A DNA stretch of 26,789 bases from a virus (lineage: Duplodnaviria; Heunggongvirae; Uroviricota; Caudoviricetes), in the IMG/VR virus record IMGVR_UViG_3300003155_000137, positions 110,629 through 137,417 of that record. One strand, written 5' to 3'. The position numbers were made by a program, and so were the translations under genes. Below are positions 1 through 26,789 of the stretch, one piece after another. How positions within the stretch are numbered: position 1 is the stretch's first letter; each line of letters opens with the position of its first letter. Under the pieces are notes generated by a model. The model made no database searches and was not told where the DNA came from. It worked only from the letters and a program-made list of their open reading frames with translations.

Positions 1-2
1 TG

Positions 3-329
3 CAGTTCTCGATATTCTTCATCTACCTCATGGCGGTGGTCACGAGGTTCCTCATGCTGTTCGAGCCCGGAGGCATGGCCGTCAAGGTGGTTCCGGCCAT
101 CATCATGGTGCTCGACCTGCTGTGCCTCACGTTCGCCTTCACCGGCAGGACATATCTGGAGCGTCGCGTGCTCGTGGTGAATCTGGCGATGGGGCTGTCC
201 GACGCCATGCTGATGTCGCTCATCCACACGCCGGGGATGACCTTGGAGATGGTGCTCCTGAGATTCGAGCTTCCCGCGATGCTGCTGTACCGCTGCTTCT
301 CAATAGAGTGGATCGAGGATGAGAGATGA
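3..329 (+). CDS. Multi-pass membrane protein, holin-like; 5' end lies outside the window
   Basis: Frame is open back to the window edge (QFSIFFIYL-M at 30). It has 3-4 hydrophobic segments, and its stop overlaps the next ATG (ATGA at 326-329). Confidence 0.7.
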   Translation, partial: QFSIFFIYLMAVVTRFLMLFEPGGMAVKVVPAIIMVLDLLCLTFAFTGRTYLERRVLVVNLAMGLSDAMLMSLIHTPGMTLEMVLLRFELPAMLLYRCFSIEWIEDER

Positions 330-748
330 CGCCAGAGATGCTGAACATACTGATGCAGTCGCCGGTGCTTGTCGCCATAGTCACCGCTGCGGGGTCCGCG
401 ATCATGGCACACGTGTCCCCGAAGAGGGGAACGGAGGACCGTGAGAGACGGGACTCGGAGCGTGAGGAGGATCGTGGAAGAATATCGGACATACACAGAA
501 TAAGCCTTGGCCTTGACAGGCACATCAACAACAACGAGGTTCCGTTCAGACAGCAGATGAACGAGAAGCTGGACATGGTGAACACCACGATGTCATCCCT
601 GCTGGAGACGACGAAGAGCACGAACATGTCGATATCGTCTCTTGGATCGAGAATCGATGTTCTGGAATCCGATGTCGATGGGATCAAGAGGGACTTGTCG
701 GATATCACGAGGAACGATCCAGAGTCTGCCGGCGACCATAGGAGGTAG
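326..748 (+). CDS. Membrane-anchored coiled-coil protein (lysis-cassette type)
   Basis: N-terminal hydrophobic helix (VLVAIVTAAGSAIMA), then a charged region and heptads (LGSRIDVLESDVDGIKRDLS). Coupled to the upstream gene. Confidence 0.75.
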   Translation: MTPEMLNILMQSPVLVAIVTAAGSAIMAHVSPKRGTEDRERRDSEREEDRGRISDIHRISLGLDRHINNNEVPFRQQMNEKLDMVNTTMSSLLETTKSTNMSISSLGSRIDVLESDVDGIKRDLSDITRNDPESAGDHRR

Positions 749-756
749 GGTCGATC

Positions 757-2574
757 ATGGGACAGAGAACACATTCGCTCAATGGCGCGAAGAGAGAGTA
801 CATCCGCGCATATCAGCACGTGACCGATCTGAGAATCTATGCGGTGTTCAGAACATCCGAGCACACGCTGTTCTACGGTCAGGGGATACAGGACGACGCA
901 TTCGGAGAGCTTGAGGTCGGAACCGTTCTGACAAAGCTCAACCATCGATCGATCACCCATGGCGACTTCGACATCCTTGAGACCGACCCGTTCGAGGCAT
1001 CGATTCCATACACCCTCTACGTGGTGAACCCGAACGACGAGGCCGGTCAGGCGAGCAACGCCATCACCTTCACGGAGAGCGACCAGGTCCCCGTACTCGA
1101 CGTCAGGGTTGACGGTGAGTCCGTGGTCACCGACCAGATAGCATACATCGACCTCACCGGGAAGCTCGACGTCATCGCCTCCCCGAACAAGCTGTACGGA
1201 ACCGATTCAGATGGAAGACAGCACATGTATGACCTGAAGGAGGTCATGGGTGTTCAGCATATCTATCTGAACGGCAAGGAACTCCCCGTAACGGATAACT
1301 CCGTCCACATCGACGGAGTGGCGATGGACGCCGACGTCGTCCACAAGGTCACGACGCCGAACATCATCTACGCCACCGACGGCAACGGCGACCCGACCAC
1401 CATATCGGTGTCGCACTTCGCCACCGCCGACTCCCTGTACGGCGTGGCCAACAGGGTCACGGCGATAGAGGGTACCCTGCCCAACAAGCAGGACAAGGAC
1501 CCCGATGCGGTAAACGGCAACATCGCGGTGTTCCAGAACGGCCAGACCGTGGACGGCGGAACCTCGCTGGCGTCCATCAACTCCACTCTGACGAACCACG
1601 GCGACCGCATCACCGCGCTTGAGGGCGACGTCGACGACATCCGTCAGGACATCAGCGAGGTCAACCAGACCATCGGCGGCATCCAGTCCGACATCGGCTC
1701 CATCAACTCGACCATCGAGAACTCTCTTGCCAAGGACTGGAAGGCCACGTCCGGCGGACACGCCATACTCAACCACCCGGTCGAGCCCGACCTGAGAAGC
1801 ATCACCATCACCAACCTCGCCATCGGCGACGAGGAGACGTACCGCGCCTATTCGTCCGAGGTCATCCTGTCCATCAATCCGGTGTCGGGAGGTGCCGGGG
1901 CGGTGGTCATCGGGTCGAGCAACACCGCAGGGGCGCAGTCGGTGAACATCGGCAACTCCCCGAGGACCGGTGCCAATTCCGTGGGCGTGGGTGCCATGAC
2001 GGTGGCGACCGGGGAGTCGGCGGTCGGTGTGGGTCAGTCGGCCTCGGCAAGCGCATCCGACTCCGTGGCGATAGGCCACAACGCATCGGCCACCGCGTCA
2101 AGGAGCGTGGCGCTGGGCTCCGGCTCATCCACCACGACGGCGGACACCGTGTCGGTCGGCTTCGACGACCCCACCGGAAGAAGCTCGGTATACCGCAGAA
2201 TCATGGCGGTAGCGGCTCCGGTCAACGACCACGACGCCGCCATCAAGCAGTACGTGGACGACGCCGACGACGAGCTGAGGCAGCTCATCACGGCCCTCCA
2301 GACGGCCGTGACCAAGCTCCAGTCCTCGGTCAATGGCCATACGACCTCCATTAACAAGGTCACCAACACGGCGAACGACATCGTGAACAAGGTCTGGGGC
2401 GGACCGTCCATCGGCTCCGACGGTCATGTCAACTGGGGCTCCGGAAACAACTCGTGGCAGAAGATACCGATGGGCGACCTCAACATCTTCTCGGTGTCCA
2501 GCCCGGACAACAGCACGGTAGCCGACTCCATCAGGTCCCGCGACCTCATGGACGACGACATCAGGGTCCAGTGA
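757..2574 (+). CDS. Trimeric fibre / receptor-binding protein with YadA-like head repeats and neck
   Basis: Coiled coil (RITALEGDVDD), about seven 13-14-aa SVAIG-type repeats, neck motif RRIMAVAAPVNDHDAAIKQYVD, then a second coiled coil. RBS GGAGGTAGG. Confidence 0.8.
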   Translation: MGQRTHSLNGAKREYIRAYQHVTDLRIYAVFRTSEHTLFYGQGIQDDAFGELEVGTVLTKLNHRSITHGDFDILETDPFEASIPYTLYVVNPNDEAGQASNAITFTESDQVPVLDVRVDGESVVTDQIAYIDLTGKLDVIASPNKLYGTDSDGRQHMYDLKEVMGVQHIYLNGKELPVTDNSVHIDGVAMDADVVHKVTTPNIIYATDGNGDPTTISVSHFATADSLYGVANRVTAIEGTLPNKQDKDPDAVNGNIAVFQNGQTVDGGTSLASINSTLTNHGDRITALEGDVDDIRQDISEVNQTIGGIQSDIGSINSTIENSLAKDWKATSGGHAILNHPVEPDLRSITITNLAIGDEETYRAYSSEVILSINPVSGGAGAVVIGSSNTAGAQSVNIGNSPRTGANSVGVGAMTVATGESAVGVGQSASASASDSVAIGHNASATASRSVALGSGSSTTTADTVSVGFDDPTGRSSVYRRIMAVAAPVNDHDAAIKQYVDDADDELRQLITALQTAVTKLQSSVNGHTTSINKVTNTANDIVNKVWGGPSIGSDGHVNWGSGNNSWQKIPMGDLNIFSVSSPDNSTVADSIRSRDLMDDDIRVQ

Positions 2575-2593
2575 CGGAAAGGAACACGGAATC

Positions 2594-3349
2594 ATGGTCT
2601 ACGCATCAGGCGACCTGCACATAGACGCATATCCGTCATTCGGCGGATACATGGCCGTCCACTTCATCTTCGACATCCATGCCGAGGTGAACGATGCCAT
2701 GACCAACATGCACTGCCAGCTCACCAACAACAAGTGCTATTGGGACCATGGTTCCGGAGCCGGCCACGGCTTCATCAATGTGTCCGCCCTGCTGTGGAAC
2801 CCCCAGCCGTTCGACTACCAGCAGGAGACCACGCTTCCGGAGAACTGGAACGACGTCTACAACAATCAGCTCGTCCCCGGCTCGAACCATCAGGTCCCGA
2901 ACAACGTGCTCTACGGCGTCTATGAAATCGACACCGCCGACCACCATATATCCGGGGAGCTGCCGACACGTCATGACTCATGGGACTTCCCCTTGGGTCC
3001 GGACAACTTCGATGAGAACGGCGACATCAAGAACATCAGGATAATAGGTCTGGCAGGCAGGGCGTTCCACAACAGGCACGACAACCCCGACCTCGACCTG
3101 AAGTACGAGTACTCGGCCCACTGGTCATACGACCCCAACCGCGACGGCTTCCAGCTCTCGCTCGATTCGTTCCGCTACAGCCCCTGGGCGGTGAGGCATG
3201 GCGCATGGCAGTCATGCGACAGGACGGGCGGCGGCGTATGGAAGCGTGCAGGCGACTGGCAGAAGAAGCTGAACAACTCCATGGGCTCAAGCTCCATATG
3301 GGTACGCAAGTCTGGAAAATGGGTGCGTTGTCCGAAGATAGGTGGTTGA
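2594..3349 (+). CDS. Putative virion (minor tail/fibre-associated) protein
   Basis: GAAAGGA RBS. Beta-rich N-terminal part and a Trp/Gly/Lys-rich C-terminus (YSPWAVRHGAWQSCDR...WVRKSGKWVRCPKIGG). Follows the fibre gene. Confidence 0.7.
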   Translation: MVYASGDLHIDAYPSFGGYMAVHFIFDIHAEVNDAMTNMHCQLTNNKCYWDHGSGAGHGFINVSALLWNPQPFDYQQETTLPENWNDVYNNQLVPGSNHQVPNNVLYGVYEIDTADHHISGELPTRHDSWDFPLGPDNFDENGDIKNIRIIGLAGRAFHNRHDNPDLDLKYEYSAHWSYDPNRDGFQLSLDSFRYSPWAVRHGAWQSCDRTGGGVWKRAGDWQKKLNNSMGSSSIWVRKSGKWVRCPKIGG

Positions 3350-3461
3350 CCCCAATCGCTCCGGGAACCGCACATGGCGTCCCCATCATGGCTAGAATTG
3401 TTCATAGAATCGATTCGTGCGACGTGACGGCGTCGCTGCCCTGATGAGGAGGCCACTGCAT

Positions 3462-3788
3462 ATGGTGGACAAGTGCTATCAGAAGGTCATAGGGGGAAGC
3501 GCGATCAATCTGTACGTCACCGGTCGCCGCGCTTCGCTCTGCCGCATGGACATCAAGAGCGGCAGGGAGCGTGAGATAGACAGCTATTCCAACGTGTCCC
3601 CGATGGAGGCCGTGGCCATAGCGTCGGCGAGGTTCGGCCACATGGCGGAGGTCGACGTCTCCGGGGACAGCCCGTCGGTGAGGCGTCAGGCTAACCGTCA
3701 GGTGCGCTCGTCACGCAGGAGATTCAGCATGGAGGAGAGGCTCAGGCTCATCAACGAACGCCTCGACGAGGAGGATGAAGACCTGTGA
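3462..3788 (+). CDS. Hypothetical protein
   Basis: GAGGAGG RBS upstream of the ATG at 3462, preferred over 3417. Stop overlaps the GTG of the next gene. Confidence 0.7.
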   Translation: MVDKCYQKVIGGSAINLYVTGRRASLCRMDIKSGREREIDSYSNVSPMEAVAIASARFGHMAEVDVSGDSPSVRRQANRQVRSSRRRFSMEERLRLINERLDEEDEDL

Positions 3789-6673
3789 GCCAGATGATAT
3801 TCTACAAGTACCCTCTTGAGCAGGACGAGATATGGGATGGCTCTCCAACGGGAAGTACCTATGCATGGGGTGTGGCCAATCCAGACCTGTTCAATGACAT
3901 GCCGGATGACATAGAGATTTATCTTGATGATGATAGCGACCAGTGGGTCGCCGTATCCAGCGGTGCCGTCATCGACGGGCCGTACCCGTCGGTGGACGAG
4001 CTGATGGACTCATTGTCGACGATGTATGGTGCCGACTCGTACCAGGAATCCGAGGAGGGGTACGACGAGGCGCAGTCGGAGCTTGTCGTGGCGTCGTTCG
4101 ACGGAATCCTGATGACCACCAAGGACGTGTACACGGCAAGGGCCGTGTACGGCGTCGACGTGGACGTCAGGACGAGAACGGTCGCCGGAACCAGGGAGAA
4201 CGTCGGAAGATGGAGGAGAGCGATGGCCTACGACGTGAGAAGGACCGCGTCGGACGCCGGATGGGCCGAGATATCGGCCGGAATATGGGAGTATCAGGAC
4301 GGCAGGGAGCAGGCGTACATCATGGACGCCAACGACGGCCTCCTGCACCTGTACTATGAGGGACTCGACTACGGCCCCTACGAGGACGAGCTCATGGCGA
4401 TGGACGTGTTCGCGCAGCTCGTTCCCGGCATCGAGGACGCCATAGACGACGCCCTCGCCATCGCCCCGCCGCTCGGCCAGATGCTGTCCACATCCGATTC
4501 ATACGACACCGACAACGGGATGCTCGACGACGATTGGGAGGACGACTTCGCCGCCGACGAATTCGACCCGGACGACGACTGGGGATTCCACGACGTGTCC
4601 GACCTCGACGACGACTATGACGACGAGGATGACTCAAGAACCGCGTCCGTTCACAGGGCATCCGATGAGGATGAATTGGATGATGAATGGAGCTATATCT
4701 CTGACGACACCCCTGTAACGCATCTCCTTGATGATGATGCCATCATGTATGATGATGAGAGCAAGATGCCAGATTCAGATGGAATCAGAGTCATCAGAAT
4801 CGATGACCATACAATAAGAGTCGATGCCGATGATGATGATACATACAGGCAGTGGCTCAGCATGTACGGTGTCGACAATCCGGCCGATGTGGAGCTTTAT
4901 GATGAGGATGAGCGTCTCGGCTCCGCTCGAACTGCCGGGGCGTGGACCATCGATGCCGACGCCCCGCTGGACAATGACCAGAAGCGCATGCTCAACGACG
5001 CCGGGGTGGCGTTCTCTCAGGACGAGACCGACGACGGCAAGGCGCGCATCACCCTCACCGGAACGGACAAGGTGGTGGCCGACACGGCGGAGATGATCGG
5101 ACTGACCGACGACTTCGTGAACGATGCCGAGCCGCTCGACGGAGTGGAGCGCGACCCCGATGACGAAGGGTCGCCGGAGGACGAGGTGCGCGACGAGATA
5201 GACGACGCCGTTGAATCCGACGGCGACGACATGCACGCCATCTCCGACGACGACCAGAAGAAGATAGTCGACGGCGTCAAGGACCTCCTTGAGGGGTGGA
5301 AGGACGACGTGTCCGACAGAAGCGCCGCGAGGACGGCCGAGGCACCGGGTGCCGACGGAACCGACGTGTCCGACATGCCTGTCGACGAACATTGGCCCTA
5401 CACGTTCGAGAGCCGTAAGGTTGATGTGGACAACGGCAGATACGTGTCCACCCATGAGGCATCTTCTGACGATCATGATGAATCCACCGGAAAGGAATCC
5501 ATGAGAATGGCGGCTGACAGCTACTACGATGAGGACCTCGGCGGCTACCCGCTCGCCGTCGACGAGGATGGCGACGAGACCGAGTTCGACAACCGGAGGG
5601 AGTTCGAGGACGGCCCGCTCGATTCCTACTACTACACGATGTTCGACCGCTACGGAGACCCCCGGAAGGACTTCGTGGACGGAATCGACGAGGCGCTCGA
5701 CGGCGCGGCCACGCTCGACATCACCTATCCCGAGGTCGAATACGACAACATCTACCTCAGCACCTACGGCGACGTGTTCGACTGCTCGGAGTGCGACAAG
5801 CGCTTCAGGAGCATGGACGAGGCCATGAGGCATCTCCGCGAGGAGGCCCGCAAGGCGCTTGGCGATGCGGATTCCGGCAGGACCGCATCCACAAGGACGG
5901 CGCACCAGCTTCAGTCCTTCTCCATCAATACGGAAAACCACGGCCCCGTCACGGTCGACGTGGACATGGGGCAGCAGTACGACAACGGGAGCACGGCCTA
6001 CACGGTGTCCATCGACGGCATCCCGTCGGCGAAGGACGGGTTCGAGCTGTCCTACTACGGCTACCTGTCCAACGACACCGTGGACGACGACTACGAGGAG
6101 TGGTCGTGGAACGTGTCCGGCTCCGACGGCGAGACCATCTACGATGACGGCAGGGAGCTGTCCGGCGAGGCCGACTCGCGCGAGGGTGCCGAATCCGACA
6201 TGTACGACGCCATGTTCGACTACTTCAACCGCAACCTCGAACGCGACATCGATTCGTACCTCTCCGACAACGGCCTGACCGCATCCGCAAAGGGGACGGC
6301 CAAGCGGGCAGACACCGAATCCAAGTCGTGGACGTTCGACGTCGATGGCGTAGGTTCGGTATCGGCGACCATGTCCGACAGCGGATTCGGTGACACGAGA
6401 CAGTATTCCTTCACGTTCGGAGGCGCTGTTGACGACTACGGCAAGGACGGGTTCCGGCCCTTCGTCCTCGGGGAGATAGAGGACATGTCGTGGGACAACG
6501 ACGAGCCGACGTTCGAGTGGACGCTGTCCGACGAGGACCACAACGTCGACGAATCCGGCGACGCCGAATCGATGGACGACGCCGAACACGACATGATGGC
6601 GGCGTTCGAGTCCTTCATCGCGTCCGATGCATGCGCCGACATGATTCGCGGTTACGTGGACGCCAACAGGTAG
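3785..6673 (+). CDS. Very acidic modular polyprotein, putative internal head protein
   Basis: 962-aa ORF with phage-like codon bias. Asp/Glu-rich modules are separated by basic R-x-A linkers. Confidence 0.85.
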   Translation: MSQMIFYKYPLEQDEIWDGSPTGSTYAWGVANPDLFNDMPDDIEIYLDDDSDQWVAVSSGAVIDGPYPSVDELMDSLSTMYGADSYQESEEGYDEAQSELVVASFDGILMTTKDVYTARAVYGVDVDVRTRTVAGTRENVGRWRRAMAYDVRRTASDAGWAEISAGIWEYQDGREQAYIMDANDGLLHLYYEGLDYGPYEDELMAMDVFAQLVPGIEDAIDDALAIAPPLGQMLSTSDSYDTDNGMLDDDWEDDFAADEFDPDDDWGFHDVSDLDDDYDDEDDSRTASVHRASDEDELDDEWSYISDDTPVTHLLDDDAIMYDDESKMPDSDGIRVIRIDDHTIRVDADDDDTYRQWLSMYGVDNPADVELYDEDERLGSARTAGAWTIDADAPLDNDQKRMLNDAGVAFSQDETDDGKARITLTGTDKVVADTAEMIGLTDDFVNDAEPLDGVERDPDDEGSPEDEVRDEIDDAVESDGDDMHAISDDDQKKIVDGVKDLLEGWKDDVSDRSAARTAEAPGADGTDVSDMPVDEHWPYTFESRKVDVDNGRYVSTHEASSDDHDESTGKESMRMAADSYYDEDLGGYPLAVDEDGDETEFDNRREFEDGPLDSYYYTMFDRYGDPRKDFVDGIDEALDGAATLDITYPEVEYDNIYLSTYGDVFDCSECDKRFRSMDEAMRHLREEARKALGDADSGRTASTRTAHQLQSFSINTENHGPVTVDVDMGQQYDNGSTAYTVSIDGIPSAKDGFELSYYGYLSNDTVDDDYEEWSWNVSGSDGETIYDDGRELSGEADSREGAESDMYDAMFDYFNRNLERDIDSYLSDNGLTASAKGTAKRADTESKSWTFDVDGVGSVSATMSDSGFGDTRQYSFTFGGAVDDYGKDGFRPFVLGEIEDMSWDNDEPTFEWTLSDEDHNVDESGDAESMDDAEHDMMAAFESFIASDACADMIRGYVDANR

Positions 6674-6719
6674 CCGACCGGTTTTCCACAACAACAACAC
6701 ACAACGAAAGGACACCGAC

Positions 6720-7064
6720 ATGGTGAATCGCAGGATGATGATGATGGGGGGGGGCTCCTCCCGTAGCGTGAGAAGGGCCGGGAACGGCGACGACCTCCCA
6801 AGATGGTACGGGACTCCGGAGATAGGATACCGCTACTACAATGAGTGGGCCGACCCGGACCTCGTGTACAAGGGGCACGAGTTCAACTACTACGACATCG
6901 AAGGGGCCCTTTGGGACATGTATCTGGAGGATGGCGGAGACGAGGATGACGACGACGCCTTCGCTGCGTATGTACGCGAGAACGCTCCGGCATACATGGA
7001 CGACGTGATGGCGTTCGACTACTTCGCGCCGGGCTCCACGAGCTGGCACGACAGTTACCGGTGA
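6720..7064 (+). CDS. Small acidic protein with a basic N-terminal leader ending VRRA
   Basis: AC-rich leader and GAAAGGA RBS. MVNRRMMMMGGGSSRSVRRA is followed by an acidic/aromatic domain (WYG...EWADPDLVYKGHEFNYYDIE). Confidence 0.8.
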   Translation: MVNRRMMMMGGGSSRSVRRAGNGDDLPRWYGTPEIGYRYYNEWADPDLVYKGHEFNYYDIEGALWDMYLEDGGDEDDDDAFAAYVRENAPAYMDDVMAFDYFAPGSTSWHDSYR

Positions 7065-7096
7065 CGCATCGGCATGACGGGAGGCGCAGGTCACTT

Positions 7097-7282
7097 ATGG
7101 CAATCCTCCCGTCATGCATCAGATGCGGCTCCGCACCGAAGATGGTGTCGGTGATATCCGCCGGGGACGACATGCACCGCCATCACTGGATGATGCAGTG
7201 TTCGAGATGCGGCGACATGAGGACGCCTTTGGCGGAATCGAGGAACGAGGCCGTCTCCCTGTGGACCGTCATGTGCATGTGA
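7097..7282 (+). CDS. Lar-like (restriction alleviation) zinc-ribbon protein
   Basis: ILPSCIRCG...MQCSRCG...SRNEAVSLW matches the Lar-family pattern LxPCPxCG...CxxCG...eeAixxW. GGAGG/CAGGT lie upstream of the ATG at 7097. Confidence 0.6.
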   Translation: MAILPSCIRCGSAPKMVSVISAGDDMHRHHWMMQCSRCGDMRTPLAESRNEAVSLWTVMCM

Positions 7283-7290
7283 CCATGTAC

Positions 7291-7328
7291 TAAAATGTAT
7301 ATCAGTTGGTCGGGAATGCCCGGCCGAC
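7291..7328 (+). promoter_or_regulatory. Putative -10 (TAAAAT) followed by a 5'-terminal hairpin for the head operon
   Basis: TAAAAT at 7291-7296. 10-bp stem GTTGGTCGGG-AATG-CCCGGCCGAC at 7305-7328. Confidence 0.45.
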
Positions 7329-7367
7329 ATACCTAACACGGATATCTCCATCTGGAAGGGGTCACAC

Positions 7368-8939
7368 ATGCCTAACCCTATGGCGAACGGGCAGCAGGTG
7401 TTCTCGGGTGATCCCGTTTCGACCCCGCCGTTCGTCGACGACGTCGACGGGGACGGGAACACCGAAGTCGTGACGGACGCCGATATCGTGGAGCCCGATT
7501 CGGAGGATGGCGCTGCGGCATTGCAGCAGGACTTCAGCGGATCGCTCGGCGACAAGATCGACCTCCTCACACACAAGATAGAGGACCTCCTCACCCTTAA
7601 CAAGGTGGACAGACTCATCGACACCTTGACGGAGGCATTCCAGGACGCGCCGGAGCCCGAGTCTCCGGGCATGCCGCATGGCGGTGGATCGATGGGAGGG
7701 GAACCGACCCTCTCCGAGCCCGACATGTCGGACGTGCTCGACGACGCCGACGACGGCGGTCCCGAGGTTCCGGACGAGTCCGGTCCGGACGCCGAGGAGG
7801 ACGAACAGGAAACGGACACAGACAGGGAAGCAGCAGTCATGGCAAAGAATATGAGACGCGCCACCGACGAGGACGGAAAGGTCACAGACGCCCTCTCGGC
7901 CGATGAGGTGCTGAAGGACGTAACCGATCAGGGCATCGACTTCCAGCCCGCGCAGGACAAGAACGCGACCGAGCCGCAGTCGACCTCCGCCGAGGTCGGC
8001 GACAACTACGAAGGCTCGCAGAAGACATACGACGACGCCGAGGACGAGAGCCTGAAGCCGGTCTCCGCGACGGCGGCGCTCCGTCTGGCCGACGCCTACG
8101 TGACCGCAGGCGTGGCCTCCGAGGCCGACCGCTACACGCTGGCCGACGGATTCGCCAAGATGCCGCGCATCGCGGCCGAACACGAGCTCAAGGCCCTCTC
8201 GCTGGTCCGCAAGGCCAATGCGAAGAGGACCGAGGCGATGAAGAGGGCGGCTCTCCGCAGGGCCGCGCTGAACCGCAAGGCACGCCGCGCCGCACAGTTC
8301 CGCAAGGCCGGGGACACCCAGGTCTACGACCTTGAGGGCCAGCAGACCGGCACCATCACCCCGGCCGAAGACGGCACCTATTCGTTCGACGTGGACGGCC
8401 AGACCGGAGACGGCTACGCCACCGAGTCCGAGGCCCTCGACGCCGCGAAGGAGCAGACCGGCAACGACGATCTGGTGACATCCACCGCGGTCGCCGCAGC
8501 CCGTCGTCGTTCGGCGGCACGCAAGGCGGCGGTGAACCGCAGGAAGGCCAAGGCCGCCCCGAGGAAGAAGGCGACGGCCGCCACCGCCAAGAGGACCGCA
8601 GGACGCGGCAAGAGCTGCGATGACGCCGACCGCAGGAAGGAGCGCCGCGAGGAGGCACGCAAGGCCGCACGCCGCGCCGCCCTGAGGAGGGCCGCACGTC
8701 GCCGCGCCGCCGAGCGCAAGGCCGGAGCCGCCACCAAGAGCGCCCCGAAGCGCCTGTCCGCAGCCAACCGCGCGCGCATCGCAGCGAGGGTCGCCGCCGC
8801 CCGCAAGGCCAATGGCGATCCGAAGGCCACGGCACGTCGCGCCGCTCTGAACGCGGCACGCACCAAGGCCGCCCGTCGCACACCGAACATCACCAGAACC
8901 GCAGCGTCGAAGGCCGACGGCCCGCTCGCGTTGCTCTGA
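7368..8939 (+). CDS. Capsid scaffolding / prohead core protein
   Basis: Immediately upstream of the decoration and MCP genes. Acidic N-terminal half and an Arg/Ala/Lys-rich helical C-terminal half. Confidence 0.7.
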   Translation: MPNPMANGQQVFSGDPVSTPPFVDDVDGDGNTEVVTDADIVEPDSEDGAAALQQDFSGSLGDKIDLLTHKIEDLLTLNKVDRLIDTLTEAFQDAPEPESPGMPHGGGSMGGEPTLSEPDMSDVLDDADDGGPEVPDESGPDAEEDEQETDTDREAAVMAKNMRRATDEDGKVTDALSADEVLKDVTDQGIDFQPAQDKNATEPQSTSAEVGDNYEGSQKTYDDAEDESLKPVSATAALRLADAYVTAGVASEADRYTLADGFAKMPRIAAEHELKALSLVRKANAKRTEAMKRAALRRAALNRKARRAAQFRKAGDTQVYDLEGQQTGTITPAEDGTYSFDVDGQTGDGYATESEALDAAKEQTGNDDLVTSTAVAAARRRSAARKAAVNRRKAKAAPRKKATAATAKRTAGRGKSCDDADRRKERREEARKAARRAALRRAARRRAAERKAGAATKSAPKRLSAANRARIAARVAAARKANGDPKATARRAALNAARTKAARRTPNITRTAASKADGPLALL

Positions 8940-8967
8940 CATCCACTAGAGACAAGGACATACCATC

Positions 8968-9462
8968 ATGATGTATACAACCAACGCCCATGATGCGTTC
9001 CTCGGCCGCACCGCGAACATCGAGTACGACAACGCCATCCAGTACGCCGGCGTGCTCGTGCGCGACGAGGGCGACACCAAGGACATCCTGCCGGGCATGG
9101 TCGTCAAGCACATCGGCGACAAGCAGATGAAGCTGTATGACGGCACCGGCACCCCGTTCGGCCTCGCCGCGATCTTCGTGGCACCGAACTACGGCAGGGG
9201 CGGAATCAACCAGCTCGGCCAGAACGGCGAGTTCACCGCCATCGTCGGCAACAACACCACAACCGTCCGCATCAACGTGGACGCCCTGGATCAGGCATCC
9301 TCGTTCGCAGTGAAGGCCGACGGCACCAAGGTCCCGGTCTACGCGAACGCCGATGGTCGCATCTCCATGACCGGCACCGCAGTGGTCGGTCATCTGCTGG
9401 AGGTTGCCCCGGACAACAAGTCCATCGTCATCCAGCTCGCCGACCCCGCAGTCGCGGCCTGA
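8968..9462 (+). CDS. Capsid decoration / cement protein
   Basis: 164-aa beta-rich protein between scaffold and MCP (ILPGMVV...YDGTGTPFGL). Confidence 0.6.
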   Translation: MMYTTNAHDAFLGRTANIEYDNAIQYAGVLVRDEGDTKDILPGMVVKHIGDKQMKLYDGTGTPFGLAAIFVAPNYGRGGINQLGQNGEFTAIVGNNTTTVRINVDALDQASSFAVKADGTKVPVYANADGRISMTGTAVVGHLLEVAPDNKSIVIQLADPAVAA

Positions 9463-9492
9463 GACGGACCAGGACGAAAGGAAGCATAGGCT

Positions 9493-10443
9493 ATGACACA
9501 GAAGTTCATGCTCGCCAAGGACTACGCTCAGGCGGCTGATAGGAACATCAAGGCCCGTGGCGGCAGGAAGGTCACCGCCGCCGAGAAGACCAAGAGGATG
9601 GCGTCCATCCTGTCCAAGGGCGGCACCGTCAAGCTGGGCGAGGCGATGGTCGGCCCCATCTCCATCCGCATCAACTACGAGGGCATCGCCCGTCAGGCAC
9701 TGGTCGAGGACCTCGTCCCGCAGGGCGAGATCAGGCAGTACCCGGTGCTGTCCGACCTGCCGACCGCGTACTCCCTCAACTCCAACGACGGACAGGTCCG
9801 CATCTCCCATGTGGAGGGCAAGACCATCGTCCCGAAGTACGGACGCATCGCGGCGGAGTGGGAGGTGGATCGTTCCGACCTGGAGCTGCTCCACGCCAAC
9901 ATCGTCGAGTACGCCGACAACATGACCGTGCAGCAGATCATGAAGGAGGAGGACAACCTCCTGTACAACGGCTACGACCTGATGATCCAGGACTGGCAGG
10001 ACCTCCATCCGGGCCAGACCGACAACAACATCACGATGGTCGGCACCACCCTGACGCTGGACACCCTGATCGACGCCCAGGCGTTCATCGCGTCCCAGCA
10101 GAACGAGGCGAAGCTGCTCATCGCCAATCCGGCAGACATGTACGACCTGTACAGGTGGGATCTGCTCACCGTCGGCGTCGCCTTCAAGGACAACTACTTC
10201 GCAGGCTACAAGCAGACGACGTTCGGCGACTGGACCCTGCTCAAGTCCGTCACCATGCCGCGTGGCGTGTTCTACGTCACCGGCGCTCCGAACACCGTCG
10301 GCATCTTCTCGACCCGCTACGGCCTTGAGGCGACGGATGACGTGACGGCGAACTCGAAGTTCAAGATTCGCAAGATCTTCAACGAGTTGTGCTCGCTCGT
10401 GCTCGTGAATCAGTTGGCTGTGGCGAAGATCACCAAGGAGTGA
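9493..10443 (+). CDS. Major capsid protein (Bxz1-like type)
   Basis: LGEAMVGPISIRINYEGIARQALVED, NIVEYADNMTVQQIMKEED and DLYRWD...GVAFKD resemble, from memory, the MCP of cluster C mycobacteriophages. Strong codon bias, GAAAGGA RBS and a downstream terminator. Confidence 0.85.
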   Translation: MTQKFMLAKDYAQAADRNIKARGGRKVTAAEKTKRMASILSKGGTVKLGEAMVGPISIRINYEGIARQALVEDLVPQGEIRQYPVLSDLPTAYSLNSNDGQVRISHVEGKTIVPKYGRIAAEWEVDRSDLELLHANIVEYADNMTVQQIMKEEDNLLYNGYDLMIQDWQDLHPGQTDNNITMVGTTLTLDTLIDAQAFIASQQNEAKLLIANPADMYDLYRWDLLTVGVAFKDNYFAGYKQTTFGDWTLLKSVTMPRGVFYVTGAPNTVGIFSTRYGLEATDDVTANSKFKIRKIFNELCSLVLVNQLAVAKITKE

Positions 10444-10475
10444 CGCATTCTTCACGAATGATTCACAACTGACCG

Positions 10476-10503
10476 AGGCCCCGCTCACAAGGCGGGGCCT
10501 TTC
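10476..10503 (+). terminator. Intrinsic terminator after the MCP gene
   Basis: AGGCCCCGC-TCACAAG-GCGGGGCCT followed by TT. Lies between convergent genes. Confidence 0.8.
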
Positions 10504-10504
10504 C

Positions 10505-12223
10505 CTATCCGTGCAACTCATACACCCTCGTTCCGCAGTCATAGAACCGGCTGTAGCCCTTGGAGCGCATCGTGGCGTCCTCATCCTTCATCTGCGTCGA
10601 ATACCTAGACAGCATGTCGAACGGGTTGTTGTGAATCCACCAGTAGCTCGGCACGGTGTCCCTCGTATGGGCGAACCCGATTCTCTCATATGACGATCCG
10701 GTGAACTTCGCCCGATTGCAGTAGGATATGACGTCGGTGATGCCGAACCGATCCATAGAATGCTTCAGCAACCGGGACATTCCTCCTACGACCTCAGTAC
10801 CCATCCGGCAACAGTATCTCAGCATCTCCATCCCCTCGAAGCCGGAGAACCTGGGTTTGCCGAACGTCATGAGGGCCACTAGCTCCCCGTCATGGGCAAG
10901 GCCGAGGCGATAGCGCGATCCGATCGCCCCCTGTATGTGGTTCTCACGAAAGAACCCCATAGACGTGTGCGAATCGACCTCGACGACATCGCACCTGCGC
11001 GCCCCGATTCTTTCCGACATCCCGAGCGCGGTCGACAGGAGCGACTTCACGACCTTCTTGTTGTTCGTCCACTCCCACTCAAAGACATGGACGAGCCTGA
11101 TGCCGAGGGCCTCGCACGCCTCGGTCTTTCCGAGATGGTATCCGGAGTCCTTGAACTCGTCGGTGTGCCAGTACGAACCATCGAACTCAATCGCAAGATT
11201 CCTTGACGGAATGTACACATCAAGCTCCTGCGGCTTGATGATGTCCCTCACGGTCTGTCTCGCATCGGGAGCGATGGAGCGGACGAATTGGAACAGCTCC
11301 GCCTCCTCGTTGGACGGTGAGTGGGGCGATGTACGGTGGATTCGGTCCGACATCCCATACCTGATGACGGCCTTCCCGACTCTCTGACTCCATGTGCCGA
11401 GTCGCTCCTGAAGCTCGTACATGCTCGGATCGTGGTCGAACGAATCGAGGATGGACCATGCGAACGATTCGTCGTCGCAGAACCGGCACGCATCCTCGGT
11501 CCACCCCTTGCGCTTCGTGGCCTTCAGTTTCTCCGTCGACCTAGCTTTGGCCATCTCGCTCTGTCTCGTCCTCAGCTCGGGGTGTTCCCTGAAACGCCTC
11601 TTCTGCGACTCGCTCAGCCTCCGCTTCGACTCCTCGGACATGTGGGAGCCCTTGCGTCCGCTCATCCTGGAGTATTCGCCCATCTTCAGCCTCAGCGTGG
11701 GGTCGTTCTCGAATCGGAGCTTCTGGGCCTCGGACATCCTCGTCTTGGCCTCGTCGGACATCACCTTGCCCTTGTTCGACTCCGATATGCGCCGCTTCGT
11801 CTCATCCGACACCGCCCTTGTGCGGTTCGACCTGATGATGGCCTGACGATGGCTCTCGCTTATCGGCCCCCTGTCAGTCCTCGCCTTGGCGCTCTCCGAC
11901 ATCCTCCTTTTCGTCTCCTCAGAAAACGTCCGTCTGACGTATCCATCATCGTGCGTCTTGGTGTGGGTCTTGTACCCAGCCACCGAACTGCACTCATACC
12001 CGCACACGGGGCATGTGAGCGATTCAGGTATGCCCTTGGCCTTCAGTTTGCAGTCGTCGCATACGGTCTGCCTGTTGCTGTGCGTGTGGAACATCGCACC
12101 GCACTCCGCACATGTCTTGTCGATGCCGTTGACATTCAGGTCGCAGTAACCGCACATCCCGTTCGGTCGTATCGACCGAGCGCCGCGCGACTTTCCGCAT
12201 CTGATGCATCTCACCTTTTCCAT
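10505..12223 (-). CDS. Hef-like homing endonuclease: Zn ribbons, C2H2 finger, NUMOD3 repeats, Vsr/DUF559 nuclease, GNAT-like domain
   Basis: Repeats SEETKRRMSES / SDETKRRISES / SEESKRRLSES. Nuclease motif ELDVYIPSRNLAIEFDGSYWH. C-terminal ENHIQG...LVALMTFGKPRF...VVGGMSRLL. Confidence 0.8.
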   Translation of the reverse strand: MEKVRCIRCGKSRGARSIRPNGMCGYCDLNVNGIDKTCAECGAMFHTHSNRQTVCDDCKLKAKGIPESLTCPVCGYECSSVAGYKTHTKTHDDGYVRRTFSEETKRRMSESAKARTDRGPISESHRQAIIRSNRTRAVSDETKRRISESNKGKVMSDEAKTRMSEAQKLRFENDPTLRLKMGEYSRMSGRKGSHMSEESKRRLSESQKRRFREHPELRTRQSEMAKARSTEKLKATKRKGWTEDACRFCDDESFAWSILDSFDHDPSMYELQERLGTWSQRVGKAVIRYGMSDRIHRTSPHSPSNEEAELFQFVRSIAPDARQTVRDIIKPQELDVYIPSRNLAIEFDGSYWHTDEFKDSGYHLGKTEACEALGIRLVHVFEWEWTNNKKVVKSLLSTALGMSERIGARRCDVVEVDSHTSMGFFRENHIQGAIGSRYRLGLAHDGELVALMTFGKPRFSGFEGMEMLRYCCRMGTEVVGGMSRLLKHSMDRFGITDVISYCNRAKFTGSSYERIGFAHTRDTVPSYWWIHNNPFDMLSRYSTQMKDEDATMRSKGYSRFYDCGTRVYELHG

Positions 12224-12229
12224 ACGGCC

Positions 12230-12235
12230 ATCTTA
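12230..12235 (-). promoter_or_regulatory. Putative -10 (TAAGAT) giving a leaderless transcript
   Basis: The hexamer lies 6 nt before the ATG at 12223, and no RBS is present. Confidence 0.45.
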
Positions 12236-12307
12236 CATCCAAGAGAGGACAGATGTTTGATGGGTGTGTCTCGCTTGTAGTGTCATGGCTGGCAGACGTT
12301 TCTGCGA

Positions 12308-14143
12308 TCACATGTGCAGCTCATACACCCTCGTCCCACAGTCGTAGACACGATGGAACCCGCGACCGCGCATCACCGCATCCTCGTTCCTCATCTGCGC
12401 CCTGTACCGTGCGAGATGTTCCTGACCGTTCGCCCATGTGTAGCTCGGTGCAGTGTCACGGACATGGGAGAATCCCAGCCGCTCATACGAACGTCCGGTG
12501 AACTTCGACCGGTTGCAGTACGCCATGACATCGCTGATTCCATAGTCGCTCATGGCATGGGACAAGAGCCTCGACATGCCACCGACGACCTCGGTTCCCA
12601 TCCGACAGCAGTAGCGGAGCATCTCCATGCCGTCGAACGCTCCGAACCTTGGTCTTCCGAATGTCATCAGCGACACAAGTCCGCCGTCGCACTCAAGACC
12701 GAGCCTTATGGTGGAGCCGACACCGCCCTGTATGTGGTTCTCATCGAGGAATGTCATGGCGGTGTGGGAATCGACCTCGACCACCCGACACCTTCTGGCG
12801 AACACTCTATCATCAAGTCCCAGCGCCGAGCGAATCATGGACTCGCAGACATTTCTTCTCTCAAGCCATTCCCACTCGAATATGTGGATGAGCCTGATTC
12901 CCTTTTTCTCGCATCCGATGGTCTTGTCGAGCTGCCGGTTCACGTCGGGATTCACCTCGTCGGAATGCCAGTAGGCACCGTCGAACTCAATGGCAAGGCT
13001 TTTCTCCGGCACGTAGATGTCCAATTCCCTGCCGTCCAGCACAGTGGTGTCGGCGTATCCGTCGAATCCCAGCGAACGCACGTAATCCCGGACTTCGTTC
13101 TCCATGCCGGAGGTCTTTGCGTGCGTGTTCACCATACCGTTCAGTCCGTACCGGTTGACGTTCTTGACTATGGTCTGGCACATCGGTATCCCCAGCGCAT
13201 CGGCAAGCTCGATGTATGTGGGGCGATGGTCGAACGATTCGATGAGTGAACGGAGCCTACTCTCGTCCTCCAATACCGATGCGGCGTCCTCACCGACCGC
13301 CCTCACACGCCTGTTGTGGGCGATGAGGTCCTTGGTGAACTGCATCTGGAACGCGGACTCAACGCCGTACCGCTCCACCATGTTCCTCTTCCGGGTCTCC
13401 CTGACGAGTTCGCTCCCCCAAGGGGTCTCGGCACCGTACCGCTCCATGTTGGTCGCATGGGTCTTCTCGGCTATCTCGGGGTTGGCGAGGCCGCGTTTTC
13501 CATCCCACCGTTCATCGAAGGCTCTTCTGACCTTCTCCTTTATCTCCGGCACACGGCTGACATGGGCGTCCCCGTACCGCTCGACGTTCGTCCTGTAGCG
13601 CTTCTCCGTCAGCTCCTTGGAGGCGAAGCCGATGCCTCCATAGCGCTCGATCGTTGTCCTCTCGCGCTTCGGCTTGGCGATGCAGTAGGAGCATATGCAG
13701 TTCCTCATCCTCTCGGGCCAGCGCATCTTGTGGCATGCGGGGCACTCGACACGTTCCACCCCCTTATGCGAGTCGGACATGGTGCATCGACGGCACTGTT
13801 CAAGCTCGTGGTCGTCGGTGTAGGTCCTGCCGCATCTCCTGCACACGTATTGGCGGCGCTCCCCCTTCGGCTCCTTCGCCTTGGTACGCAACGAACGGCA
13901 GATGTTGCACAAGCCATCCTTGAACGTCCTGCGCCTGCGCATCCTGTGGCAGCCATCGCACTCAATCAGCTCGTCCTTCCGCGCCCTGCACTCGTCGCAC
14001 TCCTTGCGTCTGGATGACCCACGGAAGACATTGCCGCATGTCTGACACACCATCTCCGGCTTCTCACGACGGCACCATTGGCACACGCCGCTCCCATCGA
14101 TGGATGATTCCCTGCGATCCCTGTTGCACTTGACGCATATCAT
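12308..14143 (-). CDS. Second Hef-like endonuclease: Zn ribbons, ERYG repeats, Vsr/DUF559 nuclease, GNAT-like domain
   Basis: Many CxxC pairs and xxERYG repeats. ELDIYVPEKSLAIEFDGAYWH. The C-terminus is highly similar to 10505..12223. Start placed at 14143 because a promoter overlaps the 14161 ATG. Confidence 0.8.
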   Translation of the reverse strand: MICVKCNRDRRESSIDGSGVCQWCRREKPEMVCQTCGNVFRGSSRRKECDECRARKDELIECDGCHRMRRRRTFKDGLCNICRSLRTKAKEPKGERRQYVCRRCGRTYTDDHELEQCRRCTMSDSHKGVERVECPACHKMRWPERMRNCICSYCIAKPKRERTTIERYGGIGFASKELTEKRYRTNVERYGDAHVSRVPEIKEKVRRAFDERWDGKRGLANPEIAEKTHATNMERYGAETPWGSELVRETRKRNMVERYGVESAFQMQFTKDLIAHNRRVRAVGEDAASVLEDESRLRSLIESFDHRPTYIELADALGIPMCQTIVKNVNRYGLNGMVNTHAKTSGMENEVRDYVRSLGFDGYADTTVLDGRELDIYVPEKSLAIEFDGAYWHSDEVNPDVNRQLDKTIGCEKKGIRLIHIFEWEWLERRNVCESMIRSALGLDDRVFARRCRVVEVDSHTAMTFLDENHIQGGVGSTIRLGLECDGGLVSLMTFGRPRFGAFDGMEMLRYCCRMGTEVVGGMSRLLSHAMSDYGISDVMAYCNRSKFTGRSYERLGFSHVRDTAPSYTWANGQEHLARYRAQMRNEDAVMRGRGFHRVYDCGTRVYELHM

Positions 14144-14149
14144 GGAACC

Positions 14150-14178
14150 ATTATAACGCATGTCGCATCAATATACAA
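14150..14178 (-). promoter_or_regulatory. Sigma70/SigA-type promoter TTGTAT-N17-TATAAT, leaderless
   Basis: Perfect -10 with a 17-nt spacer. The ATG begins 6 nt after the -10. Confidence 0.7.
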
Positions 14179-14217
14179 ATTGTATGGTTCCACTATGCGT
14201 CGGACATCCGCATTCAA

Positions 14218-14415
14218 TCAGCAGTACACGTGTGCATACACCGAAGTCAACAACATGGCGGCAAACCACAATGGCACCAGAGCGACTCCGGCATCACCGA
14301 GAACCACGACGCCGCAACACGCCAACGCCGTCACGATCATCAGCATCAGGTCGAACAGGGACAGAATCGCCGTGACGACGGCGAACGCAATCATGGACCG
14401 CGTACCGCATCTCAT
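14218..14415 (-). CDS. Small two-TM membrane protein
   Basis: Two hydrophobic helices. ATGA overlap with the upstream gene's stop at 14412-14415. Confidence 0.65.
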   Translation of the reverse strand: MRCGTRSMIAFAVVTAILSLFDLMLMIVTALACCGVVVLGDAGVALVPLWFAAMLLTSVYAHVYC

Positions 14416-14897
14416 GAGTTCCCGCCTTCCGTGCCGTCATCCTTCGGGTCATCCCAGAACGAGAGGCGCAGATGCCACCCGTTCAGATATCCGCAATGCG
14501 AATAGGCCTCGGCGGTGTTCAGCAGCTGTGCGGCCCGCAGGTCGTCGGTGTCGAACGTGGCCGGGGCCTTCGCATCACCGAGCAGCGAGTCCACCAGCAC
14601 ATACATGTCATCCGGCGTGGCCCCATGAGGGTCGAATCGGGCGATCCTCATCAACATGCATCCGGGGTTGCGGAACACCCACACGGAATCATTCGTCCAC
14701 ACGGGCATGAACACCCCGTCCATGTTCTTGAGGATCGGGACGCCGTTCACGAGCACTCCCTTGCACCAGTCGCCCATATGGACGTCCACATGTTTCAACC
14801 CGTACTCGTCGTATTCCAGATCGACCATAGGAAGCGTGTCGAGGAGTGCCGCCAAGGCATCGTCGAACCTGTCTTCCAGGTCCCCATCCGTCATCAT
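14412..14897 (-). CDS. Hypothetical protein
   Basis: AGGTG RBS. Sits in the coupled minus-strand gene run. Confidence 0.7.
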   Translation of the reverse strand: MMTDGDLEDRFDDALAALLDTLPMVDLEYDEYGLKHVDVHMGDWCKGVLVNGVPILKNMDGVFMPVWTNDSVWVFRNPGCMLMRIARFDPHGATPDDMYVLVDSLLGDAKAPATFDTDDLRAAQLLNTAEAYSHCGYLNGWHLRLSFWDDPKDDGTEGGNS

Positions 14898-14903
14898 GTT
14901 CCG

Positions 14904-15338
14904 TCACCTGCCTTTCAGTCTCAGCATCTTGTCGTTAAGACATCCATCATCGTCGATGGACAGCGTCCTGTCGACCATCATGTCATACGACATGTCATAC
15001 GACATGTCGCATCTATGAAGGCCGATGTGGCTGATTGACGGCGCGCCGTCCGTGATGCGATACGACGCCTGCGAGTCCCATCCGTCCCTGGAATGGATCA
15101 GCGTCCTCGGCATGCCGTCGATCACATCCACCAGGTGCTTGAGGAACCTTGTGTCGCTGTCGAACCTGCCACCACATCCGCACACGACGAACCCATCCTC
15201 GACCGTCAGCACATTCCGCACGTCGAATCCACCGATATGCTCGGCCAGCTTGTCCGAAGGCCGCTCGCCGGAATCATCGTCGTAGGGAACCAGGAACAGC
15301 GTGCCGTTCCCGCCCCTCCATCCGTTCTCACCGTTCAT
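14904..15338 (-). CDS. Hypothetical protein with a CxC-x12-H zinc-finger-like motif
   Basis: GAAAGGA RBS. Contains CGCGGRFDSDTRFLKHL. Confidence 0.65.
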   Translation of the reverse strand: MNGENGWRGGNGTLFLVPYDDDSGERPSDKLAEHIGGFDVRNVLTVEDGFVVCGCGGRFDSDTRFLKHLVDVIDGMPRTLIHSRDGWDSQASYRITDGAPSISHIGLHRCDMSYDMSYDMMVDRTLSIDDDGCLNDKMLRLKGR

Positions 15339-15394
15339 CCGTCATCCTTTCCCGAAACCTCCAACGCATCACGCCGGCATCCGTGTCCACCCGG

Positions 15395-16336
15395 TCATCG
15401 GATGAGCGAACCGACATAGGTCATGTCAACATCATCCTCGTCGAACGCCCTGCTGTGATACACGAGTCTCGACCTGTCGGCCCGCTCCAGAACATCGCGC
15501 ACCAATCTTGAACGGCTGGAGTCATCGGTCGGAACCGGCCTGCCCTTGAGGAGGATGCCCTTCAGCACCGACCTGATCGACTTCACCTCAAGGTAGTGGT
15601 CGGACTTGACCTTGACCATCCACCCGTCCGCGTAGTAGAGGACGACGCCCTCACGGTCGCTTGATTGCGCGTCGGCTATCGCCTTCTCCAGTTCGTCCCG
15701 GTCATGGCATTCGCGCAGCACCTCGGGACGGTCGAAGTCGAACGATTCGGCTATCAGCCGTTCCGCGTCCGGGTCTATGCCGAACGCCTCCGTGTTGCGG
15801 ATGCAGTGCAGGAAGAACAGGCGGCTATGGTCGTAGCCGACGATGTGCCTATCCGATTCCATGTCCACGACCTCAACGGCCATCGTCACGTTCCGGTCGT
15901 GCAGGATACGCCACGGTTCGCTTTCACGTCCCGCAATCCTCTCGTGCAGGAGCCGTTCGATGAGCGGAGAATAGTCGGTCCGCCCGCTCTTCGACCAGCA
16001 ACGGAGACGCCCGTCGGGGGCGGCACCGACCAGTCCGAGGAACCCGTTCTCCTTGCTCTCCACACGAACCGGGTAGGCGTCATGGCCCAGCACCTTGTCG
16101 GGGGTCACGGTGTCGTTCTCACCGAGGTTGAAGAACTTGTCGAATCCACGCATCACCACCCGCCCCTCATGGTCGAGGAACAGGCCACGGGCCTTCGACG
16201 AGTATTCGTCCCACCTGTGATTGACGAAGGCGTCACGGGTGAAGTTGCAGGCGTACACATCCGATTCGCCATCGACCGGACGGACACGCACGTTCGGGTT
16301 GGCCCTCATGCCGTCAAGCAGATTACCGTTGTCCAC
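15395..16336 (-). CDS. T4 Rnl1-like RNA ligase
   Basis: NFTRDAF...WD...ARGLF...RGFDKFFN, motif I KENG, EGVV and VKVKSDHY. Confidence 0.85.
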   Translation of the reverse strand: MDNGNLLDGMRANPNVRVRPVDGESDVYACNFTRDAFVNHRWDEYSSKARGLFLDHEGRVVMRGFDKFFNLGENDTVTPDKVLGHDAYPVRVESKENGFLGLVGAAPDGRLRCWSKSGRTDYSPLIERLLHERIAGRESEPWRILHDRNVTMAVEVVDMESDRHIVGYDHSRLFFLHCIRNTEAFGIDPDAERLIAESFDFDRPEVLRECHDRDELEKAIADAQSSDREGVVLYYADGWMVKVKSDHYLEVKSIRSVLKGILLKGRPVPTDDSSRSRLVRDVLERADRSRLVYHSRAFDEDDVDMTYVGSLIR

Positions 16337-16337
16337 G

Positions 16338-17027
16338 TCATTCCCCTTGGATGATCTGCATGATTGTTCGGTCGCTTACCGGTGCCATGTCCCACGCATC
16401 GACGCCGACGTTGAGCATCATCGGGTCGCCGAACTCGTCACGGTCCTTCGCATGGGTGTGCCCGTGGAGCAGCACAAGCCCATCGACGCGCGGAGGGGCG
16501 AAACGGCGGAGCCTTTCCGCCAGCGCGTTGGTCGAAAGACCATCGGGAACCGGTAGGTCGAACATGTCACGATACGGGAAGTGCGACAGCAACACCGGCA
16601 TTCCGTCCGAAAGCACGTCAAGGCCAATCGGGGAGACGACCGAGAACAGCCCGGCCCACCTTACGTAGTCCTTCCTGTCGTGGTGGAGCAGGGCGTTCTC
16701 GTGGTTGCCCAGGATGAGACGGCGGCGTTTGCGCGGGATGTTCAGCATCCTAATCATCGCCTCGGCCTCCCTCATGCTTCTAGAGCCTCCGGACGACACG
16801 TCCCCCAGCACGGTCAGCGTATCATCGGCGGAACATCTCGAGTTGATGGCATCGACCAGGTCGCGGTCGTGCCTCTCCCAGTCGACCGCATCCCACAGGT
16901 CGACGCCGGCCTCCAAGCACTCCTCGCGGATGGTCGCATCATTGGGCCATCCGGGCTCCGCATAACCGCGCAGCGCGGCCACGAACGGATGCCCGAAGTG
17001 CAGGTCCGATGTATACCAGTTGGTCAT
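16338..17027 (-). CDS. Calcineurin-like metallophosphoesterase
   Basis: Motifs TSDLHFGH, LGDVS, LGNHE, LSHFPY and LHGHTH. AAGGTG RBS before the ATG at 17027. Confidence 0.88.
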   Translation of the reverse strand: MTNWYTSDLHFGHPFVAALRGYAEPGWPNDATIREECLEAGVDLWDAVDWERHDRDLVDAINSRCSADDTLTVLGDVSSGGSRSMREAEAMIRMLNIPRKRRRLILGNHENALLHHDRKDYVRWAGLFSVVSPIGLDVLSDGMPVLLSHFPYRDMFDLPVPDGLSTNALAERLRRFAPPRVDGLVLLHGHTHAKDRDEFGDPMMLNVGVDAWDMAPVSDRTIMQIIQGE

Positions 17028-17028
17028 T

Positions 17029-17358
17029 TCACCTTCTTTCGTCAATTGGAGTGTGGCGATCTAGCGCGGCGTCGATTACCTTCCAAGCATCGACCACGAA
17101 GACGCCGCGCTCCCACGGGGCGTGCGCGTCTCAGACATCATCAACGTCCTTCCGCGTGGGAGGGGTGTTGGCGAAGTTGGCGCTATTCGCCATGAGCTGC
17201 TTGGCCGCGCGGATTGCTGGCTCAGGAGCGCAATGCAGAACGTGCTCGTAGTAGTATCTGACATAGGCGTATCGGTTGCCGCAGGAGCACCCGATCGTCC
17301 CTATCCCGTGGTCGTGTGTCTGCTCGTGGCAGAACTTCGGGATGTCGATGTCCACCAT
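17029..17358 (-). pseudogene. Hypothetical gene interrupted by an in-frame TGA at 17131-17133 (nonsense change or readthrough)
   Basis: AAGGAGG RBS and ATG at 17358. The frame continues 33 codons past the TGA to a stop 1 nt before the phosphoesterase ATG. Confidence 0.5.
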
Positions 17359-17392
17359 TACCTCCTTGTCCAACATCCTTTTGACGCCTACT

Positions 17393-17424
17393 AGTATAAG
17401 GTAGCGCCGGTGGAACGCAAAATC
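17393..17424 (-). promoter_or_regulatory. Promoter GATTTTGCG-N17-TATACT for the RNA-repair operon
   Basis: Same -35 region and spacing as the motif at 21376..21407. Confidence 0.55.
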
Positions 17425-17433
17425 GACGGCGAG

Positions 17434-17769
17434 TCACCACACCGCGATCTCGCACAGGAACGTCCCCCAGCATCCCGTTTCGTGATGCAGAACACCGGTG
17501 TCACCCGATGTCGTCGTGAAACTCACGCGGACGATTGTGCAGTCGCCGCCATCATCGGGCAACTCCTCATCCCACGAGACGACCGACGCCGGTTCGTTGA
17601 CGGAATCGCCGACGACCTCGTGTCTCCATGCCCCATGCTCATGCGTATGCCGCCACTCCCTCTTCAGCCAGAGAAGAATCGCGTCGTCGATGAGCCTGTT
17701 GATGGTCCTGCGGTCATCCATCTCATTCCGCACCGTCTCTTCAATCTCCGCGATTTCGTCCTCAGTCAT
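17434..17769 (-). CDS. Hypothetical protein
   Basis: GAGGAGG RBS before the ATG at 17769 (MTEDEIAEIEE). Confidence 0.7.
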   Translation of the reverse strand: MTEDEIAEIEETVRNEMDDRRTINRLIDDAILLWLKREWRHTHEHGAWRHEVVGDSVNEPASVVSWDEELPDDGGDCTIVRVSFTTTSGDTGVLHHETGCWGTFLCEIAVW

Positions 17770-17890
17770 TCCTGACCTCCTCATTCTGCATCAATGCATC
17801 GTAAAGGCAGATGACGGCGGCAATGAGAAACACCATCGCCATGAAGATTGCGCCTCCTACACCGACTCCGGCAGCCTCAAGAACCCTCAT
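17762..17890 (-). CDS. 42-aa single-TM protein, below the ORF-track cutoff
   Basis: MRVLEAAGVGVGGAIFMAMVFLIAAVICLYDALMQNEEVRND. AGGTGG RBS. Overlaps the next start. Confidence 0.6.
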   Translation of the reverse strand: MRVLEAAGVGVGGAIFMAMVFLIAAVICLYDALMQNEEVRND

Positions 17891-17908
17891 GATTCACCAC
17901 CTGCCCAT

Positions 17909-18199
17909 TCAGTCGTCAAGGCCCCAGAATGAACGGAAATACGATTCATTCCAGCATTTGTCACATACATTGAACGCTTCGCCATCCACCTTAAGCCAAT
18001 GATGCCGCACCATACAATAGCCATATGTGTTCCCGCAGACGACGCACCTATATTTGCGATGCAGTGCCAGATTGACAGCGAGCTTTGCATCCTTCAACAT
18101 GTCCGATAGGAAGTTTCGCACACTCATCTCACGCCTCCACCCGATTCCGAAAATCGAATCCTCCGACGCGACACCACCACAGCCGACCTGCGATTGCAT
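17909..18199 (-). CDS. Small zinc-binding protein (CxxC...CxxC)
   Basis: CVVCG...CDKC. GGAGG RBSs support a start at 18199 or 18127. Confidence 0.6.
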   Translation of the reverse strand: MQSQVGCGGVASEDSIFGIGWRREMSVRNFLSDMLKDAKLAVNLALHRKYRCVVCGNTYGYCMVRHHWLKVDGEAFNVCDKCWNESYFRSFWGLDD

Positions 18200-18239
18200 T
18201 GTCACACCTCCCTGAGTCCATTGTCCGATGACAGCGTCA

Positions 18240-18268
18240 ATGATACCGTGAAAACGGTGCAATGACAA
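18240..18268 (-). promoter_or_regulatory. Promoter TTGTCA-N17-TATCAT with a palindrome in the spacer
   Basis: Near-consensus hexamers. ACCGT-GAAA-ACGGT at 18245-18258. Confidence 0.6.
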
Positions 18269-18385
18269 GCCGACCGGCGTTTCTATGGTTCAGCCACCGG
18301 TGGTATATAATTGTATGTGTAATCACAAACTTTCTATCCACCTCTTTGTGGAATCGCCACAGGGGGGGGGATTGGATGAATCGAT

Positions 18386-19015
18386 ATGCCCAGAAGAACC
18401 GCAGACGAGTTCAGCGAAGGCGGCATCCCGTTCGACTACCTGAGCGACGAAGCGAAAGAGAATGCCATCGAAAATGTCAGCAACGACGATGGCCTGTATG
18501 ACGTGGCGTCAATGACCATCGACGAGGATCTCGACTCGTTGAAGAGCGTGCTCGAATCGATCGGCGTGGAACTCAGGGACTACAACGTCGGATACCCCGG
18601 CACGTTCGCCACCATCCGCATCGACGACCGCACGGAGGACGACCTCATGTACCCCGACGCCACGACCAACCATCTCGCCGACATCCAGCACGCCGAGGAC
18701 GACGGGTATTGGATTGGCGTCGGGGTCAAGGAGGACTGGGACAAGCGCGTCCCCGAGCTCCAGGCGATGGTGGACGCCATCAACGCCAAACTCGATGGCT
18801 CCGACCCTGACGCTGAATGGCCATACTACGATGGCTTTGATGGCGAGACCCAGGAGCTGTACAACGCCTATGATGAGGCGGCGGGTGAGTGCGCCGACAG
18901 GGCCATCAGGGACATCAGCGACAACTACGACTACCTCACGACCAACGACGAGGCAATCAGGGAGTTCATCGAAGGCAGCGACTTCCTCTTCGACGAGGAC
19001 GGCAGCCTGATGTGA
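18386..19015 (+). CDS. Acidic protein with an MPRRTA leader; resembles a family seen in ICE/plasmid/phage early regions
   Basis: FDYLSDEAKENAIE and YDYLTTNDEAIREFIEGSDFLFDEDG recall the family often auto-annotated as 'antitoxin of toxin-antitoxin stability system' (recalled, not searched). Upstream TATAAT at 18306-18311. Confidence 0.75.
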   Translation: MPRRTADEFSEGGIPFDYLSDEAKENAIENVSNDDGLYDVASMTIDEDLDSLKSVLESIGVELRDYNVGYPGTFATIRIDDRTEDDLMYPDATTNHLADIQHAEDDGYWIGVGVKEDWDKRVPELQAMVDAINAKLDGSDPDAEWPYYDGFDGETQELYNAYDEAAGECADRAIRDISDNYDYLTTNDEAIREFIEGSDFLFDEDGSLM

Positions 19016-19149
19016 ACCATCATCATAAACGACAAACGGAACGACCCCATATCTTGACACTCCCGTGATTGAAATCACGAGATTCCTGCGAACTGGGCTT
19101 GCTTGGCTTCATGTTCCCATATAGTCAGAGGCTTCCCATGTTGAGCAGG

Positions 19150-20352
19150 CTACCCCCGATTGTCGGTCGGTTCTTTCACGTTATGAGTTGTTTGGCTTAT
19201 TCGCAATGCTTCGTCCCGGATGTTCAATGCGGCATTGACATCCCGGTCGTGCCATGCCCCGCAGTGTTCGCAGACCCATTCGCGCTCCGAGAGTCTCAGT
19301 CCCTCGTATTTGCGCCCGCAGTCGTGGCAGAGTCTGGAACTTGGGTAGAACCTGTCCACTTGGACGAACGTACGACCATACCATTCCGCCTTGTATGCGA
19401 GCTTGTCCATGAACCCTCGCCACCCGTCTCGTAGGATGGCATGGTTCATCACGCGCTTGCGTGACTGTCCGTTGCGCATCGGCTTGCCGTCCGCGTCGAG
19501 CTTCCTTCTCGCGCGTCGAGTCATGTTCCGCACCATCAGGGTCTCCATGCCGATGAATTGGTTCTCTTCTATCAGCCTGCGGGACGTCTGATGCTGGAAG
19601 TCCTCACGGTAGTGGCGCAGTCTCGCGTACGCCTTGGCGACGGCTTGTCTCTGCTTGCGGTAGTTGCTTGAGCCTTTCCTCCTTCGTGAGAGCTTCCGCT
19701 GCTCGCGTCTGACGTTCACCTCCAGTCGGCGCAGACGGTCGGGGTAGTCGATTTTCTCCCCGGTGGAGAGCGCGATGAAGTCCTTGACACCCACGTCGAT
19801 GCCGACCTGTCCTTCGACGGGTGGCTTGGGTTGGATGTCCACGTCGAACAGGAGCACGAGATAGTATGTCCGGTTCTCCCGTTTCACCGTCCAACTGGAT
19901 AGCGATTCGATCGGGTAGCGTAGCTTATCGCGTCTGCGAATGCGCACCGAGCCGAGCTTCCTGGACAGGGGATACCGGTTGCCTTCCATGCGGCGCATCG
20001 GCGCAGTGTTGCGGAACGACTGGACGTTGTCATGCCGGGATGCGAACCGGGGACGGTTGCGGGCGTACTCCGACTTGCGGAAGTACGCCGCCCGCGCTTT
20101 ACGGAAGTCCATGATGGCGTTGCTCAATGCGTTCGACGGAATCGGACTGTCTCTCAGCCATTCGTTCGCCCGCTTCATGTCCGTCACGTTCGGATAAACG
20201 GGTTTCGGATTGGTCTCCTTGTTGAACGTGTTGAACGCCTCGACCTGCTGGTTGTATGCGAAACGTCTATCCCCGAAGCATCGTTCCAACAGTGCCGCCT
20301 GCGTCTTCGAGGGCTTGAAGGGAATGCGTTGTGCGACCTTGCGAACCGTCAT
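19150..20352 (-). CDS. tnpB: RNA-guided endonuclease TnpB
   Basis: N-terminal HTH (KPSKTQAALLERCFG). RuvC residues present: GIDVG, GMETL, DRDVNAALNI. Zinc finger CHDCG/CEHCG. ATGA overlap with the tnpA stop. Confidence 0.92.
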   Translation of the reverse strand: MTVRKVAQRIPFKPSKTQAALLERCFGDRRFAYNQQVEAFNTFNKETNPKPVYPNVTDMKRANEWLRDSPIPSNALSNAIMDFRKARAAYFRKSEYARNRPRFASRHDNVQSFRNTAPMRRMEGNRYPLSRKLGSVRIRRRDKLRYPIESLSSWTVKRENRTYYLVLLFDVDIQPKPPVEGQVGIDVGVKDFIALSTGEKIDYPDRLRRLEVNVRREQRKLSRRRKGSSNYRKQRQAVAKAYARLRHYREDFQHQTSRRLIEENQFIGMETLMVRNMTRRARRKLDADGKPMRNGQSRKRVMNHAILRDGWRGFMDKLAYKAEWYGRTFVQVDRFYPSSRLCHDCGRKYEGLRLSEREWVCEHCGAWHDRDVNAALNIRDEALRISQTTHNVKEPTDNRG

Positions 20353-20468
20353 TCCGCGTCGCGCTCCTTTAACCGTTGTCCGTCGATGTACTTGGCGACC
20401 GCATCCTCCTTCGTCGTGCCGATGCTTTCCACGAAGTAGCTGGGAGACCAAAGGCACAAGGTCACGGC
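20349..20468 (-). pseudogene. tnpA: 3' remnant of IS200-type Y1 transposase
   Basis: LWSPSYFVESIGTTKEDAVAKYIDGQ is the typical TnpA C-terminus including the catalytic Tyr helix. An in-frame stop lies just upstream, and the HUH region is missing. Confidence 0.85.
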
Positions 20469-20507
20469 TCAGTGCCGTAGACCGATTCGTATTGTCGAAC
20501 CGGCCGG

Positions 20508-20592
20508 CGGATGGTGCAGGATTCGGACCTGCGGAACCTCTCGGTTCACCTGTTTTCAAGACAGGCGCGTTAGACCGCTCCGCCAACCATCC
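20508..20592 (-). tRNA. trnS: tRNA-Ser(UGA)
   Basis: Acceptor GGAUGGU/ACCAUCC, anticodon arm CCUGU-CUUGAAA-ACAGG, long variable arm GAACC-GAGA-GGUUC. CCA not encoded. Confidence 0.92.
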
Positions 20593-20869
20593 ATGCCTGA
20601 CTTTCTCTCCGGCCGCTCAGGCTACGACCCGCACGTACACCGGCTTCACATGATCCACCGGCGCGTGGAGAGTGGCGGGAGAGCGGATTGGGTTTTACCG
20701 CCAGCGTCGAGGACAACGGTGCCTGTCGTATGCACCCTCTGGACGTGCCATCCGTTCAGGCCGCTAAGCCAAAGTCCGCTAAGACCCGGATGCGCCTTAC
20801 CCCCACCGTTCCGACGGGGTATTCGGCCACTCCCATGACGATGGACGGGTCGTCACCCATCCACCATCG
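20593..20869 (-). ncRNA. Candidate structured ncRNA between tRNA-Arg(UCU) and tRNA-Ser
   Basis: Nested 9-bp helices and twin UUAGCG-loop hairpins. Wobble pairs work only on the minus strand. No credible ORF. Confidence 0.55.
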
Positions 20870-20942
20870 TGCCCCGAGCCGGACTCGAACCGGCAACACG
20901 CGGATTAGAAGTCCGCTGCTCTATCCGTTGAGCTACCGAGGC
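20870..20942 (-). tRNA. trnR: tRNA-Arg(UCU)
   Basis: Cloverleaf with GCGGA-CUUCUAA-UCCGC anticodon arm and T arm GCCGG-UUCGAGU-CCGGC. Confidence 0.93.
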
Positions 20943-20945
20943 AGT

Positions 20946-21109
20946 GACGGCTCCGCACCGGGATTCGCACCCGGACGGGCCTTCGATCCGTTTGCAGCAG
21001 GCGCCCATCGTGTGCATCCACGACGTGTCTCCTGTGTCAGCCCCTTCGGATGCGGTAGTGCTATAGTATGCCGCATCCTGGAATGACTTTTCCACCATAC
21101 GGAGCCGTC
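20946..21109 (-). ncRNA. Candidate tRNA-like ncRNA between the two tRNA-Arg genes
   Basis: 12-bp closing stem next to a CCGGG-UGCGAAU-CCCGG T-arm, plus internal hairpins. Confidence 0.55.
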
Positions 21110-21110
21110 G

Positions 21111-21183
21111 TGCCCACGAGAGGAATCGGACCTCCGACACCCGCTTTAGGAGAGCGGTGCTCTATCCACTGAGCTACGTGGGC
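21111..21183 (-). tRNA. trnR: tRNA-Arg(CCU)
   Basis: Cloverleaf with CCGCU-CUCCUAA-AGCGG anticodon arm. Confidence 0.92.
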
Positions 21184-21271
21184 AATGGGTGGTGGATTGA
21201 TGTCGAACCGCATCATCGAGTGTGGGCAAACGACCTGCTTGACGCGGACGAAGGCATCGCACCATCACCAG

Positions 21272-21345
21272 TGGGCTCGGCTGGGCTTGAACCAGCGACC
21301 TGCATTTTATAAGAATGCTGCTCTAACCTACTGAGCTACGAGCCC
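21272..21345 (-). tRNA. trnI: tRNA-Ile(UAU)
   Basis: GGGCUCG/CGAGCCC acceptor, A73, anticodon arm GCAUU-CUUAUAA-AAUGC. Confidence 0.9.
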
Positions 21346-21375
21346 GCATCGACCGTCCCCGGCCGACATCGGATT

Positions 21376-21407
21376 ATGTTACTACCGAATCGGCGAAGCG
21401 CAAAATC
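21376..21407 (-). promoter_or_regulatory. Promoter GATTTTGCG-N17-TAACAT for the tRNA operon
   Basis: About 30 nt upstream of tRNA-Ile. Same motif and spacing as 17393..17424. Confidence 0.55.
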
Positions 21408-21459
21408 ACCCGGCGTTTCCCGATTCGCCGGCTCCATGGATCATCCGACACCTCGCCGT

Positions 21460-22035
21460 TCATTCCACGCGCTTCCGCAACCTATCCATCACCGTGTGGT
21501 ATTCGGAGATGTCGTTGGCCAGACAGGTGGTGACGCGGTGGTCCGTTTCGAGTCGCTCGACCCCAAGCTCCAGACGCTCCGACATGAGCGACACCGTCGA
21601 CATGTCCAGTCTGCGATGCGAGGTGTGTGATTCAAGTTGCACTTCGGGCAGCTTCTCGGTGATCCACGACACGTCGAACTGCGGGTTCCTTCCGGCGATG
21701 CGAAGCTCGTCGAACATGGCGGACGCCGCATCGAGGTACTGGTTCATCTCGATGACCTCGCCCCTGATGATCGATGCGATCTCGCATCCGGGTTTGTCGG
21801 AGACGCACGCACAGAGCAGACCGTTGGTCGAGTGCATCCCGGCAATCGCGCCGAGCGTCGTCTCATTGACGTCCAGACTGGTGTGCGGAATCACCCAGCT
21901 CGCCACGTCTCCCTTGGCCGGATTGCCCAGCGAGTCGGTGACGCACATCCCGACCTCAAGCAGCTCCCCGTCACACGGGGCGATCGCGGTGGTCTCCACA
22001 TCCACCCACAGCAAACCGACATCATGCATGTCCAT
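21460..22035 (-). CDS. Oligoribonuclease (Orn)-like DEDDh exonuclease
   Basis: LLWVDVETT...LEVGMCVTD, AGRNPQFD and SHRRLDMSTV. GAAAGGA RBS before the ATG at 22035. Confidence 0.8.
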   Translation of the reverse strand: MDMHDVGLLWVDVETTAIAPCDGELLEVGMCVTDSLGNPAKGDVASWVIPHTSLDVNETTLGAIAGMHSTNGLLCACVSDKPGCEIASIIRGEVIEMNQYLDAASAMFDELRIAGRNPQFDVSWITEKLPEVQLESHTSHRRLDMSTVSLMSERLELGVERLETDHRVTTCLANDISEYHTVMDRLRKRVE

Positions 22036-22215
22036 CTGTCCTTTCCGTATCACCTGACGGACAACCATGTTAGCACCGTTCCGGACGCGACACGCCGGAG
22101 TGCCGAACGCCATCCCGGAACACCGTCTGGAGACTCGGTGCGGACGCCTGAATCAAACTAGAATTGATGGTGTATGCAGGCATGCCCAGATGCCATCACG
22201 ATTGGAGAACCACCT

Positions 22216-24138
22216 ATGAACGACGAAGAACTCATGAACAAGGGTCCCGTGGTCGAGGACGATGCCGTGGTCAGGACGACCGACAAGAAGGCGGATGAGG
22301 ACGACAGGATAGAGGACATCCGCGTCTCCGACGACGTCACCCCGAACTTCGGCTACCCCACATTCAACAACTCCGGCCCCAGCGAGACGATGGGAAGGAT
22401 AGGCTGGGCCCTCACCGACATCGACGACAGGCTTTCAGAAGTGTCGGGCGACGACATCACCGTCAAGGCCGACAACATCACCGATGCCACCGACACCGGC
22501 AAGGCGCTCATCACCGCGACCGATGCGGAGGCGGCCCGCGAGGCCATCGGCGCGGGGACGTCGGACTTCGACGGCGCGTATGGTTCGCTGACCGGAATCC
22601 CCAGCGAGTTCACCCCGGCGCACCACACCCACGAGATCGCCGACGTGAACGGCCTTCAGGACGCGCTCGACGCCAAGGCGGACCAGAGCGCCCTTGAGGC
22701 GCTGTCCGAGCTTGTCGACGGAAAGGGCGACGCATCGGAGATCACCTCGCAGCTGGACGCCATCAACGCCGCCCTTGAGACGAAGGCCGAGAAGGCCGAT
22801 GTGGATGAGGCGCTCGCCCTGAAGGCCGATTCGGCCACCGTCACGGAGGAGCTGTCGAAGAAGGCCGATAAGGACGCCATGACCGAGGCCCTCGCGCTCA
22901 AGGCCGACACCGCCACCGTGAACGAACAGCTTGCGGCCAAGGCCGATTCGGCGACGGTCACGGAGGAACTCGCCAAGAAGGCGAACACGGCGACGGTGAA
23001 TGAGCAGCTCGCTCTGAAGGCCGACACCGCGACCGTCACCGAGCAGCTCGCCGCGAAGGCCGATGCCGAAGCCCTGACCACCGGTCTCGCCGGAAAGCTG
23101 GACGCCACCGCCAACGCCGTCTCCGCATCCAAGCTGGAGACCGCAAGGACCATAGCGCTGACCGGAGAGGTCACCGGAACCGCTTCGTTCGACGGAACCG
23201 CGGACGTCGCCATCGCGGCTTCGGTCGCCGACGGCGTCATCCCCAATGCATCGACGCTCGAAGGCGTCACCGACACCGGACGCGCCCTGATGACGGCGGA
23301 GTCCGCGTCCGCGGCCGTGGCGACCCTTGGTCTGTCCTCGGTCTACGACTACAAGGGGCAGGTGGCATCCGAGATCGACCTGCCGGAGGACGCCGAGCTG
23401 GGCGACGTGTACAATGTCTCCGACACGGGGATGAACTATGCGTGGAACGGCACACAGTGGGACTCCCTCGGAACCGTGACCACGCTCGCGTCTCTCGGCG
23501 TCACCGCGACAGCGGCCGAGCTGAACTACACCGCTGGTGTGACTGCCCCGATTCAGACTCAGCTTGATGCCAAGGCCGATACCAGCGCCATCCCGACCAT
23601 CCCCGGCAATGCCACCGCATCCAAGGCTGGTCTGATGTCCTCTGAGGACAAGACCAAGCTCGACGGCATGACCAACTACGTTCTGCCTGAGGCCACATCC
23701 GATGTGCTTGGCGGTGTGAAGGTCGGTGCCGGCCTCACTGTCCAGGATGGCAAGCTGACCACATCGAACGAGTCGAGAACGTTCGCCAACCCGGAGGTCA
23801 TCGGTTCTGACGAGACGCTTGACCTTGCGACTGCGACCAACGGCGTCTACTCCATCTCCGGTGGTTCGATAACCGGCCTCACCGACTCGAACGACTCGGC
23901 TGCCGCCCTGGTAATCAATGCCGGTGCAACCCACCCGTCCGCCATCGCATTCGACGGAGCATTCGCCGCCGACAAGGTTCTTCCCGTCTGCCAGGATGGA
24001 ACCACCTGGTTCAAGCTGACAGCTATGGATCGAGCCGAGTTCGTTGCAGATCCTGCCGGCGACACAGTCACCAAGGAGGAGTTCACCGCCCTCCGTGATG
24101 CCCTTGTCACTGCTGGAATCATGAAGCCGCAGGCCTGA
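22216..24138 (+). CDS. Fibre protein, probably a head fibre
   Basis: KAD coiled-coil repeats, ASKLETARTIALTGEVTGTASFDG, GLMSSEDKTKLDG and YVLPEATSDVLGGVKVG. C-terminal EEFTALRDALVTAGIM is typical of head-fibre C-termini. GGAG RBS before 22216. Confidence 0.75.
   Translation: MNDEELMNKGPVVEDDAVVRTTDKKADEDDRIEDIRVSDDVTPNFGYPTFNNSGPSETMGRIGWALTDIDDRLSEVSGDDITVKADNITDATDTGKALITATDAEAAREAIGAGTSDFDGAYGSLTGIPSEFTPAHHTHEIADVNGLQDALDAKADQSALEALSELVDGKGDASEITSQLDAINAALETKAEKADVDEALALKADSATVTEELSKKADKDAMTEALALKADTATVNEQLAAKADSATVTEELAKKANTATVNEQLALKADTATVTEQLAAKADAEALTTGLAGKLDATANAVSASKLETARTIALTGEVTGTASFDGTADVAIAASVADGVIPNASTLEGVTDTGRALMTAESASAAVATLGLSSVYDYKGQVASEIDLPEDAELGDVYNVSDTGMNYAWNGTQWDSLGTVTTLASLGVTATAAELNYTAGVTAPIQTQLDAKADTSAIPTIPGNATASKAGLMSSEDKTKLDGMTNYVLPEATSDVLGGVKVGAGLTVQDGKLTTSNESRTFANPEVIGSDETLDLATATNGVYSISGGSITGLTDSNDSAAALVINAGATHPSAIAFDGAFAADKVLPVCQDGTTWFKLTAMDRAEFVADPAGDTVTKEEFTALRDALVTAGIMKPQA
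22783..23091 (+). repeat. Degenerate 39-nt (13-aa) tandem repeat, about 8 copies
   Basis: ALKADSATVTEEL / ALKADTATVNEQL / AAKADSATVTEEL / ALKADTATVTEQL and similar units. Ends are approximate. Confidence 0.8.
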
Positions 24139-24222
24139 CTCATCCTCTGACATGCGGAGGTCATCCTATCGCAGGCCGGCCTCCGCCCCAACTCACAATC
24201 TATAACATCTAGTGGAGAGCAT

Positions 24223-26712
24223 ATGAGATATACTGAGAACTTTGGTCTTCCTCTCTACGAATACAAGGATGACGCCGATCTGGTCGAGGGGTACAACAAG
24301 ACCGCGCAGTTCATCGACGACTACCTCAGCGAGGCGTCGCATGTGACTCACGGCAACGGCGCTCCCACGGCGACGGGGCAGGAGTCTGAGGGCGACGTCT
24401 ACGTCGACACCGGCGGGGACAGGCCGAGCATCTACGTGTTCGCAACCGACGACGACGGGAACCCGGCATGGATAGAGGTCATCGACTCCAACAGGCCGTC
24501 CAAGTGGTTCACCGGCAACGGCGACCCCGTGAGCGGTCCCGACTATCTTCCGAACGACATGTACCTCGACGTCGACACCGCCAACGTCTGGATGTACGTC
24601 GGCGAGCCGAGCGAGGACCTGACGGTCGACGTCAACGCATCGCCGGTCAGGCTGATGAAGAACGGGGAGATAATCGGCCGTAACTGGTTCTACCGTCAGG
24701 GAAGCACGCACATCAGCATCGAAGGTGCCGTCGGACGCAAGGACTATGAGGGCAATCCGAGCTCAGGCGGAGCCACCGAGAGCGTCAGGCTTCCGATGGC
24801 CGCGTACATCACGCCGTTCTCGGTCTCCGGAAGCGTCGACGTGCCCTACGACCTCTACTATCGCCTGAGCGCCAGGGGCTTCGACTCCGGAAGGCACTTC
24901 GAGCACCACAACGCCGAGGACAAGGCGTACACGTCGGAGGCCGAGGTCGCCATCACAAGGCCGAGCACCTACTCCACCTGCGTGTTCACCATCGACCCCG
25001 GAGACGACGTCTCATGGAGCGGCGAGTTCGACGTCACCACCTACGGCCTCTATCAGGCGTATGACTACGCCAAGATGCTCCAGAACGGAGTCAGGTGGTT
25101 CGACCAGTCGGGACACATCGAGTACACCGAACCGTGGATCTTCATCTGCACGCTCGGAGCCGCGGAGGGGCAGTGCAGGGTCCCGAAGGGCGGAACGGCA
25201 CGGCAGGTGCTCACCAAGGTGTCCGATGCCGACTATGACCTCCAGTGGGACGACGTCCGCGCGCAGGATGTGACCTACGGCGATTCGGATGTGTCGGCGG
25301 CGCTCGACTCCCTCAAGGACGCCGACGGTCAGGCATCCGGCAGAATCGACCTCATCGACGAGCGCGTGAGCAACGTGGAGTCCCGTGTCACCAAGACCGA
25401 GACGGACATCGCCGCGAACACCGAGGGCATAGCCCAGAACAAGGCCGCCATAGCCGAGAATCGCGCCGACATCGACGGCCATTCCGAGACACTCGCCCAG
25501 CACGCCGAGGACATCAGGACCAATGCCGATGGAGTCGCCGCCAACGCGGAAGGCATCACGGCGCTCACCGGTCGCGTCGACGACCATGAGACCAGGATAG
25601 CGGAGAACGCGAAGGGTGTCGCCGACAACAAGGCCGATGTGGCCCAGAACGCGGTCGACATCGCACAGAACGCCGCCGCGATCTCCAAGAACACCACTGA
25701 CATCGCCAACCTGTCCACCAAGACCGACTCGAACTCGGACAAGCTCATCGAGCATGATGGAAGGATCTCGGCCCTGGAGGACCGGGCCGACGCCGACGAC
25801 ACCGCCGACGCCGCACTGGAGGCGAGGGTCACCACCGTCGAGGCCAACGTGAAGGCCAACGCCGACGACATCGACGCGCTTGACACGAGGGTGACCGCGA
25901 ACGAGGGATCGATCCGCACGATGGACGGACGCCTCGACGCCGTGGAGGATGACGTGACCCGCATCGACGGGAACGTCTCCAGACTGACCGATCGCGTCAC
26001 CCAGACCGAGAAGGACGTCATCGCCCTCGACGGCAGGATGGACACGGCCGAGACCGGAATATCCGCCTTGGACGGCAGGGTGACGGCCAACGAGAAGTCC
26101 ATCGAGACGCTGGATGGCAGGATGGATTCGGCCGAGGCCACGATCACCGACCTCGGAAACGACGTGGAGTCGCTCGACGGAAGGGTCACCAAGAACGAGA
26201 CCAACATCAAGGGCAACACCGAGTCCCTGACCTACATCGACACGAGGCTCGACGCCGCCGAGGCGACCGTCACCGACCTGTCCGGAAGGGTCGGGACCAT
26301 CGAGACCGAGGGTGCCAAGCTCCAGCAGGACGTGGCCGACCTCCACAATGAGATCGCCAACGTGAAGACCGGCGACAAGCAGTACTGCATGAGGGCGACG
26401 CTGGACGACTACACCATCAACGTGGCCGTCTACGGAACCAACGCCGAGAACGTCACCGGCATAACGGTCACGAGTATCATCGTCACCGACGGAACCGACG
26501 AGATGCGGCTCCAGCCCATCGGCTCCGGCGAGGTGTATTCGGGCGACGTCAGGTCGTATGTCGAGAACGACAGCGAATCGGTGGCCATCATCGCTAGGTT
26601 CGTCGATTCGGCCGGCGTCAGCAGGGTGCTCTCGCAGGGGGTCATCCTCCCCTCCGACCTCAACGTGGACACGGCGACGGACGAGGAGTTCCGGGCGTAC
26701 TTCAACATCTGA
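24223..26712 (+). CDS. Long coiled-coil fibre protein
   Basis: N-terminal YTENFGLPLYE, two GxGxP...GDxYxDxDT repeats, VPKGGTARQVLTKVSDADYDLQW, and roughly 340 aa of heptads (LDGRVTANE / LDGRMDSAE). Confidence 0.85.
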   Translation: MRYTENFGLPLYEYKDDADLVEGYNKTAQFIDDYLSEASHVTHGNGAPTATGQESEGDVYVDTGGDRPSIYVFATDDDGNPAWIEVIDSNRPSKWFTGNGDPVSGPDYLPNDMYLDVDTANVWMYVGEPSEDLTVDVNASPVRLMKNGEIIGRNWFYRQGSTHISIEGAVGRKDYEGNPSSGGATESVRLPMAAYITPFSVSGSVDVPYDLYYRLSARGFDSGRHFEHHNAEDKAYTSEAEVAITRPSTYSTCVFTIDPGDDVSWSGEFDVTTYGLYQAYDYAKMLQNGVRWFDQSGHIEYTEPWIFICTLGAAEGQCRVPKGGTARQVLTKVSDADYDLQWDDVRAQDVTYGDSDVSAALDSLKDADGQASGRIDLIDERVSNVESRVTKTETDIAANTEGIAQNKAAIAENRADIDGHSETLAQHAEDIRTNADGVAANAEGITALTGRVDDHETRIAENAKGVADNKADVAQNAVDIAQNAAAISKNTTDIANLSTKTDSNSDKLIEHDGRISALEDRADADDTADAALEARVTTVEANVKANADDIDALDTRVTANEGSIRTMDGRLDAVEDDVTRIDGNVSRLTDRVTQTEKDVIALDGRMDTAETGISALDGRVTANEKSIETLDGRMDSAEATITDLGNDVESLDGRVTKNETNIKGNTESLTYIDTRLDAAEATVTDLSGRVGTIETEGAKLQQDVADLHNEIANVKTGDKQYCMRATLDDYTINVAVYGTNAENVTGITVTSIIVTDGTDEMRLQPIGSGEVYSGDVRSYVENDSESVAIIARFVDSAGVSRVLSQGVILPSDLNVDTATDEEFRAYFNI

Positions 26713-26717
26713 TGAAT

Positions 26718-26749
26718 CTTCCCCTCCCCGCAGTGGGGGGGGGGGGGAA
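26718..26749 (+). promoter_or_regulatory. Intergenic hairpin containing a G13 tract
   Basis: TTCCCCTCCCC-GCAGT-G13-AA. G run at 26735-26747. Confidence 0.5.
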
Positions 26750-26766
26750 CCGAAAGGGAAAACGAC

Positions 26767-26789
26767 ATGGCAGCAACAGGAAACGAACT
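26767..26789 (+). CDS. Start of the next gene (truncated)
   Basis: GAAAGGG RBS followed by ATG GCA GCA ACA GGA AAC GAA. Confidence 0.55.

Follow-up and report, generated by a model that had tools for sequence, protein, structure and literature searches.

The prohead protease of phage T4 cuts after Glu in the motif L/I-x-E, the cleavage motif of phiKZ and SPN3US likewise ends in Glu, and herpesvirus assemblin (MEROPS S21) cuts its scaffold at (V/L/I)-x-A↓S. In the T4 prohead core, the internal proteins IPI-III, Alt, gp67 and gp68 are processed by the gp21 protease (PMC9958956), and a capsid targeting sequence has been described (Mullaney and Black 1996, as cited in PMC9958956). In phiKZ and SPN3US, with the proteases gp175 and gp245, respectively, propeptides are removed from many head proteins, the portal among them, at a single short motif. 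Some of these propeptides are cut repeatedly, and almost every cut takes off an N-terminal propeptide of 20-254 residues (PMC10052503, PMC7411985). In the polyvalent proteins, a single phage polypeptide whose gene lies near virion genes combines numerous unrelated domains; these proteins are proposed to be packaged, delivered and sometimes processed (PMC5512222). What defines them are enzymatic or anti-restriction domains that can be recognised, often accompanied by a zincin peptidase of their own (Iyer et al. 2017, PMC5512222).

The window analysed here is a stretch of 26,789 nucleotides (positions 110,629 to 137,417 of the IMG/VR record IMGVR_UViG_3300003155_000137). On its plus strand, the gene of the putative polyprotein P0001 (3785-6673; GC3 of 0.81) encodes 962 residues from GTG at 3785 or 959 residues from ATG at 3794. 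The database copy P0007 has 959 residues and starts at this ATG, 9 nt downstream of the GTG, and relatives have ATG where the GTG stands. P0001 has a pI of 4.05, with 18.7% Asp and 26.6% D+E, and the net charge of every module is negative, ranging from -8 to -39, as expected from the initial annotation of an acidic polyprotein with D/E-rich modules. Its description of the basic patches as nearly isolated was overstated, since the majority of the 67 Lys and Arg residues lie outside the linkers. The first part of the protein is a folded conserved module, not preceded by any N-terminal leader. No Pfam family matched P0001 at E<=0.01, PHROGs gave one marginal match only (E 0.0075), and no effector, anti-restriction or peptidase domain was recognised by either. 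A tblastn search against 50,697 phage records returned zero matches, an ESM Atlas feature search with module 1 gave nothing usable, and a profile search retrieved 9 clusters only, every one a relative.

The source of P0001 is best explained as an uncultured gut myovirus of about 137 kb, which would be kin to the cluster C mycobacteriophages (Bixzunavirus) judging from its capsid and protease genes. A haloarchaeal virus, as read from the acidity and from matches to DUF7310, DUF7487 and FlaC_arch, was rejected, because the remaining proteome is not acidic (D+E typically 0.12-0.16 in the other proteins), the closest capsid and protease relatives are actinobacteriophages, one relative comes from a record labelled gut metagenome, and the genome encodes a LysM-bearing endolysin. 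The archaeal matches are coiled-coil noise.

All seven linkers proposed for P0001, from RRTAS at 4238 to LTASAKGTAKRAD at 6275, were found at these positions on the plus strand. Linker 1 (RRTAS, 4238-4252) contains R150, T151 and A152, which are invariant or almost so, and lies, like linker 7 (LTASAKGTAKRAD, 6275-6313), within a segment of pLDDT below 50. Linker 2 (SRTASVHRAS, 4634-4663) is a double site and a point of cassette insertion or deletion in relatives. Linker 3 (SARTAG, 4922-4939) corresponds to [RK]TA[GR]VWKL at the equivalent place in distant homologues; it is followed by linker 4 (RSAARTAE, 5318-5341) and linker 5 (MRMAA, 5501-5515), the latter being VRTAA in several relatives. 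Linker 6 (GRTASTRTAH, 5876-5905) is again a double site and was the segment taken for docking. Its peptide sequence is DSGRTASTRTAHQL. The tripeptide RTA occurs six times in P0001, while 20,000 shuffles averaged 0.22 and never reached six. The looser R-x-A is less strongly enriched, with ten occurrences against 4.0 expected, a number equalled or exceeded in 81 of the 20,000 shuffles. The six RTA copies differ in their codons (AGG/AGA/CGA, ACC/ACT/ACG and GCG/GCC/GCA), therefore the repeat is one of peptide rather than of DNA. P0001 holds seven of the 23 [RKH][TM]A[SGEHAY] sites in a set of 142 ORFs of the genome (42.6 k aa), a set which excludes the capsid, scaffold-like and 114-residue proteins. 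The linker consensus from 155 distinct sites is A-S-x-[RKH]-[TM]-A-[SAG].

The modules, all on the plus strand, differ in conservation and in predicted structure. Module 1 (3785-4237, residues 1-151) is a conserved N-terminal core of alpha/beta fold, with a pLDDT of about 70-80 across residues 21-88, and is kept in the distant homologues P0066-P0071. Module 2 (4253-4633, residues 157-283; D+E of 0.31) is a highly conserved small fold with a conserved Asp/aromatic tail and an extended invariant run, W165-G194. Module 3 (4664-4921), flanked by two linkers, is a variable cassette of foreign codon usage, with GC3 of about 0.5 and a GAT:GAC ratio of 20:4 against GC3 of 0.86-0.92 in the adjoining modules; its residues 313-369 are absent from most homologues. 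Module 4 (4940-5317) belongs to the conserved core and comprises a small alpha/beta fold (residues 384-437), an acidic spacer and a long helix, with an invariant run at T380-P447, and is also kept in P0066-P0071. Module 5a (5342-5500) is short and predicted to be disordered. Module 5b (5516-5875) is variable, contains a CxxC...H finger-like stretch, and is swapped for an unrelated module in P0050 and P0063. Module 6 (5906-6274; pLDDT about 70) has a beta-sheet and a long helix, and module 7 (6314-6670; pLDDT 70-89) a beta-sheet and helices. The latter is absent or replaced in relatives, and the stand-alone 121-residue protein P0072 matches it. Modules 6 and 7 are weak paralogues (32% identity over 65 residues). 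No other internal repeat was found in P0001, and none of the other ORFs in the genome gave a match to a module. Therefore, linkers left over from tandem duplication were ruled out.

Rather than one integrated fold, the AlphaFold model of P0001 (pTM 0.24) presents separate small folds with disordered linkers, as a chain of modules should. Every linker falls in a stretch of pLDDT below 50, and the model consists of beta-rich globular islands and long disordered acidic stretches. With the whole low-confidence model of 959 residues as query, Foldseek found nothing in the PDB at E<=0.001, and a wide VIA-align search gave only generic KH-like and ferredoxin-like matches with Z of at most 7.1. The model does not show the mostly helical, elongated architecture of a scaffold, although the position of the gene, with two genes between it and the cement and capsid genes, would be compatible with one, and the adjacent 523-residue protein fits a scaffold role better than P0001.

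Metagenomic homologues, 59 close and 5 distant, served to examine the conservation of the linkers. All 59 close homologues retain them, and insertion, deletion and replacement of cassettes occur precisely at them. The five distant homologues have the N-terminal core alone in common with P0001, but the same tags (KTASTKTAD, KTASVKKAH, ITASTITAY and RTARVWKL) precede unrelated modules in them as well. P0001 is therefore best explained as a conserved N-terminal core (modules 1, 2 and 4) with exchangeable acidic cassettes, joined by flexible linkers.

A candidate protease, P0073, is encoded at genome positions 97177-97767, 13 kb upstream of the window, and was located solely via homology to Bixzunavirus gp100. 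No match to the Pfam prohead-protease families S78, S77, ClpP, S49 and Mu-like was found anywhere in the genome, with nothing for Peptidase_S77 (PF03420) even at E<=1; thus the assignment rests on a PHROG match (phrog_18299, head maturation protease, E 3e-7) and on the fold. The AF2 model of P0073 (pLDDT 90) has T4 gp21 (5jbl) as its best Foldseek match, with a probability of 1.0 and a TM-score of 0.53-0.64, followed by the herpes assemblins. His61 and Ser123 are invariant, and a Cys-rich insert follows the catalytic Ser. By this predicted structure, P0073 is a Ser/His head-maturation protease of the T4 gp21 and herpesvirus assemblin fold. One P0073 homologue shares a contig with a distant polyprotein homologue. 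The complex model of the protease with linker 6 scored 0.66, compared to 0.03 for the best of three controls. Of 80 solved complexes 58 attain the mark for this score, as do 2 of 110 mismatched pairs, and the model has a partner pLDDT of at least 41 and a contact agreement of at least 52%. The substrate S-T-R-T-A-H-Q lies on protease strand 122-130, which bears Ser123, and the docked residues 698-709 in the numbering of P0007 (959 residues) correspond to 701-712 in the 962-residue numbering. The pLDDT of the peptide itself is low, and the pass could reflect recall of assemblin-peptide complexes by the model.

The same tag, or a looser version of it, was found in neighbouring and other proteins of the phage, among them head proteins. 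The stop codon of the small upstream gene (3417-3788, plus strand) overlaps the polyprotein start (GTGA), and this gene adjoins the polyprotein gene in distant relatives too, where it carries KRTAG or KTASRTFKTAR followed by the conserved C-terminus RRKFSMEER.RLIDED..DL. Downstream, again on the plus strand, a 114-residue acidic protein (6720-7064) has a basic leader that ends in SVRRA directly before GNGDD. The 523-residue scaffold-like protein (7368-8939) has an acidic N-terminal half, an Ala/Arg-rich basic C-terminal half and a conserved [KR]RA[TA]D site, and its synteny is kept in L008, L010 and L011; a weak match to the C-terminus of Bixzunavirus gp100 (E 0.028 over 45 residues) hints at a possible scaffold link. 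These are followed by a head cement or decoration protein (8968-9462; PF23968, E 1.4e-13) and by the major capsid protein (9493-10443; phrog_2522, E 6e-62), which is 37% identical to Bixzunavirus major capsid proteins and, in N-terminal alignments, has a conserved [RK]-[ML]-A-x at residues 35-38 (nt 9595-9606). The looser tags in the capsid N-arm ([RK]-[ML]-A) and in the scaffold-like protein ([KR]-R-A) could be merely structural. A stand-alone acidic protein of 209 residues (18386-19015, plus strand; D+E of 0.27) begins with MPRRTA followed by DEF. Portal homologues down to about 50% identity have a variable basic leader and then a conserved [RK]-T-A-S-[TS], and the shortest of them begin immediately past this tag. 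IMG/VR scans for related loci gave nothing with the portal as query and one weak locus, which was set aside, with the 209-residue protein.

In the Bixzunavirus EasyJones, the N-terminus of gp100 is homologous to P0073 (32% identity, E 2e-14), and its protease domain is directly followed by NNKTAG, with SRTAAVRTAAD further on. Of the 17 [RK]TA[GASDEH] sites that lie within the first 62 kb of this genome, 15 belong to six large proteins encoded in the neighbourhood of the portal and capsid genes; 5.4 sites are expected in the whole 62 kb. The same tag and protease are present in cultured mycobacteriophages such as Bxz1 and Catera. No paper on the protease or a cleavage rule in Bixzunavirus or Bxz1 was found in the literature.

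Based on these observations, the phage's own head-maturation protease most likely cuts at the Arg-Thr-Ala tag, and therefore one gene probably yields several small head proteins. We tend to favour the reading of P0001 as a head polyprotein cut after Ala, by a rule nearer to the A↓S of herpes assemblin than to the Glu of T4 and phiKZ. In the proposed mechanism, P0073 would bind the linkers of P0001 and cut after Ala; cutting inside the prohead would give about eight pieces of 6-15 kDa, and the portal leader and the short leaders of the stand-alone acidic proteins would be trimmed by this enzyme at the same tag. A polyprotein cut at [R/K]-x-A by a prohead protease, as first suggested, thus gains indirect support from the conserved, predicted disordered linkers, the swapped modules, the protease of gp21/assemblin fold, the occurrence of the tag both at the portal leader and where the gp100 protease domain ends, and the docking at the predicted active site. 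The comparators named with it, T4 gp21 and phiKZ gp175, cut after Glu, so the cleavage rule differs here. We infer the cleavage and its exact bond, the presence in the head and what becomes of the pieces, which may be kept and ejected or expelled. With tail-fibre-like genes on one side of the gene and the scaffold-like gene on the other, the head location is deduced only from the link to the protease. Strongly acidic folded domains beside packed DNA are unusual, so the pieces may leave the head; delivery of the modules into the capsid and their co-ejection, the other part of the initial annotation, are likewise only inferred.

The rival that survives best, which we nevertheless consider unlikely, takes P0001 as a sacrificial acidic core or scaffold accessory, cut at the linkers, which fills or organises the prohead and is expelled in fragments during packaging, with no injected cargo. 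Its charge perhaps pairs with that of the 523-residue protein next to it, whose C-terminal half is very basic and has an Ala/Arg-rich tail that suits this role. In every relative the gene immediately precedes those of the scaffold-like, cement and capsid proteins, tiny spacer peptides would come off the double sites, and extreme acidity is shared with known core proteins such as T4 gp22. However, several modules are compact beta-rich folds of 100-130 residues and not helical scaffold, and the exchange of cassettes together with the foreign codon usage of one of them suits accessory cargo better than a fixed assembly role.

Less probable still is an uncut virion or accessory protein with modules as beads on a string, in which the tags are docking or addressing peptides, for instance repeated sites to which scaffold, portal or protease would bind, or targets of a host modification such as Ser/Thr phosphorylation. 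The conserved Thr and the frequent Ser are possible modification sites, a cut at MPRRTA, six residues from the N-terminus of the stand-alone protein, would remove very little, and the case for cleavage is itself indirect. Against this, the leader of portal homologues, variable and dispensable, ends at the tag, and some homologues begin right past it; in Bixzunavirus gp100 the tag stands immediately after the protease domain; the complex model places it next to the catalytic Ser; and motifs between unrelated swappable modules are a typical signature of polyprotein processing. Finally, acidic modules injected with the DNA which block restriction or other defences by DNA mimicry are very improbable, as the charge (D+E of 0.27), the rapid turnover of cassettes and the further small hyperacidic genes in the genome are outweighed by a lack of similarity to ArdA, Ocr or any anti-defence family in Pfam and PHROG, by fold searches with the whole-protein low-confidence model that gave generic small alpha/beta folds (Z of at most 7.1), and by the most acidic stretches, which are predicted to be disordered rather than rigid DNA-like surfaces.

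If the tag is the cut site, it would define the specificity of a prohead protease lineage missed by current annotation; Bixzunavirus records list gp99 and gp100 as hypothetical protein. The Ala rule would tie phage and herpesvirus maturation proteases closer together than the Glu rule of T4 and phiKZ does, and mature head proteins would become predictable from sequence across a group of gut and mycobacterial phages. The principle of one gene for many capsid proteins, with modules swapped at protease sites, would then extend beyond T4-like and jumbo phages. A bolder version, which we regard as doubtful, is that an undescribed branch of the gp21/assemblin fold, found in gut actinobacterial phages and cluster C mycobacteriophages, cuts [R/K]-T-A↓S/A/G, with the tag as a plug-in address and release signal for exchangeable acidic cassettes that reach the capsid from a single gene and are injected together with the DNA as counter-defence factors.

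Compared to T4, P0073 has the same fold as gp21 (5jbl), several head proteins would be processed at one short motif, and the 114- and 209-residue acidic proteins have short basic N-terminal leaders ending in the tag. However, the linker core is [RKH]-[TM]-A-[SAG] here and does not follow the L/I-x-E rule of T4, the T4 cargo is made from separate genes with one leader each whereas about eight unrelated modules with internal sites share one ORF here, and P0073 has no Pfam S77 match and has a Cys-rich insert after the catalytic Ser. Similar to phiKZ and SPN3US, one short motif recurs in several head proteins including the portal, at places where other phages are known to process such proteins, but no string of folded, exchangeable modules has been described in those two phages. 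Herpesvirus assemblin is second to gp21 as a fold match to P0073, and shares Ala at P1, Ser at P1' and a Ser/His active site, while P3 is hydrophobic in herpesviruses and basic here, and the substrate there is the protease-scaffold fusion itself rather than a multi-module protein. The Bixzunavirus gp99 and gp100 belong to the same capsid and protease lineage and are large head-adjacent proteins with [RK]-T-A-[GAS] tags, but they are not acidic and do not resemble P0001 in sequence; gp100 combines the protease with a long tail in one protein, whereas the protease, the scaffold-like protein and the polyprotein are separate genes here. Like the polyvalent proteins, P0001 unites many unrelated domains in one phage polypeptide; unlike them, it has no recognisable domain, and its processing would be carried out by the prohead protease at a repeated tag.

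The virus record that contains the window is a single sequence of 137,417 bp, complete by CheckV, and the window is its final 26.8 kb. The polyprotein P0001 is encoded on the plus strand at 3785-6673 as an ORF of 962 residues, the GTG start of which overlaps the stop codon of the upstream gene; in the database, the protein begins three codons downstream of this GTG, and relatives have ATG in its place. The protein has a pI of 4.05, with 18.7% Asp and 26.6% Asp plus Glu. A halophile trait as the cause is rejected on the Asp plus Glu fraction of the other proteins in the genome (typically 0.12-0.16), on the capsid protein, which shares 37% identity with those of cluster C mycobacteriophages (Bixzunavirus), and on one relative whose record is labelled gut metagenome. 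The acidity thus belongs to the polyprotein and a few other small genes, not to the organism. The small upstream gene (3417-3788, plus strand) is translationally coupled to the polyprotein gene by a GTGA overlap and is kept beside it in distant relatives. Its product has an invariant-looking C-terminus, RRKFSMEER.RLIDED..DL, and homologues in relatives carry their own [RK]TA tags immediately ahead of this conserved tail.

All seven basic linkers that the initial annotation had placed between acidic modules are present at their positions. Their typical tag, R-T-A, occurs six times in the polyprotein against 0.22 expected, and 0 of 20,000 shuffles reached six. The Arg, Thr and Ala codons differ among the six copies; therefore, the peptide is conserved and not a DNA repeat. 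Since modules 6 and 7 are the only related pair, and weakly so (32% over 65 residues), the linkers did not arise as leftovers of tandem duplication. The polyprotein holds 7 of the 23 [RKH][TM]A[SGEHAY] sites counted in 142 ORFs of this genome, a set of 42.6 k aa from which the capsid, scaffold-like and 114-aa proteins are excluded.

A word-indexed search yielded 59 homologues, every one of them from metagenomes; their local-alignment identities go down to about 51%. A full HMMER profile search, run over 1.8 billion cluster representatives, matched only nine clusters. The linkers are conserved, with tags kept in each of the homologues found, and modules are inserted, deleted or replaced every time at a tag. 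Five distant homologues (P0066, P0067 and P0069-P0071) have modules 1, 2, 4 and the next helix in common with the polyprotein and nothing else, and carry KTASTKTAD, KTASVKKAH, ITASTITAY or RTARVWKL ahead of unrelated C-terminal modules. Across 155 distinct sites, the consensus is A-S-x-[RHK]-[TM]-A-[SAG]. Judged by codon usage, module 3 (nt 4646-4936) is a foreign cassette between two tags, because its GC3 is near 0.5, against 0.86-0.92 in the neighbouring modules, and its GAT:GAC is 20:4. A stand-alone 121-aa protein matches module 7. The AlphaFold model of the polyprotein with the family alignment (pTM 0.24) has no integrated fold; predicted folded islands are separated by stretches of pLDDT below 50 that hold all the tags.

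The same tag was found in other head proteins. Portal homologues, down to about 50% identity, have a variable basic leader followed by a conserved [RK]-T-A-S-[TS]-x-[DN]-I-[AV]-[IV]-R-P, and the shortest start right after the tag. From sequence and analogy, leader and tag would represent a propeptide that is cut off, a process documented for the portals of SPN3US and phiKZ (PMC10052503). The portal gene (genome positions 37546-39096; 516 residues, 867 in Bixzunavirus) is separated from the capsid gene by about 80 kb, and the 414-aa product of the next gene (genome positions 39098-40342; phrog_2791, unknown function) may be the counterpart of the C-terminal half of the longer Bixzunavirus portal. 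In the first 62 kb of the Bixzunavirus EasyJones, a Mycobacterium phage, 15 of the 17 [RK]TA[GASDEH] sites belong to six large proteins encoded around the portal and capsid genes, with 5.4 expected for the whole 62 kb. Tags of the form [RK]-T-A-[GAS] are concentrated in gp85, gp91, gp92, the portal, gp99 (L001:3170-7183 in the EasyJones locus) and gp100 (L001:7219-11328). The latter, a 1369-aa 'hypothetical protein' encoded just upstream of the capsid gene, has an N-terminal head-maturation protease domain, with NNKTAG immediately C-terminal to it and SRTAAVRTAAD further on; a stretch near its C-terminus weakly resembles the scaffold-like protein of the window. In the window, the leader of a 114-aa acidic protein reads MVNRR...SVRRA↓GNGDD, and a 209-aa acidic protein starts MPRRTA↓DEF. 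The conserved [RK]-[ML]-A of the capsid N-arm and [KR]RA[TA]D of the 523-aa scaffold-like protein are looser versions and count for less. The MPRRTA protein (18386-19015) matches phrog_10310 and phrog_5162 (unknown function) and shares an N-terminal F-D-x-L-S-D-E-A-K motif with an acidic protein at genome positions 76872-77552.

Five Pfam prohead-protease families (S78, S77, ClpP, S49 and Mu-like) gave no match in the genome, and no prohead protease is annotated in Bixzunavirus records. The candidate P0073, with 196 residues, is encoded 13.4 kb before the window (genome positions 97177-97767); it matches no Pfam family but is matched by the N-terminus of gp100 (32% identity, E 2e-14); P0073 and gp100 both match phrog_18299 'head maturation protease' (E 3e-7 and 1.4e-19, respectively). 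His61 (VFVDH) and Ser123 (VSMG) are invariant across 21 homologues. The best PDB matches of its AlphaFold model (pLDDT 90) are T4 gp21 (5jbl, probability 1.0, TM 0.53-0.64), then many herpesvirus assemblins. A P0073 homologue shares a contig with the distant polyprotein homologue P0069, and another relative carries its protease gene 1.6 kb downstream of the gene for the capsid protein. The PHROG match, invariant His and Ser, predicted gp21/assemblin fold and gene linkage indicate that P0073 is the phage head-maturation protease. Immediately C-terminal to the catalytic Ser is a Cys-rich stretch (GCTCRTYCSICGGEFDDVNPCECGACP), with five Cys invariant in the 21 homologues, that looks like a zinc ribbon inserted in the fold.

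Modelling of P0073 with polyprotein residues 681-716 gave a score of 0.66, and the best of three controls 0.03; of 80 solved complexes, 58 reach that mark, as do 2 of 110 mismatched pairs. The partner pLDDT was at least 41 and the contact agreement at least 52%. The modelled S-T-R-T-A-H-Q runs along residues 122-130, the strand bearing Ser123. The model supports the proposed binding of P0073 to the tag, and may partly reflect known assemblin-peptide complexes.

In the scaffold-like protein (7368-8939), the N-terminal half is acidic and Ala/Arg/Lys runs make up most of the C-terminal half (AARRAALRRAARRRAAERK). The protein is oppositely charged to the polyprotein, whose gene lies immediately upstream; a mirror ORF of the same length lies on the minus strand (7362-8942). 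In close relatives (L002:13961-15922, L003:11864-13825), an inserted IS200/IS605 pair of Y1 transposase and TnpB separates the polyprotein block from the scaffold-like gene, and an additional 183-aa Cys-rich acidic gene follows the polyprotein; at 19150-20586, the window itself carries a solo TnpB. Two large nuclease-type genes directly behind the capsid gene (10505-14161, minus strand; NUMOD3; DUF7487 plus Vsr/MTES_1575-like endonuclease) look like homing endonuclease insertions, and a DUF559 or DUF7487 gene occupies this position in relatives. A minus-strand tRNA cluster, Ser(UGA), Arg(UCU), Arg(CCU) and Ile(UAU), is located at 20506-21345; the one nucleotide match to the phage collection joins its tRNA-Arg(CCU) gene to the attP core of actinophage RP3.

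We propose that the phage's own head protease would cut the polyprotein after Ala in [R/K/H]-[T/M]-A↓[S/A/G]. A polyprotein cut after Ala is the most economical reading; the tags are quite probably protease sites at all, and it is moderately likely that P0001 is a cleaved head polyprotein. Incorporation or assembly is the probable function of the conserved N-terminal core, and the variable C-terminal cassettes, as compared among homologues, behave like accessory cargo. The pieces might be retained in the head and ejected, as favoured by the folded beta-rich modules and cassette turnover, or be expelled like scaffold fragments after a core-filling role, as favoured by the extreme negative charge beside DNA and by the neighbouring scaffold-like protein with its basic tail. 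A DNA-mimic or anti-defence role has no support beyond charge: Pfam and PHROG searches, and fold searches with the full-length model, gave no match to such a family or fold, and the most acidic stretches of the polyprotein are predicted to be disordered.

Herpesvirus assemblin cuts at x-A↓S, which resembles the small-residue rule proposed here. In contrast, T4 gp21 and phiKZ gp175, cited in the initial annotation, follow a Glu rule, which is unlike it. For T4 and phiKZ-like phages, it is textbook knowledge that many head proteins are processed at a single short motif (PMC9958956, PMC10052503), and packaged multi-domain 'polyvalent proteins' have been described (PMC5512222). Our literature search found no published description of a protease or of a cleavage rule in Bixzunavirus. 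The tag is also present in cultured relatives, making the hypothesis testable. Distinctive here are the lineage of Bixzunavirus-related actinobacterial phages, the unannotated protease branch with a Cys-rich insert, and the Ala-type tag.

Follow-up and report, generated by a model that had tools for sequence, protein, structure and literature searches.

The 276-nt spacer between two tRNA genes in the array of a phage from chicken-gut metagenomes is a member of the manA RNA family (Rfam RF01745) rather than a new class, and it falls in the same subfamily as a copy already published from a Bifidobacterium megaplasmid. Our preferred reading, which we hold to be likely, is that of a GC-rich manA RNA that keeps the family's core fold, is released by tRNA processing in a Bifidobacterium-like host, and possibly acts as a self-associating scaffold. 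Below, "the window" is the whole stretch of DNA analyzed (26,789 nt), the final 26.8 kb of a 137,417-bp IMG/VR virus record, 59% G+C.

Family membership of the spacer RNA

A permissive cmscan search returned a full-length match to manA on the minus strand (20672 to 20855; 53.6 bits; E = 1.2e-12; model positions 1 to 192 of 192), 1.6 bits below the Rfam gathering cut-off of 55.2 bits, which is an operational threshold and not a biological feature. The preliminary description of this locus had recognized no RNA class here and had named a hit to a known family as the finding that would speak against it; the manA match is such a hit. Searching the whole 137-kb genome repeated the match (E = 3.6e-14), with none in 14 control genomes. 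Three alleles of the spacer from other chicken-gut metagenomes (~90 to 97% identical) score above the cut-off (60.9, 57.9, and 57.2 bits), and two further alleles score 41 bits.

The manA core letters found in the spacer by cmscan alignment (GGGAGUG, CCGAAUA, UAAGG, GGUAAAACCCAAUCC, and CUCCC) compare with a family core consensus of GGGAGUG, (C)UGAAUAA, UAAgG, GGUA...AAUCC, and CCuCCC. Across nine alleles GGGAGUG, CGAA, UAAGG, and GGUAAAA are unchanged, and the differences within the core are the U of GAAUA, two P7-loop bases, and the first C of CUCCC (in two alleles). The helix sequences differ from the cyanophage consensus. The three-hairpin manA junction with loops GUGGUG, GNRA, and uaACCA is absent: the spacer has two hairpins, and the cmscan alignment shows a deletion in place of the third. 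We treat the three-hairpin junction as a subfamily trait and not as a defining one, because it varies in other sub-threshold variants and because a recent preprint calls it peripheral and variable (bioRxiv 10.64898/2026.07.01.735769).

The manA motif was found in T4-like cyanophages and marine metagenomes and was rated a riboswitch candidate by Weinberg et al. in 2010 on the grounds of its complex junction and its 5′-UTR positions (PMC2864571). Its Rfam type is "Cis-reg," and the family structure covaries in 18 cyanophage sequences. In the window the RNA does not occupy a 5′-UTR position before a protein-coding gene; tRNA genes lie on both sides.

Locus and genomic setting

At the start of the virus record stand ~21 consecutive G residues, and the sequence immediately after them recurs as the last ~45 bases of the record, which suggests that the assembly is circular or circularly permuted and that the G run is an artefact. 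PHROG matches describe a large tailed phage (baseplate wedge, NrdD, NAD-dependent DNA ligase, Rnl1-type RNA ligase) that also carries several homing endonucleases and an IS605-type TnpB. Public sequencing runs from 11 studies contain the stretch; they are metagenomes of chicken gut or faeces. The host is probably Bifidobacterium-like, given the megaplasmid homologue described below, the 59% G+C, and the chicken-gut source.

ARAGORN called only the four flanking tRNAs in the array (Table 1) and none in the spacer, and an Rfam scan up to an E value of 10 gave no tRNA-clan match (RF00005 or YrlA, RF02553) within 20593 to 20868. A protein-coding reading of an 81-codon open reading frame on the plus strand (20593 to 20838) was rejected: allele lengths differ by 1, 2, 5, and 9 nt (275, 276, 277, 281, and 285 nt), so there is no conserved reading frame.

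Two features of the surrounding array vary among alleles. In the window tRNA-Ser is followed directly by an IS605 OrfB/TnpB gene (19150 to 20352, minus strand), whereas most alleles have tRNA-Leu(gag) and a 209-aa gene there, with TnpB further on or elsewhere; the position of the insertion sequence is therefore variable. The first tRNA of the array (21271 to 21345, minus strand) has anticodon TAT (Ile) in the window and in many alleles and CAT in others (within L283 to L291), where the call is Met and an Ile2-type tRNA is possible. The anticodon of this tRNA is polymorphic inside one phage lineage.

Table 1. Features of the tRNA array and of the manA spacer RNA (positions in the window)
Feature	Position	Strand	Basis or remark
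tRNA-Ile(tat)	21271-21345	minus	ARAGORN, Rfam
tRNA-Arg(cct)	21110-21183	minus	ARAGORN, Rfam
tRNA-Arg(UCU)	20869-20942	minus	ARAGORN and Rfam tRNA, 65.5 bits; 3′ end sets the 5′ end of the spacer RNA
tRNA-Ser(UGA)	20506-20592	minus	ARAGORN, Rfam; 5′ end (RNase P site) sets the 3′ end of the spacer RNA
manA spacer, 276 nt	20593-20868	minus	Between tRNA-Arg(UCU) and tRNA-Ser(UGA)
P1, 14-bp hairpin, GACG loop	20837-20868	minus	MFE fold; begins at the first base after the tRNA
5′ core strand AUGGGAGUGGCCGAAUA	20820-20836	minus	cmscan alignment to RF01745 consensus uGGGaGUGaCUGAAUAA
P2, GGGAG/CUCCC, closes the whole domain	20834-20830 with 20681-20677	minus	manA helix
P4 hairpin CCCCGUC-GGAAC-GGUGGGG	20801-20819	minus	Fold and alleles
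UAAGGCG with P3 3′ half	20793-20799	minus	Matches consensus UAAgGug
P5 junction CAUCCG/CGGAUG	20749-20792 (20792-20787 with 20754-20749)	minus	Variable peripheral module
Twin hairpins, both with loop UUAGCG	20786-20773 and 20770-20759	minus	Inside P5 junction
P6, conserved outer helix strands CACGUCCAGAG ... UUGUCCUCGACG; inner hairpin GGUGC/GCACC	20703-20747	minus	
P7 hairpin GGCGG-UAAAACCCAAU-CCGCU, then CUCCC (P2 3′ strand)	20677-20702	minus	
3′ tail, ~84 nt, up to tRNA-Ser	20593-20676	minus	Outside manA model

Fold of the spacer RNA

A structured noncoding RNA on the minus strand, placed for release by processing of the flanking tRNAs, had already been proposed for this locus, and this part of the proposal holds. 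Every quoted motif lies where it had been placed (the spacer itself measures 276 nt), the minus strand folds to a lower minimum free energy (MFE) than the plus strand (−119.1 versus −100.3 kcal/mol), and P1 contains G·U pairs. The minus-strand MFE is unremarkable for its composition (z = −1.08), and chance long-range helices are common: 40% of dinucleotide shuffles contain long-range 9-bp helices like those first proposed, and 21.5% contain two or more. Thermodynamics alone therefore does not establish an RNA here, and the support comes from homology and covariation instead of folding energy. Forcing the homology-derived pairs gives −113.6 kcal/mol, 5.5 above the MFE, and the unconstrained MFE favors the earlier 9-bp register over P2/P3.

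The two long-range helices of the preliminary description fare less well than its local ones. Its closing helix (20845 to 20853 with 20624 to 20632) is complementary, yet it competes with the 14-bp P1 (20868 to 20837), which carries six compensatory pairs; a common change among alleles, G23A, puts an A·C mismatch in the former and converts U·G to U-A in P1. Its inner helix (20826 to 20834 with 20668 to 20676) is an alternative register of GGGAG/CUCCC with two mismatches in three of the nine alleles.

P1 pairs spacer bases 1 to 14 with bases 19 to 32, and its GACG loop is the family's conserved GAcg loop. All P1 cells in the allele alignment are paired (100%), 6 of its 14 pairs are changed on both sides across alleles, and two other P1 sequences (one in alleles L287 and L290, one in the megaplasmids) likewise fold as hairpins. 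The conserved GAAUA lies in the 5′ core strand along with the 5′ strand of P2 (GGGAG) and the 5′ half of P3 (GC); the core strands on either side of P4 follow the patterns GUG-NN-CGAAUA and UAAG-NN-G. All nine alleles share GGGAGUG, CGAA, and the P3 pair, and GAAUA is the reading of the window copy, with GAACA in the other eight. The P3 pairs vary by source: G-C/C-G in the window, a-u/C-G in cyanophages, A-U/U-A in the megaplasmids. In P4, pair 54/64 reads GU, UU, CU, or CG among the alleles, and the megaplasmid P4 is another stem with a GAAA loop.

The junction CAUCCG/CGGAUG with its two inner hairpins (GGUC-UUAGCG-GACU and GGC-UUAGCG-GCC), as described from the sequence, is real and corresponds to the multi-hairpin junction of manA; its closing helix covaries. 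The inner hairpin of P6 is replaced by GGGAUC/GAUCUC in megaplasmids. The P7 region matches consensus GugGGUA..AAUCCcaCCuCCC; its G·U pair becomes G-C in seven alleles, and its stem is GCUGG/CCAGU in megaplasmids. In the 3′ tail, the first hairpin comes in either of two forms depending on the allele, whereas the last one (stem GCCUGA/UCAGGC, with CUGAGCGG and the GAGCGG motif) is present as had been noted and unchanged in nine alleles. The fold of the tail is not unusual (z = −0.16).

Alleles and covariation

A sequencing-run search found that many chicken-gut runs contain about half of the words of the stretch, which indicated that alleles exist. We gathered them through the 90% cluster of a neighboring Orn-like protein and obtained nine distinct spacer versions that are 80 to 97% identical. 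Wherever an allele has the manA spacer, tRNA-Ser(tga) follows directly; in some alleles the upstream tRNA is tRNA-Glu(ctc), not tRNA-Arg(tct), with the tRNA-Ser(tga) neighbor unchanged. The RNA is dispensable: allele L273 lacks it, as do two more distant relatives and five related phage records that are complete or nearly so.

Covariation was assessed on an alignment of the nine alleles (A2) with the homology-derived structure. In this structure 95.4% of cells are paired, compared with 33 to 48% when partners are slid by one to three columns, and nine pairs are changed on both sides. The covariation score (0.200) exceeds that of shuffles (0.151) and was reached by none of 500. P1 in L287 and L290 is rebuilt from unrelated sequence with six compensatory pairs; elsewhere, C-G becomes G-C in P5, G·U becomes G-C in P7 and P2, and G·U becomes C-G at P4 pair 54/64 in one allele.

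The peripheral hairpins behave differently from the core. The twin UUAGCG hairpins occur in six of the nine alleles; at the same place L274, L287, and L290 have GGGCUG-GAAC-CGGCCC and GGU-UGGUG-ACC, with P5 adjusted, and outside this module the RNA is ~95% identical. The junction hairpins of the megaplasmid copies form a third pair, CCC-GGCA-GGG and GGU-UUGCG-ACC. The hairpin pair is thus a swapped peripheral module, and the identical loops are a trait of one lineage and not a conserved motif. By inspection, loops of the cyanophage consensus are complementary to one another (GUGGUG with ACCA, CUGU with ACAG), and a search of the window RNA for loop-loop complementarity (UUAGCG against unpaired stretches; UUGG against CCAA of the P7 loop) gave matches of only 3 to 4 nt, to which we attach no weight.

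Relatives in cyanophages, megaplasmids, and metagenomes

The window RNA shares with cyanophage and marine manA the core strands GGGAGUG, GAAUA, UAAGG, GGUA..AAUCC, and CUCCC and the helix order (P1, P2 closing the domain, P3, P4, junction, P6, P7). It differs in G+C content (59 to 63% versus 33 to 40%), in having two junction hairpins instead of three and missing the GUGGUG, GNRA, and uaACCA loops, in the length of P1 (14 bp versus ~6), in an extra 3′ tail of ~84 nt, and in habitat (gut versus marine). Its position between tRNAs is found at just 2 of ~119 cyanophage-type loci sampled.

Two cyanophage-type manA RNAs (L110:163-433, minus strand, and L113:64-344, plus strand; 124 and 113 bits) lie flush with a tRNA gene or end 6 nt before one. 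Three marine metagenome contigs carry sub-threshold manA matches of 47 to 49 bits (L260:1099-1289, minus; L261:380-570, plus; L263:582-772, minus) in which the 5′ and 3′ core strands are kept and the central part is different. These marine variants imply that the family is wider than the Rfam cut-off admits.

Further relatives outside the phage are on plasmids. A 178-bp manA motif within a tRNA array has been published from the Bifidobacterium breve megaplasmid pMP7017, where it was found from transcriptome data and given coordinates 122,656 to 122,830 (PMC10832533); the presence of the motif in such an array is therefore already known. Searching the spacer against PLSDB matched only pMP7017 and three B. 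longum megaplasmids (76 to 78% identity over 92 nt, spacer bases 102 to 193), and these megaplasmid homologues are the only DNA-level relatives found besides the phage alleles. Three Bifidobacterium megaplasmid copies score 41 to 48 bits against manA; tRNA-Phe and tRNA-Arg(acg) flank the RNA, which starts 17 nt past the upstream tRNA and has a tail of ~135 nt. When folded segment by segment, P1, P3, P4, P5, the inner P6 hairpin, and P7 of the megaplasmid copies have other letters and are still paired. The pMP7017 and B. longum copies share with the window RNA the two-hairpin junction, the P7 loop AAAACCCAAU, the sub-threshold Rfam score, and a tRNA-array location in which a long 3′ tail separates the RNA from the next tRNA. 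They differ in residing on a conjugative megaplasmid and not a phage, in their Phe and Arg(ACG) flanks and longer tail, in the sequences of P1, P3, P4, P5, and the inner P6 hairpin, and in their junction loops (GGCA and UUGCG). The megaplasmid arrays (L312 to L314) comprise 16 to 19 tRNAs and a tmRNA, and one of the B. longum plasmids encodes a CTA-anticodon tRNA (labeled "Pyl" by ARAGORN) that may be an amber suppressor.

Other searches added little to this set. A first pattern scan of IMG/VR gave ~120 loci, almost all low-GC and cyanophage-type; high-GC matches from the scan, such as L016, are not manA and were set aside, and pattern scans for GC-rich relatives gave chance matches only. The scans missed the alleles because these read GAACA, not GAAUA. 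Metagenome and genome scans for relatives yielded nothing beyond marine variants or marine MAGs, a blastn search of isolated phages with the array as query matched tRNAs only, a related-locus search by the Orn-like protein found nothing, and exact-protein look-ups (the 217-aa Orn-like form and the RNA ligase) led only to the source sample. Relatives of the baseplate protein come from low-GC phages with a syntenic tRNA array, in which there was neither manA nor a match to the spacer. In one of these low-GC relatives, G003, the tRNA-Arg(tct) gene is apparently split by an insert of ~1 kb bearing an open reading frame (L252:308-1345); the insert may be an intron with a homing-endonuclease-like gene, and ARAGORN makes no tRNA call there.

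Possible expression and predicted release

Metatranscriptome contigs from two studies, 168 nt (20675 to 20842, word depth 49) and 180 nt (20677 to 20856) in length, cover essentially the manA domain, whereas DNA contigs continue through both sides of it. These RNA contigs are a weak hint that manA is expressed. The 3′ ends of both lie where alleles of the L283 and L284 types diverge and may therefore be assembly breaks and not RNA ends. RNA contigs left the tail, TnpB, and the coding flanks uncovered, from which we draw no conclusion, and no circular end-to-end joint was seen among the contigs, a result that speaks neither for nor against circles. A low-depth DNA contig that joins 20593 to 20881 through 104 other letters was discarded, as it looks like the tRNA neighborhood of another organism.

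The spacer would be cotranscribed with the phage tRNA operon, and its position suggests that host RNase Z-type cleavage or trimming, together with RNase P, would cut it out. The product would be a free, stable RNA of ~276 nt, or of ~190 nt if the tail is trimmed. Because the RNA is always directly upstream of tRNA-Ser, tRNA processing should free it, which favors a stand-alone RNA over a riboswitch; manA here looks like an RNA in its own right and not a 5′-UTR switch. A parallel lies in the tRNA cluster of phage T4, which includes two stable RNAs that are not tRNAs, species 1 and 2 (rnaC/rnaD), freed by tRNA-processing enzymes. We draw this parallel as a functional analogy only and claim no relation in sequence or structure.

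Candidate functions

The manA RNAs described in the preprint reportedly share a core, differ in their peripheral helices, and self-assemble in vitro; they come from Photobacterium and marine sequences and form pentamer-based oligomers and RNA-only cages in vitro, held by kissing loops (L5-L7′, L8-L9′, L3-L8′) and a GNRA-receptor contact (bioRxiv 10.64898/2026.07.01.735769). These RNAs, seen by cryo-EM, belong to the same Rfam family as the window RNA and combine a constant core with a differing periphery, as do the alleles here. They differ in their kissing loops: no matching loop complementarity is evident in the window RNA. By homology, a folded and possibly self-associating scaffold RNA would be the likeliest mode of action, with the variable module (in this allele, the twin UUAGCG hairpins) speculatively providing a contact or specificity surface.

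On the original annotation of manA, the RNA would instead be a cis-acting riboswitch or leader that responds to a ligand and regulates the downstream tRNA-Ser and TnpB gene. Both the Rfam type and the 2010 rating of the family (PMC2864571) favor it, and an alternative 9-bp register, GGGAGUGGC/GCCACUCUC, could in principle be the switch helix. That register, however, is weakened without compensation in three of the nine alleles, and the junction, where a ligand pocket should be conserved, varies wholesale. The next feature is a tRNA and not a protein-coding gene in all phage alleles and in the megaplasmids, the TnpB gene is missing from that place in most alleles, and the minus strand downstream of the domain shows no terminator-like or SD-sequestering element. 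With neither a coding gene nor an expression platform downstream, we consider a riboswitch unlikely. A multivalent protein-binding or decoy RNA acting through repeated UUAGCG or GAGCGG loops, the function first suggested for the identical loops, is to our mind very unlikely. An 8-mer, CUUAGCGG, does occur in two hairpin loops 16 nt apart, the terminal hairpin again contains GAGCGG, and the second junction hairpin of the megaplasmids has a similar loop (UUGCG). The loops are nevertheless the part that is not conserved, while the core is kept: other hairpin pairs take their place in L274, L287, and L290 and in the megaplasmids, and presence in six of nine alleles leaves a conserved multivalent motif unsupported. 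No data indicate a protein partner; some protein may bind the conserved manA core.

It is also conceivable, if highly improbable, that the spacer has no function in trans and is a structured processing spacer or a decayed tRNA-gene remnant that merely resembles manA. The unremarkable MFE z score, the dispensability of the RNA in related phages, and AGCGG-type motifs that, by our own observation, recall tRNA D-loops would all suit such a remnant. It would leave unexplained a full-length match to a curated model (E ~ 1e-12), core nucleotides common to marine cyanophages and Bifidobacterium elements, and compensatory changes in nearly every helix, and no tRNA model matches within the spacer up to an E value of 10. 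An extension of the scaffold idea that we regard as improbable makes the two-hairpin module an allele-specific assembly code: excised RNAs would self-associate through the hairpins, or be circularised by the phage's Rnl1-type ligase, to form an RNA particle or scaffold of like alleles only. The ligase gene lies 4.4 kb downstream of the manA RNA, the excised RNA would have the 5′-phosphate and 3′-OH expected from RNase Z and RNase P, and the sequence itself hints at such a code only through CUUAG, a quasi-palindrome present in both loops.

More broadly, manA is an intricately folded phage RNA of wide distribution, and these copies extend its family to gut phages, probably infecting Bifidobacterium, and to Bifidobacterium megaplasmids. 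In these elements it forms a separate gene within tRNA operons, a placement that speaks against annotating it as a riboswitch. The natural alleles, in which the peripheral pair is swapped and the core kept, provide a ready-made variant set for tests of assembly or partner specificity.

Other structured spacers in the tRNA arrays

A second spacer of the window, 167 nt between tRNA-Arg(cct) and tRNA-Arg(tct) (20943 to 21109, minus strand), is a candidate for an unclassified structured or tRNA-like RNA. It folds to −82.4 kcal/mol (z = −5.68; none of 200 shuffles as good), with a 13-bp terminal helix that starts at the first base past the upstream tRNA and a T-arm-like CCGGG-UGCGAAU-CCCGG beside the 3′ strand. 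Neither Rfam nor the plasmid search gave a match to it. The spacer is 98% conserved in seven alleles, with two compensatory pairs, and its counterpart is absent or short (40 to 67 nt) in L273, L309, L294, and L296. In L273, which has no manA RNA, a 341-nt spacer without an Rfam match takes its place between tRNA-Arg(tct) and tRNA-Thr (L273:3690-4030, plus strand; −143.9 kcal/mol; z = −4.54). The arrays suggest that structured-RNA cassettes are exchanged within them.

Follow-up and report, generated by a model that had tools for sequence, protein, structure and literature searches.

A 167-nt spacer between two tRNA-Arg genes of a gut phage probably encodes an accessory structured small RNA (we put this reading at about 60%), held in a slot of the tRNA operon whose terminal clamp is conserved and whose interior is swappable cargo. 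The window, by which we mean the whole 26,789-nt stretch analysed, forms the final 26.8 kb of a complete virus record of 137,417 bp. The phage major capsid protein (MCP) shows 37% identity to those of Mycobacterium cluster C-type myoviruses, and DNA nearly identical to that of the phage turned up in metagenomes of chicken gut and of faeces from 11 studies, habitat being assigned solely from runs that contain at least half of the sampled words. The host is probably a high-GC, actinobacterial species of the chicken gut.

ARAGORN and Rfam agree on four tRNAs on the minus strand of the window: tRNA-Ile(UAU) (21345-21271), tRNA-Arg(CCU) (21183-21110/1), tRNA-Arg(UCU) (20942-20869) and tRNA-Ser(UGA) (20592-20506). 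Genome-wide, tRNA genes fall at 54673-55003 and 131134-131973 (G000 contig C1). All seven phage tRNA genes encode the discriminator and then a single C, not a full CCA, and in the tRNA arrays a stable hairpin starts directly past that C. For tRNA-Arg(CCU), upstream of the element, the discriminator A is 21111 and the single C 21110; the element, which is the 167-nt Arg-Arg spacer (20943..21109, minus strand; 164 nt plus an ACU tail) and is single copy in the genome, begins at 21109. Pairing within the element ends at 20946; A-C-U (20945-20943) comes next, and G+1 of tRNA-Arg(UCU) follows directly. These coordinates agree with the tight fit described in a previous, sequence-only reading, in which the RNA starts 1 nt past the Arg(CCU) discriminator and ends 3 nt before Arg(UCU). 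Because the element lies between two tRNAs, processing of both flanking tRNAs must release it. We looked for promoter-like or terminator-like sites in the element and the other inter-tRNA spacers and found none; the sole terminator-like match in the operon (20534-20547) lies on the opposite strand, within tRNA-Ser. A coding reading is excluded by a 1-nt indel in one relative (L081) and by the overlapping ORFs, all of which run across the tRNAs.

The ends of the element are closed by a terminal stem of 12–13 bp, the clamp P1, in which 21109-21098 pairs with 20957-20946. Its 5′ strand (GACGGCUCCGUA, 21098..21109, minus strand) is identified by folding, by shuffles and by a homologous stem in a relative, and its 3′ strand (UGCGGAGCCGUC, 20946..20957, minus strand, followed by unpaired A-C-U) by folding and by an adapter junction in an RNA library, both described below. 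The 12-bp end stem with its trailing unpaired A, as first read from the letters, is thus present, and in none of 20,000 shuffles do the two ends pair over such a length. The folding energy of the 167-nt spacer is −82.4 kcal/mol, compared with −58.4 ± 4.2 kcal/mol in shuffles (z = −5.7); the opposite strand folds worse (−75.4 kcal/mol), and six G.U pairs of the tRNA-strand fold would become A.C on the other strand. Both the minimum-energy and the RNAalifold folds form the clamp, the hairpin H3 (GGAUGCGG/CCGCAUCC, 21048..21078, minus strand, with an invariant 15-nt loop) and the invariant hairpin H5 (CGUCGUG-GAUGCA-CACGAUG, 21006..21025, minus strand). Four hairpins had been listed for the interior, and complementary segments exist for all of them, but UGGAA/UUCCA and ACGG/CCGU, like the T-arm, give way to alternative pairings in both folds. 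A discrete structured RNA on the tRNA strand is supported. The invariant 15-nt loop was also searched for complementary sites in the phage genome; none matches with two or fewer mismatches, the best having three. Within a predicted helix, the facing element positions 27 and 70 (window 21083 and 21040, minus strand) are hypervariable, reading U/C, G/C, C/U and G/A in seven haplotypes, with only one combination able to pair.

Directly abutting the 3′ strand of P1 is a T-arm-like hairpin of tRNA-type sequence, CCGGG-UGCGAAU-CCCGG (20958..20974, minus strand), which is invariant in all haplotypes. A 7-bp acceptor-like CUCCGUA/UGCGGAG within P1 here adjoins a 5-bp T-stem and a 7-nt T-loop (U54, C56, R57, A58; G53-C61), departing from tRNA by a G, not U, at T-loop position 55 and by a stem 5 pairs longer (12 versus 7 bp). 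Folding gives the hairpin no energy support: forcing it costs ~7 kcal/mol, and it is absent from the thermodynamic fold, so the T-arm stands on sequence likeness only; because energy models ignore T-loop tertiary structure, that fold does not exclude it either. The proposed T-arm abutting the stem is real in sequence and position, and its 17-mer is shared with real tRNAs, but its ensemble pair probabilities are ~0. The exact 17-mer has 48 occurrences on 46 IMG/VR stretches. Some are T-arms of phage tRNAs (Leu, Glu, Gln, Met) that ARAGORN recognises; the others belong to tmRNA-like 3′ ends of the type ...CUCCACCA. On none of the 46 stretches is the 17-mer accompanied by the stem of the element or by an upstream segment that pairs. 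It is not found in any tRNA of this phage, so the T-arm is not a recent local duplicate. As side observations, viral contigs often carry the 17-mer CCGGGTGCGAATCCCGG with its G55 in the T-loop (L003-L048, IMG/VR); a single 120-kb phage (L027) carries three tRNAs with this T-arm; and the tmRNA-like 3′ ends that contain CCGGGTGCGAATCCCGG continue ...CTCCACCA and are probable integration sites.

Searches against known RNA families gave no assignment. Rfam, run in gathering and E-value modes, the latter also on the element alone at E ≤ 10, returned no credible match; RF00005 on 20943-21110 had no match at E ≤ 10 (model threshold 29 bits); and ARAGORN at default settings called no tRNA in the element, from which a D-arm with GG (G18 G19) and a 5-bp/7-nt anticodon arm are both absent. 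A tRNA-Cys(GCA) cloverleaf with a 74-nt insert, obtained with relaxed ARAGORN settings (-ps80, intron up to 130 nt), was rejected: its D-loop lacks GG, and comparable calls arise in 2,238 of 3,000 interior shuffles (75%) with stem and T-arm held fixed. The tmRNA candidate was likewise rejected, since ARAGORN (including -m) called none, the tmRNA clan gave no match at E ≤ 10 and the third pair is C-G, not G3:U70. The manA model (RF01745) does not match the element. Y RNA, which the sequence-only reading had given as an example of a known family whose recognition would undo it, also fails. The YrlA model (RF02553) reaches 20.6 bits, compared with a gathering score of 69, in an alignment that runs into tRNA-Arg(UCU), and the other weak YrlA matches overlap tRNAs as well. 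YrlA RNAs are encoded within ~4 kb of a same-strand Ro60/TROVE gene (PMC4201824), and a six-frame search of the whole 137-kb genome found no TROVE/Ro60 gene (PF05731), with Deinococcus and Bacteroides controls positive. The motif GNCGAAN0-1G near the YrlA 5′ end is a putative Ro60 site (Chen et al. 2014, PMC4201824); a regular-expression search did not find it in the element.

Relatives were found through the exonuclease-like gene (217 aa; 21460-22113, minus strand) that lies immediately upstream of the array; its homologues span 37–92% identity, and their contigs were compared. Those that reach the array keep both Arg tRNAs in order behind the first tRNA. In the close clade the Arg-Arg slot holds a 167/168-nt element, in six haplotypes at 95–96% identity. 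Other contents occupy the slot elsewhere: a 66-nt hairpin in L069, whose neighbour protein is 52% identical; a 60–61-nt hairpin with a 12–13-bp stem in the 37–40% clade (L067 and L072-78); and, in L065, whose contig is otherwise close clade, a 40-nt hairpin (2220-2259) unrelated to the element, with which it has only the first 2–3 and last 6 bases in common. Every insert in this slot is a stem-closed hairpin. That a near-identical relative carries the 40-nt hairpin instead shows the cargo to be exchangeable and dispensable. The L069 stem, by comparison, is homologous to P1, with 10 of the 13 first bases in common and two both-sided pair changes, U-A to C-G and C-G to U-A. The slot comparison across relatives thus identifies the terminal clamp of each spacer as the conserved, covarying feature, whereas the ~140-nt interior arose or was acquired in one shallow clade and is replaceable.

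The same clamp design closes other spacers of the array and of related phages. The 87-nt Ile-Arg spacer next to the element (21184..21270, minus strand) is stem-closed, with a closing stem that covaries with the L069 version; the Ile-Arg spacers of relatives' arrays are also stem-closed, with a pair that changes from G-C to A-U between clades. The 87-nt spacer has a fold z-score of only −1.4, and its identity across relatives (98–100%) exceeds that of the element and is about that of the tRNAs (97–100%, the exceptions being the swapped first tRNA of L081 and the tRNA-Ile of L052 at 94.7%). The element, at 95–96%, lies above the neighbouring gene (92–94%) and the unstructured gene-Ile spacer (82–92%); the manA spacer, discussed below, ranges from 91 to 99%.

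Within the interior helices, G.U-compatible transitions are about as frequent as A.C breaks, and RNAalifold within the clade finds no interior pair with both-sided changes. One H3 pair (3-6′) reads A-U in the window; four haplotypes have A.C at this place, L081 has G-C and a contig from an RNA run has G.U, and the 15-nt H3 loop is unvarying while this pair changes. The pattern of substitutions indicates some constraint on the interior, short of proof of a selected structure. An absence of structural conservation, which the sequence-only reading had named as grounds for refuting it, holds only in part: the closing stem is conserved and covarying, whereas for the interior no such conservation was shown.

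The element family was found solely in this one shallow clade. The exact 39-mer from the element 5′ end had no match in IMG/VR, and the invariant H3-loop 19-mer none in metagenome, genome and viral collections. A blastn search ('distant') in 50,697 phage records, with the array region as query, gave tRNA matches only, and the covariance model R1 found no element in four other large phage genomes plus 77 loci. Neighbouring proteins were also used as queries: the 217-aa protein as sole query returned no relatives in IMG/VR, and nor did an alignment of the exonuclease there; an alignment-based metagenome scan produced 60 distant exonuclease loci, only one with tRNAs nearby; and the RNA ligase of this phage retrieved only a 420-kb phage, whose 45-tRNA array is without the element. 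The element looks optional and lineage-specific, and tRNA mimicry does not look demonstrable.

Four metatranscriptome runs were compared over 20480-21420 (941 nt), a stretch in which contig gaps are no evidence of absence. In one run, X17, a 173-nt contig with a word depth of 266 covers 20946-21094, the remaining stretch being uncovered bar a depth of 1–4 on part of tRNA-Arg(CCU); cover so nearly confined to the element argues against DNA carry-over. In this contig, 20946 is preceded by 24 letters that we take to be the end of the Illumina universal adapter plus one C. This adapter junction places the start of the library inserts at most 1 nt from the last P1 base pair, the extra C fitting no explanation offered. 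The insert-derived part is 150 nt, equal to one read length, which makes the far contig end uninformative. The contig retains the whole 3′ strand of P1 and has no CCA. In a second run, X15, a low-depth contig (21139-20981) joins the element to 30 nt of tRNA-Arg(CCU), as is expected of a precursor.

The next spacer of the operon, between tRNA-Arg(UCU) and tRNA-Ser, holds a known structured RNA, manA (RF01745; 20672..20855, minus strand). It scores 53.6 bits here, and the gathering score of 55.2 bits is exceeded in the relatives L062 (58.8) and L065 (56.2). In marine cyanophages and gamma-proteobacteria the motif has been described as a putative 5′-UTR element (PMC2864571); in this gut phage it adjoins two tRNAs flush. 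Whole short contigs of 168–188 nt, matching the span of the motif, were assembled in three RNA runs, which suggests that manA RNA is here a processed stable RNA. Assembled contigs prove neither strand, level nor true ends, and as such these are a hint that the element and the manA cargo both accumulate as discrete RNAs.

These data can be joined into a scheme built on layout and on established tRNA processing. The element would be co-transcribed on the minus strand with tRNA-Ile(UAU), tRNA-Arg(CCU), tRNA-Arg(UCU), manA RNA and tRNA-Ser, as the gene order and the one bridging RNA contig suggest. Maturation of the Arg(CCU) 3′ end would create the element 5′ end, probably by an endonucleolytic cut of the RNase Z type, given the lack of an encoded CCA and the stable hairpin right after C74. 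RNase P, acting at G+1 of tRNA-Arg(UCU), would create the 3′ end, and 3′ exonucleases may then remove the ACU tail as far as P1, which would agree with where the adapter joins the contig. Acting in cis, the clamp probably stops a long spacer from disturbing the folding and cutting of the adjacent tRNAs and would present both junctions for cutting; afterwards it may protect the excised RNA and so allow the accumulation at which the RNA-library depth hints. The interior, with its acceptor-like segment and T-arm, appears from sequence to be partly of tRNA origin and is young, swappable and non-essential.

Genes that could act on such an RNA lie close by. The 217-aa upstream protein has a likeness to DEDD-type 3′-5′ exonucleases: it falls in a PHROG annotated as DNA polymerase exonuclease subunit, and a relative has a weak match to Rv2179c-like PF16473. 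Its gene adjoins the Ile-Arg-Arg array down to 37% identity, and homologues at 27–35% lie away from tRNAs; a role in 3′ trimming of tRNAs or spacers is possible. An Rnl1-type RNA ligase (PF09511, E = 1.8e-29) with an adjacent phosphoesterase (15395-17045, minus strand) lies 4–5 kb downstream of the array.

The sequence-only reading had proposed a tRNA-like decoy or scaffold matured by RNase P/Z, possibly a sink for anticodon nucleases or tRNA sensors. What stands of this is a discrete structured RNA with a library contig that ends at most 1 nt from the stem; the mimic, decoy and sink are not supported. That a tRNA mimic acts in trans, as such a sink or as partner of the ligase, phosphoesterase and exonuclease genes, we consider improbable. 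The 7-bp acceptor-like segment abutting the T-arm, the identity of the 17-mer to real T-arms, the presence of all three enzyme genes within 6 kb on the same strand and the abundance of the RNA in one metatranscriptome are all in its favour. The tRNA, tmRNA and YrlA models, however, are all without a match, the D-loop GG and anticodon arm are missing, position 55 of the T-loop is G, and the minimum-energy and consensus folds do without the T-arm; moreover, the relaxed cloverleaf recurs in three-quarters of interior shuffles, the RNA contig keeps the 5-bp stem extension and carries no CCA, and L065 is a near-identical natural relative without the element. A related version makes the slot a plug-in site, whose clamp lets tRNA processing excise and stabilise any cargo, the present cargo being a trans-acting RNA with an acceptor/T-arm module; this cargo might act as a decoy that draws off tRNA-targeting defence nucleases, or it might work with the adjacent exonuclease, RNA ligase and phosphoesterase, and we regard this version, too, as improbable.

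A decaying tRNA remnant or plain spacer, derived from a former tRNA gene or a captured 3′ half, is a lesser but appreciable possibility. Here only the clamp would matter, the interior being tolerated junk that is transcribed and stable by chance, as is suggested by acceptor-like and T-arm traces without other arms, by near-neutral substitutions in the interior helices, by the replacement or absence of the interior in relatives and by an adjoining Ile-Arg spacer better conserved than the element. Against this, the element is kept at 95–96% while the unstructured gene-Ile spacer falls to 82–92%, its fold is stable far beyond shuffles, one helix pair has passed from A-U to G-C via intermediates beside an invariant 15-nt loop, and the T-arm, matching no resident tRNA, is not a recent local duplicate. 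A DNA-level origin, as a miniature inverted-repeat mobile element or recombination cassette, is very improbable. The 12-bp terminal inverted repeats, the presence/absence polymorphism revealed by L065 and the insertion of a tnpB element nearby in the same operon would fit it, but the element is single copy with no copies found elsewhere, its ends show no visible target-site duplication, the repeat has G.U pairs and variants that can pair only as RNA of the tRNA strand, and the closing stem is ancestral to the slot (as L069 shows) and was not brought by the insert. The accessory small RNA that we favour has evidence against it as well: interior substitutions are close to neutral, L065 shows dispensability and the family spans a single shallow clade.

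Among known systems, the closest analogue of the element appears to be T4 RNAC/RNAD (species 1 and 2), which it resembles in kind. Both are small non-tRNA RNAs inside a phage tRNA cluster on the tRNA strand, and the element, without a promoter or terminator of its own, fits this type. The T4 RNAs are made with the tRNAs of the T4 tRNA region, their roles still unknown (PMC3014915, PMC9697503); they have no sequence similarity to the element, belong to a different host group and have mapped ends, whereas the ends of the element are hinted at from contigs. YrlA likewise has a terminal stem formed from its 5′ and 3′ ends and a T-arm-like hairpin; some YrlA RNAs are phage-encoded, and that of M. 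smegmatis is cut by RNase P (PMC4201824). Unlike YrlA, the element has no D stem-loop, carries G not U at T-loop position 55 and sits in a genome without TROVE/Ro60. It matches the tRNA/tmRNA domain in 7-bp acceptor-type pairing followed by a 5-bp/7-nt T-arm, but differs from it in 5 extra stem pairs, in having no D-arm, anticodon arm or G3:U70 and in an RNA contig without CCA. The manA RNA is similar as a structured RNA in a tRNA-tRNA spacer of the same transcript with a discrete short RNA-run contig, although manA is an old, widespread family (PMC2864571) and the element occurs in a single shallow clade only. Leader-trailer helices of rRNA operons are akin to P1 in that pairing of the flanks joins the cargo ends and defines the excised unit; P1, at 12–13 bp, is shorter than classical RNase III stalks, and with tRNAs as flanks, RNase P/Z cuts would suffice.

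Comparison allows the closing stem, which covaries, to be told apart from its cargo, of which one slot has four different kinds; manA, a known family, fills the next slot of the operon, and public metatranscriptomes appear to contain the excised RNAs. Most useful in the analysis are the comparison of slot and clamp and the neighbouring manA; for the element itself, a narrow and dispensable RNA, the pay-off is modest. If the slot-and-clamp arrangement is general, tRNA operons would naturally serve phages for expressing and processing small RNAs, and the manA RNAs of such phages would be stable products of processing, not 5′-UTR regulators.

The first tRNA of the array, Ile(UAU) in most relatives, is called Met(CAU) in the close relative L081 (2354-2428), and such calls recur in the close relatives L070 (3897-3971), L071 (1767-1841) and L083 (3313-3388); besides L081, four Met(CAU)-first contigs were seen, all of which stop before the Arg-Arg slot. 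The two versions occupy the same position at ~81% identity in an operon that is otherwise conserved, and the UAU/CAU anticodon swap possibly marks a lysidine-type tRNA-Ile2. A tnpB-only IS605-family element (OrfB_IS605 plus a Cas12f1-like TNB domain; 19050-20443, minus strand) replaces 481 nt that in relatives comprise the rest of the Ser-Leu spacer and tRNA-Leu(GAG), so that this phage has lost tRNA-Leu(GAG). The distant relative L067 carries a resolvase-tnpB pair and a Transposase-2 RNA (RF03015) a few kb from its array.
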